Shown in pieces: positions 1 through 64,000 of a stretch of 64,000 nt of DNA; position 1 is the first letter of the stretch; each line of letters opens with the position of its first letter. The stretch is from positions 32,001 to 96,000 of IMG/VR virus record IMGVR_UViG_3300037140_000076; one strand, given 5' to 3'. The notes beneath the pieces are model-generated. The model searched no databases, was not told where the DNA came from, and saw nothing but the letters and a program-made list of their open reading frames with translations. A program made the translations under genes and the position numbers. This DNA comes from a virus.

Positions 1-228
1 TCAGAACTGTTCAGGTTCTGTAAACTCTGTCTTTTCTTCAGGAGAAAAGTCTTTTATTTGGCTTGCTTTAGCTTCCTTTGCTTTAGCTTCTTCCTGAGCT
101 TCCTGGTTACGAAGTCCTCTAACCTGGTTGAAAAATACTACGATTCCAAAACCGTGTTTTGTTGGCACTTCCTGGATGAGTTTGTCTAGCTGTTCTAGTT
201 CAGCGTGTTTGATTAATAAATCTGGCAT
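1..228 (-). CDS. hypothetical protein
   Basis: 75-aa ORF co-oriented downstream of recA; no recognisable motif. Confidence 0.6.
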   Translation of the reverse strand: MPDLLIKHAELEQLDKLIQEVPTKHGFGIVVFFNQVRGLRNQEAQEEAKAKEAKASQIKDFSPEEKTEFTEPEQF

Positions 229-260
229 TGTGTTTTTGTTTTAAACGTTTAAAAAAGAGT

Positions 261-1268
261 TTATAATTTGAGTTTTTCCTTGACCTTTTCTAAGATCTCA
301 GTACGTAACTCCGGGTTATCATTTAATAAAGTACTAACAGCATCCCTTCCCTGCCCAATCTTATCTTCACCATAAGCATACCAGGAACCGTTCTTCTGGA
401 TGATTTCTAGCCCCGTGGCTATGTCTACTAGTTCAGCACTAGAATCTATACCCTGACCGAATATAAGGTCAAATTCAGCCACCTTAAAGGGTGGAGCGAC
501 CTTATTCTTAACTACTTTCACCTTAACCCGGTTCCCAAAAGCTTCGTCGCCGTCTTTTAGGACCCCGATCTTACGCACATCAAGACGTATGGAAGCGTAG
601 AATTTAAGGGCATTTCCCCCAGAAGTGGTTTCCGGGGACCCGAACATCACACCTATCTTCTCTCTTAACTGATTGATGAAGATGACAATAGCGTTAGATT
701 TAGAGGTTTTGGCTGTAAGTTTACGCATGGTCTGACCCATAAGCCGGGCCTGTAATCCCATTTTCTGGTCCCCTATTTCTCCTTCTAGTTCAGCTTTAGG
801 TACTAAAGCGGCCACAGAATCTACAACTATAATATCCACGGCACCGGATTCCACAAGCCGGTCAGTGATTTCCAGGGCCTGTTCTCCGTAGTCGGGTTGA
901 TTGATGATAAGCTCGTCTGTGTTTATACCCATTCTCAAGGCATAAGATTCATCAAAAGCGTGTTCTACGTCAATAATTGCAGCGATTCCACCAAGTTTCT
1001 GTACCTGGGCAATCACATGCATAGCCAGGGTGGTCTTCCCACCGCTTTCTGGGCCGTATATCTCAACGATCCTACCTTTGGGTAGTCCTCCGACTCCAAG
1101 GGCTATATCAAGCCCTAATGAGCCTGTAGACACTACTTCTATATTCTTGTTGGGACTATCTCCCAACATCATGACCGTACCGGTCCCAAAATCCTTGTCA
1201 ATCTTGTCCATTGTAACTTTAAGCTTTTTAAGCTTTTCTACGTCTCTGGTTTCTTTTTTCTTTGCCAT
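261..1268 (-). CDS. recA: RecA recombinase
   Basis: [16 protein letters not shown] Walker [39 protein letters not shown] signature. Confidence 0.98.
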
Positions 1269-1568
1269 TTATCGTATTATGTGGTTTATTATAGCTAAAG
1301 CAGCACTGTCTCTGAGTTCTGGTGTAACCTCTAAATCCTTATCAAAGAATTCGATTAAACGAGTCTGAAAGTCAGGGGATAAACCCTGCGGGGGCTGTTT
1401 AATTTGTCCGATAGTCTTAAAGTTCAATTCAAATCCTCCCTCCTCACAATACTTGATTTCGCAATCAATTTCGTCTCTAGTTGCGGCTAAGATAGTACCA
1501 TCCGTTAGTTCGATCACAAATATAATATCTTTTTTCATATTATCCAAATTTAAGGAATTTAATACCAA
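1269..1568 (-). CDS. hypothetical protein
   Basis: ORF abutting recA in a tightly packed operon; true start may be the internal MKKD. Confidence 0.55.
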   Translation of the reverse strand: MVLNSLNLDNMKKDIIFVIELTDGTILAATRDEIDCEIKYCEEGGFELNFKTIGQIKQPPQGLSPDFQTRLIEFFDKDLEVTPELRDSAALAIINHIIR

Positions 1569-1742
1569 CAGTCTTCATGACATTGACCTACCGTTCCATG
1601 ACCGCACAGACAAGGTTCGTCTTTATGATCATTTACGTGCTTTTCATATCTCTTTTTTTGAAACGCAAGGTTTTTTGGACTCATCTGCTCTTCAAAGTTT
1701 ATGGGTTCTCTTTTTTCTATTTCTGGATCAAAGTCTTTCATG

Positions 1743-2771
1743 TTATTTCATTAAATGTTCAAAAAGTTGTTTTCTATATTCATTGATTTTAAGTAAATTA
1801 TAATGTTCACGACAATATTCACCCAGGGCCTGTCCTTTCTCCTTAAGAAAGACCGGATCAATAGCGAACTTTTTAATATTGTCAAACCAGGTTGCAGCAT
1901 TCGATCCATACATAACTAAATCCCTATTAGGGAAGTCAGAGTAAGGAGAAGTATCTGAAGCAATACAGGGATTGTACTTAGCCGCACTCTCCAGGATCTT
2001 TAAATTGGACTTGTATGCATTAAACATATTCTGTTCCAAAGGTATCAAGGTAACGTCACAATGAGAATAATGATCCTCATAGGAGTCTAGGGGGAGGGTT
2101 CCCCTAGATTCATAACCGGGTATCCTTCCGTTTAAAGAGAAAGAGTTCTCCATCTTGTTCCAGAATACAAGGGACTCTTTGTTTCTGTAGTCCACTCCGG
2201 CAAGGATGAACTTAGATTTATTAAATTTGGGATTGTTTATAATCTTTTCAAATGGTCTTTTTAAAACTTGAATATCGTGAAAATGTGATGATCCTCCTGC
2301 ATAAAGAAAACGGGTGAATTCACTTTCTACCTTTGTAGAGTTAAATTGTTCATGATCGTAGGGGAGGGCATTAGGAATTACATGGACATTCTTGTTTAAA
2401 GCCTTTACTTTATCAGCCAGTAGAGCGGTTGTAACAATAACGGCATCTGACGCAACAATGCAATCTTTTATCTTTTGGGCGGTTTTATTAGCTTCCCAGG
2501 ACTTAGCCAGGATGTGATGAGGGTATAGATCCCAATAATCATCAAGATCCGTAACTATTTTAAAACCGTGTTGTTTTTGCAAGGGTTTAAATACTTCAAT
2601 ATCCATCCCTGGGGTCCTGTTAAACAAAAGGATTTTTGTCTCTGGAGAAAGATCCCCAAAAGTTTTACCTTTCCATTGATTAATATCAATGCCCATATAC
2701 TTCAAAGGCATGACCAATCGGTGCCAATCGCATCCTGACGACATCTTAATTATTGCAGTTAATCCTTTCAT
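1743..2771 (-). CDS. glycosyltransferase, GT-B/GT4-like (phage type)
   Basis: SGCDWHRL, DLDDYW, VIPNAL, GGSSHFHD, FNAYKSNLKILE motifs; start moved to MKGLT (2771). Confidence 0.8.
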   Translation of the reverse strand: MKGLTAIIKMSSGCDWHRLVMPLKYMGIDINQWKGKTFGDLSPETKILLFNRTPGMDIEVFKPLQKQHGFKIVTDLDDYWDLYPHHILAKSWEANKTAQKIKDCIVASDAVIVTTALLADKVKALNKNVHVIPNALPYDHEQFNSTKVESEFTRFLYAGGSSHFHDIQVLKRPFEKIINNPKFNKSKFILAGVDYRNKESLVFWNKMENSFSLNGRIPGYESRGTLPLDSYEDHYSHCDVTLIPLEQNMFNAYKSNLKILESAAKYNPCIASDTSPYSDFPNRDLVMYGSNAATWFDNIKKFAIDPVFLKEKGQALGEYCREHYNLLKINEYRKQLFEHLMK

Positions 2772-3429
2772 TGTTTGTCTTTTTGTATTTCCAAATAAAC
2801 CCACCAGTTTGTTTTCTTTTTCCTTGAGCAACCATTGTTATTTTTCCATTTGAAATATTTAACTCTTTGGTTGCATTAGAAATACAACTCCATTCTTTTA
2901 TAAAAATTCCTTGTTTATCATATTGTAATACTGTTTTTGCACGTAATCCCTTACGAGATTTACTCATTTGTTGAAGAGATTTTTTTGAAAAACAGTTTTT
3001 TAATCCTTTATTCCAAGTAATATGTCCTGTCCGTTCGCTGCTGGATTTTCCTATTTTTTTCTTAGATTCTTTTGTATGTTTGGGTTTTCCTAAATGAGCT
3101 TTTGCTATTTTATCTTTTGATTCTTGAGTATGTTTTGCCCCATACCCACCCTCTCTCAAATTCAACAACTCAATACCACAATCACGATAAAGATCCATAT
3201 AAAACTGTTCATACCGATCTAAAACATCTTGACTTACATCAGAGGGTAATTCGTGACAAATTTCAAACTTATGATTTTTAACTCCATATTTATCAAAGGA
3301 ATTTTCTAGTTTTGCTTGTTTGTGTTTTCTACCATGTTGTTTATAATGAGTCCATCTGCTTTTAATATCCCAACTCTGCCCAATATATACTTTCCCAGAA
3401 GGACTTGTTATTTTATAAATTCCAATCAT
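2746..3429 (-). CDS. GIY-YIG homing endonuclease with NUMOD3/NUMOD1 DNA-binding repeats
   Basis: MIGIYKITSPSGKVYIGQS; HTxESK repeats; C-terminal GKRKQTGGFIWKY. Confidence 0.92.
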   Translation of the reverse strand: MIGIYKITSPSGKVYIGQSWDIKSRWTHYKQHGRKHKQAKLENSFDKYGVKNHKFEICHELPSDVSQDVLDRYEQFYMDLYRDCGIELLNLREGGYGAKHTQESKDKIAKAHLGKPKHTKESKKKIGKSSSERTGHITWNKGLKNCFSKKSLQQMSKSRKGLRAKTVLQYDKQGIFIKEWSCISNATKELNISNGKITMVAQGKRKQTGGFIWKYKKTNNERINCNN

Positions 3430-3842
3430 TTTATTTCTATTTCTCTATGATCTCCGTTTCCTTTAATCATATTTTTTTCTCTACGCAAAGTAATTTTTTT
3501 AATATTATTTCGGGCAGTATCTTCCATAGTAATACCTAAGTCAGTACAAAGGGAAGCAATATACCAAAGTACATCACCGATTTCACCAGTAAGATCTTCA
3601 ACATTAAGATTTGGAGTATCACCACGCATCCACTTTTTAATTTTACCGGCCATCTCTCCCGCTTCATTAAGAACTCCGATTGTTGGATATATGATTGCAT
3701 ACTTCTCAGGGAATGCTTTATTTTTAGCTGCTTCTAACTGATATTCATTAAGAGTTAAATCTCGTGTAATACATATATAATCGTTCTTTGGAGTTTCAAA
3801 ATCCTTAATAGGTTGATCATTTATGTGTCCTGGAGTATTCAT
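3426..3842 (-). CDS. MazG-like nucleotide pyrophosphohydrolase
   Basis: EAGEMAGKIKK...EIGDVLWYIA...GNGDHR pattern. Confidence 0.9.
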   Translation of the reverse strand: MNTPGHINDQPIKDFETPKNDYICITRDLTLNEYQLEAAKNKAFPEKYAIIYPTIGVLNEAGEMAGKIKKWMRGDTPNLNVEDLTGEIGDVLWYIASLCTDLGITMEDTARNNIKKITLRREKNMIKGNGDHREIEIK

Positions 3843-4192
3843 GGTTTACTATAATTTGATTTGTTAATCATGTGATGGTCCTTTTTATGGTTTATCCAAA
3901 GAGTTATTACCTTAGCAGTAGCTTTTTTAAAGTTAGGTTTTAAAACTAGTACTATATCATAACTTTTGTTGTGTTGTATTCTAACAACACACATTAAAAT
4001 CTTTTTACCACTCTCTGTGGTCTTTACTTCTACAAACTTCTTTTTGGTTAACATCATCTTGTTTATGGATGGGGGTCTTTTGTTAACCCTTTCCTTAAAA
4101 CGCCTTAGAGCATGTTTTGAGTACTTTAGAAACAAGAACTTTCTTGGGATAATCAATTGTTCGGGGAACCCGACTTGTTTATGAAATATCAT
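3839..4192 (-). CDS. hypothetical basic protein
   Basis: 117-aa ORF with YSKHALRR and KVITLW; upstream promoter-like element near 4197. Confidence 0.6.
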   Translation of the reverse strand: MIFHKQVGFPEQLIIPRKFLFLKYSKHALRRFKERVNKRPPSINKMMLTKKKFVEVKTTESGKKILMCVVRIQHNKSYDIVLVLKPNFKKATAKVITLWINHKKDHHMINKSNYSKP

Positions 4193-4264
4193 ATTGCAAA
4201 TTTAATATAAATTTTGGTAATACAAAACCCTCTATTTGTTAAATATATGTGAACTACTAGGGCA

Positions 4265-4296
4265 TTTGGAAGTTTCAAATAATATGGTTATATTTG
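4265..4296 (+). promoter_or_regulatory. Bacteroidota sigma-70-type promoter
   Basis: TTTG-N20-TATATTTG immediately upstream of ORF 4313. Confidence 0.75.
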
Positions 4297-4312
4297 TAAA
4301 AAATTAATAATT

Positions 4313-4804
4313 ATGGCCGACCGTAAAAATCACAAGGAAAAAGCAGCAGCTTTCTCCGATGCACAAAAAAAGAAGAATGCCCAGGCATCACAGCCTAAAA
4401 CCCATCTTATTCCTGACGTAGAATGGCAATCTACTGACAATCTGGATCTTAGAGGGGATGTAGCTGAAGCTATTCAGAACAACCTTGTAGTAGCCTTTGA
4501 AGCTCTACAGAAGGCAGGACAGGCTTTCCAGGTCCTTTTGAACCTCAATATCAAAGCTGGTAAAGCCAAGCTTAAATACACATGGAATAACGGTGAAATT
4601 CCGACCGACTCTGAACTTAAAGAGTACCAGGAACAAATGAATCAACTGCAAGCTCTTAAAGCCGAACAATTGAAAAAAGCTCAGGATGGTATTGCTCAAG
4701 AAGCAAAGAACAAACAAGCTCCAAAATCCAATCTGGTCACAACAGATGGTCAACCTTTGACAGAAGAAAATCTCACTAAATCAAAGAGTGGATTAATAGT
4801 GTAA
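4313..4804 (+). CDS. hypothetical protein (lone + strand gene in the left arm)
   Basis: 163-aa ORF with its own promoter and a downstream terminator. Confidence 0.8.
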   Translation: MADRKNHKEKAAAFSDAQKKKNAQASQPKTHLIPDVEWQSTDNLDLRGDVAEAIQNNLVVAFEALQKAGQAFQVLLNLNIKAGKAKLKYTWNNGEIPTDSELKEYQEQMNQLQALKAEQLKKAQDGIAQEAKNKQAPKSNLVTTDGQPLTEENLTKSKSGLIV

Positions 4805-4829
4805 CCTATCTCTTGGTACATACAAACAG

Positions 4830-4857
4830 AAAACGCGACTGAAAAGCCGCGTTTTTT
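4830..4857. terminator. bidirectional intrinsic terminator
   Basis: AAAACGCG-actgaaaagc-CGCGTTTTT between convergent genes. Confidence 0.75.
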
Positions 4858-4860
4858 AAT

Positions 4861-5460
4861 TTAAGGAATATAAAGAATTGTTCCGTTATCTTTTTGTACA
4901 TCTTCTGCGAATAATTTCCGCGCTTCCTGGAGGTTAAACGGAGCACATATAATATGAAATCCATTTTTAGTAGGCACAACCCCAAATATTTCATCATCTC
5001 CTCTCTTAGCCTGTTTATGTAAACCTGTAATAATAAATATTAACTCATTAACATACTCCGGATCTTTACTATCTACATCTACAACCCACTTCTTATTTAT
5101 TTCTGAACTACACGTTCCAGCAGCCGCCCAGAAAGCCTTTTTAACAGCCTTATAATTCCGGCTTATAATATAATCAACTGTTAACTTTAAAGCCTGTAAA
5201 CCGACTCTCTCAAGGTCCCGGACGTTAAGATTAAGATATGCCCTGGCATTATTCCTTACACAGATTGCCATAATATGGGCCATCTTCTGCCCCAGGTCAA
5301 CCGGACCATAAATGCACATCTGATCAATAACTTCCATATCCTTATCCATAGTGGGATTATCCTTTCTCCTTTTTAGTATCTGAAGAAGGTAGAAGGAATT
5401 TTTTACATGTGTATCGGTAGAAACAAATGGTAAAAGTAAGTCAAAATTATTTATAGACAT
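4861..5460 (-). CDS. conserved phage protein with primase-polymerase-like motifs
   Basis: WVVDVD and TKNGFH resemble AEP motifs I and II. Confidence 0.5.
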   Translation of the reverse strand: MSINNFDLLLPFVSTDTHVKNSFYLLQILKRRKDNPTMDKDMEVIDQMCIYGPVDLGQKMAHIMAICVRNNARAYLNLNVRDLERVGLQALKLTVDYIISRNYKAVKKAFWAAAGTCSSEINKKWVVDVDSKDPEYVNELIFIITGLHKQAKRGDDEIFGVVPTKNGFHIICAPFNLQEARKLFAEDVQKDNGTILYIP

Positions 5461-5734
5461 TTTTATTTATTAATAAACATTAAGTAATCGTAATTTTTAT
5501 TCTCAGCCCATCGTATTAGTCTTACTAATATATTAGATTCTATAGTTGGTGTAGTAAAAGTAAACAAAGCATCCGTTCTTACCAAATAATAATTGTTTCT
5601 TTTAATTCCTATTTTATGGGAGGGGGAGGTAAGTCTGTCCAGGAATGGTAAACCTAAGTGTCCTTTGAACTTTGAAATCTCTAATTGAGCAAAGCGGAGG
5701 GGGAGATTTTCAGGAGCGTTTACAACAATAGCCA

Positions 5735-6421
5735 TTAGTTTGTATTTTCATTGTGATGATCAACTCCACCCAGGGGAATTCTCTTTTTCATTATTTCGGC
5801 AATCTCATCAAAGTGATATGGACGGAATTTTGGATGAGCATCTACACCAATATCCATGCATTTGAATTTACAGTCTTCTGGTAGACCCGCCATTTCCCAA
5901 TAAAATTCTTCATTTTCATCACGAGAAAATCTATGGTAATCAGATAGTGTTCCATGACTATGGCCGTATAAATTCCAGTTACCATGATGACCCTTACCCC
6001 ACACCCTCTGAGAGAAATGAGACAAACACATTGATTGACCACCAATTTTCTTATTCATGATATATTGGTTCACTGAAGCAAAAAGACTTTGAATATTAAG
6101 TAATTCAGGCATCTTTATTTGAACTAGTTTATTATTTGCAATATGATGATCATGATTGCCCAGGACCAAATGAATTGTTTTGCAATTAATTTGTTTACGG
6201 AAATTCCAGATCTGATCAATCCCGCCAAAACTCCAATCCCCAAGGTGATAAAGAATATCATTTTCCTTTACAGTCTTATTGATATTTTCAACCAGGCGAA
6301 CGTCATGTTCTTCCAGAGTATCAAGATCCCTACACCTAGATAGATCTGTCCATTCAGAAGTTCCACGCACAATGTTTTTGTGGTGGAAGTGTGTATCACT
6401 TGTAAAAAAAGTACTTGTCAT
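5735..6421 (-). CDS. calcineurin-like metallophosphoesterase
   Basis: SDTHFHH, LGDWSF, LGNHD, GHSHG motifs. Confidence 0.93.
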   Translation of the reverse strand: MTSTFFTSDTHFHHKNIVRGTSEWTDLSRCRDLDTLEEHDVRLVENINKTVKENDILYHLGDWSFGGIDQIWNFRKQINCKTIHLVLGNHDHHIANNKLVQIKMPELLNIQSLFASVNQYIMNKKIGGQSMCLSHFSQRVWGKGHHGNWNLYGHSHGTLSDYHRFSRDENEEFYWEMAGLPEDCKFKCMDIGVDAHPKFRPYHFDEIAEIMKKRIPLGGVDHHNENTN

Positions 6422-6860
6422 AATTACGTTGATTTATTTTATCAAATCTTTTTTTCATGTCTTTAATAATTCCATGCGGAACGTGTCTGCCGGTTAGTAT
6501 CCTTCTCTTAACCTCCCTTACTCTACAAAGCCATAAAGGAGTATTGAAAAATATTATTTTAAGTATAAAATCAGCTTCAGGAAACTGTTTTACGTATCCA
6601 TCCAGGTGGGCAGCATCAACATTTGTTTTATCAATAATAATATTATGTTTAAGATGTATTGATGCTCCTAATAAATGATCCCAACATTTAGTGACTTTTT
6701 TCTCGTCATTGCTATTCTGTTTATACTCTTTACCAAACATCTTCTCCCTTATTTCATCTCTTGAAAGTATAGTAAAGAATCGTTTATCAGGGAACCTTTT
6801 AATAAAGGTTGTTTTACCACTACCTGGAGGTCCACATAAAATTAAAACTACTTTTTTCAT
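6396..6860 (-). CDS. polynucleotide kinase-like P-loop kinase (AAA_33)
   Basis: GPPGSGKTT, LSRDEIR, IIDKTN, R..R lid. Confidence 0.85.
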   Translation of the reverse strand: MKKVVLILCGPPGSGKTTFIKRFPDKRFFTILSRDEIREKMFGKEYKQNSNDEKKVTKCWDHLLGASIHLKHNIIIDKTNVDAAHLDGYVKQFPEADFILKIIFFNTPLWLCRVREVKRRILTGRHVPHGIIKDMKKRFDKINQRNYDKYFFYK

Positions 6861-6958
6861 AATGTTATTTTTCAGATAATATATACATAATAGTACAAAA
6901 TATTATACTTAAATTTATAACCCAACTAACAATAACATATGTTTTATAACTCATAAAA

Positions 6959-8341
6959 TTAATTTTGTGTTTCTACATCAATTACTTCTGCATCTGCCTG
7001 TTTAGATTCGTGGATCAAAAAAAGTGGCGACTTAAGCTTGTATACTCTGGGATTTGGATAATCCTCAATCCGAATAACAATACCCTCTTCTATCACGTTA
7101 GAATCAAGCCAGGATGGTCTGTCAAGATAAGTCTTAATAAAATATTTTTCAAATTTATCTTTCCAAGGTTCTGGATCTCCAAGGAAATCTTCTATTGCAC
7201 AGCCTACTTGATGCACTGCAAAATTTGATACTTTTCCTTCATAATCTGTAATTACAGGATCAACTCCAATCTCCGTACATCTTTTACGGACCTGTCTCCA
7301 TGATAAATCCACTTCAACCCCCTGGGAGTTTATATGAGTGATTCTGTATACATAAACTTTAGGAATATTTAATCCATAAGAATATCCTTTTTGAATATCT
7401 ACTCCAGCGGCTAGAGGTATATATGTATTACCTGTACACCTGATTTGATATTTATCTTTTCCGATAATTTCAAAATATACAATCTCTCCTTTATGTAATT
7501 TATTTTGGAAGTTAACTTTTCCAACCATTGTCCAAAGATCATCTTCGTAAAAATGATTCTTATTCTTCAGTTCATTAAAGTTTACAGATTTTACAACGTG
7601 ACGGCTTCCTATCACATAACTATATTCTTCATCCACAACTTTCACTCCCAGTTTTTTAGCAAGTTTTTCATGCCATTTGAGTTTGCGTTTAGTAAGTGTA
7701 TGACCTATACGGGCAGAAGTACCGTGAAGTTTAATAGTGATGCTCATTTCATCCAGAAGATTGATTTTATCCAGGTTCTTAAGTAACTGAGAAGTATCAA
7801 TATGTTCAGGGAACATACGGGAATCAATGATCTCATCCAATACCTTATTTGATTTCATTGTACCAGGTCCAGAAGATTTGACAGGAACAATATATTTTTT
7901 ACAAATAAAAATTCCGTCAATTTCATTAAACTCCTGTCCAGCTTTAAGACCATATACTATTTTATTAACACCTCCTGAAGCACCTGGAATAACATTTGCT
8001 AGAGAACCAATAGGCATTACAACTCCTGTAGATTTATTGCCTTTAAATTTTATTGCTTTGACTCTTCCATTATCCTCAAAATATCCTTTTGATTTCTGAT
8101 CTTCATTTAGATTAGAATTCCGATAAAGATTATTACCCTTAAGGTAAGCTTCACTAAGTTGAGTTTCTGACGGAAAGAATATATAAAGATCCCCCAGAGG
8201 ATACTTCTTTGGAATTATACACGTATTACCAAACACCGAAGTCCCAACTACATTATCTAAGCCAGGGAGGGAGAATGTAGTTGTTACCTTAACTACTGTA
8301 CCAGTGTAGTTTTTTGAGTCTTCATAAATTTTTAGTGACAT
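6959..8341 (-). CDS. ATP-dependent RNA ligase (Rnl2/DRB0094-like)
   Basis: N-terminal OB-like domain, KLHGTS motif I, YFEIIG, EEGIVIR, YKLKS. Confidence 0.85.
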   Translation of the reverse strand: MSLKIYEDSKNYTGTVVKVTTTFSLPGLDNVVGTSVFGNTCIIPKKYPLGDLYIFFPSETQLSEAYLKGNNLYRNSNLNEDQKSKGYFEDNGRVKAIKFKGNKSTGVVMPIGSLANVIPGASGGVNKIVYGLKAGQEFNEIDGIFICKKYIVPVKSSGPGTMKSNKVLDEIIDSRMFPEHIDTSQLLKNLDKINLLDEMSITIKLHGTSARIGHTLTKRKLKWHEKLAKKLGVKVVDEEYSYVIGSRHVVKSVNFNELKNKNHFYEDDLWTMVGKVNFQNKLHKGEIVYFEIIGKDKYQIRCTGNTYIPLAAGVDIQKGYSYGLNIPKVYVYRITHINSQGVEVDLSWRQVRKRCTEIGVDPVITDYEGKVSNFAVHQVGCAIEDFLGDPEPWKDKFEKYFIKTYLDRPSWLDSNVIEEGIVIRIEDYPNPRVYKLKSPLFLIHESKQADAEVIDVETQN

Positions 8342-8359
8342 TTTGTTTATTTTAGTTTT

Positions 8360-8707
8360 TTAATTAGGTCCGTGTAGTGGACACTTTAGATCAATCCATT
8401 GTATCTCAGGAAAAGCATCATCATTATCGCTTTTAGGACAGGTGCATTTAGGCCATAAATAAGATCTATGTCTAATTGCATTAGGTTCAAATCCCCATAA
8501 CATTTGAAGTTCAAATTCAACCTGGGTTAATTGATTGAATAGAATTTTCATAAACGTTCTATTCTTTGTTTTAACTAAAAGAGTAAAAAGATCATATCGC
8601 TCCTTATGTAATGCAACAATCTGACTTACCGTATCAAAATCAAGTTTTCGTTCTCTAATAAGATCTGCATTAACTCCCAATCTATGACCACGATGAGTGA
8701 ACCACAT
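8360..8707 (-). CDS. conserved phage hypothetical protein, Zn-binding
   Basis: ELQMLWGF...CTCPKSDN...CPLHG. Confidence 0.65.
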   Translation of the reverse strand: MWFTHRGHRLGVNADLIRERKLDFDTVSQIVALHKERYDLFTLLVKTKNRTFMKILFNQLTQVEFELQMLWGFEPNAIRHRSYLWPKCTCPKSDNDDAFPEIQWIDLKCPLHGPN

Positions 8708-8709
8708 AA

Positions 8710-9573
8710 TTAAAATTTTAATTCTTTTAGAGATTTGATCCTTTTAAAACCAACATCGTAACGCTGGTTGTGTGGACCATCCATTAGAAAACAACATATA
8801 CCAGCCCGGTTTAACTCCTCAAAATTATCATAGCGATCATCCACAAAAATATCTATACCGGCCTTCTTTATAACATCAATCTTTGATTCTCCTACAGGGA
8901 CCGTAATAACGGGTCTCAGAGGGAATCCGTGAATTCTAAGCCACTCCATTGTTATTTCCGTTGGTATTGGTCTTGAAGTCACGTAAGCATGAGGCTCAAA
9001 ATGAATATCTTCAGGTTTAATCCGGGGTTTAAGTCCCAGGTAAAAGTCATTTAAAATTCCGTCTCTTTTCATTTGTTCAAAACGTTCCGGGATCTTATAA
9101 TCAAAGAACCAGGCGGTTGGGGTATCAATACTCCAATATTTACACCAGTCACCAACCCAATCACAAATCACCTCATCTATATCAAGTCCAATTTTGGGTT
9201 TAGGAATAACATTTATAAGGCGGTCATCTCCTTGAGGAAACCACTTATAGTAGGATACCAAGGCAAGACAGTTCCAGGCAGCATGGGCCATGTGATATAG
9301 ACCAGTATGATTAACACAGGTCCCGGCCTGACAATCTTTACACTCCGGATCATAATCAAAATCTTCACCCCTCTCAAACGCATTTATATGCCTTTTAAGA
9401 GAAGCAACACATTTAGACCACTTCATACCATGAAGCCAGTTATGAGGGGGTTTTGGGTACTTAATTTGACCCTTGGTAAACACTTTAGCCACTTCGTTAA
9501 TAGAGAATGGTTCGAAAAGATCATGGCGTGTTTTAGAATCATTAAGACGACCGCCTGTGCCTAATTCACTCAT
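8710..9573 (-). CDS. dATP/dGTP diphosphohydrolase (DUF5664-like) fused to HAD 5'-nucleotidase-like domain
   Basis: N-terminal KY...NW..GM.WS...SLKRH...GED.D..TGL.H.AHAAWN; C-terminal GLDIDEV and FVDDR. Confidence 0.8.
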   Translation of the reverse strand: MSELGTGGRLNDSKTRHDLFEPFSINEVAKVFTKGQIKYPKPPHNWLHGMKWSKCVASLKRHINAFERGEDFDYDPECKDCQAGTCVNHTGLYHMAHAAWNCLALVSYYKWFPQGDDRLINVIPKPKIGLDIDEVICDWVGDWCKYWSIDTPTAWFFDYKIPERFEQMKRDGILNDFYLGLKPRIKPEDIHFEPHAYVTSRPIPTEITMEWLRIHGFPLRPVITVPVGESKIDVIKKAGIDIFVDDRYDNFEELNRAGICCFLMDGPHNQRYDVGFKRIKSLKELKF

Positions 9574-9845
9574 AATTTATAATTTTTTATTATTTGTTCC
9601 ATCCTCTTATTTTGCTCTACAAGATCAGAATGAGATTTTATTTTTTTAAATTCTTCTGCTGTATAATCGTGATGCATTCCAAATCCAAACATCATATTAT
9701 CAAAATATTTTTTTATTTCCTGACTGATCTTTAAGTCCATATATTCCCTGTTCCTGCGCTTAGTACTGTTCAAAGATATGTATATTAAATAACAATTACC
9801 AATAAAAGCCAGGGTTAAAAATATAAAAGCTTTCATAAAATGAAA

Positions 9846-10691
9846 TTAAAAAGGTAAATCGTCCGGTTCATTAGAAGGTTTCCAATTATAGGACTTAGGC
9901 TGTTCTTTTAGGTTCCTTGGAGGGAGGTGGGTGATTTTTAAGCTTTCTTTGGGTTTAAAAGCGTGTTTTGTCTGTTCTGCCCGGATAAGGTCCTTTACCT
10001 GGGTGGGGAAGTTTTCCTTCAAGATCCATCCAGCATAATTAATATCATCAATAACCCTTACTCCCTTTGCCTTTCCAAAATTAAATATCAAAAATCCTTT
10101 GTCGTCTCGTTTTAATTTATTATAGAGATCAACCATTTCCTTGGTATCTGAAAGATCGTATAGGTCTACATCCTTCCATTCAACACAGTCTTCTACTATT
10201 TTATCCTGGCAGTTAAATATAAGTTCTGTAGCTTCAACATCCTTCATTGCATCATGAGCACCTTCCAGGATCTCTCCTGAATATCTTTCATAAGTCTTTG
10301 CTAGAGCGTTTGAATTAAGTTTCTTTTCTATATTAAGCACATCCAAAAACTTTCCTGATAAATCAACTTCAACCTTGGCCCTGGCAAACTCAGCCATAAG
10401 CAAAGGAACATCAAAGCGCATGATATTATATCCGATTATAATTTTGTTTTCAAAAAGCTTTTTTAATTTCTTTGCATCTTCAGAAAACAAGGGACAATCT
10501 TTCACATCGTCATCACTGATCCCATGAGCTTCAAATGCAGAGTCTGAGATGGGGATTTCGGGGTTGTAGAGTTTGGATTTGTTTACCAGGATGGAGCCAT
10601 CCTCCTTAACTACTTTTATAGCAAGCTGTATAATCCGGTCCGTTTCGGTGGAAAGACCTGTGCTCTCAATATCAAAGAAAAGCTTATCCAT
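9846..10691 (-). CDS. DEDDh 3'-5' exonuclease (DnaQ/epsilon-like)
   Basis: FDIESTG, GYNIMRFD, AHDAMKDV; C-terminal FNFGK..G...Y..W. Confidence 0.9.
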   Translation of the reverse strand: MDKLFFDIESTGLSTETDRIIQLAIKVVKEDGSILVNKSKLYNPEIPISDSAFEAHGISDDDVKDCPLFSEDAKKLKKLFENKIIIGYNIMRFDVPLLMAEFARAKVEVDLSGKFLDVLNIEKKLNSNALAKTYERYSGEILEGAHDAMKDVEATELIFNCQDKIVEDCVEWKDVDLYDLSDTKEMVDLYNKLKRDDKGFLIFNFGKAKGVRVIDDINYAGWILKENFPTQVKDLIRAEQTKHAFKPKESLKITHLPPRNLKEQPKSYNWKPSNEPDDLPF

Positions 10692-11176
10692 AATTTAATT
10701 ATTTAGTCATTAACCCAATATATTTAATTGGTCTTTTCTTTTCATCAAGATATGCTACATGAATGGTTGCTACTAGATCTGAAGTAATTACTTCATACCC
10801 CTTTATCCAAAATAGTTTATCTCCAAGCCAGGTAGGACTACTAATAGATGTATCAATACATATTATTATTTGAGGTATTGTATCAAATCTTACTTGACCC
10901 TTTGCTGATAACATTGCACAAAACATAAACCATAACCATAATATAACATATGTTATAGCGGCTCCTTTTAAATTTCTTTTAAATCCCATACTCTTAGTCA
11001 TAGTTGTTTATTTTCTATTTCAGTTAATCTATTACACATTGTTTCCCACTCCCCTCCGGTCTCTTCATCCCTTACAGTACAAAAGTATTTTCCCTTCCTT
11101 ACAAGGGTAACGGTACCTCCATTATTGAATTCATTGTCAATAATATACTGTTTTCCGTCTACAAGATCTATTTCTT

Positions 11177-11524
11177 TTACCATTGTTCTTCAGTTTGTAA
11201 AGCTTTAAATTTATCTATTTCGTGATACTTTTTAATATTGTCTCTTAATGACATTTTTTGAATGTTCCAAATATGATACCCTGCTTCATTATGTATACGG
11301 TCTATTGAATCTCCCATACCTGGTTGAAAATCATTTTTCATACACCATGCTCTAAATTCAGGAAGAGTTATAGTAAAATCTTTTGGACGTTGTTTAGCTC
11401 TATCCTTTAGATTCTGCCAAATATATTTAATTGGGTCCAGGTCTCTTCTTTTCCTGGAGCGGCAAGTTGCACTATGGGCGTTGTCCTTACATTTTTCAGT
11501 ACAATGATCGGTACGGTATTGCAT
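11177..11524 (-). CDS. HNH-like protein
   Basis: SIDRIHNEAGYHIWNIQ resembles an HNH/His-Me core. Confidence 0.55.
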   Translation of the reverse strand: MQYRTDHCTEKCKDNAHSATCRSRKRRDLDPIKYIWQNLKDRAKQRPKDFTITLPEFRAWCMKNDFQPGMGDSIDRIHNEAGYHIWNIQKMSLRDNIKKYHEIDKFKALQTEEQW

Positions 11525-11528
11525 ATAA

Positions 11529-12671
11529 TCATCTTTTAGAAAACACTTCTACAGCTATAAAGCCGTTTAAATAGTGACTGCGGGGCCTTTCCCATTGATT
11601 GGTATCAATATGCCAGGCAATCTCTTCCAGGGTCTGTTCCCATCCCGTTATCCTTGTTCCTTCCATGCCGGATCTCTTTATCTGAAGGTCTGAGCCTTTG
11701 TAACCATACAGATACGGAATCTTTTCCTGGTCATCAATAACCACGTTAAGAGGATTCATTATACTATAATCACTATATTGTCCTTTTTTATATGTCTTGA
11801 TCCAGGCATGTAAAAGGAAATCGTAGATACTATGTTGTAGGGGATAATCAAATCTCCGTATTGCATCAGGGAAAAGGAAAGTATTGTTTGTATATTTTAA
11901 ATCCACTTCCCGGATCTCCTTGCGTTTGTGATTGATATGTATAATATCAAGCATTCCTTTCATAGGTAAGAGTTCAAGATTATCAAGACCACTTAATTCA
12001 AATTCAGTAAAAATCTGTTGCTGAAACAGGACTTCACAATCCTTCTTAGCAATAAAGAATCCCCGGCTAATTGGATCGGTCTTCAATATTTCTGCAAGTT
12101 CTTTTGCCAGGGCGAGTTGATCAGAGTCTATTACGATCTTATTTCCTACCTTAGTAAGGAAATCAAAGAATTCTGATCCGCTCTTTACTACATCATTATA
12201 TCCCCGTTCTAAATTATTTACCCAGAATTCATGTTCTGTACAAAACTTCTTTACAATATCTTTATTTTCTGTAAGATCATACTTTTTAATTCGAACGATC
12301 TTAGCTATTTCATCAGGATACAGATTTCCATCTTGTGCATCTCTATTTCTGATCTCTACATCAGTCTTATCATTAAGTTCCTTAGCATTCTTATTAAGCT
12401 CAGTAATATGATCAAAAACCGACCTGGTTATAAGAACAATATTATCTGAAGGTTTTGCTACCTCAGAGAGGATAAACCTCTTTTCAAAGAGTTCGGGATT
12501 AAAGATAAGAGTATCTAGTAGGTTACCGAATTCCATCTCCTCAGATGTCGTTTTTGGACGAATGTTTAGTATCCATTTATTATACCAGGCTTTGGGGCTT
12601 AGTATTCGCCAATCTTTAATAGAGGATTGCGAAATTGCGAATTTATTTTTGTATTCTGAGGGTTGTGACAT
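11529..12671 (-). CDS. PD-(D/E)XK exonuclease (RecE/Cas4-like)
   Basis: SQSSIK, FGNLLD, KGMLD...EVDLK, YPLQHSIY. Confidence 0.75.
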   Translation of the reverse strand: MSQPSEYKNKFAISQSSIKDWRILSPKAWYNKWILNIRPKTTSEEMEFGNLLDTLIFNPELFEKRFILSEVAKPSDNIVLITRSVFDHITELNKNAKELNDKTDVEIRNRDAQDGNLYPDEIAKIVRIKKYDLTENKDIVKKFCTEHEFWVNNLERGYNDVVKSGSEFFDFLTKVGNKIVIDSDQLALAKELAEILKTDPISRGFFIAKKDCEVLFQQQIFTEFELSGLDNLELLPMKGMLDIIHINHKRKEIREVDLKYTNNTFLFPDAIRRFDYPLQHSIYDFLLHAWIKTYKKGQYSDYSIMNPLNVVIDDQEKIPYLYGYKGSDLQIKRSGMEGTRITGWEQTLEEIAWHIDTNQWERPRSHYLNGFIAVEVFSKR

Positions 12672-13257
12672 TTAAAAATTCATTTAATGATTTAGGAATG
12701 TATTTTGTTTTCCACTGTCCGGTTCTAGGATTCTTTTTATATTTGAAATCAGGAATTGCTTCCTGGGGCATGAACGTTCCTTCAAACAGGTCTTCAGGAA
12801 TAATCAAATCTACAAATATATTTTTAATAGACCAAATTACTTTTTGTATAACACTAAAACGTGCTGTTTTTCCATGTTGATCAAAGGTCGGTTTAATTTC
12901 AGCATATGTAACTCTTCGAAACTCATATTCGTATGATCCAAAGAACCAGCTTTTCGGATTAATATTACCTTCTATTAAAGAGACAAATTTATTCCATCCA
13001 TTGTCCGTCCATTTTATCATGAAGTCGGGAGTATAAGTTAGATCGTTTAAAAGAGTAAAGTTTTTGACTTCTTTTTTTTCTTTTGTCTTTAATTGTGTGG
13101 TCCGTGTATAAAGAAATTTTACTGGATCAAGAATTTGCATCGGAGTATTAATTTTATACCATTCCTGAATGAATTCAGCTTGTTTAAGTTCTTCTAACCA
13201 CATAGCAAACCATACCTCTTCTCGACTATCGAATATAATATTTTTATAAGTTTCCAT
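12643..13257 (-). CDS. putative PD-(D/E)XK endonuclease
   Basis: FDSREE, YTPDF, EIK; start moved to METYK. Confidence 0.6.
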   Translation of the reverse strand: METYKNIIFDSREEVWFAMWLEELKQAEFIQEWYKINTPMQILDPVKFLYTRTTQLKTKEKKEVKNFTLLNDLTYTPDFMIKWTDNGWNKFVSLIEGNINPKSWFFGSYEYEFRRVTYAEIKPTFDQHGKTARFSVIQKVIWSIKNIFVDLIIPEDLFEGTFMPQEAIPDFKYKKNPRTGQWKTKYIPKSLNEFLNVTTLRIQK

Positions 13258-13262
13258 ATATT

Positions 13263-13760
13263 TTAATATTTCCAAATAAAACCCCCTGCTGTGTTTCTTT
13301 TTCCTTTTGCACAATAACTAATATTAACACCGTGTATTTTTGTTTTTTTGGCCGCTTCTGTTATTGATTTATATATTTTTATTAATTTTCCTGAGATACT
13401 GTATTGTTTTATTTTTATAGGTGGACCATATTGTATTTTAAGGACATTCATTGCATGTTTTTTATTTTCTGAATCAGTTACCCATTCCAAATTCCAATCA
13501 TTATTATTCAATTTATTTCCATCTTTATGATTAACGTAAGGTTTATTTTCTGGGTTTGGGATAAAAGTCAAAGCAACTAAACGATTAATTCTTTTATTAT
13601 ATGATTTATTATTTTTCCATAATAAAGTATTATAATAACCTCCTGTTTTTAGTTCAAATGCTTTTAATTTATTTCTTTTTATAGATTTAACTTGTCCAGT
13701 AGTACTAACTTTATATAATCCTTCATATCCTTCTATATCTTTCCAAACCTCTAAATTCAT
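13263..13760 (-). CDS. NUMOD4-HNH homing endonuclease with NUMOD1
   Basis: WKDIEGYEGLYKVS, VNHKDGNKLNN..NLEWVT..EN. Confidence 0.92.
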   Translation of the reverse strand: MNLEVWKDIEGYEGLYKVSTTGQVKSIKRNKLKAFELKTGGYYNTLLWKNNKSYNKRINRLVALTFIPNPENKPYVNHKDGNKLNNNDWNLEWVTDSENKKHAMNVLKIQYGPPIKIKQYSISGKLIKIYKSITEAAKKTKIHGVNISYCAKGKRNTAGGFIWKY

Positions 13761-13997
13761 AAATCATTTTGTGTTAAGAGAGCACCATAAAATTCCTGAA
13801 AATTGTCATCAAATTTTTTGATCTCATTTTTGTCAACCCCTCTTCTTTGAAGTTCATCAAGGACCCACATAGCAAACCTATATTTTTCATGATAAACAGC
13901 AATACCATAAAACGTAACAAGGACTTCTGCGGGGGTGTTTACAATTTCAGCTTCTACACTTTTTCTTGTTAAGAGAAATGGTTCCTGGCTCATTTGA

Positions 13998-14330
13998 TTA
14001 TTGTTTATAGTTCCATAATATATCTTTATATCTGATCAACAGATATATGACCCCGCGAATATTTAATTGACGACCTGCTTCTTCTCCCCATAAAATGTGA
14101 TCTCCGAGTTTATACTTAACCGGTTTACCATCGGAGCGATCTCCAAGTCTTACTACTATACCTGTATCAGGTTTTTCCACGCTCATGTCTGGTAAATAAA
14201 TACCCCCTTCTGATTTGTTATTTCCTTCATCTTGAAGTACTAAAAGGCTATCATCAGGAGCATCACCCAAATTATCAGGAATAACAATAAAATTTTCATC
14301 TGTAACCGGTTTTTTATATGCTTTTTTCAT
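13998..14330 (-). CDS. groES: co-chaperonin GroES-like
   Basis: SEGGIYLPD...EKPDTGIVVRLG...KLGDHIL...YLLIRYKDIL. Confidence 0.8.
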   Translation of the reverse strand: MKKAYKKPVTDENFIVIPDNLGDAPDDSLLVLQDEGNNKSEGGIYLPDMSVEKPDTGIVVRLGDRSDGKPVKYKLGDHILWGEEAGRQLNIRGVIYLLIRYKDILWNYKQ

Positions 14331-15334
14331 ATTACTTTGTTTTGTTTTAAAAATTGTTCTATCGCACCCAACCCCTTAACCTTTGCCAGGTCAGCATAGT
14401 CCTTGATTCCTTCTTTTTCAAACTGTTCTATAGGAAGGTGGAGGGGTTTAAACCCCTTTTCTTCCATTGCAGCCATCTCAGACAGGCCCTTCTCATCCGG
14501 GTCCCACCCCAGGTAATTGTCAGGGAAGTTAAAAAGCAACTTCTTAGCTACTGTATCCAATGCCCCCTCAGACTCATTTTGAGACGCTATAACGGACCTT
14601 AAAAACTTCATGAGGATAATCCTGTCCTTTTGCGCTTTAGCCACAAAACAGAAGGGAGAACCGTATTTAAGGGTATCCATTCCAAACGGGACATCCAGGG
14701 GTATGTTGGTGATCCAGCGGAGGGTTTCGCTCCCTGGAGCATAGATCTTAGTTCTCATCTCCCCTTTATTCATTAGGGTGAGGGCATACCGGTTTTCGTT
14801 GTTTGGGTTAGATACTGGAAAATCGTTTATAAAAAGACGCTTTATAGGATATATTCCTTCTCTTTCTAGTTCTTGCTTGGTAATGTGATATTGTTTCCAG
14901 TAAGCTAGATTAGAATCATTCCATTTATCGGCAGAAAATATGATCCTGGTGTCCTTTTTAAAGGATTTATCAAAGTCCTTTAACTGTTTAATTACTTTTT
15001 TAACTTCAGTAGTTTGTATTCCAGTTACAAGTCCAAAATCTGAAGCTATCTTTTTGATTGCATCAGAAAAAGATAAGTTATATAATTTCTCTACAAATGC
15101 AAAACAATCAAAAGCCCAATCTTTTCTAGCCAGGTCATTATAAATTAATTTACCTGATTTTGAAACGTAGAATCCACATGATGGATTTTTGTCTCTGCGA
15201 AGTTTTGAGCAATAGATTTGTCCAATCTTAAATGGTCCATGATAGTACCCGAAAATTTGTGCTTCGCTGATTTTACTTAAAATAAAATCTCTGTTTATTT
15301 TCTTAGGAGACTCAACTGTTTTAAAATCGAACAT
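14327..15334 (-). CDS. DNA primase (crAss-like)
   Basis: LRRDKNPSCGF, DCFAFV, Toprim-like WDPDEKG and KDYAD; start moved to MFDFK. Confidence 0.75.
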   Translation of the reverse strand: MFDFKTVESPKKINRDFILSKISEAQIFGYYHGPFKIGQIYCSKLRRDKNPSCGFYVSKSGKLIYNDLARKDWAFDCFAFVEKLYNLSFSDAIKKIASDFGLVTGIQTTEVKKVIKQLKDFDKSFKKDTRIIFSADKWNDSNLAYWKQYHITKQELEREGIYPIKRLFINDFPVSNPNNENRYALTLMNKGEMRTKIYAPGSETLRWITNIPLDVPFGMDTLKYGSPFCFVAKAQKDRIILMKFLRSVIASQNESEGALDTVAKKLLFNFPDNYLGWDPDEKGLSEMAAMEEKGFKPLHLPIEQFEKEGIKDYADLAKVKGLGAIEQFLKQNKVI

Positions 15335-15402
15335 AATGTTGTTTAAAAGAAAAGGTGGGTCTTTCTTTCCCACCCTTCTTATTTATCACACCAATTAAAA
15401 TA

Positions 15403-16038
15403 CTACCAAGGACATTCGTCTTCTGCCGCTACTGCTTTTTCTTTCTCTTTAGATTTGGTTTTGGTACTACCGTTAGATTTAACATCATCTTTCTTAGCAC
15501 CAATTTCCGTATCGTCCGAGTCATTCAAAAGACCGTTTGGTTTATCAGATACTTCGCTAGTAGAATTATTCTTTCTGATAACCCTTTTGTATTCCTTTGA
15601 TCCTGGTTCGAATTCACCAAGTTCGAAGTCTGAATCTTCATCAATGAAGAATCCAGCGTAAGGAAGGCAAGCAAAAACTGTTGTTCCACTTTCATTACCA
15701 CCCACCAAGATAGTCTTAGTAATTGGTTTTGAAGTCAACCATTTTTGAAAATACTCAGTAATTTCTTCGATTGAAGAGAAATTCTTTGTAAGAGGTTTAC
15801 CAAAGAAACCTTCATGAAGATACTGAAGACGACTCATTGTTACTTCTATTCCCTTTTCGGTAGCAAAAGTAAATTTTTCAATGAATGATACACCATCTTC
15901 GTTTTCAAATTTGAAACCGATATAGACGGTTCCTTTTGCAAATTTGTCCTGTTTTACTTCAGTTACTTTCAACCGGTATATACCTGGGTTTAAGTAAGAA
16001 TTGGCTGTTGCGGCCTTAGTTCCTGAAAAATTGTACAT
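15403..16038 (-). CDS. putative single-stranded DNA-binding protein
   Basis: LNPGIYRLKV start, acidic tail ending EDECPW, next to a Sak4-like ATPase. Confidence 0.55.
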   Translation of the reverse strand: MYNFSGTKAATANSYLNPGIYRLKVTEVKQDKFAKGTVYIGFKFENEDGVSFIEKFTFATEKGIEVTMSRLQYLHEGFFGKPLTKNFSSIEEITEYFQKWLTSKPITKTILVGGNESGTTVFACLPYAGFFIDEDSDFELGEFEPGSKEYKRVIRKNNSTSEVSDKPNGLLNDSDDTEIGAKKDDVKSNGSTKTKSKEKEKAVAAEDECPW

Positions 16039-16070
16039 GTTTGTGTTTTTTATTTTAAAATTTAAGTAAA

Positions 16071-16751
16071 CTAATTATAATATGAACTTATCGCTTTGGC
16101 TACTAAAAATAAATCATTTGGAATTTTCTGTTCTGCGAACATTCCTTCCGGAGTTTTGACGGTAGACCTGGATTTTCGGGTCCAGAAGAAGTGATTAACC
16201 TGTCCCTCTTCCCCATCCTCCTTATCACAAAGTAATACAGTTGTAAAAAGCCCTTCATAAGTAACCTTCTCTTTTACAAATTTACCCATAGTCTTAGCCT
16301 GGATCTGATCATTGCCTGAAACATCAGTCCCGGTTTCTACATGCTGAAGGATAAATATAATAAGGTCTTTACGTAATGATTTACATAGCTCAACCAGGTC
16401 AATCATATTGATTGCAATAGTATTAAACTTAGCCCAATCTTTTTCATCAATGCGAGAGGTGTAAGTGAATAGAGAGAGATATTGATTATCGTCAATCACA
16501 ATTGCCTTGATTTCTGAACGATTATCACTTACATATTTTAGAACTTTGGCAATAGTCTTTGTGCTCTTAGTCACAAGTAAATTACCCTGGCCGGTCTCCA
16601 TATTAAATTCTGGATACTTTGTTTCGGAACCTGGGAATGGCAGTTCTTTTCCTACTACATTCACAATGAATGTATTTTTGGAGGGGAGATTCTTAACCGA
16701 CCTGGATTTACCAGACGCGCTCTCACCAAGTATTAAACTTACTCTTGCCAT
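16071..16751 (-). CDS. Sak4-like AAA ATPase (ssDNA annealing)
   Basis: GESASGKS, IVIDDNQY, KTMGK, EGLFTTVL, KTPEGMF, IPND. Confidence 0.85.
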   Translation of the reverse strand: MARVSLILGESASGKSRSVKNLPSKNTFIVNVVGKELPFPGSETKYPEFNMETGQGNLLVTKSTKTIAKVLKYVSDNRSEIKAIVIDDNQYLSLFTYTSRIDEKDWAKFNTIAINMIDLVELCKSLRKDLIIFILQHVETGTDVSGNDQIQAKTMGKFVKEKVTYEGLFTTVLLCDKEDGEEGQVNHFFWTRKSRSTVKTPEGMFAEQKIPNDLFLVAKAISSYYN

Positions 16752-16820
16752 TTGTTGATTTATTTAAAGCAAATATAATAATAATATTTCGAATTCTAAA
16801 ATGTCTTTGTTAAAGAAATG

Positions 16821-17051
16821 TTAATGTCTATGTCCTCCTCTACCCCCGCCTGAATGTATTCTCCTAACCTGAGAACGGTATGAATGACGGTAATAACTAT
16901 CCCCATCATAATAGTGATATGCTTCACGATGACCTCTGTAATAATAGTACCATACCCCCCTTTCATAATAATACCCATCAGGAGGAGGTGTAGTTCTACA
17001 GCTACTTGCTATAGATAGTAAAAAAATAATACTTAATAAAATGTATTTCAT
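16821..17051 (-). CDS. small lipoprotein
   Basis: signal peptide with lipobox IASSC; Tyr-rich body. Confidence 0.6.
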   Translation of the reverse strand: MKYILLSIIFLLSIASSCRTTPPPDGYYYERGVWYYYYRGHREAYHYYDGDSYYRHSYRSQVRRIHSGGGRGGHRH

Positions 17052-17595
17052 ATGTGTGTTTTTAGTTTTATAAATTATTTGCTATTTTAAATGTATCGTT
17101 TAATATTGCATCTCCATCCATCTCGGTCTGGACCAAATCAAAACGGGCCACAGACAGGGGAATTGATAATATCAGTTCTTCAAAGAACAGGACCCATTCC
17201 CCCGTTTCGACAACTCTTAAAGCTTCTCTTACGGTAAGATAGTCTCCCTTCTTAGGATATTTCAAACCATACCTTTGACGTTCTTCATCAAAGTTATAGT
17301 TACATTTAACCATATCTCCTTTCTCAGGTACTCTGTTTTGCATCGTTTTTGTTTTGTGGATACAATATAAGCTCATCTTCATAACAGGCAATGATTATGC
17401 TTTTTTCAGTTATTACATAGCATCCTCCTATTTCAAAAATTTCAATATCTTCTTCACCCTCTTTTATTTCTTTTACAACAAGAGCAATAGCTGCCTTTAT
17501 TTCAGGATCAACCCTTCCTATTGTTTTGAGTTCTGCCACAACATTGTCCTCAATCCTGCAAGAAATAATTATAATATCTTTATCTGATTTCATTA

Positions 17596-18750
17596 TCACA
17601 TTTTTATTCCTTTCAAAGCTAATTCGAGTTGGGGATTTGAAAAATACTCTGAAAACTCAAAAAGATCTCTTCTAGTTTCAAAGTTTGTATATCTGTTTTT
17701 CTTTCTATCAAAACGAAACCTAAGTTCCATTGGAACTCCAACTAATTTTTGTTTTTTAATCTTCTGAGAAGTAAATATTACTTGATCATCAATTTTATCT
17801 TTTGCGTATACTGGTCTCTGAATTGATAATATATTATCCGTTCCATCTCCCCAGGTTCCCCCTCCCTTGATAGTATAATAACTTGGTTTAGGAAAGTAAC
17901 CGTTATCCTGCATCCTTGGTGTCAATTGGTGCATTACAAGATGTAAGGAGATATTAGTTTGTCGAGCAAAGTCAGTACACAACGTTGTAACATATCCTGC
18001 ATATTTATCATCGGCATTCATGAATTCCTTGGGCCTGTTAATCTTTATTATTGGATCTATAACACAAACCGTTACTTCTTCCGTCTCAATTAACTTTTCA
18101 AATTCCTTTAATACATTTATTAAAGTGTTTTCTGGAGGACGAATATAAACAAAATAAAAATAGTCCTTAATTGAATTATATATTCGTCTGTATGTTGATT
18201 CCTTAATACATCCCAGGGGGTTATATTTATCCGTTGATCTCCCGGAAGCTGTATGAATTAAATCATCAAAGAATTCTTTAGCCGGAAAATCCTCCGGAGC
18301 ATAAAACGCAACTCTTGTCTTCTCCACAATACACTTTACAAGGCAAAGAAACCGCAAGAATTGAGATTTACCTTCATTAGTATAACCGGTCCATATATTA
18401 AATTCTCCGCGTCTCCAGGTCCAGGCTTCATCCAAACCTTTAATATATGTTGGGGTTCCTTTCTCTTTACCTTTTTTAAGATCAGAGATCATATCCTCAA
18501 TACAATCTTCCATCTTAAGAACACTAAAAAGCTCTCTCTTAGCAATATCCATACCAAGCTTGACCTGTTCTCTTTGGTATTTATCTACAATTGTCTCGTA
18601 AGAAAAGCCTTTTACAAGAGCTTTAAATACTCTTTTGTAATCAATAAATTCAGCATTAGGGAACTCATCAGAAAATTGTCTGCACTGTGCTATAATATAA
18701 GGAGATGAGTTTTCTGCTAATTCAATAAATTCTATGAATTCTTTGATCAT
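17596..18750 (-). CDS. replicative DNA helicase (DnaB/Twinkle-like, SF4)
   Basis: GYTNEGKSQF Walker A, VIDP, LVMHQ, IKGGG..GDGTDN; start moved to MIKEF. Confidence 0.85.
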   Translation of the reverse strand: MIKEFIEFIELAENSSPYIIAQCRQFSDEFPNAEFIDYKRVFKALVKGFSYETIVDKYQREQVKLGMDIAKRELFSVLKMEDCIEDMISDLKKGKEKGTPTYIKGLDEAWTWRRGEFNIWTGYTNEGKSQFLRFLCLVKCIVEKTRVAFYAPEDFPAKEFFDDLIHTASGRSTDKYNPLGCIKESTYRRIYNSIKDYFYFVYIRPPENTLINVLKEFEKLIETEEVTVCVIDPIIKINRPKEFMNADDKYAGYVTTLCTDFARQTNISLHLVMHQLTPRMQDNGYFPKPSYYTIKGGGTWGDGTDNILSIQRPVYAKDKIDDQVIFTSQKIKKQKLVGVPMELRFRFDRKKNRYTNFETRRDLFEFSEYFSNPQLELALKGIKM

Positions 18751-18754
18751 TATA

Positions 18755-19375
18755 TTAAAATAAATCTTTCTTCTTAATAACCTTAGTTCCCACTTCCTCA
18801 AGTTCTTTATTTTGCTGATCTACTTTTTTATCAACAAATGTCTTTGACCACTTCTTATCATTTTCAAGCCAGGTTCTTAATCTTCTAGTTACATCAAATA
18901 TTTTCTCAGTTTCAAATCTTAATTTTTTTCCTCCTGGATTCTTTTCTGTCCAATAATCATAAAATTCCGTACACATTTCTTTTTGATAACCTTTCTCTTT
19001 TCCAACCTGACGAATAGATTGCCAGAATTCTGATTTACGAGTTTCGATTGGTATAGGTTCGGTTTTAATTTTAACTCCAGGATCTTCAGTTACACCGTCT
19101 CTAAGTACTGAAATATAAGTTAATAATCTTTCTTCTGTTTTTTGAAACATTTGTTCACTATCTAAACCCATCTGAAGAGATCTGATAGAAATACCCATAT
19201 CAAGAGCACCTATTATATCCAGATATACAGATTCTGTTTTAAGAAACACAGACCCATGAAGATCTAACTGATCATTAATCTTTTTTAAGAAGAATAAAAT
19301 AGTTTCATTTGATCCCGAAGCTGTGTTTTTATAACCGCGAGATGACATTATTTGAATTGCTTCTTTTGATTCCAT
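18755..19375 (-). CDS. replication-associated hypothetical protein
   Basis: C-terminal EFYDYWTE...LRFE.EK.FD..RRL.TW, adjacent to the helicase. Confidence 0.55.
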   Translation of the reverse strand: MESKEAIQIMSSRGYKNTASGSNETILFFLKKINDQLDLHGSVFLKTESVYLDIIGALDMGISIRSLQMGLDSEQMFQKTEERLLTYISVLRDGVTEDPGVKIKTEPIPIETRKSEFWQSIRQVGKEKGYQKEMCTEFYDYWTEKNPGGKKLRFETEKIFDVTRRLRTWLENDKKWSKTFVDKKVDQQNKELEEVGTKVIKKKDLF

Positions 19376-19657
19376 ATTAATTTAATTGTGGGTCTTTAGG
19401 TAAATCAATAAATTTAACAGAACGTAATCCTCTTAATTCCCGGTCCAGCTTAGTAAACTCTTTTATTTGATCAAGACATTTAGAAGCATGAACGCCTTTA
19501 AGTTGAGGAATAAGTTCCTTCAAACGATTAAACTTTTCAAGATCTTCCTTTGTTTTAATGAAGTCAATATAGTCTTCATTATATTCTGCAATATAAAAGT
19601 CACTCATACTACGTGCGTTTTTAATTCTTTTTAAAGATACTTTTGGGGGTCGTCCTT

Positions 19658-20824
19658 TCACAGTTTCAATATTTTTAAATCTATATTTGATATATTTCCT
19701 GTTGCTTTTTCAATCCACCCCTTTACTACCGTTGCTTTCCAAGTTGGAGGAGTAACTGTCGTATTGGGTCTTGGATTCTTGATTGGAGACGTTTTAAGAT
19801 ACCAGGGAACCATAAATATTACCTGGGCCACTTCATCAATTCCCAAACGTTTCATTCTACCTGCCTTCTGTTCAAATTTTGTAGTAGATCCTGACATTGA
19901 TTCGAAAATTGCTATTTCTGCCTTTTTAAGATTAATACCTCTCTGTATTTTACTTACAACGGACAGAGCATTTATCTCACCGTTTTGAAATTTAGTAAGA
20001 TTATCTTCTCCCTCATTCTTTCCGTGAAAAGAATATTTACAACACCGATTAGCCTGTTCTGTAAGTTCACAAAATATAACAACTCGATTGTTTTTATCTC
20101 TTTGATAAATGAAATTCAGAATTTTTCTACAATTAAGATAAGAACTTTCAAGTGCATTTAAAAAATGTTTTCGTTTTCTTAACCAAAACCGCATATCAGG
20201 ATCTTCAAATCCAACTTCCGCTCTCATAAGAGATGAGATCTTCTTAGTCAAACTCTCATAAACTTTGGATTCCGCTTCACTCATCTTAAAGTTATAAACA
20301 TAATATTCTGTTCGGTTTACTACTCCTTTATCCTCAGCATCATCCATAGAAAGCTTAAAGACAATAGGAGCAATGACTACCAGGATCTTTTTCTTTTCCG
20401 GAGTTAAAGTTCCTGAAGCTAAAATTATATACTTCCAACTATTATTTTGAAAGAACTTTACATAAGAGGGGGTTAGGGCATAATCAACTTCATCCCCAAT
20501 AACCAAATCAAACTCTATACCGGTCCATTTGTATGTCGTCTGATAACATTGTAGACTTACTGCGTCTTTGAATTCAGGTGTACCCCACTTCTCCAATTCA
20601 GCCGGGAATCCGTCTTTTTCAGAGTCCCTGAGCCTTCTGTTATCACAAAGATATAAAACATTTTTGATTTTACCAGCATTGAAGAGTTCCAGGGCTAAGT
20701 CAATGAATATCTTGCCTTTACCCGATCCAACGGTGGAAAGGAAGGAAGCGTTATAATTTGCTTTTCTGACGGCAATTTTACATTCTTCTTGATTCTTTAT
20801 CCTAGCTTCCAGTGCTTTATCCAT
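19658..20824 (-). CDS. superfamily 2 helicase
   Basis: TVGSGKG, GDEVD, ASGT, RGIN, QKAGRMKR. Confidence 0.88.
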   Translation of the reverse strand: MDKALEARIKNQEECKIAVRKANYNASFLSTVGSGKGKIFIDLALELFNAGKIKNVLYLCDNRRLRDSEKDGFPAELEKWGTPEFKDAVSLQCYQTTYKWTGIEFDLVIGDEVDYALTPSYVKFFQNNSWKYIILASGTLTPEKKKILVVIAPIVFKLSMDDAEDKGVVNRTEYYVYNFKMSEAESKVYESLTKKISSLMRAEVGFEDPDMRFWLRKRKHFLNALESSYLNCRKILNFIYQRDKNNRVVIFCELTEQANRCCKYSFHGKNEGEDNLTKFQNGEINALSVVSKIQRGINLKKAEIAIFESMSGSTTKFEQKAGRMKRLGIDEVAQVIFMVPWYLKTSPIKNPRPNTTVTPPTWKATVVKGWIEKATGNISNIDLKILKL

Positions 20825-22788
20825 TAGAACAATTTTAAATTCTGTGAATGTGGATCAATCGCGTCTATAATTTTTCTACAAGATTGAGTATAATATTTAT
20901 AATTTATGTTATATTCCTCCATTGGTTTATCCTGGAATATATTAAAGTAAGTTGTGTTCCACCCCTTCTCAATCTCTACAGTTCTTCCAGCAAGCTTGGC
21001 TTCCATCTTATACTGCTTTTTAAGAGATTTAAATTCTTTGGATACATAATACCGAACTACGGTTTCGTTTATAATATCTTTTTCAATCGTGTTGGTTTCA
21101 AAATCTACGTAATGTTCTACAAGATTAAAATCCTTTTTAACTTTCACCCCTCCACAGAAATCATAAATGTCCTTGCAGCTTTTTATGTAATCCTGAATAG
21201 GAACGTTGTTAACATAGAATGCTTCCAGGGCTTTGGGTATAACCAGGAAGGAGGGGTTCTTATGATATTCAAGTTCCTTGTCTTCCGGCTTCATTGAATA
21301 TGCAAAGAGGCCCTTTCTCTTTACTTTTCCTTTTTCATCAACAGCAAGATAGTTATTAACGTCCATAATAACAATCTTTTTATACATCTTATCTTCCAAA
21401 GCAAGTTTTGTATACACTTCCCACTTCTTCATACAGTCCTTAACGTTCTGTTCTTGTTCAACCGGATAACCAATCGTAACTCCATCTGTATTTATCTGGT
21501 AAAAAACAACTCCTTTTACTTTTATGCTTAATACTTCAGCAAGCATCAAAAGAAGAAGCTGACCATTAACAGTAATTGCAAACGTGTACTTCGGGTCATG
21601 TAAGTAATTATTAGGTTCCTTACTAAGCCCATAAGTTGCGTTAAGAATAATCTTAAATACCAAATTCTCAGGGTCTTCTTTTGGAATCTCCTGGCGCATC
21701 TTAAAAAGATTTTCATAAACGTCACAAAAGACCTCTGAAAGATGTTCGGGATATAATCTGTTTTTAATACCCAAGTTGGGATAGAAGGAAGTTACATCAA
21801 TATCTTTAATCTTCCAGGTCTCTGTGCTGTTGTATACCCCAGGCTTTGTACATCCATGTATACCGCCCAGGCCAGTAACTACTTCCTGGAGGTTGTGAAA
21901 CTTGAATTCCTTTTTTACCTTCTTTAATTGCATATTGTTCTCTTCGAACTTGTATGGATTAAATTCCAGGTCCTCATAAAACTTTTTAACTGCGTTGAGG
22001 ATGGGGTCCCTAAACTTAATATAGTCGAATAGGACATCTATTGTAGCAATCCTGCTGCGATATGTACGTTTCTCCTTCAAGTCCTTATAACGTATTCTCA
22101 TTGCTTCAGAAAGGAACTTTCCAAAGATGTCACGGGCCATGCGTGGCTCTGAAGCATTCATAAGATTTAGTTCATACTTTTCTGAGAGCTTAAATCTTAA
22201 ATCAGTTTCAAATTTGTTAAGTTCAAATAATCTATGAGTTGCATGAACATCGTTTGCATCGTATATAACAATCTGAGTTACCTGTTCCTGAGAAGTTATT
22301 TCTTCAGAGTGATGGATCGGCATTGATTCAATGTTTGGAAATCTCATTGTGAATTCCAACCACTTTAATGAACAACGTTTGCCCATTCCATCATAATGCT
22401 TCTGCTTATATATGTCAATGTGAGGGATGGTAAATTTCCATTCCGGGATAAGGTTCATCCATTTCTCTTCTCCTTCTTCAAGACCTATTATCCATTGAGC
22501 TTTTTCATGAAGTCTCCGGGCAATATCTTCTCCAGACCAGGATCTCAATTTTTTAAAATTGAACATCATGTATTCAAGTATCTGGCAGTCAAATCCGTTA
22601 CAATTGAATCCAACCAGGATATAATAATGGTCCTTTAGCTTCCTTAAGAACTTCATCATCTCAAAGAAGTCATTCTGGAAGGGACTTATTACAAAATACT
22701 TTTCCTTCTTCGTGGTCCAATCCATGAAGTACGCTGTGAAACAGTTTGCAAGAGTTTCTAAATCATATATGGTATAGCGTTCTTCCAT
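20824..22788 (-). CDS. DNA polymerase family B (crAss-like)
   Basis: YDLET exonuclease, DVTSFYPN, KIILNATYG, NTDG, DVNNY, KRKG. Confidence 0.93.
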   Translation of the reverse strand: MEERYTIYDLETLANCFTAYFMDWTTKKEKYFVISPFQNDFFEMMKFLRKLKDHYYILVGFNCNGFDCQILEYMMFNFKKLRSWSGEDIARRLHEKAQWIIGLEEGEEKWMNLIPEWKFTIPHIDIYKQKHYDGMGKRCSLKWLEFTMRFPNIESMPIHHSEEITSQEQVTQIVIYDANDVHATHRLFELNKFETDLRFKLSEKYELNLMNASEPRMARDIFGKFLSEAMRIRYKDLKEKRTYRSRIATIDVLFDYIKFRDPILNAVKKFYEDLEFNPYKFEENNMQLKKVKKEFKFHNLQEVVTGLGGIHGCTKPGVYNSTETWKIKDIDVTSFYPNLGIKNRLYPEHLSEVFCDVYENLFKMRQEIPKEDPENLVFKIILNATYGLSKEPNNYLHDPKYTFAITVNGQLLLLMLAEVLSIKVKGVVFYQINTDGVTIGYPVEQEQNVKDCMKKWEVYTKLALEDKMYKKIVIMDVNNYLAVDEKGKVKRKGLFAYSMKPEDKELEYHKNPSFLVIPKALEAFYVNNVPIQDYIKSCKDIYDFCGGVKVKKDFNLVEHYVDFETNTIEKDIINETVVRYYVSKEFKSLKKQYKMEAKLAGRTVEIEKGWNTTYFNIFQDKPMEEYNINYKYYTQSCRKIIDAIDPHSQNLKLF

Positions 22789-23161
22789 TAAATTTCACTT
22801 ATTTTTACTTTTATAGATATAGAAAAGTTAAAAAGAATTAAAAGACCATTAGTGAATCTTCCCGTTCCTGGGCCAATCCCCATCCATTTATATTCGTGGT
22901 TTTCTCTTGCATATAATAAAATCAATTGTCCATCCGTAGATGAAGGAGAAATTTCTGCACCCGAATTAAATTCATAAACTTCTTTAATTTTCATATTATT
23001 TATTTTTACGATTAAAATAAAAAGCCAATACCGAGACCCAGGAAAAGAATACAAAAAAGAAATTGAAAAGCAGTCCATCCTCTTCCGTTTCTTCATTAAG
23101 ATATAATGTTCCAGCATATAAACCTCCTAAGATATATAAAAAAAATAATACTTGTTCCATA

Positions 23162-24178
23162 TTATCTATTTAAAAAGTCTTGTATTGGTGCGCTTAATTC
23201 ACTATCTTCTAAAAGATCGGCATATTTCATTTTAGCATCTGCTCTTTTTTCTGCAAATCTATTCCTTGCTCCTTTCCCTAACCAGCTTTCAATTTCTCCT
23301 CTAATTAATTCTTCAGCTTTTTTAGGAGTAGTAACAATTGCATTGGCTTCGCATTTTTTTTCTCCTATAGTCCTTAAATAAGTTTTAACATAAGGAAGTC
23401 TATTATTTCTATGGAGAGGGGATGCTAAATTCTTACCTGATCCGGTAATTAGGTTGTCTATCCAAGTATATTTATTTTTTATGATAAAATCATAATTTAA
23501 TCCAAATCTTTTAATTTCCAAATTAGCCGGATCATATCCTGTTTCTCCATCTCCCCAATTAACTTCACTAACTTGTTCAAGGTTATTACGAAGCGTATCA
23601 CTTATACGCAATCCGTCCGGATCATGATCACCACAATATAAAAGTACACAAGTTAATCCTTTATATTCGGCTTCTTTAAATCTCCTGGCATATTCTGCAC
23701 GTTGCAGGATAGAACTCCATCCCTTTGCATTCGCTACAGGAATATGATACTGAGCACAAATAGGTTCAAATAGAGTTTTTAAATCTATTTTTTCAACAAG
23801 CATTTGTATATAATATTCTTCTCCCTCCCACCAATCAGGAGTATAATATCTATCACCTGTTAAGACATCGTTTAACATCCATGCAAGGATGTCTTCCATA
23901 CTTTTTCCGTCTTCAGAAGACGGTATCTCAACACCTGTAAACGCTCTGGCATCTTCTTCAGCTACAAAGTCAACAGGAAGTAATCCTTCCTTTCTACAGC
24001 GATTAACTGCTGAATCTACTTTGTCAAACTGGTCCTTATTTATATGACCCGCTTGTTCCATAAGATAACACCATCCCCTGGATGATACTTTAAACCCGAT
24101 TTTATAGCTCATCTCCTGAAGTAGATCCGCAAATTCTTGTAGAGTTTTTTTGGTAAACTTTTTATTAAAGTCAAACAT
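23162..24178 (-). CDS. Toprim-domain protein (topoisomerase VI-A-like)
   Basis: SSRGWCY, MLVEK, KGWSS, GDHDPDG, CEANA. Confidence 0.7.
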   Translation of the reverse strand: MFDFNKKFTKKTLQEFADLLQEMSYKIGFKVSSRGWCYLMEQAGHINKDQFDKVDSAVNRCRKEGLLPVDFVAEEDARAFTGVEIPSSEDGKSMEDILAWMLNDVLTGDRYYTPDWWEGEEYYIQMLVEKIDLKTLFEPICAQYHIPVANAKGWSSILQRAEYARRFKEAEYKGLTCVLLYCGDHDPDGLRISDTLRNNLEQVSEVNWGDGETGYDPANLEIKRFGLNYDFIIKNKYTWIDNLITGSGKNLASPLHRNNRLPYVKTYLRTIGEKKCEANAIVTTPKKAEELIRGEIESWLGKGARNRFAEKRADAKMKYADLLEDSELSAPIQDFLNR

Positions 24179-24644
24179 GATTTATTTTTTATTTAATAAT
24201 AAACTAATTCCTGCAAGACAGAAAATCATTCCTGTAATAATTTTTAAGTTAAACCAGTAATGAATTATTGGTACATAATAAGGCTCGGTTGTGAACTCAA
24301 GTATAATAAGTATAGGACCTAAAAAGAACAGAACAATAAGAAATATAAGTGCTGCTTTAGTTTTGATTTGTTTCATTCTGTTGGCTTTTTAGATATGTAA
24401 ATTCCAACAAACAACCATTCAATCTCCAAAGACTTGCTGTGGAAGTTTGCGTTTATAGCGGGGATGAATGCCCAGAAGTATGGATTAAAATCTACATCTA
24501 TAATAAATGATATTCTTTTCATACTAATAATTTAATGAGGGTCTGGGTCCAATCGCATCATGATTTATATATGCATTCACTATCAAGCAAATAACAAGAC
24601 TTGCAACTATCCCAAAAAAGATCCATCCCCAAAGCTTTTGTTCT

Positions 24645-25454
24645 TTATTTAGGTTTGCCATCTTTTTCCATTTTAGCTTTGAAGGATTCTAATTTATCTA
24701 AGGAGTCTTTACTGATAAAGGAATAATTTAGTCCAACAATTAAAGGTTCCACCAATCCCCTGGGGTAGAAGGGTTTGTTATCATATACATATTTCTCTGC
24801 TGCTGCTTTGGTAGGGAAGAAAGTATCATATGTAACAACGCTACTCTTCTGAATTTCAAAGGCCATTATCTCAAAATCTTCAGTAAACACAAACCAATAT
24901 TTATCTCCCTCAAACAGGTCCACATTCTTTCCATTCTCATCTTTTAAAGTGATTATGGGTTTGCGGAGGGGGATTTTTCTTAAATCAGAAATATCATCCC
25001 ACCCAATAACATCAGAATAATAAACTAGCCATGTTTTATTTTCACCTTTTATCTTATCTGGGCGTACTTTATATTCAAATGATTTTATAACATGTTTATA
25101 GACTTCGGTTTTGTTAGTAACTTTTTCCCCCACACTCCATTCCACTCCATTTACTGAAATGGTGTGGATTGTTATATCGCGTAAATTCATATAAGCTTCA
25201 ACATATTCCTCATAGGAAATATTTTCCTCATTAAAAGGAAAAATTCTTCCACCGCTGGCTTTAAACGAAACTATTCCCGGAAGAACTTCTTCTTCATATA
25301 CTGGTTCATAAGTTTCTGGATATTGTTCTAACTTTAGAGTTCCCATAATAGTAGAATCAATAGCTATATTCATAGGATTCTTTTTATATATTTCTCCCTT
25401 CTTTACAAAAGGACCATTTACTTTTCCTACGTAATGTTTGATTTTCTTGCTCAT
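24645..25454 (-). CDS. hypothetical protein
   Basis: 269-aa ORF in operon. Confidence 0.7.
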   Translation of the reverse strand: MSKKIKHYVGKVNGPFVKKGEIYKKNPMNIAIDSTIMGTLKLEQYPETYEPVYEEEVLPGIVSFKASGGRIFPFNEENISYEEYVEAYMNLRDITIHTISVNGVEWSVGEKVTNKTEVYKHVIKSFEYKVRPDKIKGENKTWLVYYSDVIGWDDISDLRKIPLRKPIITLKDENGKNVDLFEGDKYWFVFTEDFEIMAFEIQKSSVVTYDTFFPTKAAAEKYVYDNKPFYPRGLVEPLIVGLNYSFISKDSLDKLESFKAKMEKDGKPK

Positions 25455-25780
25455 AAATTCTCAAATTTTAATATTAAAAATGATTGTAATTCGGAAATTA
25501 AAATATTCCACTGGGCCTGGGTAAGGTCGGTAGTGGAAATCTCTTCTTTAAATAACTCTACGAACAGTTCGCTTTTCACAAGATCATGCAGCATGTCCTT
25601 GGTCCACCCGGTATCATAACTCCATTCCCCCAACTGGGCAAAATAGAGTTTCTGGAAATCCCTTGTAGTTCCATTATGCTGCTTAATAAGGCACAAAATA
25701 TAATCTCCATCAGTCATATGACTAACGGAGCGGTTAAATAGCTTACCATCCTTTATTTTTGCGTTACAATAGTATGGCAT
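25451..25780 (-). CDS. NinB/Orf-like recombination protein
   Basis: QKLYFA...TGWTKDMLHDLVK...STTDLT..W...I. Confidence 0.55.
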   Translation of the reverse strand: MPYYCNAKIKDGKLFNRSVSHMTDGDYILCLIKQHNGTTRDFQKLYFAQLGEWSYDTGWTKDMLHDLVKSELFVELFKEEISTTDLTQAQWNILISELQSFLILKFENL

Positions 25781-26263
25781 TATTTTTTAGGGCGATTTAT
25801 AACTCTTAAAAGTAATCCTTTTGTCTTTAACAGTCTCCTCAAAAGAGTGATCTTTTGGGAGGGGGTGGTTGTGACATCATCATTTATCTTCACTGCTTTA
25901 CGTGAAAAGATTGTATTAAAATAAATACCGTCTTTTGAATTTAAAAACTGTATTTTTTTCTTTACTTCGCAGGGAGTAGATGCATTTAATATATCTTTTA
26001 TAGAACATCCTAATTGTAAAGAAAATTGTCCTAAACAACATTCATATCCTTCTTTATTAAGTAATCTAGTAAATCCTATTCCTAGTTGGTTCCTTGAACC
26101 AACCTATCCCCCACTCCTCCATTTTGAATAATCCAGTGTTAATGTTTTCATTGTTTTTATTTTAGTTAAAAGAAAAGAAAGCTCGAAGATTTTAGCATCT
26201 AAATCCCGACAGTTTTCGATGACACTTTCTTACTGTCCTTTTATAGTAGGACAAACACATAGT

Positions 26264-26992
26264 TTATACTAAATCAAATTCCTTTACCAGGAAATCGTTT
26301 AGTTGAATATGTTGTTTCAGATAAAGAGAAGGATGTGCATCTTTCAGAGCAACCGTAACGTTGTTGAAACTATTCCACAGCGTTCCTTCAATCCCGTAAT
26401 TGAAAGAGGGATTCTCAATCTCTCTTTTTATAATTCCAAGCTGAGTATCTGTGATTAGGGCTTCTTCGATAAAGAGCCTTCCCATAAGTTCGGAAGTAGT
26501 TCTCTTTGTCATTTCGATCTCCTTCATTCTTTCACGTTGATACTGGAGCCTTTTAAAGGTATCACCAGCTTTAGCGATATGACCCTGCATTTGATCAATG
26601 AATTCCTGGAGGACCGTTCCGGTATGTCTTCGTTTGAAGGCACCCATATCTCCGATTACCATACCATTTTCACACACAATAACGTGGCCTCCCATAGCTA
26701 TACGCAAAGGCATTGTTTTGTTGTAAGAGTTATGGAACATTAGACTGATGTTCATTTGTGAATCACCATGTTGAAGTTGGTAACGGCCTATCACCTGTTT
26801 ACAATCCATTGCGGTATTGTACTGTTCGCTTAAAACTACGATACCAGCCTTATCCAGCCCTTCCAGGACTGTATTAATGACTATACCATGTGGAACCGGT
26901 GCATAAGACTCGGTTGCCAGGGGAAGAGGTGTGGCAATGATTTCAGCCCGGAGTACCCCTGCTGGCAATTGGGAAGAAAGAAATTTTGACAT
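26264..26992 (-). CDS. DUF932-family phage protein
   Basis: YAPVPH, NSYNKT, VCENGM, RRHTG, LWNSFNNVT. Confidence 0.8.
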   Translation of the reverse strand: MSKFLSSQLPAGVLRAEIIATPLPLATESYAPVPHGIVINTVLEGLDKAGIVVLSEQYNTAMDCKQVIGRYQLQHGDSQMNISLMFHNSYNKTMPLRIAMGGHVIVCENGMVIGDMGAFKRRHTGTVLQEFIDQMQGHIAKAGDTFKRLQYQRERMKEIEMTKRTTSELMGRLFIEEALITDTQLGIIKREIENPSFNYGIEGTLWNSFNNVTVALKDAHPSLYLKQHIQLNDFLVKEFDLV

Positions 26993-27302
26993 AATTGTTG
27001 ATTTTGGGTGATGAATTAGAGCAAAGATAACATAGTTTTCCTATATAACAAGAAATGTTAAAGAAATTAACAATATAATAGGTTAAAAAGATAGGACCTC
27101 AGACTCAATACGAGCCTCATGACGGACCTTTGGAGGGCGGGAAGGGATTATATCCACTTTGGAGTAGATAGGCTCGTCCTTGGCAGATTTATAGCCAAAG
27201 AAGAACACCATACAGGTAAAGATACCCAGGCCAAGGAGGATGAAGGGGACAAGGGGGAAGGATAGAACTATCCAAACCCCGGTAATTGCGTTGTTGAGTT
27301 TT

Positions 27303-27737
27303 TTATTTCTCATATTGTTTTTTTAGTTTTAAAGTATATTCTTTGATTTTTGGAACCAGGTCCAAATTGTTCTCGGCCTTTGTATGCGTTTCCCAAGATA
27401 CTAATATGATGTTCCACTTCTCATATCTAAATTGTGGGTATGCTGATTTTCGTTTGCCCAGGACATGATGGAAGTATAACGTTAACGGCTCCCCGTATAT
27501 CGGTTCTCCTGTCTCAAAGTCTATGTGTGGTCGTTCATTCCAAATCTCAGCAAATAAAAGTCTATCCTTCTGAGTTAGCTTCGCTCTCTCTCCCAAGATT
27601 ACGCTTTGGTTTTTGCTTACTTTCCGGATAGATTTAGTTCTGTTTAGAGAATACCCTGTTTTACGTTGATGATAAATACAATATCCTTTTGAAAATACAG
27701 GATTATTACATTCTTTATATTGACAGGTCTTAGGCAT
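27303..27737 (-). CDS. Zn-finger/HNH-like protein
   Basis: C..C.N...GYC..H N-terminus; FHHVLGK...NIILV...H. Confidence 0.6.
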   Translation of the reverse strand: MPKTCQYKECNNPVFSKGYCIYHQRKTGYSLNRTKSIRKVSKNQSVILGERAKLTQKDRLLFAEIWNERPHIDFETGEPIYGEPLTLYFHHVLGKRKSAYPQFRYEKWNIILVSWETHTKAENNLDLVPKIKEYTLKLKKQYEK

Positions 27738-27740
27738 TCG

Positions 27741-28292
27741 TTATGCTGCTTTTTTTACTGGATATTCAGAATCGTTTTCTAACAGTTTATCCTTAGCAAA
27801 ATCAAATGTATAACCTGTTTTATCCTTAGCGGTATAATAAGCATATCCTTTCAACTTCTGATCTACTGGAATGTTATAGGTGTCCTTAAGGAGATTACGA
27901 AGCACTCTTTTTATGTTAAGGTTTTCGATTGGAGTCTCAGTTGTTAATTCTAGCTCCTCTACGTGACTTCCTTTTCCAAGATTAATGGTGATCGTATAAA
28001 TAAGTTTCAATTTGCTTCTTTTCTTAACGTGGAACTTTCCTTTGATCTTTTTATAGTCAAGATATTTGTAGAACATGTCTCCCAGGTGGAATGAAGGTTT
28101 CCTTATCTTCTTTGAAGCTATAGGGGTAGCAGGTGCCACAGCGGGTAATTCCGTTTCTTCTAAAGTAAATTCATGATCTACTTTCATATCAAGATCAGTT
28201 TTTACTTTTAACTTTTCCATCAATTCTTTTACTTCATCCTCTGTACTAATGTTCTGTTTTGTTCTTGACATATTGATAGTTTTTAATTTCAA
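27741..28292 (-). CDS. hypothetical protein
   Basis: 183-aa ORF; real start probably MSRTK. Confidence 0.6.
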   Translation of the reverse strand: MKLKTINMSRTKQNISTEDEVKELMEKLKVKTDLDMKVDHEFTLEETELPAVAPATPIASKKIRKPSFHLGDMFYKYLDYKKIKGKFHVKKRSKLKLIYTITINLGKGSHVEELELTTETPIENLNIKRVLRNLLKDTYNIPVDQKLKGYAYYTAKDKTGYTFDFAKDKLLENDSEYPVKKAA

Positions 28293-28322
28293 AAAAAAGG
28301 CCCAATATAGAAATACCGGGCC
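28291..28322 (-). terminator. intrinsic terminator after tmRNA
   Basis: minus strand GGCCCGGTAT-ttct-ATATTGGGCC followed by T8. Confidence 0.8.
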
Positions 28323-28347
28323 AATACTTATTTCTAAGGTTTGTCAG

Positions 28348-28705
28348 TGGACTAGTCGGAATTCGAATCCGAGTCTTCAATACAAAAAATCTTACTTTTC
28401 TTTATAGGTTTAGGATAACGATTTAATCTTACTACCGTTCCAAAAGAATTTTCCTACCCTCCACCACTCGGTTTAGGTCCGAGAACCATGCTACACCAGC
28501 CATTTTCTGTTTCAAGGTATGACTACCCATGCATCAAGCTAATTCCAGTTCTTCACTGAAAACCGAAGCGAGTATCGCTTCTCCTTCTGCAATACGTTCA
28601 GCTTTAGACTTTACGTTTGTTTGTTGCATATTTATTAAGGATGTTATATACTGCATCCACCTAAAATAAAACCTTTCAATACTGAATCAATAGCCTTTCT
28701 AGCCC
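28348..28705 (-). ncRNA. ssrA: tmRNA
   Basis: 5' GGGCTAG pairs with 3' CTAGTCC-A including a G3:U70 alanine identity pair; T-arm TCGG-ATTCGAATT-CCGA preceded by GAC; 358 nt; internal ORF ending ELELA-stop. Confidence 0.9.
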
Positions 28706-28710
28706 ATAAA

Positions 28711-28902
28711 TTAAAATAGTAGAGAGTCAAAGAGGTACGGATACGTGAAGACTATATTTCCCAATCTTTATAGTTATTTCCCGTTGCAACAGTAATAACA
28801 CCTCCAGTTTGTCGGAAGCTTTTTTGATTGGTACATCTCGGACACCGTTTCGACCACGCCCATGATCAGTGGGTTTGTGCGGTTCTTCATCTACTATTTT
28901 AA
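28711..28902 (-). ncRNA. unclassified ~190-nt structured RNA
   Basis: 13-bp terminal inverted repeat TTAAAATAGTAGA/TCTACTATTTTAA enclosing several hairpins; no ORF. Confidence 0.5.
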
Positions 28903-29061
28903 AAAAGTTAAAAAATAAGTCCCTTTCCCTTCACTATCCCAGGGTGGTTAATAAGGACTTATTTTTACGTACGCTGTTTTAGGCTACAGATACCTCATAC
29001 GTAACCATTGCCGTTAGAATATAGACCGATTTATGATACTATACAACGGTTGGATTTTTCG

Positions 29062-29131
29062 AACATCCAAGAGGAATCGAACCCCTGCTTCACCCTACAC
29101 GGGTGCGTCCTCCCACTAGACCATAGATGTT
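29062..29131 (-). tRNA. tRNA-like element with aberrant anticodon loop (identity undetermined)
   Basis: acceptor AACATCTA/TGGATGTT, D-arm, T-arm AGGGG-TTCGATT-CCTCT; anticodon arm CACCC-GTGTA-GGGTG. Confidence 0.5.
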
Positions 29132-29180
29132 GCCATAAACACGTTATTCGGAACACAAAGATAAGTAACTTTTTTGAAAC

Positions 29181-29720
29181 TTACAAATATTTAAATTTAT
29201 ATCCAAATGCGTGTTTTTCAAGACCATTTAAAACATGCCAAATAGTTGATTGTCTTATTTTTAATTGTCTTGAAGCTTCCCTTTGAGAAATAAATTTTAT
29301 TTTTTTGTTTTTAGGAGATATAACTAAAATCTTAGTTGGTTTATTTCCCATGACTTTTTTCAATATATCCCTTGCATGTTGTATATTTTGTTGCCTTGTA
29401 CACCATTCAAGCTGAGAGGCCCGGTTATCAAGTTTATTTCCTTTCTTATGATTTATATCAAATCCTTTTTTATATCCTTTTACAAAATGTTTTCCAACTA
29501 ATATATGAACCTGGATTTTAGTAGATTTTCCATTTTTGGTTAAATCTAATTGTAAGTATCCTTTAGCATTTGGAGAAAGAATTCTATTTCTTCCCTTAAA
29601 TTTTTGTAAAATTCCATGTTTGGTTTTTATTATTCTATCAAGAGATTTAATATTACCATAATTACTTATTTGATAATAACCTTTGTATCCTTTTATATCT
29701 TTCCATTCTTTTTTCCTCAT
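29181..29720 (-). CDS. NUMOD4-HNH homing endonuclease
   Basis: WKDIKGYKGYYQISNYG, INHKKGNKLDNRASQLEWCT. Confidence 0.92.
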   Translation of the reverse strand: MRKKEWKDIKGYKGYYQISNYGNIKSLDRIIKTKHGILQKFKGRNRILSPNAKGYLQLDLTKNGKSTKIQVHILVGKHFVKGYKKGFDINHKKGNKLDNRASQLEWCTRQQNIQHARDILKKVMGNKPTKILVISPKNKKIKFISQREASRQLKIRQSTIWHVLNGLEKHAFGYKFKYL

Positions 29721-30247
29721 AGTTCAGATAATATTATTTTTTGCTCATCAAGATGAAATTTACCAAAGTGTTGTTTTACACATGCTTGATAAATTATTTC
29801 TGATTTAAGAACTTTAGTATACATAATCCAATCTGCACTTGTTCCTGTTAAATAATCTTTACTTAATCCAATCTGTTCATAATAAGCTTTGACTTCATCT
29901 TCTACAGTAAATTCAAACTTATAACGAGCATGAATATAATCATGGATTGCGCGAAACATTAGATTATAAACTGGACCCCAAAGTTCACTATCATTTCCTG
30001 ATACATTAACCTTAATTCTTCCTTTATTAAAGTCAGGAAGAACTTCCTGAATTGATTCATAGTTATAAGGATCATCCTTAGTAAAGTCAAAATGAACAGT
30101 ATGACTTAATGAATCAAACATTTTACAAATCAAAGTTCTGAATTGAATTCTTTGAAATTCACTTATAATATTAATTTCATTATCAGCAGTTACGTATCCT
30201 TCTGCAATTCTTTTAATTGCGTTAGGTCTTAAGAAATAATTATCCAT
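29717..30247 (-). CDS. conserved phage hypothetical protein
   Basis: NLMFRAIHDYIH...EDE. Confidence 0.7.
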   Translation of the reverse strand: MDNYFLRPNAIKRIAEGYVTADNEINIISEFQRIQFRTLICKMFDSLSHTVHFDFTKDDPYNYESIQEVLPDFNKGRIKVNVSGNDSELWGPVYNLMFRAIHDYIHARYKFEFTVEDEVKAYYEQIGLSKDYLTGTSADWIMYTKVLKSEIIYQACVKQHFGKFHLDEQKIILSEL

Positions 30248-30252
30248 ATAAA

Positions 30253-30726
30253 TTAATTTTTAACTCCGCTATCAATTGCTGAATCACAAATCCAAGCCCA
30301 ATCGGTTGAATTTTTGTAACCCATTAATATGATAGTAGAAAAATTTTCTTTTATCTGATCCTTTATTCTAAAATATTCAGTCTTGTCATAAGTTTTAGAG
30401 GTTCCAACGTCTGTACTACAATAAACATATAGGTAATAAGCAAAACCATTATCCTCATTAACTTTGTTTTCAGCATAAACCGTAAAGGTTGTTACACCTG
30501 TATAGTTATCCTTTGAATCAAATTTTGCATAAACATTAGTTGCTGTGTTTCCTGTCTTGTAAAAATAGAAAGTAGCGTTTGTTTGTTCCCATACATTACT
30601 CCAGTTTGCATCTGAATCATCTTTGTGACAGATTTTACTAGCGTGAAGGGTGGTGGTGAGAGATTGAGATTTAACTCCTGTGATTGCGATCATAATGATG
30701 GCAATTAGTAACATGATCTTTTTCAT
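30253..30726 (-). CDS. secreted protein
   Basis: Bacteroidota-type signal peptide MKKIMLL...VKSQ. Confidence 0.7.
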   Translation of the reverse strand: MKKIMLLIAIIMIAITGVKSQSLTTTLHASKICHKDDSDANWSNVWEQTNATFYFYKTGNTATNVYAKFDSKDNYTGVTTFTVYAENKVNEDNGFAYYLYVYCSTDVGTSKTYDKTEYFRIKDQIKENFSTIILMGYKNSTDWAWICDSAIDSGVKN

Positions 30727-30854
30727 TTGTGTTTGTTGTTTGTTTTTAATTTAAAATAATGCATAACCTATTAAAGCAATAGCTTCTAATAATAAAAATA
30801 ATCCAATTGTAAGGAATGGATGCCTCTGCCAAAAACTGTATGGATTCCTCATAA

Positions 30855-31763
30855 TCAATTATTTATGTATACTTGAATGTATTGAAAGTAATTAATAGTT
30901 CCATCCTTATCAACTTCTTTGAGCCTAAAGATACCACTTTTTGCGTTAATGTCAAGGGATGCCTTTTGTTCGGTCTTGGTACAGGATATAGTTCCCAGGG
31001 TGAAGACCAGCATTGTAACCATTGACATGAATACTTTCCTATTCTTTCCCAAGGATAGCAGTAACCCGATAATGAACAGAATCACAAGACCCGAAGCGAT
31101 CCCGGCCTGTAGTGATCCGTTAACGTTCCCAGTGGCATAGTAGACTGTTGAGGTATACGTACGCTGTATCTGTGTATCTCCATAAGAGTCATAATGGGCA
31201 ACCATCCTTTCACTATTATCCGGCATTAGCTGCCAAACTTCATAGTAGCTTACATTCTGCTCCATACTCAAGGTCCAATCAAATTCAATCTTGTCTGGTG
31301 CCTGATACTTGCCAGTAAAACTTAATAGATTGATCGGGAGGGCCAAGCATTGATCCAACAATGTCTTGTAACTATATGTCCCGCTCAACCATGTAGGATT
31401 CCCAGGCCAGTTATCATTCTCCGTCCCGTATAGATTAGTGATGTAGGAGGGAACGTTAATCTTAAATTCTGCGTCTCCAATTGCACCAACCGAATCATTC
31501 TTACCAGAGGAAGTCTTTTTGCTAAGATCAATTGTAACACTCCAAACGACAGGGTTATTAACCGTTATCGTTGCACTACCGTTCTTTGTAGCATAAACGT
31601 ATCCCTTTAGATTCTTAGTACCTACAGTCCAATCATCCATTTCAATTGTAACTGTTTTGTTTGCCGAACAGTATGCAAAGGGAACAATGTAATGGGCTTC
31701 TGCTTTGTAGCCGATTAGGGTAGTCAATAGAATTAGAATGACCCCTAAGATTAATTTTTTCAT
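30855..31763 (-). CDS. exported membrane protein with a Bacteroidota LP(V/I)xLLSF beta-sandwich domain
   Basis: signal peptide; LPINLLSFTG...W...EQN..YYEV...FRLKEVDKDG..Y; two hydrophobic segments. Confidence 0.65.
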   Translation of the reverse strand: MKKLILGVILILLTTLIGYKAEAHYIVPFAYCSANKTVTIEMDDWTVGTKNLKGYVYATKNGSATITVNNPVVWSVTIDLSKKTSSGKNDSVGAIGDAEFKINVPSYITNLYGTENDNWPGNPTWLSGTYSYKTLLDQCLALPINLLSFTGKYQAPDKIEFDWTLSMEQNVSYYEVWQLMPDNSERMVAHYDSYGDTQIQRTYTSTVYYATGNVNGSLQAGIASGLVILFIIGLLLSLGKNRKVFMSMVTMLVFTLGTISCTKTEQKASLDINAKSGIFRLKEVDKDGTINYFQYIQVYINN

Positions 31764-31782
31764 TTGTGTTTTTTAAAGTGAA

Positions 31783-31962
31783 TTAATAACCGATGAAGTG
31801 AACATTCTCAGGACAGCCCATCTTACGGACTTTAATGTAGTCGTGACCTTTTGTTTCGAACTTTACGTTGGGATCATGTTTAACGACAACACATGATGAG
31901 AAGGAAAATGATACTGAAAAGAGAAGTACCAATATCCACGCTGTAATAATTACCTTTTTCAT
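31783..31962 (-). CDS. small lipoprotein
   Basis: MKKVIITAWILVLLFSVSFSFSSC lipobox; 59 aa, below the ORF-track cutoff. Confidence 0.5.
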   Translation of the reverse strand: MKKVIITAWILVLLFSVSFSFSSCVVVKHDPNVKFETKGHDYIKVRKMGCPENVHFIGY

Positions 31963-31979
31963 TTTGTTTGTTTTTATGT

Positions 31980-32276
31980 TTAAAAGTTTTTACTGTTTTC
32001 ATCCCCTTCCTTAGCAGGAAGAACATTTTGGAAATTGAATATACTGGTTGAATATTCCGGCTCCTTAACTTTAATACTCCTTTCTACAAAGGAAAGATCA
32101 TACCCTAACACATTAATGACAGATATAAGAACCTCTATACTATAGTTTTTACGATCCTTCTCCATCTCTAATATCCTACGATAGCCCACGCCAGCCCTGT
32201 CAGCCAGATCATATTGAGATAGTTTCTGCTCAATTCGTTTTTCACGAATGAAGGAGCCGATGTTTGTTTTGTTCAT
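31980..32276 (-). CDS. XRE-family helix-turn-helix regulator
   Basis: IREKRIEQKLSQYDLADRAGVG..I.EME...S.E.L..V..VLG. Confidence 0.88.
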   Translation of the reverse strand: MNKTNIGSFIREKRIEQKLSQYDLADRAGVGYRRILEMEKDRKNYSIEVLISVINVLGYDLSFVERSIKVKEPEYSTSIFNFQNVLPAKEGDENSKNF

Positions 32277-32522
32277 AAAAATGTATTAGCATATTTGATT
32301 TGCTCCCTACGATTTGCAATCTGGGCATAGACCGTATTCTTTTCAATCGGTGACTTGCTTTGTAACTGCTGATTAAGTTCTATTATTGTTTCTTCCAAAT
32401 CCGATATGAGGGAATGAGCCTTTTTCTTATTTAATATAACATTGTGTTTAATGAAATAAAGAAAATGCTTCTCATCTTCTTCACTTAAAAATTCTGCTTC
32501 AATCATAAAATTGATTTAGTTG

Positions 32523-33416
32523 TTATACCAAATATTTTTTTGAATATTCGAAACGTTCCTTAAGATTTTTAACTTTACCTTGTGCTACCAATCTATTATA
32601 ATCAAACTCTAATTGCTTACAAGCCTCTTTCAATTCATTAACAGCATAATCCGCTGTATATGATTTTTTATTTTTTCGATGAACAATTATTGTTTTTCCT
32701 TTGTTAGTTATATCCCATATCCAATTTAAAAGATGCAGAGCAAAGTCTACATGTAATTCCATTTCTTTTACTGTCTTAGGCATTACAAAAAATCTCAATT
32801 CAATTCTTCGAATATCATTATATAGGTGAGAATTAAGAGAATTAAGAGTCCTCCAAGAATAAAAATCTTCTAAAGTATCACCATCACTGTCCCTTAATGT
32901 CATAAAATCTCCCTTGCATAATAATAATGGATCAGACATAGAAATAACAGAACTTTTATTATCTGTTGGTGCAAGAAAAGCCCATACTATAGAAGGATTT
33001 CTAATAATAAAATTCCTAAGATTATAAAAAAAGGTTTCAATAAGAATTTGATTCTTAATTCTAGGCATAGTTACATTCAAATGACATCCTCCTTCCGTCT
33101 CCATATCAATACAGGATGAAGGAACAAATTGAAAGTTATTGCGTAAATAATTAATCATCTTTTCATAATCAATTAAGAAGTTTCTTTTATATGAATAGAT
33201 GGTAGAAGGAATTTCTAAATGACCTCCATCCTCATAGGCTTTACGAAACCACGGATGATCATATCTGAATTTCGTTTTCAACTTATTCTCTAACCAGTCT
33301 ACTGCATCACATATAACATAAGATTCTGAATGATTATAGAAAAAAGGAAGATTAAAGTTTTTTGCATTAGCACTGAATGTTGGTTCAACAGCAAATTTTT
33401 TGAATACCTTTTTCAT
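32523..33416 (-). CDS. amidoligase-like enzyme
   Basis: EDGGHLEIPS, GGCHLNV, IELRFF resemble phage COOH-NH2 ligase motifs. Confidence 0.55.
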   Translation of the reverse strand: MKKVFKKFAVEPTFSANAKNFNLPFFYNHSESYVICDAVDWLENKLKTKFRYDHPWFRKAYEDGGHLEIPSTIYSYKRNFLIDYEKMINYLRNNFQFVPSSCIDMETEGGCHLNVTMPRIKNQILIETFFYNLRNFIIRNPSIVWAFLAPTDNKSSVISMSDPLLLCKGDFMTLRDSDGDTLEDFYSWRTLNSLNSHLYNDIRRIELRFFVMPKTVKEMELHVDFALHLLNWIWDITNKGKTIIVHRKNKKSYTADYAVNELKEACKQLEFDYNRLVAQGKVKNLKERFEYSKKYLV

Positions 33417-34038
33417 AATGGATAACTTTATTTACCATTAATAAATCCTGTTGCTTTCTGAAAACCATTAAGATCAACTTTGTGAAAAATTCCATCCACT
33501 TTAAAGCCATCCAATATAATGGAAGCCTTTGCACCTGCTTGTTTACGAAGTGTATTAACTGCTTCTTGATCTATTGCTTTAACTTCAAAAAACTCAGTAT
33601 AAGTTCCTGTCTTATCTGTTGTTCTTACTTTGAAAACCGTTGTAACTTCCATGATTGTATATTTATAAATACATGCATCCCGCATGTTAGGATTTTTTTA
33701 AAAATCTGCCAAGGAAAATAATTAGTTCTATTGCACTTTCTTCATTGACTGCTATCCATTTTGTATCATTTCCACCACTATCAATCCCTCTTATTTTTAT
33801 AGCGTAACCATAATCCGGGGAGGGATTAAGATATTCAATTTGTTCCTTATAATAGTTATAGGGAACCTTTTCTTTAGTGTTAGTGTTCATTTCGTTGGCG
33901 TTTTAAAGATTCTGTAAAAGATATATAGTCCTAATCCTATAAATGCAATCCCTAGCCATGTTATCCTATCTAAAATATAGATGCCTATCATGATTGATCC
34001 CATAGCTGAAAGTAGTGTGAACTTTTCCATTGTAGTTA

Positions 34039-34425
34039 TTAATATGGGTAAAGATAAACAATAGTAATGTCTCTTTTCTTCGCACAATCGTAGATGGCAA
34101 TCTGTTCGTTGTCGAACCCTCTACTATATGCCTCTTCAAACTCTTTAACGTTATACACAACGTCTATATATAATTCGTTGTCATGTTTCCAACAACCTAC
34201 AAAGGCATTTTCATTATCAACCAGAACATCAAAGGTATTACGATCAAATAGAAACACCCTAACATAATTTTTAAATTCTTCAAATGTTGCAGGGATAGAA
34301 AACTTTTGTTCGTGTCCTTTAGTGGCAACCATATATCCGGTTGTTGGGTTAAGTTCTCCGGTATTAACGTTGTAAGACGCACCACCGGAATTCTTAAGAC
34401 TTTCCCACAGGTGTTTAAAATTCAT
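34039..34425 (-). CDS. conserved phage hypothetical protein
   Basis: GGASYN...GYMVA...G.W...YIDV...Q.AIYD. Confidence 0.7.
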   Translation of the reverse strand: MNFKHLWESLKNSGGASYNVNTGELNPTTGYMVATKGHEQKFSIPATFEEFKNYVRVFLFDRNTFDVLVDNENAFVGCWKHDNELYIDVVYNVKEFEEAYSRGFDNEQIAIYDCAKKRDITIVYLYPY

Positions 34426-35035
34426 TGTAGTATTATTTATTTATGTCCGAAAATATTGTTAATGCATCTATTAAACTAAGTTCATCAAGTACATAGGAAT
34501 TGTTACGGCCTAATAGGTGTACTCTGAATGCGTCTACACCTGTTACCTTCCTTCCGTTGGTGTCCTCCCATATCTTATAAGAAAACATAACCTTGCCTTT
34601 TAATTCTCTTTTAATTGAATGTACAATGTTTTGCCTTAATTCTTCCTTGTCCGAAAATGGATCATTGTATTCTAAAAATGCTTGTTCGGGGGACATTTGC
34701 TTTAACATAGATTCAATTTAGAATGTGAAATGCAATGGCTTTTCAAGTCCCACACGATTTGCAGTAGTGTTAAGGAACTTGTTTGCCTTCTTACCATATT
34801 CCAGTTGCCTATCTTCCTTATTACGTATCTTCAATGTAAGAAGCAAGTCCTTTTCTTCCTTAGTCTTTTTAAAGATATTAAAATCAATGTCGTAAAAGAC
34901 TCCGGGCGCGGCCATATACCCATTTTGAATTGCTGGAACTACTTTAAAGACCCCGTTAATAAATCCGCTTTGCTCAATTTTTGTGTTAGTTCTAATTGCT
35001 TGCATGTGTTTATTTTAATAATTAAGACAATATTT

Positions 35036-35500
35036 TTATGCTGATTCAAAGATACCTTCCCCATTAGAGAAGGACCCTATCTTCTTAAGCGAATTTTTTC
35101 CAAATGCTTCGTTTATTTTTTTGTTGATCTTAGGCCATACTTGATTAATCCAATGCCTTGCCAAATTTTCATTAACGAAATACATCTCACTAACTCTAAT
35201 TGATACAGAGACTAATCCGCAATATTCAGATAGTCCTATTTCCGCATGATTATTTTCAAGTATAATATTAACTTCTCCTCCTTCACATCTTTTTGATTTA
35301 TCAAGGGATGGACAAATATCTTGAATAATTTCAATTATATAATCTTCAAAATCGTCCCAAAGTTCCTTTAAAATATAATAATCCGTTGTCTCTACTTCAA
35401 TTTCCTTGCCCTCTTCATCCTCTACTAAACTCATTACAGGTTCCATACTAATGTATGCAACATAAGAGGCATGGTTTAAATAATCTACTGAACGTCCCAT
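35036..35500 (-). CDS. phage hypothetical protein
   Basis: MGRSV...SEYCGL...FSNGEGIF. Confidence 0.7.
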   Translation of the reverse strand: MGRSVDYLNHASYVAYISMEPVMSLVEDEEGKEIEVETTDYYILKELWDDFEDYIIEIIQDICPSLDKSKRCEGGEVNIILENNHAEIGLSEYCGLVSVSIRVSEMYFVNENLARHWINQVWPKINKKINEAFGKNSLKKIGSFSNGEGIFESA

Positions 35501-35518
35501 AAAATTAATTTAGTGTTA

Positions 35519-36196
35519 TTAAAAAGGATTTTCGTTTGTAAAAGGTTTCCATTCTGTTGTTGTGTCGTGTTTCTTTAAGTCTCTTATCCTGCGATATGTT
35601 ACCCATGTTATGGCCTGTAATTGGTGCGGTAATATGTCTAACTGTTTTGCAGCCTGTATAAAGCAATGTTGAAAGAAGTCATATTGCGCCCTTGTTAATT
35701 TCCCAGACTTTACACTTAAAGCATAAACGTTATCAGGGTTCTGTATACAACATGCTATAGCATGTCTGTCTATTGTTACGTCCGTAATTATATCAGGATT
35801 AATCATATTAAGGAAAAACCCCTTAGTTTTAAATCCTGCATTCGCAATTGAAAGGGCATTATAAATATCCGGTTCCGCACTCAAGTTAAGAATTCTCTTA
35901 GCTTTGTTCGTTTGAACTAGGGATTTAATACGTCTGGTTGGATTATAAAGGAATGACAAGGCAAAGCGTTTATTTTCGACCCAACCGGTTTGGGGGCTGA
36001 ATGCTGCAATGATTCCCGCAGCCTGTTGCAAGCTTATGCCGAACCTTGCAGCAAGTTCCCTGCAATACTTGTTAGCTTCATTATACCAGCTTAAACCGTC
36101 CCGTAATTCGCTTAGGGAGGCAAGTTCATAGAACCGAAGGATCGAATTGATACACTTCTTTTCTGTCAACAATTCGCCTTTAAATTTTTGCTTCAT
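35519..36196 (-). CDS. conserved phage protein (helix-hairpin-helix glycosylase-like fold)
   Basis: WY..AN, AAFSPQTGW..N, KT..F..N, VTIDRHA, QLQAITW. Confidence 0.6.
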   Translation of the reverse strand: MKQKFKGELLTEKKCINSILRFYELASLSELRDGLSWYNEANKYCRELAARFGISLQQAAGIIAAFSPQTGWVENKRFALSFLYNPTRRIKSLVQTNKAKRILNLSAEPDIYNALSIANAGFKTKGFFLNMINPDIITDVTIDRHAIACCIQNPDNVYALSVKSGKLTRAQYDFFQHCFIQAAKQLDILPHQLQAITWVTYRRIRDLKKHDTTTEWKPFTNENPF

Positions 36197-37452
36197 AACA
36201 TGAATTTTAAAGGTTAGCAATATTGCCTCTTATTGTAAAAATAAACTCTTCATCTTCATTAAGAGAATCTGTAATTCCTTCCCAGTCTATATTTTCCTCA
36301 ATGTCCCCTATAAAAGCAGTATAATAGTTTTCTGCTGCAATTTTTTTGTACTTGTCAACAAGTTCACTGAACTTGTATAATTTAATTCTTACGGTTTTCA
36401 TTTTATTTTTACGCCTGTTATAGTCTGCGCCTGACTTTTATTTAAAAATTGGTTGTATGGTTATTAATCTAACTTGAAAGTAATACTTGCCTCAATATCA
36501 TGGCCTGAAGGAAGTTTGTGATATTCTTTGTGTAATGACATAAAAGTTTGTTTATAGTTAATTGATTGCATTTGCGTTCAGTCAGTAATTGATTTTTAAA
36601 CCTTTGTTTTTTCATTGAAGATTTGTTTTGCCCATTGGTTGAAGTCTCCATAATCGTCTGGTACTTCAATATGGTGGATTGTTTTGTTTGGCTTAATACC
36701 CTTTGGTTGCAGATAGGGATCATAACCAAACAATCTAATTAGGATTAACCGAATAGTTTTCTTTACCATAAAATTATTTTAGGGGATTAAATGTAGTTGA
36801 AATAAATATCCATTCTGTTTTCCCTTCGCCCTTGCCTATAATTTCAAAGCCTTTTTTCTGCAACCACATCTTTGCATTTTCCCATACGGAATAATCCCAA
36901 TCATGATTTATAGTTATAGATTCACGAAATCGGAATGAAGATATTTTAATCCTTTCCCCACGCGAATTAGATTCAGGAATATATTTTGCTGTGATAAGAT
37001 GGAAATTAGGAAGGGAGAGGGCCTTCATATCTTTTAAATTCATGATTTTTTATTTAATTGAATGATGTGAAATATAATGAAGGCAATGATGTTTACCATA
37101 TTGAGGTAAAGGAAAGAAAAAAGTGCAAGTGAAGTAAGCTATTAAGAAACCCATTACAGCCCCTATCAATATAACAGAGACATCTAGTAATATTCTTTTA
37201 ATCATTTCAATTTTGTTTTAAGTGAATCTAATTCCAGCCTTGTAAGATAATCTAATCCTACTGTATCTTTGTCTTGAACAAAAATAACAGAGGTATACCC
37301 TCTATTATCTGTGATTTGTTTTATTATCTTGTTTGGGTTAATGTTTGTTTTTATACCAGTTAAGATCAACATTAGTGAAATAATTGGTGTAAGCAAAGCA
37401 AAAAGTAAGATTGATTCGTCTCTGTAAGTTTGTTTCATGGGATTGATTTTAA

Positions 37453-37851
37453 TTATCCGTAAATTATTTCATTCATAACTGCTAATTGAAACCATGCATC
37501 CGCTGTGCTTGCATCATAATTTTGCTGTAATATTTCTGCAAGATCATAGGCATATTTTTCACTCATTGTTTGTTCTCCCTGTTCTATAGAATTCATAGAT
37601 AATTTACCAATTTCTTCGCTTGTTTCAATATCGTGAACGGGAATTTCAAGTCCTGCTTTTAATGCACTCCAAAGTTTCCAAACAAAAGTACCATCAAAAC
37701 AAGATTCCTTTGTTGTAGGTAATTCGGGAACACTGTTAATTAAATTACCTGCATGTTCTTCGAACATATACCAATAATTTGAACCTCCTTCAATGGCTGA
37801 AGTTAATAGATTAGTACGTTGTTCGTCTGTTAGATTGATTGTGATAGGCAT
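37453..37851 (-). CDS. phage hypothetical protein (first gene of the leftward arm)
   Basis: AIEGGSNYW...DASTADAWFQLAV..EIIYG. Confidence 0.75.
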   Translation of the reverse strand: MPITINLTDEQRTNLLTSAIEGGSNYWYMFEEHAGNLINSVPELPTTKESCFDGTFVWKLWSALKAGLEIPVHDIETSEEIGKLSMNSIEQGEQTMSEKYAYDLAEILQQNYDASTADAWFQLAVMNEIIYG

Positions 37852-37875
37852 AAGATATAATTTAGATAATTGAAT

Positions 37876-37910
37876 AAAAAGAAAAGGGAGAATGTAGAAA
37901 CATTCCCCCT
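37876..37910 (-). terminator. intrinsic terminator
   Basis: minus strand AGGGGGAATG-tttcta-CATTCTCCCT followed by TTTCTTTTT. Confidence 0.7.
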
Positions 37911-38685
37911 GCTAAGAAACCCATTGAAAACTAAAAGAATGACCGTCCGTAATAAGATAAAGCAAAGGTACTTGTTATTGGTTATAGTGTTGAAACATTA
38001 GGCGAAGGCTTATAGCTTCAGCGTCCTTGCGATTTGTTAAACTAGTTAACTCTGTGTCCTTAAAGGTAAGGTTACCTTTGCTTTAAAGGTCTGGAAGGTA
38101 GCAATTGAGCTACTACACTTGTTAAGGTGTAAGATTCTGAATTACTCCCAGACACACTATTCCCGAAGGAATAGATTTAAAGATCTTTAATTTTTCACGC
38201 CCTTTTAAACTTCGGAATAACATAGTATTCTTACTAGGTCAGCGATTAGTTAACGCTTACTACTTTCCTGCAACCTGTAAAAACTCTATGTCGTTTTCAC
38301 TATCTAATTGCCCGGATTTTATTCACGTTCAAACATTAACCCGAATGCATCCTATGCATTCATAAGGGTGAAAGGGAAATAAAATCTTTGGTTCGTCCCT
38401 TCCTTCGCTCCATTGCCGATTGTCGCACCTATTCGGGCATCCAATTTTCAGGCAATTCAATACAGGTACCGACCTGCTAACGTGTGGTTACTATCAGATT
38501 CACCACGCTAATCCGTTCCGTTCGTTCTAAAAATACGGTTCTCAGGCCGTTAACTACTTCACCATATACTCAATTACTGACTTAACAAGGTCAGATGAGA
38601 ACATGGCCGGAATAATGATAAGAATTTAGCGAACACACGATTCCCAGGATGGGAAGTGGGCATCAATACCCTCAACTCATTCGCA
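37911..38685 (-). ncRNA. candidate large ornate non-coding RNA (~780 nt)
   Basis: no ORF of 60 aa or more; many hairpins, long-range helices, C(UUCG)G loop; G:U pairs favour the minus strand; promoter-like element upstream, terminator downstream. Confidence 0.6.
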
Positions 38686-38701
38686 TATACAATATTACAA
38701 C

Positions 38702-40031
38702 TATGCGCTGAAACGTACAAGAGTAAATATACTCATTCTTTAATAATAGCCAATATATAGTTATCCACAATATTTGGAAGTCTCAATATTATTTCGTATG
38801 CGCTAAAACGTACTATGCGAATATCTTTGTATATGTGACAGGATATTTGATTGATCCTATTAGCCCCCTTTGGGGGTTGGGGGCTGTAGACAACCAGAAG
38901 GAATAAATAATGAATTCCCCCTCCCCGCTTCAATCCATTACCGACAACCTGTCATAATCTTATGCGCTAAAACGTATATGCGCTATAACGTACATGGATT
39001 GGAATTAGTCCTGTTGTGGGGTTTTGGGCCTTTTAATAGACAATATTCTCTAAAAGGGACCGCATTCCCAGGACGGTCCTATCCTCCCAAAACAAACCAC
39101 CACCCCCATCCCCAGACTCATTCCGGTATGTACACTTTAACGCATATACATTATAAATCATATTGGTTATGTCAACTACTATGTATTACCATGTATGTTT
39201 TAGCGCATATTCCCAATCCCCCACTTATTTTTAAAATTGGACAGAATCTAGGATTGGGAATTGAAAACAGAATTGGGAACGATGCCGGGGGTGGGAGGGC
39301 AGTCCCAAAGTTGGACGGCACCCAAGTTGATGGTGCGTGTATTGGAGGGTATATATAATATATTTTGAAATGTAAATTTAACCTATTATCTTTATATTAT
39401 GGATCAACAATGGAAAGACATACCAGGATATGAAGAATTGTATCAGGTGAGCGATATGGGTCATATTAGGGGCCTCAAACCCTCTCCCCGCTTAAAGGGT
39501 ACCTATCTCATACCTGTCTTACATAATGGAAAGTATCATCGTGTACGCTTTTTCAAGGAAGGTAAGAGAAAATCATTTTTTATACATATACTTGTTGGTA
39601 AAGCGTTCGTTCCCAACCCCTTAAACCTTACAGAGATTAATCATAAGAAGGGTAATAAACTTGATAATAGGGCTTCAGAACTTGAATGGACTACAAGGCA
39701 AAATAATATTCTTCACTCTTATAGAGTGCTCGGTACTAAATCAAAAGGGAGAAGTTACCCATGTTGTAGATTAAAACCAGGTTATTTTTCAGTTATATAA
39801 TTTTCCCGCTTCTAATCTAAGCGGGTTTTTTGGGTCCTGTTTAAAAACTTTAACATTCCTTTGGGAATTTAATTGATTTAAAAACCGTATCTTTGCCACC
39901 GGCCTTCCGTACTAAGGCCCTAACAGGCCGCACAAGGACGGTAAGATGGGGGATACTATATAAAAGACCCCCCCCCTCCTCTTCTCTCTAACAATAATGT
40001 ACGCTTTAGCGCATATGCGTTAAAACGTACA
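38702..40031. repeat. eight dispersed 18-bp repeats (consensus TATGCGCTAAAACGTACA) at the strand switch
   Basis: direct copies at 38702, 38797, 38961, 38977, 40014; inverted copies at 39129, 39192, 39998. Confidence 0.85.
39399..39800 (+). CDS. NUMOD4-HNH homing endonuclease
   Basis: WKDIPGYEELYQVSDMG, INHKKGNKLDNRASELEW. Confidence 0.9.
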   Translation: MDQQWKDIPGYEELYQVSDMGHIRGLKPSPRLKGTYLIPVLHNGKYHRVRFFKEGKRKSFFIHILVGKAFVPNPLNLTEINHKKGNKLDNRASELEWTTRQNNILHSYRVLGTKSKGRSYPCCRLKPGYFSVI

Positions 40032-40167
40032 TAGACAATGTGTCCAACATAATGTCCGAGTTATGCTTTGTAGCTGGATAAGGACTTTAAAGACAACCGG
40101 GAGGGGGAAAATTAAATTTGGATATTAAAAAAACTCTTGTTACCTTTATTCCTAAAATCATAACAGT

Positions 40168-40656
40168 ATGAAAGGATTGGGAAGATTATGGAAAATGAAA
40201 AAGGATACCTCTTATTCTGAGGAGTCCGAGAACTCCTTTCAGTTCCTTAAAAGACAAAAGATATACCGGGAGACCGGGGATCTTTACCTGGATAGGTTAA
40301 TTATAATTCGCTGTTTTCTGGGATCAATTATGTTTCATAAGATCTATCTGACGGACAGCGATTGTATGCATGACCATCCCTGGAGCTTCAGAACTATCAT
40401 TTTAAAGGGAGGATATTTCGAGCAGATTCCCCGGTTCAAAAAAGGTTGTTCATTTTGGCATAATGAACATATTGAAAAATGGTATAAACCAGGCACAATC
40501 CTCTATCGTCCAGCAGGTTGGGTTCATAGATTAAGGATTACAAAGCCAGCTTGGACCTTGGTATTCACCGGTCCCACCAAACGGGAGTGGGGATTCTGGA
40601 CTCCGAAGGGATGGCTCAAGTCAAACAAATATAAAAATGTTGGGAATTGTCAATAA
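40168..40656 (+). CDS. cupin-like phage protein
   Basis: HDHPW..TIILKGGY.E...HR....AWTLVFTG...REWGF. Confidence 0.7.
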   Translation: MKGLGRLWKMKKDTSYSEESENSFQFLKRQKIYRETGDLYLDRLIIIRCFLGSIMFHKIYLTDSDCMHDHPWSFRTIILKGGYFEQIPRFKKGCSFWHNEHIEKWYKPGTILYRPAGWVHRLRITKPAWTLVFTGPTKREWGFWTPKGWLKSNKYKNVGNCQ

Positions 40657-42054
40657 TTAAATGTATATTCGCATTATGCTCAATAAGAACCTTTTAAATT
40701 TTACCCTGGTTGTTTTCTCATATGGTGCTATCTTATTGACAGTCTTATACTTAAAAGATAAATCGAAGAAATGAAAAAAATCCTGATTGATTTCACAACT
40801 GTTTTAAAAAAGAAAGATAGATTTACAGATCATGCCGGGGTTGAACATAAGATAAAAGAAGTAACGTATGCCCCCTCCAACGGGACGGTATATATAGAGA
40901 CGACAGAAGGGAAGATGATTAACCTTACTAAAGCGTTGATTAACAAAGATATATTATGTCTACTCAAGAAATGATTCGTTGGATACCTTTAGAAGAATAT
41001 AAAATAATGCAACAATCTGAAGAGGAATGGAAAAAGATGAATTATAGAATATTCATGAGTACTTTTTGGGGTATGGAAATACCTAAACCATTAATAAATA
41101 AAGAGTTATGATTAACACCCTTCTTTGTTTTTTAGGTATTCATAGATGGCATTCCGTTAGAAATGGACCTAAAATCCCTTTTTCAAGATGTAGATATATT
41201 TTTTGTACTCGTTGCGGAAAACAAAAATAACACACTGATAAATAAAGACTTATGAACTTTGCAAAACTCTTCTCTATTGATGACGATACCCAGGTGCTTG
41301 TTAGGCTCGAAGATGGGTTTGATGAAACCACCGGAGAAGAAATTACAAACGTTACTCAAACAACTGAGTACAACGGAGTTACAATGGAATGTTCTAAAGG
41401 ATTCCTGGAAGTAAAAGACGCTGAAGAATATTTTAAAAAGTTCTCCCTGGCTCTTGCCATTACTTTTCATGAGGATGCCCGGAAGGTTATTTTCGATATG
41501 GTGGAGGAAGGCTGATTTGGAATTGTGAAGGTTTTGTTATAATTTTATACCTATGCCTGAATTAACCTATGCCTTTCAAATCCTCACTGCAACTGATCTG
41601 ATGGTCCTTCAAGACGATATGAACGATCTTGGTATATGTGGATACACAGCGGTTGGGGGAGTGACCTATTCCTTCTTTGATCCAAACAGCCCTAGTGGAT
41701 TTACCTACGTCCAGGTTATGAAATTAATAATAAAGAACTTTTAACTTTTTGTTAACTTTAGATTGATTATATTCGCATTATGAAAGAACATAGATCAAAA
41801 CAAATGGGACCTGGAGGCGGTGGATGGCTTTCAGACCTGGAAAGAGATCAACCTATAAAATCAGGAGCAACACCCCTTACATTACCAGGCACCACCTCAA
41901 CAAGGTTTGAAGTTTTCTTTCAATTCAATGATGATGCACCGGTTAGGTTTGCAGAAACAAGAACAGGACTTAGGATAGACCTAACTGAAGATGGTCAAGA
42001 CGTTGAATGGAGGGATGGGGATAAGAGATTTAGAATTTTTTTAAAAAAGAAGAC

Positions 42055-42501
42055 ATGACAAAAATAAAACCAGACGTCACCGAAACTAACCCATTCGTTA
42101 TCTATCCCCCCGATTCCAATGTAATTTTAAATCTTCCAAAACCAAATTCTGTATCTAATTTTGAAAAGGATTTGCTTGAAAAGTTTAACGAATATGATGG
42201 TCCTAAAAGCACCCGTGGTAAAGTACCCGATGAAATTCAACCTCTTAAAGATAAAGAAAATATTTTTCAAGATACCCATGCTATAAACAATTCAATGGTT
42301 TTGCAAAAATTAGGATTTGAAGAAAGATCAGCTACCCAATGGTATCACCCAGTTCTTGGAGATGATATGGAACATAACTGGCTTCATTTTGATACTCAAT
42401 ATGATGATACTGAATCTATTGTACCAAAGATTTATAAAACAGGATTTGTACAAGGTCAGAAAAATATTCGGATGGGTATTAAAAAGGTACTCGATATTTA
42501 A
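42055..42501 (+). CDS. hypothetical protein
   Basis: 148-aa ORF in operon. Confidence 0.6.
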   Translation: MTKIKPDVTETNPFVIYPPDSNVILNLPKPNSVSNFEKDLLEKFNEYDGPKSTRGKVPDEIQPLKDKENIFQDTHAINNSMVLQKLGFEERSATQWYHPVLGDDMEHNWLHFDTQYDDTESIVPKIYKTGFVQGQKNIRMGIKKVLDI

Positions 42502-42843
42502 AAACAACAATTACATGGCAGCTAAAAAAGAAACTAGAAAATCATTTTGTATTACCGCTAAGATTATTATCACAACAAGTATTGAAGTTTATGCTAATAC
42601 GTTTACTGAAGCTGTGGATTTATCAAGAGGTTTAGGAGTAGATAATTTTGTTGAAGTCATTGGTGATCACATTGATAGTGAATTCGGCATAGAAGGTATT
42701 TCTGCTTTTCCGAATACCGCAACACTTTAATTATGTACGAAGACTTATTAAAGGACCCTCCCGACACTGAGGAAGATATTCCAGATATACTTCAACCCCC
42801 AGGCCCCGCTGTTCCGGTGGCTGGATTATGTTTTGCTGAAAGA

Positions 42844-42951
42844 TTATAACAAAACTCAGTGATAATTATCATTGGATTTAGTGATAAAAATAAAATTATA
42901 ACAAAATTTTGTTATAAAATTTGGTAGATTAAAAAATTCTTCTTAGGTTTG
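42844..42951 (+). promoter_or_regulatory. three 22-bp operator-like palindromes plus a TTTG-N20-TAGGTTTG promoter
   Basis: TTATAACAAAATTTTGTTATAA (42896-42917) abuts the -33 box. Confidence 0.7.
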
Positions 42952-42969
42952 TAGTCTAAATGATTTTTT

Positions 42970-43116
42970 ATGGTAGTAGGTATAATAATTGGTTTCGTTG
43001 CTGGCTTTGTAATTGGAGCACTTGTGTTCAGAAACAATACTACAAAAGCTAATGCCGTAATAGCAACTGTTCAGGCAGATACTGCAACCGTAGTAGCTGA
43101 CGCTAAAAAAGTTTAA
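42970..43116 (+). CDS. small single-pass membrane protein
   Basis: MVVGIIIGFVAGFVIGALVFRNN..., 48 aa, directly after the promoter. Confidence 0.6.
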   Translation: MVVGIIIGFVAGFVIGALVFRNNTTKANAVIATVQADTATVVADAKKV

Positions 43117-43147
43117 TCAAATGGGTGGAGACGCTTAAAATATTACA

Positions 43148-43282
43148 ATGCAACAATTTACAATGATAGTGGATAATAGAATTAATGCCGGAGGCGAAAA
43201 TCGTCTTTCAGGGATTCTATTGTAACATCATTAATAATATGTTAAACCTTTAGAACCCTGGATAATAAATCCAGGGTTTTTT
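43148..43282 (+). promoter_or_regulatory. attenuator-like leader 1 (leader ORF, antiterminator, terminator) before tRNA array 1
   Basis: ORF MQQFTMIVDNKN; CAGGGATTCTA (43209) can pair with TAGAACCCTG (43251); terminator AACCCTGGAT-aataa-ATCCAGGGTT-TTTT. Confidence 0.65.
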
Positions 43283-43287
43283 ATTTT

Positions 43288-43359
43288 AGACAATTAGCTC
43301 ATCGGGAGAGCGGAGCCTTTACACGGCTTGCGTAGAGGGTTCAATTCCTTCATTGTCTA
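43288..43359 (+). tRNA. tRNA-Val(TAC)
   Basis: cloverleaf; anticodon arm GAGCC-TTTACAC-GGCTT. Confidence 0.9.
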
Positions 43360-43415
43360 CATAATGACCGTTATAACGGACATTCTCCCCAGGAAATGAC
43401 CGCTATAACAAACAT

Positions 43416-43486
43416 TTTCCTCTCGTTCAATGGAAGGACGACTGCCTTCTAAGCAGTGAATAAGTGTTCGACTCACTTGGGGAAAA
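43416..43486 (+). tRNA. tRNA-Arg(TCT)
   Basis: ACTGC-CTTCTAA-GCAGT; T-loop TTCGACT. Confidence 0.9.
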
Positions 43487-43491
43487 CATAA

Positions 43492-43565
43492 GGCTTGTTA
43501 GCTCAGTGGCCCAGAGCGGGACTTTGTTAAAGTTCGGGTCCTTGGTTCGAATCCAAGACGAGCCT
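43492..43565 (+). tRNA. tRNA-Asn(GTT)
   Basis: GGACT-TTGTTAA-AGTTC; T-loop TTCGAAT. Confidence 0.9.
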
Positions 43566-43612
43566 CAAAATTAATTTGGATATGTCACAAACTTTATGTA
43601 TATTGTGTCATA

Positions 43613-44014
43613 ATGAAAATTTGTACACGATGTAAAGATAAAAAAGAACTATCTGAGTTCTATAAAAGTCCAGGCAGTAAGGATGGTTATCGCATTTATT
43701 GTAAAACATGTTATAGTAAGTTACGAAAGAGGACATATAATTTTCAAAAAGCAAAGAAATTATTTTTAAAAAGTAAATACAAAATAACTTTAGAAGAATT
43801 GGAAGTTTTATTTTTAAAACAAAAGAAAAAATGTGCTATTTGTAATGAACCAAATGAAGAAGTGTCTACTAGAAGTGGGTTACATATAGACCATGATCAT
43901 GTTACAGGAAAAGTCAGAGGTTTACTTTGTAAAAACTGTAATCAATTGATAGGCAATGCTAAAGATAATATAAATATTTTAGAAAATAGTATAAAATATT
44001 TATTATGTTCTTAA
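43613..44014 (+). CDS. endonuclease VII-family homing endonuclease
   Basis: CTRC...CKTC N-terminus; Q...CAIC...LHIDHDH.TGKVRGLLC..CN..IG. Confidence 0.9.
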   Translation: MKICTRCKDKKELSEFYKSPGSKDGYRIYCKTCYSKLRKRTYNFQKAKKLFLKSKYKITLEELEVLFLKQKKKCAICNEPNEEVSTRSGLHIDHDHVTGKVRGLLCKNCNQLIGNAKDNINILENSIKYLLCS

Positions 44015-44811
44015 CATTCACAGAAGAAGGGCATTCGTATGAGTCAATTCCAGCCGTTTCCTGGACTTCTGTGACTAAATTAATAGAAAGCTACTGCAAT
44101 CCTTTTGATGAGGAGGATCAAGCTCTGAGGAGTTCACAGAATATGAATTCAAAATGGTTTGGGATGGACCCAGTGGAGATTATCAAACTCTGGAAGGCTG
44201 AAAACCTTCGTTCCACTGATGCCGGAACCTGGGTCCACAACAAATGGGAAAAAAATGTTAGCTCTTTAAAGCACAAAGAGTGGGAAGGAAAGAAATTAAA
44301 AGTTTTTCCTGGAAAATGGGAAGGAGAAACTAAAATTGCACCGGCCCAGGAACTTGAAGAAGGGGTTTACCCTGAACATATTATATATAATGAAAATCTT
44401 CAGGTGTGTGGACAGGCTGATATTGTTAATGTTAGGGATGGTTTTGTAGATGTAATTGATTATAAGACTAGTAAGGAGATTGAGGACCACTCTTATGGAT
44501 TCAAGTATGGAAATGCGAGTATGATGTTGGAACCGGTGAACCATTTAGAGGATTGCAACCTTTCTCATTATGTTCTTCAGCTTGGTATCTATATGAGGCT
44601 CATCCTGTTAAAGAATCCGGCTCTGAAACCTGGTAAACTGATCCTCATTCATGTAAAAATGGATATTAATGAGCTTGATCAATATGGATTTCCTATCCTA
44701 AAAAGGACAAAAGAAAACGGATATAAAATTAAAAGAACAAAAAATTATAATATAAAATACATTGAGAATGAAGTTCGTAGTGTATTAAAAGATCATTATT
44801 TAAAATTGTAG
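44005..44811 (+). CDS. PD-(D/E)XK (Cas4-like) exonuclease
   Basis: GTWVH, CGQAD, IDYKTS, Y.LQLGIY. Confidence 0.85.
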   Translation: MFLTFTEEGHSYESIPAVSWTSVTKLIESYCNPFDEEDQALRSSQNMNSKWFGMDPVEIIKLWKAENLRSTDAGTWVHNKWEKNVSSLKHKEWEGKKLKVFPGKWEGETKIAPAQELEEGVYPEHIIYNENLQVCGQADIVNVRDGFVDVIDYKTSKEIEDHSYGFKYGNASMMLEPVNHLEDCNLSHYVLQLGIYMRLILLKNPALKPGKLILIHVKMDINELDQYGFPILKRTKENGYKIKRTKNYNIKYIENEVRSVLKDHYLKL

Positions 44812-44956
44812 GGTGGCGAAATTGGCAGACGCAACCGCTTGTCTCGCGGTCGTGGATAAGGAAATAGATAGTAGATAGACGGTTGACCAGCAATGAATTA
44901 ACTTCTTTTGTCTCCTGTTGAATCCCCACTTAATGGTTCGAATCCATTTTCTACAG
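44807..44956 (+). ncRNA. tRNA-like RNA (GTC loop) with a ~88-nt variable arm
   Basis: acceptor TGTAGGG/TTCTACA-G, D-arm GCG-AAATTGGCAGA-CGC, ACCGC-TTGTCTC-GCGGT, T-arm AATGG-TTCGAAT-CCATT. Confidence 0.65.
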
Positions 44957-45076
44957 CAATTGATCAGTATGTTGCAGATAGAATCTGATCTGGCCCTACG
45001 CACTGCAAAGCGTTGAGGGAGCGCGTCCGGGATAAGTAGACCTGGTAAGACTACGCTAGGAAAAAGTCTTTTATAT

Positions 45077-45151
45077 TGCGGGATAGAGTAAATGGATAAC
45101 TCGAAGGTCTCATAAGCCTTGTCTATGTCGGATCGTACCCGGCTCCCGCAA
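45077..45151 (+). tRNA. tRNA-Met(CAT) (initiator-like; Ile2 not excluded)
   Basis: TGCGGGA/TCCCGCA; AAGGT-CTCATAA-GCCTT. Confidence 0.8.
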
Positions 45152-45262
45152 CGGTGGTGTCTTGAACGTAGTCCTGGGAAACAACAAGGGAAGTACAACT
45201 AACGGGTTACTGAAAGGGCTTTGTAGTTCAAGAATTAAACAGGTAAAGCTGGCCGCTACTTT

Positions 45263-45336
45263 GCGCCATACGCATTCCGGTAGTGTGCCTGGCTTCCAAC
45301 CAGGATGAGTCGGTTCGATTCCGACATGACGCACCA
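45263..45336 (+). tRNA. tRNA-Gly(TCC)
   Basis: CCTGG-CTTCCAA-CCAGG; encoded CCA. Confidence 0.88.
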
Positions 45337-45416
45337 GGACAAGACGGAGGTTCGAATCCTCCCGGCTATGTATCCGTAATTGGGTGACGCAGTAGTTTAG
45401 TGGTTAGAATATGTCC
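45337..45416 (+). ncRNA. circularly permuted tRNA-like RNA (T-arm, closed acceptor, D-arm)
   Basis: GGACA...GGAGG-TTCGAAT-CCTCC...hairpin...TAGTTTAGTGGTTAGAAT-A-TGTCC. Confidence 0.55.
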
Positions 45417-45419
45417 AAT

Positions 45420-45491
45420 GCTCCTTTCGTCTACTGGCTAGGACATCACTCTTTCCAAGTGATTAAGACAGATCGAAACTGTCAGGGAGTA
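45420..45491 (+). tRNA. tRNA-Glu(TTC)
   Basis: TCACT-CTTTCCA-AGTGA. Confidence 0.82.
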
Positions 45492-45497
45492 CAATAT

Positions 45498-45572
45498 GGT
45501 ACATTAGGGGAGTCCGGAGTCCCTGCCTCACTGTCTATGAGGAGATCATCGGTTCAAATCCGATATGTACTG
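45498..45572 (+). tRNA. tRNA-Asp(GTC)
   Basis: CCTCA-CTGTCTA-TGAGG; discriminator G. Confidence 0.88.
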
Positions 45573-45629
45573 CAAGATGGAACGTTTAGTACGTCTGAAC
45601 ACGAAATAATGGTTCCCCATCTTTTCTAT

Positions 45630-45704
45630 ATTCGGATAACTCAGTCTGGTCAGAGGGCGACTCTTATAAGGTCGCAGTCAGTGGTTCAAATCCACTTCCG
45701 AATA
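45630..45704 (+). tRNA. tRNA-Ile(TAT)
   Basis: CGACT-CTTATAA-GGTCG. Confidence 0.85.
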
Positions 45705-45776
45705 CTGGTTCGTATAAAGGCACGAATTGTTCGAAAGATTCGTGTAAATACGTAATTTGCAAATTGCAAATTATAC

Positions 45777-45850
45777 TGACCTATGGCGCAGCTTGGTAGC
45801 GCAGCACTCTGATAAGGTGAAGGTCCCTGGTTCAAATCCAGGTGGGTCAA
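45777..45850 (+). tRNA. tRNA-Ile(GAT)
   Basis: GCACT-CTGATAA-GGTGA; canonical D- and T-arms. Confidence 0.9.
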
Positions 45851-45893
45851 CTCTGTTCATATTTTTTCTCTGTTCACGAAAAGTGAACAACCT

Positions 45894-45964
45894 GGGCCAG
45901 ATCCCGAAGGCAGGGCATCTCGCTTGCACCGAGAATGAAGCGGGTTCGATTCCCCATGTGTCCA
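45894..45964 (+). tRNA. tRNA-Ala(TGC), irregular acceptor stem
   Basis: TCTCG-CTTGCAC-CGAGA; G3:U70 present. Confidence 0.7.
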
Positions 45965-46035
45965 CTTTTTTCCCAAATTTGGAAATGTGAAAAATTTTCA
46001 CTATATTGAATTCTTCACATCCAAATTTAAATAAT

Positions 46036-46533
46036 ATGTTAAAGTTCATCCTAGACAACCCAGAGAAGACACTTTTCGGTAAGATTAGAAACATTGGTTT
46101 TGTATTTGCACTGGAATTAATTTACTTAAGTATCATTGTTTTTTTATTGAAACAACTAGATCCCTTTGATCTATATACTCTTATGCATCAATATAGTTTA
46201 CCACATGTTATAGACGCTAATGCTATTGGGATATTTTTCTTTGCTTGTATTTGGGCACCCCTATGGGAAGAAGCGGCTTTCAGGTATGCTCCTATAACGA
46301 TTGCCAAGAACTTTGGACCTCAATTTTTGTTCCCGGTTATAATAATTAGTAGTGTTTTATTTGGTTGGGGTCATGGATCTGGACCTGTTAGTCTTCTTAT
46401 TCAGGGAGTTGGGGGATTCTTGTTTTCCCTGCTTTATATTAAAAATGGTTTTAGTTATAAATCTTCAGTAACTGCCCACTTCCTTTGGAACCTTTCTCTT
46501 ATGTTCCTCCTTCCTGTTTTAATAGCAAATTAA
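46036..46533 (+). CDS. CPBP (CAAX/Abi) family intramembrane metalloprotease
   Basis: APLWEEAAFR, FGWGH, HFLWN; multiple TM segments. Confidence 0.88.
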   Translation: MLKFILDNPEKTLFGKIRNIGFVFALELIYLSIIVFLLKQLDPFDLYTLMHQYSLPHVIDANAIGIFFFACIWAPLWEEAAFRYAPITIAKNFGPQFLFPVIIISSVLFGWGHGSGPVSLLIQGVGGFLFSLLYIKNGFSYKSSVTAHFLWNLSLMFLLPVLIAN

Positions 46534-46584
46534 ATTTTGTAATATCAATTCTTTTAAGTACTTTAGGGTCATAATTTAGTTATT

Positions 46585-47364
46585 ATGGCCCTAATTGCTA
46601 TGGCGGTATACTCAACTGAGGAGAACGGAAAAAATGAATATCTGGATAAAACTCTTCAATCATTGGAAGAGACTGTAGATTTTACTAAACATCGTCTAAT
46701 TCTATCTGTTAATGCTTATACAGCAGAAACTCTTTTGATATTCAGAAGATTTAAAGGCATGTTTGAATTGATTTTCAATAAAGAAAATCTTGGAACCGCT
46801 GAAGCAATTAACCTTGCTTGGAAAGATCAATGGCCGGGAGAAAATCTCATTAAGATGGATGATGATGTTGTCATAAATGTTAATGGATGGGTTGATCGCA
46901 TGGAAGAAGCTATTCAGAGAGATCCAACGATAGGTCAATGTGGTCTAAAAAGAAGAGATTGTACAGAAACTCCCTGGAATCCCGACCCCTTTTATAAATC
47001 AAAACTTGAAATGCTTCCTCACTCCCCCGGTGAGAAATGGATTGTAGTAGAAGAAGTATCTCACGTTATGGGGACTTGTGTCATGCACTCTGCTGCACTA
47101 CTTCACAAAGTAGGATACCTTTATCAACCAAAACTTTATGGATTTGATGATTCGTTTATGAGTCTTCGGTCCCGAATTGCGGGATTTAGAAATGTATTTT
47201 TGCCTGGTATAGATATTGAGCATATTGATAGAGGAGATACCGGGTTTCAAAAATGGAAAGAGAAACATGCTGGAGAGTGTTGGCAAGAATATATGCAAGT
47301 GGTAAGAGATTATACATCAGGTAAAAAAAGCGTTTATTATAATCCATTCGAAAATGATAAATGA
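46585..47364 (+). CDS. glycosyltransferase family 2
   Basis: NLGTAEAIN, KMDDDV, YGFDD...R...GF.N...IEH. Confidence 0.85.
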   Translation: MALIAMAVYSTEENGKNEYLDKTLQSLEETVDFTKHRLILSVNAYTAETLLIFRRFKGMFELIFNKENLGTAEAINLAWKDQWPGENLIKMDDDVVINVNGWVDRMEEAIQRDPTIGQCGLKRRDCTETPWNPDPFYKSKLEMLPHSPGEKWIVVEEVSHVMGTCVMHSAALLHKVGYLYQPKLYGFDDSFMSLRSRIAGFRNVFLPGIDIEHIDRGDTGFQKWKEKHAGECWQEYMQVVRDYTSGKKSVYYNPFENDK

Positions 47365-48058
47365 TACAATAGTTCTTACTGCAATATATCATGAGTTTTG
47401 GGGAACAGAACAGTTTAGAAAATCTGTTGAGAGAGTAGGTCTGGATGTTTATAATGTATTTCCTGAAAACACCCCATATAGAGGAAACGGTTTTATTTAT
47501 CAATACTTTTACAAAGCCTTTTTAGATCTTAAAGATAAATATAAAACAGTTATTTATTCGGATGGAGCAGATACAGTTTTTCAAAAAGCATTTGTACCAC
47601 CAACTGATAGAATAATTTATTCTGTTGAAAAAGCAATATGGCCTCCTGCCGAACGCTTCCCACATCTTAAAGTTCTTTATGATAACTATTATAACAAACA
47701 CTGGCGTAGAAATGATTGGCCTTGGAAATATTTGAATGGGGGAAACTGGTGTGGTCCCATTCATCTATTAATTGAATGGTATGAACGATACGGATTGAAA
47801 GATTTGACAGGAGATATAAATGGTCAGAGAGAGCAAGCCGAAGCTTTTATGAAAGCAGATGCAGATGGTTTTCCAATTAAGTTCGATCATAATTGCGAAT
47901 ATTTTCAGACAACAGGTTTTGAAAATCAAGGAGATTTCAGTTTAGCGGAAGATGGAAAATCAATTATAAATAATTTAACAGGGACGATTCCTTGCGTTCT
48001 TCATGGGAACGGGCGAACTCCGATGAATGCCATATATAATAGATATAACGTACAATAA
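47354..48058 (+). CDS. PLOD/LH3-type glycosyltransferase domain protein
   Basis: YSDGADTVF, EKAIWP, YLNGG..G, D..CEYFQT, PCVLHGNG. Confidence 0.75.
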   Translation: MINDTIVLTAIYHEFWGTEQFRKSVERVGLDVYNVFPENTPYRGNGFIYQYFYKAFLDLKDKYKTVIYSDGADTVFQKAFVPPTDRIIYSVEKAIWPPAERFPHLKVLYDNYYNKHWRRNDWPWKYLNGGNWCGPIHLLIEWYERYGLKDLTGDINGQREQAEAFMKADADGFPIKFDHNCEYFQTTGFENQGDFSLAEDGKSIINNLTGTIPCVLHGNGRTPMNAIYNRYNVQ

Positions 48059-48059
48059 A

Positions 48060-49115
48060 ATGACGAACAAAGAAAAAGCAAAACGACAAAGAGACCGAAG
48101 AAAAACCTATTCATTGTCAAAAAGAAAAAAAATAGCAAAGCAGGTGAAGGCGTATGCCGAAGCAAATAAAGAAAGACTTTCTTTTTTAAAAGCAGAAATG
48201 TATAGAATAAATAGAGAGTATATTTTACACTTCAAAGCAACACATCCTTGTGTAATTTGTGGACAGACTGATCCTTTCGTTTTAGACTTTGACCATTTAG
48301 ATCCTTCTAAAAAGGAAGCAACGGTTGCAAATATGTTAGGTAGAACAGCTTCTCTAGAAAAAATAAAAAAAGAGATAGCCAAATGCCAGATATTGTGTGC
48401 TAATTGTCATAGAAGAAAACATTTTTATGAAAAGAACAAATACAATTTTAAACAAAATATTGTTTTAATCGGAGGCGGTAATCATGTTCAGTACTGTATT
48501 GATATAATTAAAAAACAAAACAAATACAATATTGTCGGTATCATTGATTCAGTTAAAGATATTGGAGAAATTGTATACGATTATCCTGTCATAGGAAGAC
48601 AAAAAAATATTGTTGAACTTTCAAAACAATATGGGTTTGAAAGTGGTATAATTACTGTTGGAGATAATTGGGCAAGATATAAAATATATGGAGATATTAT
48701 TGAGGCTTATCCATCATTTATGTTTGTAAACGCAATTCATCCTTCAGTATTAATAGGCAATAATGTAAAGATAGGTAAAGGAGTAATAGCAATGGCGGGT
48801 GTAATATTTAATCCTGGAGCAAATATTGGAGATTTTACTTTCTTTGCAACAGGTGCGCAAGTAGAACACGATTGTATAATAGAACATTTTGCAAGTGTAT
48901 CAGCGGGGTCTATTCTTGGTGGTCATGTTCATATAAAAGAGTTTGCTGCTATTACTCTAGGGGTAACAATAATTGATCGTCTTACTATTGGATGGAATAC
49001 AGTAATTGGATCAGGGTCTCTTGTAACAAAAGATATAGATGATAATGTGTTGGCATATGGAAGCCCTGCGAAAGTAATAAGAATAAGACAACAAGGAGAA
49101 AGATTTTTAAAATAA
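48060..49115 (+). CDS. HNH domain fused to a NeuD/PglD-family sugar acetyltransferase
   Basis: N-terminal CVICG..D..VLDFDH...CANCHRR; C-terminal IGGGNH, AIHPS, hexapeptide repeats, GSPAK. Confidence 0.85.
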   Translation: MTNKEKAKRQRDRRKTYSLSKRKKIAKQVKAYAEANKERLSFLKAEMYRINREYILHFKATHPCVICGQTDPFVLDFDHLDPSKKEATVANMLGRTASLEKIKKEIAKCQILCANCHRRKHFYEKNKYNFKQNIVLIGGGNHVQYCIDIIKKQNKYNIVGIIDSVKDIGEIVYDYPVIGRQKNIVELSKQYGFESGIITVGDNWARYKIYGDIIEAYPSFMFVNAIHPSVLIGNNVKIGKGVIAMAGVIFNPGANIGDFTFFATGAQVEHDCIIEHFASVSAGSILGGHVHIKEFAAITLGVTIIDRLTIGWNTVIGSGSLVTKDIDDNVLAYGSPAKVIRIRQQGERFLK

Positions 49116-49120
49116 TAAAT

Positions 49121-49912
49121 ATGTCACCATCCCACGCAATAGAATTAAACCATAGAGGTTATACTATTATACCAAATTTGATACCGCCTATTATTGTTGA
49201 TGGATTGAGATATGCGTTGAACTTTTCATTTGATAAACACAGACAGATACAAATTGATAATAATAATGATATAGTTACGGAAGGCGTTGCTCTACATGTT
49301 TTATTAGATAATAGAAGATTTATTGAATTCTTACAATATCTTATGTTTGATATTAAGTTGTATTCCTTTCTGGAAGAAAATTATTTTAAATCAAAATTCA
49401 TATTGAATTCGATGAGTGGCTTGAATAACTTACCAAACCAACCAAACTTTTCGTCCATAGTTCACCGTGATTTGAGATTTTATACTGGCGAAATACCAGT
49501 CATGATAAATGCCCTTGTGATGGTTGACGAATTCACTGAAGATAATGGTCCCACCTTGTTATTACCATATTCTCATATTGATTTCGAAGAAAAACCAACC
49601 AATGAATACTTTCGAAGAAGTTCAGTGAAAGCTCTCGGTGAAGCCGGTAGTGTTTTATTATTTAATGCAAACGTTTGGCACGCATCTAGCTTAAATACTT
49701 CTCGTAACGGAAGAAGAGCATTACCAATAACATTCACTAAATCACTTATAAAGCAGTTATTGGATTATCCCAGGGCTTTAGGATACGATAGAATGGAAAG
49801 CTTTAGCGAACCAATGCAACAGCTTCTTGGGTATCATGCCCGTGTACCAGCCAACTTAGATGAATGGTATCAACCTTTTGATAAACGATTTTATAAAAAA
49901 AACCAAGATTAA
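49121..49912 (+). CDS. PhyH-family Fe(II)/2-oxoglutarate dioxygenase
   Basis: GY.II.N, HRD, DEFT.DNGPT.LLPYSH, GSVLLF...WH....N.S...RR. Confidence 0.88.
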   Translation: MSPSHAIELNHRGYTIIPNLIPPIIVDGLRYALNFSFDKHRQIQIDNNNDIVTEGVALHVLLDNRRFIEFLQYLMFDIKLYSFLEENYFKSKFILNSMSGLNNLPNQPNFSSIVHRDLRFYTGEIPVMINALVMVDEFTEDNGPTLLLPYSHIDFEEKPTNEYFRRSSVKALGEAGSVLLFNANVWHASSLNTSRNGRRALPITFTKSLIKQLLDYPRALGYDRMESFSEPMQQLLGYHARVPANLDEWYQPFDKRFYKKNQD

Positions 49913-50170
49913 AATAAACCATATGCCAATATTAATTTCTCGAAAACAGAATATAGTTCGATCATATACTTTTGAACTTAATCCAATAGAAACTCAAAAA
50001 TTTGAAGATGAGATTTTGAGTAATTTTTGGGATGCAACCAAAATTCCTGAAGACGAAAGAGCAGAGTTCAAAGTAACGTATACTATAGATTTTTATAAAA
50101 AACCAGTAGAAGAAGAACCCCAACCCCAGGATGGGTCACATATTATACTAGGATTACCTTCTATCTAATA

Positions 50171-50340
50171 TTTGGTAATTTCAATTATTTTACATATATT
50201 TGTTTTATGAAACATATCAATTCATATTATTCACTGAGTCTACTCTTATCGTCTTACGATACGGACCTGGGATAATATTGAATTAACCGAACTGATTCGG
50301 AAAAGTTATTACCCTGGGATTTTTATCCTGGGGTTTTTTG
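50171..50340 (+). promoter_or_regulatory. promoter plus attenuator leader 2 before the Leu/Ser/Tyr tRNA array
   Basis: TTTG-N20-TATATTTG; leader ORF 50207-50275; terminator ACCCTGGGAT-tttt-ATCCTGGGGT-TTTTT (50311-50339). Confidence 0.8.
50207..50275 (+). CDS. leader peptide MKHINSYYSLSLLLSSYDTDLG
   Basis: 12 consecutive Ser/Tyr/Leu codons matching the downstream tRNAs. Confidence 0.75.
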   Translation: MKHINSYYSLSLLLSSYDTDLG

Positions 50341-50344
50341 TTTT

Positions 50345-50418
50345 AGGGATGTGCTGCAATTGGTAGATAGCTACGCCTCAAAAGCGCATGTGTGTGGGTT
50401 CGAATCCCTCCTTCCCTA
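50345..50418 (+). tRNA. tRNA-Leu(CAA), short variable region
   Basis: TACGC-CTCAAAA-GCGCA; T-loop TTCGAAT. Confidence 0.78.
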
Positions 50419-50447
50419 CTAAAAGCGTTACTAACGCTTTTCAGTAT

Positions 50448-50527
50448 ACCTTCGTGACTTATACGAAATGGCACAGTTACCGGTCTTAGAAACCGGGTCC
50501 TTGTGGGTTCGACTCCCACCGAAGGTA
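50448..50527 (+). tRNA. tRNA-Leu(TAG)
   Basis: CCGGT-CTTAGAA-ACCGG; ACCTTCG/CGAAGGT. Confidence 0.82.
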
Positions 50528-50564
50528 CAATGTTTCCCTTATTAATGAGGTAAACAATTTATAA

Positions 50565-50644
50565 CCCTCTGTGGCTTATAGAAATAGGTACACTTAACCG
50601 ACTTAAAATCGGAGCTTGTCATGGTTCGAATCCATGCAGGGGGA
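50565..50644 (+). tRNA. tRNA-Leu(TAA), weak D-arm
   Basis: CCGA-CTTAAAA-TCGG; CATGG-TTCGAAT-CCATG. Confidence 0.75.
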
Positions 50645-50649
50645 CATAC

Positions 50650-50736
50650 GGAAGGCCCCAGTTGACTGAGGTACACGGTCCTGAACACCGCTAGGAGGCT
50701 AATACCCTTGTAAGAGTTGGACTCTCTTGCTTTCCG
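50650..50736 (+). tRNA. tRNA-Ser(TGA)
   Basis: GGAAGGC/GCTTTCC-G; CGGT-CCTGAAC-ACCG; long variable arm. Confidence 0.78.
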
Positions 50737-50854
50737 CTTTATATCTTTTAACATATAAAATCAGTAATATATTACCGATTATATCTAATAACGTATAATA
50801 AGGTAGAATATTTTGCAACAATCGGCAATTTATTACCGATTTTGCCGAAAGTTT

Positions 50855-50938
50855 GGAAAGTTAATTAGCAAGAGCTAACCCTCCCCGCTAAGGAGTGGGA
50901 CCGGGAAACTGGTTGTGGTTCGTGTCCACAACTTTCCG
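50855..50938 (+). tRNA. tRNA-Ser(GCT)
   Basis: GGAAAGT/ACTTTCC-G; CTCC-CCGCTAA-GGAG; long variable arm. Confidence 0.8.
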
Positions 50939-50986
50939 CAAGAGGAAACATTTGGAAGTTTCCTCTTTATTTCGTATGTTTGTAAA

Positions 50987-51433
50987 ATGAAAAAGATATG
51001 TTCAAAATGCAATATTGAAAAAGAAGTACAAGATTTCAATAAACGCACAAACAGTAAAGACGGATATGATCCAAGATGTAGAACTTGTACAAAAGAACGA
51101 GATGTTTTAAGATATACTAAAAATCCCAAACTTTTTAAAGAAAGGGCAAAAGTTAAAAACACTTTTATAAGAGATAGAAACAGACAATTTTTAATTGAAT
51201 ATTTAATTGATAAATCATGTATTGATTGTGGAGAAACCGATGCTGTTGTATTGGAGTTCGATCATATAGAACCTTCAACAAAAATTGATTGTATTTCAGA
51301 AATGATTCCACGATCAAGTATTGAAAATATTAAAACTGAATTAAATAAATGTGAAATAAGATGTGCAAATTGTCATAGAAGAAAAACAGCTAAACAATTT
51401 GGCTGGAAAAGAAAACACCTGGAATTATGTTAA
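50987..51433 (+). CDS. HNH homing endonuclease
   Basis: CSKC...CRTC; CIDCGE...LEFDH...CANCHRRKT; own promoter at 50951-50982; start moved to MKKIC. Confidence 0.88.
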   Translation: MKKICSKCNIEKEVQDFNKRTNSKDGYDPRCRTCTKERDVLRYTKNPKLFKERAKVKNTFIRDRNRQFLIEYLIDKSCIDCGETDAVVLEFDHIEPSTKIDCISEMIPRSSIENIKTELNKCEIRCANCHRRKTAKQFGWKRKHLELC

Positions 51434-51457
51434 GATTAGATAAAACTTTACTCTTAT

Positions 51458-51528
51458 TGATTGAATACCAGGGCAGTAGGCACTGTCTGTAAAACAGAGG
51501 CACGTAGGTTCGAGTCCTACTCAGTCAA
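51458..51528 (+). tRNA. tRNA-Tyr(GTA), short variable region
   Basis: CTGT-CTGTAAA-ACAG; GTAGG-TTCGAGT-CCTAC. Confidence 0.75.
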
Positions 51529-51532
51529 CAAA

Positions 51533-51751
51533 TTATAACTGAATTTTGTTATAAATTTGGAAATTTGAAAAAGTATTATTAAGTTTGCAGTTAAGATTAT
51601 GAAACAGACTATCAACACGCGATTTTTTTGGCATCAACCGACCCCTCAAGGTCCAAGGGCTAAAGTTATGCGTGATACAGATATAGGTTAAATAATCTCT
51701 TTTCTGCTTGCAACTTTTCAACCCTTGATTTTTCTAAACCGAGGGTTTTTT
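51533..51751 (+). promoter_or_regulatory. operator, promoter and attenuator leader 3 before the Pro/Thr/Phe/Gln/His/Arg/Trp tRNA array
   Basis: 22-bp palindrome, TTTG-N20-TAAGTTTG, leader ORF 51599-51691, terminator AACCCTTG...CGAGGGTT-TTTT. Confidence 0.8.
51599..51691 (+). CDS. leader peptide MKQTINTRFFWHQPTPQGPRAKVMRDTDIG
   Basis: 11 consecutive codons TRFFWHQPTPQ matching the downstream tRNAs. Confidence 0.75.
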   Translation: MKQTINTRFFWHQPTPQGPRAKVMRDTDIG

Positions 51752-51755
51752 ATTT

Positions 51756-51831
51756 CTAGTAATGGAGGAGTCCGGCCATCCTCGCGTGCCCTGGAAGCAT
51801 GAGAACCCAGGTTCAAATCCTGGTTACTAGA
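51756..51831 (+). tRNA. tRNA-Pro(TGG)
   Basis: CGTGC-CCTGGAA-GCATG. Confidence 0.85.
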
Positions 51832-51836
51832 CAAAT

Positions 51837-51908
51837 TCCTCTTAAGCTTTAATGGTGAAGCTCCAGTTTTGTAAACTGGTGAATGGGGATCGTTACCTCA
51901 AAGAGGAT
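51837..51908 (+). tRNA. tRNA-Thr(TGT)
   Basis: CCAGT-TTTGTAA-ACTGG; atypical T-loop ATCGTTA. Confidence 0.8.
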
Positions 51909-51992
51909 CGAAGCCGGTTACCAAAATGTAAAAAAGCCGCCAGAACGTGTCTGGTTACTTGTTAAGACAAGTTGTAAAAAAGTTTGGGTTAT

Positions 51993-52067
51993 GTGTCTTG
52001 GGCAGGTCTGGTGACATTGCATCCGTTTGAAGAACGGACTAACAAGGTTCGATTCCTTGAGGATACG
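51993..52067 (+). tRNA. tRNA-Phe(GAA)
   Basis: TCCGT-TTGAAGA-ACGGA. Confidence 0.82.
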
Positions 52068-52072
52068 CTTAT

Positions 52073-52144
52073 TCCTGGATCGTATAACGTGTAGTACAGC
52101 CGTCTCTGACACGGTTAGCAATTGTTCGACTCAGTTTCCGGGAA
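52073..52144 (+). tRNA. tRNA-Gln(CTG)
   Basis: GCCGT-CTCTGAC-ACGGT. Confidence 0.82.
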
Positions 52145-52149
52145 CTTAA

Positions 52150-52220
52150 ACCCCTTTAGCATAAAGGTAATGCTGGTGGCCTTGACCCACCAGAAGTTCG
52201 GTCGGTACGAGCAGGGGGTT
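52150..52220 (+). tRNA. tRNA-Gln(TTG)
   Basis: GGTGG-CCTTGAC-CCACC; atypical T-loop GTCGGTA. Confidence 0.75.
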
Positions 52221-52222
52221 CT

Positions 52223-52292
52223 GTGAATCTAGTTCAATGGTAGAACGGCTGGCTGTGAACCAGGCAATTAGGGTTCGATCCCCGGTTTCACA
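52223..52292 (+). tRNA. tRNA-His(GTG)
   Basis: CTGG-CTGTGAA-CCAG; D-arm GTTC-AATGGTA-GAAC. Confidence 0.8.
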
Positions 52293-52338
52293 CAACGCAT
52301 GAATTTTTAATAAAAATTCATGCAAAATATTAACATAA

Positions 52339-52410
52339 CCTCCTTTCGTTCAACGAATAGGACCTCTGGCAACGAACCAGAAAATAAAGGTTTGATTCCT
52401 TTAGGGAGGT
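52339..52410 (+). tRNA. tRNA-Arg(ACG)
   Basis: TCTGG-CAACGAA-CCAGA. Confidence 0.8.
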
Positions 52411-52415
52411 CAATT

Positions 52416-52484
52416 ACGTGCCAGGCTAAGGCAGCCAAGCAAACTCCAAATCTGTAGGAGATAGTTCGATTCTATCGGTGCGTG
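52416..52484 (+). tRNA. tRNA-Trp(CCA)
   Basis: loop CTCCAAA; GATAG-TTCGATT-CTATC; imperfect anticodon stem. Confidence 0.7.
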
Positions 52485-53048
52485 CAAATTATAACAAAAA
52501 GCAATTATAATTACTTTTTGTGATAATATTCACACAAAATTTTGTGATAAATGTTGGAAGTGTCAAAAGTATTGTTTTACTTTGCACCCAACTTTCACCA
52601 GTAAAGGACACGCCACCACGAAAAAACAATGATATGAAGTGGCGCAACTACGTCTTGGCTTTTTTTGGGGGAACCTACGGAGGGGGGCCTCACCCCTCTC
52701 ATATTATTGATTTATAATACGTTAAATGATTACCGGGTAATTTACTGGGCCTGGTAAAGCTTATAATTTGGTTATGTGCTTTGAATTACATATATTTACA
52801 GAGGTAAAAAGCACAAAAAATATAAAAAGAGATTCAAGGGGATCATTTAAGATATTACCATCACAAAAATTCCTATCTGGTTATAATCAAAAAACGTAAT
52901 CTGCGTCCATTTAAAACGTTTAAGCAGATGGCAGTGAATTAGGAAACACTGTTGCCCGGTGGTATAAAAGATGCAATTTATTGCATCTTTTTTTATTTAA
53001 CATAGTCTTAACTTGGTTTTATAATAAAAAACAGTTACATTTGCAAGT

Positions 53049-53396
53049 ATGAGAGCGTTGAAGATAGAAAAAAAGACTGATTCGAAAACTCAACAGATAA
53101 AGCTTGTATTATCAATCATTTGTCTATTGAATAATATTACTCTCTCAGAAACAGATTATATATCTCTTGCTTTTTTTATTCAGTATAAAATGAGCCACAA
53201 AACCGATGATTTGATAATCAAGAGTGGGGTGGTCAAGAACATGGACGTTTTAAGAAACGTTAAAACCAGGTTATGTAAGAAAGGATTTTTAAAAAGAGAT
53301 CCTAAAGAATACAAAACCTATGATTTGAACATGAGTGCGGGGGAGTTTAATTGGGAAGACAATGATATTCGATTAATTATAAAACTCAATAATTGA
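53049..53396 (+). CDS. hypothetical protein, possible winged helix
   Basis: promoter TACATTTG upstream; LRNVKTRLCKKGFL. Confidence 0.65.
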   Translation: MRALKIEKKTDSKTQQIKLVLSIICLLNNITLSETDYISLAFFIQYKMSHKTDDLIIKSGVVKNMDVLRNVKTRLCKKGFLKRDPKEYKTYDLNMSAGEFNWEDNDIRLIIKLNN

Positions 53397-53746
53397 AAAA
53401 TATTGACTATATAATTTTGAAGACCTCCAGGGACATGGATATTCCTAAAGAAAAGGTTAAGATAATAGTGGATACCTATTGGGATGGAGTGTATAAAAAA
53501 CTTTTAAATTTAGATTCTACAACTGTTTTTATAAGGAATGTGGGGCTGATAACAATAAGTAAATTTAAATTAAGAAAGTTTATTTATAAATTTATTGATA
53601 AAATAAGATTTTTAAATAAAGGAGATAATTATTCTGAACAACAAAAACAAAAACTCAATCCTCTTTATATTAAAAAATTGAGGAAAGCTCTTTCTCAAAG
53701 AAACATTATTGCTAAAGACTACGCTAAAAAATTTGGAAACACATGA
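53393..53746 (+). CDS. HU/IHF-like DNA-binding protein
   Basis: I....S....IPKEKVKIIVDTYW...VFIRNVG.I pattern; position upstream of terminase. Confidence 0.5.
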   Translation: MKNIDYIILKTSRDMDIPKEKVKIIVDTYWDGVYKKLLNLDSTTVFIRNVGLITISKFKLRKFIYKFIDKIRFLNKGDNYSEQQKQKLNPLYIKKLRKALSQRNIIAKDYAKKFGNT

Positions 53747-54132
53747 GTTTAAGAAAAACTTTTGGTGAGTATTTGGACATGGTGAAGAATGGTTTTAAAA
53801 ACAAAGATAAGATCATTGAAGCAATGCAGGTCTCTGCTATGATAAAGAACGGGAAGATTGGAAATGGTTTGGAGGTTACTAATGAGGCTGTTGCTGAAAT
53901 ACTTAAAAGGAAAGATATTTGTGCTGAGTGTCCTTTCAATAGTAGAAACACAAATAAAGAAACTTATAAATCTAATTTACCCTGGGAGCATTGTACTCTT
54001 TGTAAATGCAGGATAGGATATGATGATAGCAAAGAATATTGTTTATCTTGTGTATGTGGAGCCGAAGCCTGGAATGAAATGAATCCTGATATGGAACCGA
54101 TGGAAGTGAAATGGACAGCATTTAAAAACTAA
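53743..54132 (+). CDS. Cys-rich Zn-binding phage protein
   Basis: RKDICAECPF...CTLCKC...CLSCVCG. Confidence 0.7.
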   Translation: MSLRKTFGEYLDMVKNGFKNKDKIIEAMQVSAMIKNGKIGNGLEVTNEAVAEILKRKDICAECPFNSRNTNKETYKSNLPWEHCTLCKCRIGYDDSKEYCLSCVCGAEAWNEMNPDMEPMEVKWTAFKN

Positions 54133-55235
54133 AAATAAATATTATGTGCGTAGTTAGTATGGTAGGAGATCATTACTCCGATAAATTTAAGGATGATTGG
54201 TATAAAAGGTTTGTACCTTGGACTCCTCCTTCTACTTCCCCTTATACGCCAAATCCTTTGAGTATACCAACATTTATTCCAATGGCAACAAAGGAAGAGT
54301 TTGATGTTTTAAAGAAAGAAGTTGAAGAAATGAAAAAACTTTTAATTAGAGCAAAGATATACGATGAAAAAAACAATGAACCAGATTGCGAAATAGATGC
54401 CAAGATAGAGCTTCTTAAAAAGTTTGCAGAGTTGGTTGGTATAGACTTAAGTGACATTTTTAAAAAAACAACATGAAAAAAAGCACAAAGATTATTTTAT
54501 TTGTAATATTTCTTGTAAGTATCCTTTTTTATAGTATCTTTGTATCAGCACAAAACCCAATAAAGAAGTTTCATCCTGCGACTTATGAATCTGATAGTGT
54601 TGTTTATGTTCGTGGTGATCAAACTATTTCTGTAAATGATAGCATTGATGTAATTTTTACAGATACTGCAAACTTAATAAGAATTGTTAATATAACTAAA
54701 AAAACAATTCTTAATGTTGAAATAGTACACGCGGTACGTTCAGAAGTTATTGAATCATATAATGAGAAAGGAGAAAAAGAAAATTTAACTGTAGGTTGGT
54801 TTTATTGTTTAGTAAACGATCAAGAGCAAATGGTATTTACAACAATATCTCTTCAAGATGGAGAGATCGCGGGGGTTGGTATAGGCACCGAAACATATTT
54901 TACAGTCATGTCATTAAAAAGAAAGAAACAATACGATAAAAAACTTAAATAAACAGTATGACCACAGAAAGAACGCTTCCAGGTAAGCCTGATAAGCAAA
55001 GAATGCAGACCACACAGCAGATTTTTCATAATCTTCTGGAGATCGTGGAACTTTATCCTCAGTATTCTGTGGCCCAACATGTGGCTGCAATCAGTCGAAG
55101 AAAAAGTTCAACCGGTAAAGATTTATTTCATTGGTCTGATGATGAACTTCTTAAAAAGATCGAAGCTCACAAGACAGAACTCGAAGGAGAAGACATTATG
55201 AATTATGATGATGGTGAAATTGATTAAAATATTTT

Positions 55236-55592
55236 ATGACCATAAAGAAAACGTTTTATATAGACATTTATAGTTGTAATGTGCATGTAACGGCGGCTGA
55301 TGATGTAAGACGATCAATAAATTATTATTTAAAAAAACACGGAGAAAAAATCATAGAGTATGATGTAGAAGGACTTTTTTTCGTTCCTATAGATCAAGTT
55401 TCTGATTATTATTTATTTTTTAATCTTAAAGGTTTAGATGTAAATACTTTGAATCATGAAATATCTCATCTTATTGAAGAAATTTTAATACATCGTCATA
55501 TTAAAGCATCAGGAGAACAGAGAGCGTACTTACACGGATCTACATGTGAAAGAATATATAATTTCTTTAAAAAGAAAAAATGTATTAAATAA
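55236..55592 (+). CDS. HExxH motif protein
   Basis: LNHEISHL...EQRAYL. Confidence 0.6.
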   Translation: MTIKKTFYIDIYSCNVHVTAADDVRRSINYYLKKHGEKIIEYDVEGLFFVPIDQVSDYYLFFNLKGLDVNTLNHEISHLIEEILIHRHIKASGEQRAYLHGSTCERIYNFFKKKKCIK

Positions 55593-55593
55593 C

Positions 55594-55669
55594 GGCCAGG
55601 TACCCAATGCTGGACGCGGGGTTAGTCTGCAAAACTTACTTAACACCAGTTCGATTCTGGTTCTGGTCT
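55594..55669 (+). tRNA. tRNA-Cys(GCA)
   Basis: GGCCAGG/TCTGGTC-T; AGT-CTGCAAA-ACT; ACCAG-TTCGATT-CTGGT. Confidence 0.8.
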
Positions 55670-55681
55670 CAAAAAACAATT

Positions 55682-56125
55682 ATGCCAGCAAAGAAAAAAA
55701 CAAATTTTGTATCTTACGAACTTGCTCGTCTTGATAAATATCTAAAACAACTTACTTCTTATCTTGATGCCCACCCTCCCGATAAAATGGAAGATAGAAT
55801 AGAGTGGATTGAGACTCCCAGAGGTGCAGAAATTCCAAAAGTTATTTCTTCAATAGAAACACAACTCAAAGTGTTTATGTCTACACTGGAAAAACTTCCA
55901 AAACTTTTATCTGACGTTAATAATCTTCGTAAAGAAGTAGAGGGAGGACCAAAAGAAATTGAATTAAGAGGAGGAGCAGAACGCCCAGGATTTATGGATA
56001 ATGATGAACAAACCGGAGATGAATTTGAAGATATTCCAAACGACAAAACACTTCCCCCTTCCACCACAGAAGAAATTAAGGACCCGGAATTTGATGATGA
56101 AACGTACTGGCAGGAGCCTGATTAA
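55682..56125 (+). CDS. hypothetical protein, candidate terminase small subunit
   Basis: starts at MPAKKK after tRNA-Cys; immediately upstream of TerL. Confidence 0.5.
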   Translation: MPAKKKTNFVSYELARLDKYLKQLTSYLDAHPPDKMEDRIEWIETPRGAEIPKVISSIETQLKVFMSTLEKLPKLLSDVNNLRKEVEGGPKEIELRGGAERPGFMDNDEQTGDEFEDIPNDKTLPPSTTEEIKDPEFDDETYWQEPD

Positions 56126-56127
56126 TT

Positions 56128-58230
56128 ATGAGTATAATAACCAGTCCGGAGTTTTTTATTAATATAAAAAAGATACCGGATAAAGCTTCCAAAGAATATC
56201 TGCCCTTCTTCAGGGCAGAAATGAATAAAGTAAAACAGGGTGTAACCATTGCTGGAGTAAGAATTCCAGGATGGTTATATTGGCATATAAACCACTGGGT
56301 AATTGATATAGATGTTCCAGTACAAGGCACAAATATTAATTATGTTGAGCGTAGACCATCACATCCTTTTTTAAGGGATAATGATTGGATTATTGCAGAA
56401 CATATTGAAAGAGCAGAAAGTTTAAAAAAAGGTGTATTACTTCTTGGTACTCGTCAGCTTGGTAAAAGCGAAATAGGAGCTTCTTATAACGGGAGAAGAG
56501 GTATTGCTTTTGAAAATAGTCAAAATGTTATTGCTGGTCTTTCTGATCCGGATTTAAAACTTCTTCTTGGTAAGTTGGATAGAGGGTTTACAAATCTTCA
56601 TCCCTATTTTAAACCAATAAAAATAATAAACGATCCTAAGAAAGAAATTATTCTTGGATATAAAGACCCCCAGGGAGAAAGAGTTAAATATTCTGAATTC
56701 CTAATTCGAAATTTAGATTCAGGAAAGAATACTGAAAACTTAGCGGGTCCTACTACTTCTTCACTTACTTTGGATGAGTGTGGTAAAGGAGATTTCCTTG
56801 AAGCCTTCATTGCTGCTAAACCTGCTCTTGAAACCGCTTATGGTTGGAGAGGTATGCCTTTATTTATAGGGACCTCTGGTAGCTTTGATAAGGCTGAGGA
56901 TCTTCAAAGGTTCCGGGAAAATCTTGACACTTATAATTTTATTGAAGTTGAACTTAAGGATGAAAAAAAACAGGATATATATTTTATTCCAGGTTGGATG
57001 TCATCTCGTGCGAAAAGAAAAAAAATAAGATTATCTACTTATAAAAAAGTACCCAAAGGAAGCGAACTTGATACTATTGCTATTCATGTTGTAGAAAACC
57101 CTGAAGAAGAAATACAAAGAATTTTAGATTATAGAGAGTCATTAAAAGTTGCTGGAGAAATAACATTGATGAAGAAAGAGACAATGTATTATCCTTTAAA
57201 TGAAGAGGAATTATTTTTAATTGATGATAGTGATAATATATTTTCTGATGTAAAAGAAATATGTAAAGCTCATTTACTTTATTTGGAAACAATTGAAGTG
57301 AGTGAAGAATATGGATGGATGACAAGAGACGAAAATGGTAAACCAAAATTCGTTCCAACTAAGAATGCTTTTCCTATTAAAGATTTTCCTGCTGGAGAAC
57401 ATGAAGATAAAGATGCCCCTATTATTATATGGTCCCATCCTATGGAAGGCCAAGAATTCGGGATTTTGCATGTAGGTGGAATTGACCCTTATAACCAGGA
57501 TGAATCATTTTATTCCCCTTCCCTGGGAACCCTATATATTTATCGTAGGACATATGATCCTTTAAAAGGCAATCATCAAGAATCATTTGTTGCTTCATAT
57601 TCTGCTCGTACAAAGACTATATCTAAATGGAGGGAGCAAGTAAGACTTCTTTTAGAATATTACGGAGCTACTGCTTTACCGGAAAATGAAGAGCCGGGTC
57701 TTATTCGTTGGTTTGATGAAAAACATATTGGACATTATCTTGAAGACGGTCTTGATCTAGCAAAGGAAATAAACCCCAATACCACCAGTAATAGAAATAA
57801 AGGATTATCAGCTACTACAGCAAATATAAGATATGGAAATGGTCTTTTAAAATCTCATATTAACGAAGATCTGGTTATGGGCCAGGACCCTTTAAGCGGG
57901 GAGAATATAATAAAGAAAGGAGTAATCCGGATAAAGGATAAGGTTTTATTAAAAGAGGTAATTGCTTATACCCCTGCCATGAGCATTAAAAGTAGGGCAG
58001 GGACCTCTTCAAATGCAAGGACTAAAAAGAAAGCTACCAACGTTGACCGGATTGTAGGGGCAAGACATGCTCTGATCCTGGCAAAATTAAAAGATAAATA
58101 TTTTCCCCTTGCTAAGATAAAGAACCCCCTCTCTACAAATAAGCCTGAAAAAAAGGCTATTAAAAGCCCTTTTACAGGTATAAACAGTCCTTTCGGATCT
58201 CGAAGATTTCCCTTCGGTGGAAAATTATAA
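56128..58230 (+). CDS. terL: terminase large subunit
   Basis: TRQLGKS Walker A, LTLDECGK Walker B, GTSG, GGIDPY nuclease, ENE, NVDRI. Confidence 0.9.
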   Translation: MSIITSPEFFINIKKIPDKASKEYLPFFRAEMNKVKQGVTIAGVRIPGWLYWHINHWVIDIDVPVQGTNINYVERRPSHPFLRDNDWIIAEHIERAESLKKGVLLLGTRQLGKSEIGASYNGRRGIAFENSQNVIAGLSDPDLKLLLGKLDRGFTNLHPYFKPIKIINDPKKEIILGYKDPQGERVKYSEFLIRNLDSGKNTENLAGPTTSSLTLDECGKGDFLEAFIAAKPALETAYGWRGMPLFIGTSGSFDKAEDLQRFRENLDTYNFIEVELKDEKKQDIYFIPGWMSSRAKRKKIRLSTYKKVPKGSELDTIAIHVVENPEEEIQRILDYRESLKVAGEITLMKKETMYYPLNEEELFLIDDSDNIFSDVKEICKAHLLYLETIEVSEEYGWMTRDENGKPKFVPTKNAFPIKDFPAGEHEDKDAPIIIWSHPMEGQEFGILHVGGIDPYNQDESFYSPSLGTLYIYRRTYDPLKGNHQESFVASYSARTKTISKWREQVRLLLEYYGATALPENEEPGLIRWFDEKHIGHYLEDGLDLAKEINPNTTSNRNKGLSATTANIRYGNGLLKSHINEDLVMGQDPLSGENIIKKGVIRIKDKVLLKEVIAYTPAMSIKSRAGTSSNARTKKKATNVDRIVGARHALILAKLKDKYFPLAKIKNPLSTNKPEKKAIKSPFTGINSPFGSRRFPFGGKL

Positions 58231-58335
58231 CAAAATTTAGTGATAATTATAACAAAATTTTGTGATAATTTGTTATAATTTAAAAATAATTGGTAATTTT
58301 GTAGTTACTTTAATTATAATTTGTTATAACTCAAT

Positions 58336-60993
58336 ATGTTACCTGAAAGTACACCAATAGATTCGTTACCGGCCCAGATGATTTCTTATAAGCAGAAGGT
58401 AGCGAAGAATAAAAAATGGGGTAAGGCTTGCATGGATGCCTTGGAAACGCTTGGTCGTAGACAATTCTATGAAAATCTGCGTTTTGTAGAGAACTATCAG
58501 ATGGTGAATGGTAAATTTATGCCCCACCATTATATTGAAGAAGAAGGGTATAAGGACATGATTACCCAGTTGACCAGGGAGTTCGAGATTCCGTCAACAT
58601 TAAGACATTACGACATTATAGGTAAGCTCATCAATAATCTCACAGAAAAGCTTAGTGAATTCCCCGATGTATTCCGGGTTGAAGAAATATTCGAATCAGA
58701 TTTAACGAACGAATATGTCCGTACTCAAACGGATCTTATGCATAAATCGGTACAGGCCGATATTAACAACGAAATAATGGCCCGTTTAGTGGCTGAAGGG
58801 ATTGATCCCAATAAACAAGATTTTAAATCTGAAGACGAAGCTATGCAGTATCAGAAAGAGATTCAGGACCTTAAGCAGTCCATGACTCCTCCTCAGATAC
58901 AGAATTATATGGCTACCTCCTGGCAAAGTCAGGGAGAAATATGGGGGGAACATCAACTTACCCTGGACCGTCAAAGATATAAGCTGGATGATATGGAACG
59001 TAAAGAGTTTAGAGATATGCTCTTTACTGATCGTTGTTTTCGTCATTACTTTCTTACTGCTGACGGTTTTGAACAGGAGACATGGAATCCATTAAATACT
59101 TTTGTTCATCTGGCTCCGGAACTTGATTGGGTTCAGGACGGAGATTATGCAGGACGCATAATATACTATACAAAGGCAGATATTATTAAAAGATATGGTT
59201 GGAGAATGAATGATAAAGATCTCAAGGCCCTGGAATCGTTGGATGAGGATGAGGCCGAGAATCTGGATTTTAGTGGTTATCCTTATAAAACTTATGCTCC
59301 TTTCGCAGATCATAAAGCTTATGATATTATAAGAAGAACAAGCGGTTATGATCCAATTCAGAACATACCACTTCTCGGAGATGATACTCTTTTTCAAATA
59401 ACTAATAATCTTCCTTTTGTAGATCGTCAGGCTGGTTTATTTAGGGTAACTGAATCATATTGGCTTAGTCAAAAGAAAATTTCAAAATGGGTTTATATTG
59501 ATCCTCAAACAGGGATGTTAACAAAAGATCTCGTAGATGAAAATTTTGTTTTACCAGACGGAGCCACTGAAGTGAAAGGTGATTTTTTGGATGGTAGTGA
59601 TGTCAATACATTATATACTACCTGGGCAGATGAGCTTTGGTTTGGAATAAAGATTTGTTTTGCTGTTAAGGATACTGACGCTATTTATCTGGGTCTGGAA
59701 CCATGCGATTTTCAATTTAGAAGTGATGAAAATCCATTCCTGGCAAAATTGCCGGTATGTGGACGTATATTCAATAATCGTAATGCTCAATCAATGTCCC
59801 TGGTAGATATGGTTAAACCGCATCAGATTGGATATACTATGTGTATGAATCAAGCTTATCAAATACTTGAAAAAGAAATCGGAAAGTTCATGGTTTGGGA
59901 TGTAGCATTTTTTAACACCTTAAAAGATTGGGGTGGAGAAGATAGTTTCCAGAAAGTGGCATTACTTGCTAAGGAACTCGGTCATGTGTTCGGAGATACT
60001 TCTCCGACTAATATGAAAGGAGCCAATCCAGGAAATACTTTACCGAAAATGGTAGATATGGATCTTACTGCTCAACTTGTTAGTCGTATGAAGGCAGCAG
60101 ACTATTTTGAACAAAAGGCACTTTCACAATTAGGTATTAGTGAACAATTTATAGGGCAAACAAAGGCTACTGAAACGGCTGAAGGAATAAAGAGTTCTAT
60201 CAGTCAGACTCAGCTTACTGTTCAGAAATATTATACAGATTTTTTCCAGTATAAACAACAGTGTCTTTCAATGAATTTAGATATTGCTCAATATGTCCAA
60301 TCTAAAAATAAAGATTTTACAATTAATTATACTAAATCTGATCAGAGCCGTGTATTTATTAAGATGCTTGGTACTGATCTTTTGTTAAGAGATCTTCATG
60401 TGTATGTTGTTAATTCTCAACAACTATTGCAGCAAATGCAACAGTTGAAACAGTTATTCATGAGTAGTAACACAACAGGAGCTTCACCTCTTGATCTGGC
60501 AGAGGTTATTACTGCTACCTCTCCATCAGCTATAAAGGTCAAGCTCAAAGAATCTTTTGAAAAACAACAGCAGCAACAGCAGCAGGAATTCCAGCAGAAG
60601 CAAGATCAGATTAAGGGTGAACAAGACACCGCTATGGAGAAGGAAAATCGCCAGGATAATAGAAATGATCAAAACAATACAACTAAGATCCAGGTTGCTG
60701 AGATTTTGGCTACTAAGGGTTCTACTAAAGAAGCGGCCCCTGAACGTTATGATCAGCAAAGCCAGGGAGATTATGCCCGTTTCAATGCTAAGGCTCAAGT
60801 GGATAGCGATAAAACAAACTTGCAGCGTGAAAAAAACGAGATCGAAAGAGAAAAGAATACAAACACTAATGTATTAAAAGCTAAAGAATTAGATATAAAG
60901 AGGGAAGCAATCGCTGCTAAGAATAGAGAATCTAGTGCAAAAGTTCACGTAGAAAAAATAATTCACAATAAACGTGACCGGAAGACGAAATGA
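58336..60993 (+). CDS. portal protein (crAss-like)
   Basis: 885 aa directly after TerL; LRHYDIIG..IN.L, SLVDMVKPHQ..Y, coiled-coil C-terminus. Confidence 0.8.
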   Translation: MLPESTPIDSLPAQMISYKQKVAKNKKWGKACMDALETLGRRQFYENLRFVENYQMVNGKFMPHHYIEEEGYKDMITQLTREFEIPSTLRHYDIIGKLINNLTEKLSEFPDVFRVEEIFESDLTNEYVRTQTDLMHKSVQADINNEIMARLVAEGIDPNKQDFKSEDEAMQYQKEIQDLKQSMTPPQIQNYMATSWQSQGEIWGEHQLTLDRQRYKLDDMERKEFRDMLFTDRCFRHYFLTADGFEQETWNPLNTFVHLAPELDWVQDGDYAGRIIYYTKADIIKRYGWRMNDKDLKALESLDEDEAENLDFSGYPYKTYAPFADHKAYDIIRRTSGYDPIQNIPLLGDDTLFQITNNLPFVDRQAGLFRVTESYWLSQKKISKWVYIDPQTGMLTKDLVDENFVLPDGATEVKGDFLDGSDVNTLYTTWADELWFGIKICFAVKDTDAIYLGLEPCDFQFRSDENPFLAKLPVCGRIFNNRNAQSMSLVDMVKPHQIGYTMCMNQAYQILEKEIGKFMVWDVAFFNTLKDWGGEDSFQKVALLAKELGHVFGDTSPTNMKGANPGNTLPKMVDMDLTAQLVSRMKAADYFEQKALSQLGISEQFIGQTKATETAEGIKSSISQTQLTVQKYYTDFFQYKQQCLSMNLDIAQYVQSKNKDFTINYTKSDQSRVFIKMLGTDLLLRDLHVYVVNSQQLLQQMQQLKQLFMSSNTTGASPLDLAEVITATSPSAIKVKLKESFEKQQQQQQQEFQQKQDQIKGEQDTAMEKENRQDNRNDQNNTTKIQVAEILATKGSTKEAAPERYDQQSQGDYARFNAKAQVDSDKTNLQREKNEIEREKNTNTNVLKAKELDIKREAIAAKNRESSAKVHVEKIIHNKRDRKTK

Positions 60994-61090
60994 TAATGCG
61001 AGTATGCGTTGAAATTTAGACTTGCTTTTATAATTTCAAAAACATTATATACTTTTACGATCTGCTCAACAAATTAAACCAACAAAGAAT

Positions 61091-62437
61091 ATGTTTGACA
61101 ATTTATCAACTGCGGTAATACCCGCAACCGAAGAAGACATATTATCAGTCTTTGGTGATGAAACAAAGGACAAAAAAGATAAGAAAACTCCTGATAAAAA
61201 TCAAGACCCGAAGGATTTTAAAACAAAGAATCAACCTTCAGGTAAAACCAAAGATAAGAAAACCACATCTGCAACGGGAAATACTGACCTAGTAACAAAG
61301 AAAAATACTCTTACTGATTTTTCTGAAGCGGATGACAAAGATGTTTTTGAATCTCAGGATGACGATGATGATGACGATGATGAACCAGAAGAGGATACAA
61401 CTAAAAAGAAAGTTGTAAAAAAGAAAGATGATGAGGAAGAAGATACTTCTGACGATAATGAGGATAATGAAGATAATGAGGATGCAGAAGACGATAATGA
61501 AGATAAAAATGAGGATGACGATGAGGAAGAAGGTGCTGATGCCGTAGATGAGGAAGCTCAGATAAAGAATTTTTTGAAAACAAGGGCCGATTTTCTTATA
61601 AAGAACGGAGAATGGGTTGATTTTGAAGGAAGTGAAGACGTTGATTGGACTGAAGAAGAATTTGCTAAGATCGAAATTGATCAAAGAAATTATCAGAAAC
61701 AACAAATGTCTGATGAAATCCTGGATAGCTTTGGACCAATCGGAAGAGACATTGCTACTTACGCACAAAATGGCGGGGACCCTGACAAGCTCATTGATAT
61801 TTTTAAAGAACAACAGCGCGTTGAAAATCTTTCAGTTGAAACTGAAGATGGACAAAAAGCTGTAGTACTTAAGTACCAAACTGAATTCCTTAATCAGAAA
61901 CCGGAACGTGTAAAAAAATACATTGATTCTCTGATTGCTGATAAAGATCTTGCTGCTGCTGCAAAAGAAGCTAAAGAAGAAATGGAAGGCATTTTGACTC
62001 AACAATCTGATGAATTACAGAAACAACAGGATACTAAAATAAAAGCTCAAAGAGATAATCAGAAAGCAAGTATTCAAAAGTTTTCAACAGACGTTACTAA
62101 ACTCATAACAGCGGATGCTACCATTCCTGAAGATGAAAAGAAGAAACTGATAAAAGTTCTTACAAAGTACGATAAGAGACTTCCAAATGGAACTCCTGTA
62201 AATGAATTTTATCAAATATTTGCAGATTTAAAAAAAGATTTACCTGGTTATATAAAGTTTGTACGTTTCGCAATGAATCCTGAAAAGTATGAAAAGGCTT
62301 TGAAAACAAAAGGTAATAATGAAGCAACCGATAAAGATTTTAAATTGATTCGGACTGCAAACAAAATAAAGAAAATTAAATCGAAAGACACCGCCTCTAA
62401 AAGCGGAAAGATTGGAACTAAATTCCAGTTATTATAA
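61091..62437 (+). CDS. acidic scaffold-like protein
   Basis: Asp/Glu-rich low-complexity region and coiled coil, between portal and capsid genes. Confidence 0.55.
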   Translation: MFDNLSTAVIPATEEDILSVFGDETKDKKDKKTPDKNQDPKDFKTKNQPSGKTKDKKTTSATGNTDLVTKKNTLTDFSEADDKDVFESQDDDDDDDDEPEEDTTKKKVVKKKDDEEEDTSDDNEDNEDNEDAEDDNEDKNEDDDEEEGADAVDEEAQIKNFLKTRADFLIKNGEWVDFEGSEDVDWTEEEFAKIEIDQRNYQKQQMSDEILDSFGPIGRDIATYAQNGGDPDKLIDIFKEQQRVENLSVETEDGQKAVVLKYQTEFLNQKPERVKKYIDSLIADKDLAAAAKEAKEEMEGILTQQSDELQKQQDTKIKAQRDNQKASIQKFSTDVTKLITADATIPEDEKKKLIKVLTKYDKRLPNGTPVNEFYQIFADLKKDLPGYIKFVRFAMNPEKYEKALKTKGNNEATDKDFKLIRTANKIKKIKSKDTASKSGKIGTKFQLL

Positions 62438-62456
62438 AAAGTAAAAGCAGAATAAT

Positions 62457-64000
62457 ATGTCAACTTTCTCTCTCCCAAGTTTCGCCTCACAGAATGGCTA
62501 TACCGTCATTGCTCGCCATAAAATGGATTGGGGCAAATTTACAGACAGTAATCACATCTATCAGGCTCTTGGACAGCAAGCGTTCATTGATAACCTGGGC
62601 TTGGTAACTCCTTTTAATCAGTATGGTTTGGTGAACACACCAATTCTTAATCTGATTAACGTTAAGAAATCTGCATTATATCTGGATAATGTTGAAGGTA
62701 AATTCCGCTTCCAGATGCCGTATAAGCGTGGTCTTCCTTATGTTGTTGACACATTTTATACAAGTACTATTGAAAGACCCGGATTAGACGGTGCTCGTTT
62801 TATCATTAAATTGAGCGAACCATATACTAACGGTGATGTAATAAGCACAGATCTTCGTAATTCTCCTTCCTTGGTTGTAACTGAAGAAGAAGTTGTTTAT
62901 GAACAAGATGGTTGGTTACACACTGTAGAAGTTGCTTCTCAGAATCGTAAGAATACTTACTACTCTAAGAGATGGCTTAAACCCGGATCTCAGTTCATTA
63001 AAATTGATCATGCGATTGACGAATATTCTTCTCAAGGATCTTCTGTTACTTCTCAGCGTTTAGGTTGGTTAGAAATGGAAGCAAATCTTGGTTCTGGAGA
63101 ACGTAAAGTTGAACACTGGATTACTTTGCAAGGTGCTATCATGGCCCTGGCTGCTGACGATAAATTGAAATCAAAAATCAATGGTCAGTATGACTTAACA
63201 AGTCTTGGTTCTATCCTGGCATTCTTTAATAGAGATAAGAAAGGTAAAAATATTCCTGGCTCTGGTTCATGGTTGGCTACTATTGATGCAATGGTACTTG
63301 CTGAACTTATGGCAATGCAGGAAATGAGTTTCATGTGGGGTAAAGGTGGTGAAGTAAGAGTTTCTGGTCGTAAGACCGTTAAACTTGGGCTTGGTATCTA
63401 CGAACAGTTGCGTACCGGTAACAGAATCACTTATTCTCGTGGACGTTTGAATTTGGATTTGATTGATGCTGCAATTGCGAATTTGTACCGTGGTACAGGT
63501 ATTCCAGTTGAAGATCGTAGAACAACTCTGGAAGTTGGTAGTGGTTTCTTAACTGAAATCTCTAAACTTATCCAGTTGGAAGCTACAAGTAAGAATATTG
63601 GTATCGTTAACACTGATCAGTTAGGTATTATATCTGGTAAGGACCCGATGAATTTAACTTTCGGTTTCAGATTTACCTCATTGAGGTTCCCGAATGCCGG
63701 TCTAGTTGAATTCCGTTTGAACCAGGCTTTTGATACTGAATATGGACTTCGTAACACTGATCGCCTGTATGGTGAATTCCCTGACTATTCTTATTCAGCG
63801 GCTATCCTGGACGTAACTGATGCAAGAGCTTCAAACTCTGCTAAGAAATTTGAAAAGAATGAAATTCGTAATGCAACCGATTTTAACAAAGAAAGCAATT
63901 TCTATCTTGTTAAACCACGCGCTGCTTCTGAAGATTATTGGGGTTATATAGCTGGATCGGTTTCTCCTTATGGTCTATCAAGAACTAAGGGTGCTCTCCA
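62457..64000 (+). CDS. major capsid protein (partial, runs off the window)
   Basis: frame MSTFSLPSFASQNG... absent from the ORF track, consistent with no stop before the window end; FMWGKGG and GIYEQLRTG; position after portal and scaffold. Confidence 0.75.
   Translation, partial: MSTFSLPSFASQNGYTVIARHKMDWGKFTDSNHIYQALGQQAFIDNLGLVTPFNQYGLVNTPILNLINVKKSALYLDNVEGKFRFQMPYKRGLPYVVDTFYTSTIERPGLDGARFIIKLSEPYTNGDVISTDLRNSPSLVVTEEEVVYEQDGWLHTVEVASQNRKNTYYSKRWLKPGSQFIKIDHAIDEYSSQGSSVTSQRLGWLEMEANLGSGERKVEHWITLQGAIMALAADDKLKSKINGQYDLTSLGSILAFFNRDKKGKNIPGSGSWLATIDAMVLAELMAMQEMSFMWGKGGEVRVSGRKTVKLGLGIYEQLRTGNRITYSRGRLNLDLIDAAIANLYRGTGIPVEDRRTTLEVGSGFLTEISKLIQLEATSKNIGIVNTDQLGIISGKDPMNLTFGFRFTSLRFPNAGLVEFRLNQAFDTEYGLRNTDRLYGEFPDYSYSAAILDVTDARASNSAKKFEKNEIRNATDFNKESNFYLVKPRAASEDYWGYIAGSVSPYGLSRTKGAL

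Follow-up and report, generated by a model that had tools for sequence, protein, structure and literature searches.

A putative leader-peptide attenuator ahead of a seven-isotype tRNA array in a phage genome

Genes for tRNAs are common in phages, and their role is debated between compensation for codon usage, replacement of degraded host tRNAs and escape from tRNA-cleaving defences. To our knowledge, the control of their expression has been little studied. The locus described here raises the question of whether a phage can adjust the synthesis of its tRNAs to the need for them. It lies in a 64,000-nucleotide stretch of a 112-kb phage genome (positions 32,001 to 96,000 of IMG/VR record IMGVR_UViG_3300037140_000076; hereafter the window), in which a promoter is followed by a short open reading frame, a terminator and a tRNA array (Table 1), an order that is also seen before two other arrays in the window. 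We consider it likely that this element is a trp-type transcription attenuator, that is, a ribosome-mediated device with a leader peptide, which feeds back on the supply of phage tRNAs; translation of the leader and read-through into the array are inferred. The leader and its switchable terminator probably let the phage make these tRNAs only when their codons are read slowly. Read directly from the sequence, or from folds predicted on it, are the layout of the locus, its match of codons to tRNAs, its conservation and covariation, and a set of helices that exclude one another; the coupling of transcription and translation in the host and the nature of the physiological signal (tRNA amount or charging) are, like the translation of the leader, inferences.

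Table 1 Predicted features of the attenuator-like locus and its tRNA array (positions are those of the window)
Feature	Position	Strand	Basis or remark
22-bp palindromic motif abutting the -33 element	51533-51554	not applicable	8 copies in window
Promoter, Bacteroidota sigma-A type: -33 TTTG, 20-nt spacer, -7 TAnnTTTG	51556-51587	+	motif
Leader ORF (30 codons, ATG to TAA)	51599-51691	+	predicted; translation inferred
Region 1, 5' strand of protector helix, within regulatory run	51616-51632	+	minimum-energy fold
Regulatory run, 11 codons (codons 7-17): Thr-Arg-Phe-Phe-Trp-His-Gln-Pro-Thr-Pro-Gln	51617-51649	+	
Region 2, switch segment, partner of region 1 or region 3	51648-51674	+	folds; contains 51654-51667
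Region 3, 3' strand of antiterminator, including terminator 5' arm	51709-51732	+	folds
Intrinsic terminator: hairpin 51720-51747 and U-tract to 51755	51720-51755	+	folds
tRNA-Pro (UGG)	51756-51832	+	ARAGORN; Rfam 48.1 bits
tRNA-Thr (UGU)	51837-51909	+	ARAGORN; Rfam 39.5 bits
tRNA-Phe (GAA)	51993-52068	+	ARAGORN; Rfam 38.3 bits
tRNA-Gln (CUG)	52073-52145	+	ARAGORN; Rfam 45.9 bits
tRNA-Gln (UUG)	52150-52221	+	ARAGORN only; absent from Rfam matches
tRNA-His (GUG)	52222-52293	+	ARAGORN; Rfam 49.3 bits
tRNA-Arg (ACG)	52339-52411	+	ARAGORN only
Probable tRNA-Trp (CCA), eighth gene, weak call	52416-52485	+	Rfam 25.1 bits; ARAGORN at 85% thresholds only

The leader reading frame and the array that it precedes

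The leader ORF starts 11 nt past the -7 box of its promoter and stops 30 nt upstream of the terminator arm at 51722. An ATG 4-6 nt past the -7 box is frequent in this phage, and such short spacing is consistent with leaderless translation starts. The same promoter motif stands ahead of leader 2 (50171), the leader 1 operon (42920), the portal gene (58269) and an HNH gene (50951); a protein search with the neighbouring 362-aa gene matched its HNH part only. A short ORF between promoter and regulated genes, the first feature required of an attenuator of this class, is present here and has equivalents at all 22 promoter/terminator/tRNA junctions examined.

A preliminary description of the locus had drawn attention to the 11-codon run within this ORF and had claimed that its seven amino acids are those of the eight tRNAs downstream. 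Both claims were confirmed, in that the run falls at codons 7-17 and its amino acids are exactly the seven specified by the eight tRNA genes at 51756-52485, of which ARAGORN calls seven at default settings and the Trp gene is weak. The match is far beyond what composition would give. The seven residues make up 0.258 of all residues in long ORFs, and the probability of an 11-residue run drawn from this set and covering all seven is 2.4e-8 per position; none of 100 shuffled genomes held such a run, and in all six frames of the phage genome the leader run is the sole run of at least 10 residues from the set. At the level of codons, 9 of the 11 are readable by the anticodons of the array under standard wobble, the remaining two (ACC and CCU) require four-way reading by U34, and none is unmatched. 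The single Arg codon is CGA, which accounts for 3% of Arg codons and is read by Arg(ACG). The second feature, enrichment of the leader in cognate codons, is therefore met by a run that covers the seven amino acids of the array, and by a match that tracks array content across phages.

The two other arrays have leaders of their own. The longest Leu/Ser/Tyr run of the genome lies in ORF 50207-50275, ahead of a Leu/Ser/Tyr array, and ORF 43148-43225 lies ahead of a Val/Arg/Asn array, after which comes a Met/Gly/Glu/Asp/Ile array.

The least certain gene of the array studied here is that for tRNA-Trp, which falls below the Rfam gathering score for tRNA (29) and is predicted to fold into a cloverleaf-like structure with a poor anticodon stem; Trp(CCA) is called at the equivalent array position in relatives with up to 64.5 bits. 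Some of the tRNAs, namely Trp in the window and His in three relatives (L013, L015 and L017), were called at relaxed thresholds or from an anticodon loop identified by eye. Comparison of the window tRNAs with the arrays of relatives by blastn was too insensitive, and the tRNA genes still lacking in relatives (His, Phe, Gln and Pro) were recovered by Rfam searches of short stretches together with reading of the anticodon loop.

Leaders and arrays in related phages

The region yields little to direct searches. With blastn, 50800-53000 gave no useful match among deposited phages, and both a single-sequence TerL search and a degenerate DNA pattern of the N- and C-termini of the leader returned a near-identical strain only, whose copy of this leader (leader 3 of the window) is identical and hence uninformative. 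Seven related phage genomes, with TerL 38-100% identical, show this layout ahead of an array of the same seven isotypes, and one of them is that of the isolate Leptolyngbya phage Lbo-JY46; in all, array and leader both retain the seven isotypes in eight genomes. Homologous leader ORFs of 21-30 codons occur at the equivalent position in six of these phages (L013, L015, L017, L022, L023 and L094, the last being Lbo-JY46). Each covers Pro, Thr, Phe, Gln, His, Arg and Trp ahead of an array of the same seven isotypes, and the order of the amino acids differs between them. These homologues are not independent samples, and the comparison excludes closer TerL relatives of 66-77% identity.

More distant phages, including Cellulophaga phage phi17:2, sort their tRNAs differently, and their leaders match the content of their own arrays (L036 a/b, L037 a/b, L083 and phi17:2). 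The match score of a leader is higher for the array that it precedes than for swapped arrays (permutation p<5e-5), and 81 of the 82 amino acids specified by the arrays of 12 non-redundant pairs are present in the leader of the same array (Fisher p = 4e-17). The leader 1 family behaves likewise: a Lys codon is present in the strain whose array holds two Lys tRNAs, and leader 1 of Lbo-JY46 has six Cys codons before an array with Cys tRNAs. The preliminary description had held that homologous leaders whose peptide does not track the array would refute the proposal; the opposite is seen, both in the eight genomes whose leaders cover all seven isotypes and in the other leaders, which follow their own arrays. 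Two deposited genomes of isolates share the design, that of Lbo-JY46 and that of phi17:2, whose host is Cellulophaga baltica; the Cellulophaga phage leader lies on the minus strand of NC_021798.1 (locus L095, 16394-16326). A second leader-like frame lies in phi17:2 beneath gp077, a gene annotated from a TTG inside the promoter. In Bacteroides phage crAss001, the promoter stands directly before the first tRNA and leader and terminator are both absent; the device is therefore not universal.

Mutually exclusive helices and the proposed switch

Between the leader and the array, an intrinsic terminator is predicted whose U-tract ends 1 nt before tRNA-Pro, the first gene. This third feature of the class is met, though weakly in this copy: at -7.3 kcal/mol the terminator is the weakest in the family, and a simple consensus terminator scan missed it. 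Its hairpin is supported by compensatory changes at 4 of 9 pairs in six homologues. When these homologues were aligned with MAFFT and folded with RNAalifold, the terminator alone was recovered, since the columns 5' of it did not align in register, and the other helices were therefore examined one sequence at a time.

The preliminary description had noted complementarity between 51654-51667 and 51712-51727, which would sequester the 5' arm of the terminator. Constrained folds reproduce it as pairing of 51655-51659 with 51722-51726 and of 51662-51666 with 51713-51717, overlapping that arm. The 5' partner belongs to the leader ORF and follows shortly after the codon run. When a ribosome is modelled in the middle of the run, before synthesis of the 3' arm, all arm bases of this copy (10/10) pair with 51649-51659. 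Across the family, every leader (20/20) pairs its terminator arm with upstream sequence when the modelled ribosome stands at the start or middle of the run; when it stands at the end, this pairing is gone in 12 of 20 leaders and involves at most three arm bases in 17 of 20. The antiterminator duplex reaches -15.3 kcal/mol with the own arm against -10.0 kcal/mol with swapped arms (p<5e-5). The antiterminator of the present copy is among the weakest of the family (-10.3 kcal/mol), and its own arm ranks 13th of 20 arms for this leader. An antiterminator that excludes the terminator and is favoured by a stalled ribosome, the fourth feature, is accordingly met computationally only. The fifth is the protector. 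In the unconstrained minimum-energy fold, 51616-51621 pair with 51669-51674 and 51626-51632 with 51659-51665, and in all seven leader-3 homologues (7/7) such folds pair the run with region 2 and form the terminator. Both strands of the protector helix differ between relatives yet remain complementary.

We propose that these segments would work as follows. Host RNA polymerase would initiate at the promoter, with a ribosome following closely and translating the 30-codon leader. When charged tRNAs of all seven kinds are abundant, the ribosome would pass the run and cover region 2, the terminator hairpin would form, and transcription would end at the U-tract before the first tRNA gene. If any codon of the run is decoded slowly, the ribosome would stay on region 1 and leave region 2 free to pair with region 3, a pairing that would tie up the 5' arm of the terminator and let polymerase read into the eight tRNA genes. 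In an untranslated leader, regions 1 and 2 would pair and the terminator would form, so that the default state would be off. The predicted net outcome is negative feedback, with the tRNA set being made when decoding by the same set is limiting.

This attenuator reading has its weak points. Evidence against it is that the present copy combines the weakest terminator of the family with a weak antiterminator. We know of no work establishing transcription-translation coupling for Bacteroidota hosts. Five of the seven amino acids are present only once or twice, and since classical attenuators use several tandem codons and here they are mostly single, a response to mild shortage is doubtful. The multivalent attenuator first proposed for this locus holds in all its sequence-level predictions, but its description as an OR gate stays an inference. 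A ribosome that stalls on the final codons would itself cover region 2, and the 11 codons therefore cannot all act alike; because most of them occur once, the element may instead sum the transit time across the run.

Alternative readings and comparison with known systems

The rival that survives best, though an unlikely one, accepts a translated and codon-matched leader and assigns it a read-out or a signal other than feedback on tRNA supply. The leader might sense translation status or amino-acid starvation in general, time the opening of the arrays to an infection stage at which the host decodes these codons poorly, or act through an effect of ribosome position on RNA processing, RNA stability or Rho access and not on the intrinsic terminator. 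Stalling reports the availability of charged tRNA, and tRNA amount and charging are therefore not separable. Further protein-based control of the same promoter is also predicted from the operator-like palindrome, since this motif, with 8 copies in the window against 0.29 expected, lies in every case directly 5' of promoters (42844-42917, 51533-51554, 52489-52526 and 58225-58268) and is a probable operator for a dimeric DNA-binding regulator, that is, a second control layer. Moreover, the only published translation-responsive control of a tRNA array that we found is by a stress-responsive repressor (PMC8421152, PMC10272220). A general stress sensor, however, would not require a run in which every isotype of its own array has a codon and few other codons occur. 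Nor would it need an Arg codon chosen to follow the Arg anticodon, and the codon is CGA, CGU or CGC in 8 of 8 leaders with Arg(ACG) in the array and AGA where the array has Arg(UCU), AGA and AGG together making up 65% of Arg codons in the genome. The hairpin with its U-tract and the covarying antiterminator are conserved in every case, which suggests that intrinsic termination is the regulated step.

Sensing without a ribosome, in which the codon run would pair directly with the anticodons of tRNAs or their precursors, in the manner of a T-box specifier, and so switch the terminator, is very improbable. The run is complementary to the array anticodons by construction, and T-box leaders do control terminators through tRNA binding. 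Against this, the run always lies within one open frame, whose ATG is in most leaders a few nt past the promoter (about 60-70 nt in L022 and L023) and whose stop codon lies 21-35 nt 5' of the terminator arm in 20 of 22 leaders. Its third positions vary synonymously inside the wobble range of the anticodons, including inosine-type reading of CGA. Rfam gave no match of the region to the T-box (RF00230; Stem I, specifier loop, T-box sequence) or to any other family, its leader families (Trp, His, Leu, Thr, Phe and others) finding nothing in 51556-51755 even at E up to 10, and three-base pairing without the T-box scaffold would be unstable. Least credible of all is a small peptide gene of the usual kind that has a terminator of its own and matches the array by coincidence or shared ancestry: closer relatives do conserve part of the order (Thr-Arg ... 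Phe-Trp) and a C-terminal Arg/Cys-Asp motif, which could suggest a functional peptide, but a chance of about 2e-8 per position, the independent recurrence of the match for arrays of differing content and the retention of composition in shuffled order in L015, L022, L023 and L094 oppose it, and the conserved stretches are explained by RNA pairing because they coincide with the two protector strands and change compensatorily.

If the tRNA-feedback attenuator is accepted, a codon-listing leader would show that these phages gauge how fast each codon is decoded and let the outcome feed back on tRNA synthesis. Such a homeostat would act on the decoding machinery itself, whereas classical attenuation acts on amino-acid supply. 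Leader-peptide attenuation would then extend to viruses, to Bacteroidota-type promoters whose starts are probably leaderless, to an output of non-coding RNA genes and to at least seven amino acids sensed by one leader; no description of leader-peptide control of tRNA genes was found in the literature. For annotation, these ORFs of 20-35 codons are overlooked or mis-called. More tentatively, it is possible that the attenuators serve as a sensor for counter-defence and host takeover, holding the arrays back and releasing them by isotype set when the matching host tRNAs fall, a fall that host shut-off, a defence aimed at tRNAs (such as an anticodon nuclease) or the mismatched codon usage of a new host could bring about. 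Were this so, the phage would carry a self-tuning replacement decoding system, and its leaders would record the tRNA losses that it expects.

Several known systems resemble this element in part. The trn operon of Anabaena sp. PCC 7120 is a long tRNA array induced by translational stress, whose promoter is controlled by the ribbon-helix-helix repressor TrcR binding direct repeats; the words attenuation, leader peptide and terminator are absent from both reports (PMC8421152, PMC10272220). The phage and Anabaena arrays are alike in being supernumerary and horizontally mobile, with an expression that is low (in the phage, by inference) until translation is hampered, but the Anabaena control acts at the promoter and is not isotype-specific. 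As in T-box riboswitches, an RNA leader would read tRNA status by codon-anticodon logic and switch an intrinsic terminator. T-box riboswitches, however, bind uncharged tRNA directly without a ribosome, control synthetase and amino-acid genes, and have conserved Stem I, specifier and T-box elements, none of which the phage element has. Another system is the pheM leader of the E. coli pheST operon, where a gene of the translation apparatus is attenuated through Phe codons. It too is a leader-peptide attenuator of a decoding-machinery component that responds to charged tRNA; unlike the phage element, it is chromosomal, regulates a synthetase and senses one amino acid. The E. coli tRNA-Phe genes might carry an attenuator with a Phe leader, but none is present at pheV, the only such gene considered.

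The closest parallels in design are the enterobacterial attenuators, among which the ilvGMEDA leader (Ile/Leu/Val) and the thr leader (Thr/Ile) are multivalent and the trp, his, phe and leu leaders respond to a single amino acid. Like them, the phage element has a short ORF near the promoter with many regulatory codons, four segments that form protector (1:2), antiterminator (2:3) and terminator (3:4), and a logic in which termination is the default and a stalled ribosome would select the antiterminator. It works in a similar way to the known leader families without sequence similarity and is a member of none. It differs in being phage-encoded, with a Bacteroidota-type promoter and a probably leaderless or near-leaderless start, and in listing seven amino acids, or between 3 and about 11 in relatives, for the most part by one codon each, where the enterobacterial leaders list two or three in tandem runs. 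Finally, their output is biosynthetic enzymes, whereas that of the phage element is tRNA genes, and the loop would therefore close on the sensed molecule itself.

Codon content of leader 3 and its homologues

The preliminary description had placed ahead of array 3 (Pro, Thr, Phe, two Gln, His, Arg and Trp tRNA genes, 51756-52485) a 30-codon ORF on the plus strand, leader 3 (51599-51691), with 11 codons naming these seven amino acids, and the ORF, the codons and the tRNA genes were all found at those positions. Seven tRNAs of the array are called by ARAGORN at default settings; the eighth is a weak Trp(CCA) call, and relatives have a Trp(CCA) call at the corresponding array position. The leader 3 run is the sole run of at least ten residues drawn from these seven amino acids in the six frames of the whole genome. 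We calculated the probability of an 11-residue run from the seven-residue set covering all seven as 2.4e-8 per position, and no equivalent run occurred in 100 shuffled genomes. Nine of the 11 codons are readable by the array anticodons with standard wobble, the other two require four-way U34 reading and none is unmatched; codon 3 of the leader, CAG, is the codon for the array's second Gln tRNA.

Relatives were collected by terminase alignment, which yielded 80 loci from metagenomes together with a small number of viral contigs. Leader 3 homologues were identified in loci L013, L017, L015, L022 and L023 and in Leptolyngbya phage Lbo-JY46, with terminase identities between 67% and 38%. Each homologue is an ORF of 21-30 codons with an upstream promoter element of the Bacteroidota type or similar, stopping 24-34 nt ahead of a hairpin and U-tract, and this terminator ends just ahead of a Pro, Thr, Phe, Gln, His, Arg, Trp array. 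As a caveat, a number of the tRNA calls in these arrays depended on lowered ARAGORN thresholds, on Rfam applied to short segments or on reading the anticodon loop. All homologues hold seven of seven amino acids within a run of 11-13 codons, in varying order: His follows Trp in three genomes and precedes Thr-Arg in three others, and in Lbo-JY46 Arg and Phe are set apart by Gln-His-Thr-Gln. Leader 3 of IMGVR_UViG_3300050123_000043, a near-identical strain, does not differ from that of the window and is thus uninformative. In the four closest leader 3 copies, a conserved U-rich motif, UUUUCUGCUU, follows the leader stop codon and precedes region 3 (the antiterminator 3' strand, including the terminator 5' arm); it is absent from L022, L023 and L094 (Lbo-JY46), and may signal pausing or processing.

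Features and their positions (window coordinates unless a locus is named)
Feature	Position	Remarks
Leader 3 run	51617-51649	Thr-Arg-Phe-Phe-Trp-His-Gln-Pro-Thr-Pro-Gln
tRNA-Trp(CCA), eighth gene of array 3	52416-52485	Rfam 25.1 bits (cut-off 29); ARAGORN only at 85% thresholds
Leader 3 homologue, Lbo-JY46	L094 6120-6185	PP438436.1
U-rich motif	51696-51709; L013 6190-6203; L015 3732-3745; L017 1254-1268	
L036 a		Array Pro, Gln, His, Arg, Leu, Leu, Ser, Ser, Tyr, Glu; run of 13 codons, eight of eight amino acids
L037 b		Array Ala, Gly, Asp, Asn, Trp, Thr, Arg(UCU), Phe, Cys; run of 17 codons, nine of nine
L083		Array Pro, Asp, Asn, Thr, Gln, His; run of 12 codons, six of six
Cellulophaga phage phi17:2		Array Pro, Glu, Gln, His, Leu, Leu, Arg; run of 11 codons, six of six
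phi17:2 gp077 stretch	L095 15470-15351, minus strand	NC_021798.1
Homing-type nuclease genes within tRNA arrays	50915-51433; 43613-44014; 44005-44811	
tRNA-like stretches with good T-arms	44810-45076; 45337-45420; 45850-45965; 50577-50740	Uncalled by default ARAGORN or Rfam
Ala(UGC)-like loop	near 45895-45965	In one uncalled stretch
Leu(UAA)-like element	50577-50636	Rfam 21 bits
G-rich, structured stretch	52590-52720; L006 1260-1340	Non-coding-looking
22-bp palindromic motif	42844-42917; 51533-51554; 52489-52526; 58225-58268	
Large terminase gene	56128-58230	Family as in crAss-like phages
Portal gene	58336-60993	Family as in crAss-like phages
Lbo-JY46 tRNA-array promoters	L094 1790-1830; 5350-5385; 6080-6115	Bacteroidota -33/-7 pattern

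Leader content and array content

Two further leaders lie in the same window. Leader 2 (ORF 50207-50275) has the genome's longest Leu/Ser/Tyr run; its end is 35 nt ahead of a strong terminator, behind which come genes for Leu, Leu, (Leu), Ser, Ser and Tyr tRNAs. Leader 1 (ORF 43148-43225) precedes a terminator and Val, Arg(UCU) and Asn genes, with Met, Gly, Glu, Asp and two Ile genes further on, and its run is written in the amino acids of these tRNA genes, Arg as AGA and Ile as both AUA and AUU. Leaders 2 and 3 have common first residues and a common C-terminal Asp-Thr-Asp-x-Gly, by which we infer that they are paralogues.

In more distant phages the tRNAs are sorted into other arrays and leader content changes accordingly. 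Across 22 leaders, the match to the own array exceeded that to swapped arrays (permutation p<5e-5), and 81 of 82 array amino acids were found in their own leader (odds ratio 81, Fisher p = 4e-17; 12 non-redundant pairs). A strain with two extra Lys tRNAs in its first array has a Lys codon in leader 1, and Lbo-JY46, whose first array has Cys tRNAs, has six Cys codons in its leader 1. The Arg codon is CGA, CGU or CGC in all eight leaders with Arg(ACG) in the array, and leaders of arrays with Arg(UCU) use AGA; genome-wide, AGA and AGG make up 65% of Arg codons and CGA only 3%. Homologous leaders that did not track array content would have refuted the attenuator proposed in the preliminary description; the leaders of differently sorted arrays follow their own array.

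In phi17:2 the annotated start of gp077 is a TTG within a promoter. The frame continuing past this promoter has an abundance of Thr, Gly, Ile, Val, Asp, Ala, Arg and Tyr and stops ahead of a terminator, behind which lies an array of Ala, Ile, Gly, Met, Asp, Thr, Val, Arg, Met and Tyr tRNAs. It therefore resembles a second leader; no ATG is present in it, so that its start codon is unclear.

Predicted folds and the proposed mechanism

In the unconstrained fold of leader 3, the start of the run (51616-51632) pairs with 51659-51674 and the terminator forms at 51720-51747. With a stalled ribosome placed on the first or central part of the run and the terminator 3' arm not yet transcribed, 51648-51672 pairs with 51709-51732, which recovers the antiterminator pairing proposed in the preliminary description. 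The terminator is present in the full fold of 19 of 20 leaders, and the antiterminator with a stalled ribosome in all 20; with the ribosome at the run end, the antiterminator is wholly lost in 12 of 20 and retains at most three arm bases in 17 of 20, since the ribosome then covers region 2, the switch segment (51648-51674). The complementarity between leader and terminator arm is specific, with a mean duplex energy of -15.3 kcal/mol for own arms against -10.0 for others' arms (p<5e-5). Terminator stems of homologues carry compensatory changes, and the protector and antiterminator arms vary in sequence between relatives while complementarity is kept. Two parts of the peptide are conserved, Thr-Arg at the run head and Arg/Cys-Asp close to the C-terminus. 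They map to the two protector-helix strands, which accounts for their conservation without a functional peptide. The window copy has the weakest terminator and antiterminator of the family and may for this reason be leaky.

These comparisons and modelled folds support the attenuator interpretation, and leader 3 and its relatives fit a trp-type attenuator of tRNA genes, for which there are no transcript or ribosome data. Termination would be the default state: quick translation of the leader would lead to termination, and a ribosome stalled within the run would permit read-through into the tRNA genes. As the output tRNAs are those reading the sensor codons, the loop would feed back negatively on decoding capacity. 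Since most codons are present only once, the OR gate over seven tRNA species suggested earlier and a response to summed transit time through the run remain equally open. Stalls at the run's last codons should be ineffective, and stalling cannot separate tRNA amount from tRNA charging as the signal. The proposed attenuator is testable by experiment in phi17:2, which has a cultured host (Cellulophaga baltica), and possibly also in Lbo-JY46.

Genome setting and comparison with known systems

The genome is a single contig of 112,374 bp with 35% G+C, of which the window covers bases 32001-96000; its 20 tRNA genes and one tmRNA gene (ARAGORN, default settings) all lie within the window, and the tRNA region holds HNH and endonuclease-VII-like genes. 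Array 2 (behind leader 2) is interrupted between its Ser and Tyr genes by an HNH gene that has a promoter of its own at 50951; the other homing-type nuclease genes are an endonuclease-VII-like gene, and a PD-(D/E)XK gene between arrays 1 and 2. Relatives' arrays have insertions at other sites, between Thr and Phe in L022 and as a ferritin/Dps-like ORF in L023 (6332-6868). Among the uncalled tRNA-like stretches, the one at 44810-45076 is long and may represent an interrupted tRNA. The G-rich stretch, downstream of array 3 and another promoter-like site, diverges sharply from L006, a strain otherwise identical.

Intergenic promoters match the Bacteroidota pattern, with TTTG at -33 and TAnnTTTG at -7 separated by about 19 nt, and the host is for this reason probably a member of Bacteroidota. 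Many genes have their ATG just 4-6 nt past the -7 box, a spacing consistent with leaderless mRNAs. The Lbo-JY46 promoters have the same pattern despite the deposited cyanobacterial host; its terminase is 41% identical to that of the window, and its stated host may deserve checking. A 22-bp palindrome (half-sites TTATAAC and GTTATAA, with a TTATCAC variant) occurs in eight copies against 0.29 expected, always adjoining a Bacteroidota-type promoter on its upstream side, singly or as two or three copies in tandem. Leader promoters in L013 and L017 have similar palindromes ahead of them, and the motif is probably an operator for a dimeric phage regulator.

Leader 3 matches no Rfam family, and searches of the published literature found no description of leader-peptide control of tRNA genes. 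No Phe leader is present at E. coli pheV. Bacteroides phage crAss001 has no leaders ahead of its tRNA arrays, so that the device is clade-restricted and no general crAss-like feature. Among published cases the Anabaena trn array comes closest; its control is by the promoter-bound repressor TrcR with induction by translational stress, and neither paper on it mentions an attenuator. The present variant of leader-peptide attenuation is new in that its output is tRNA genes and up to about ten amino acids would be sensed.
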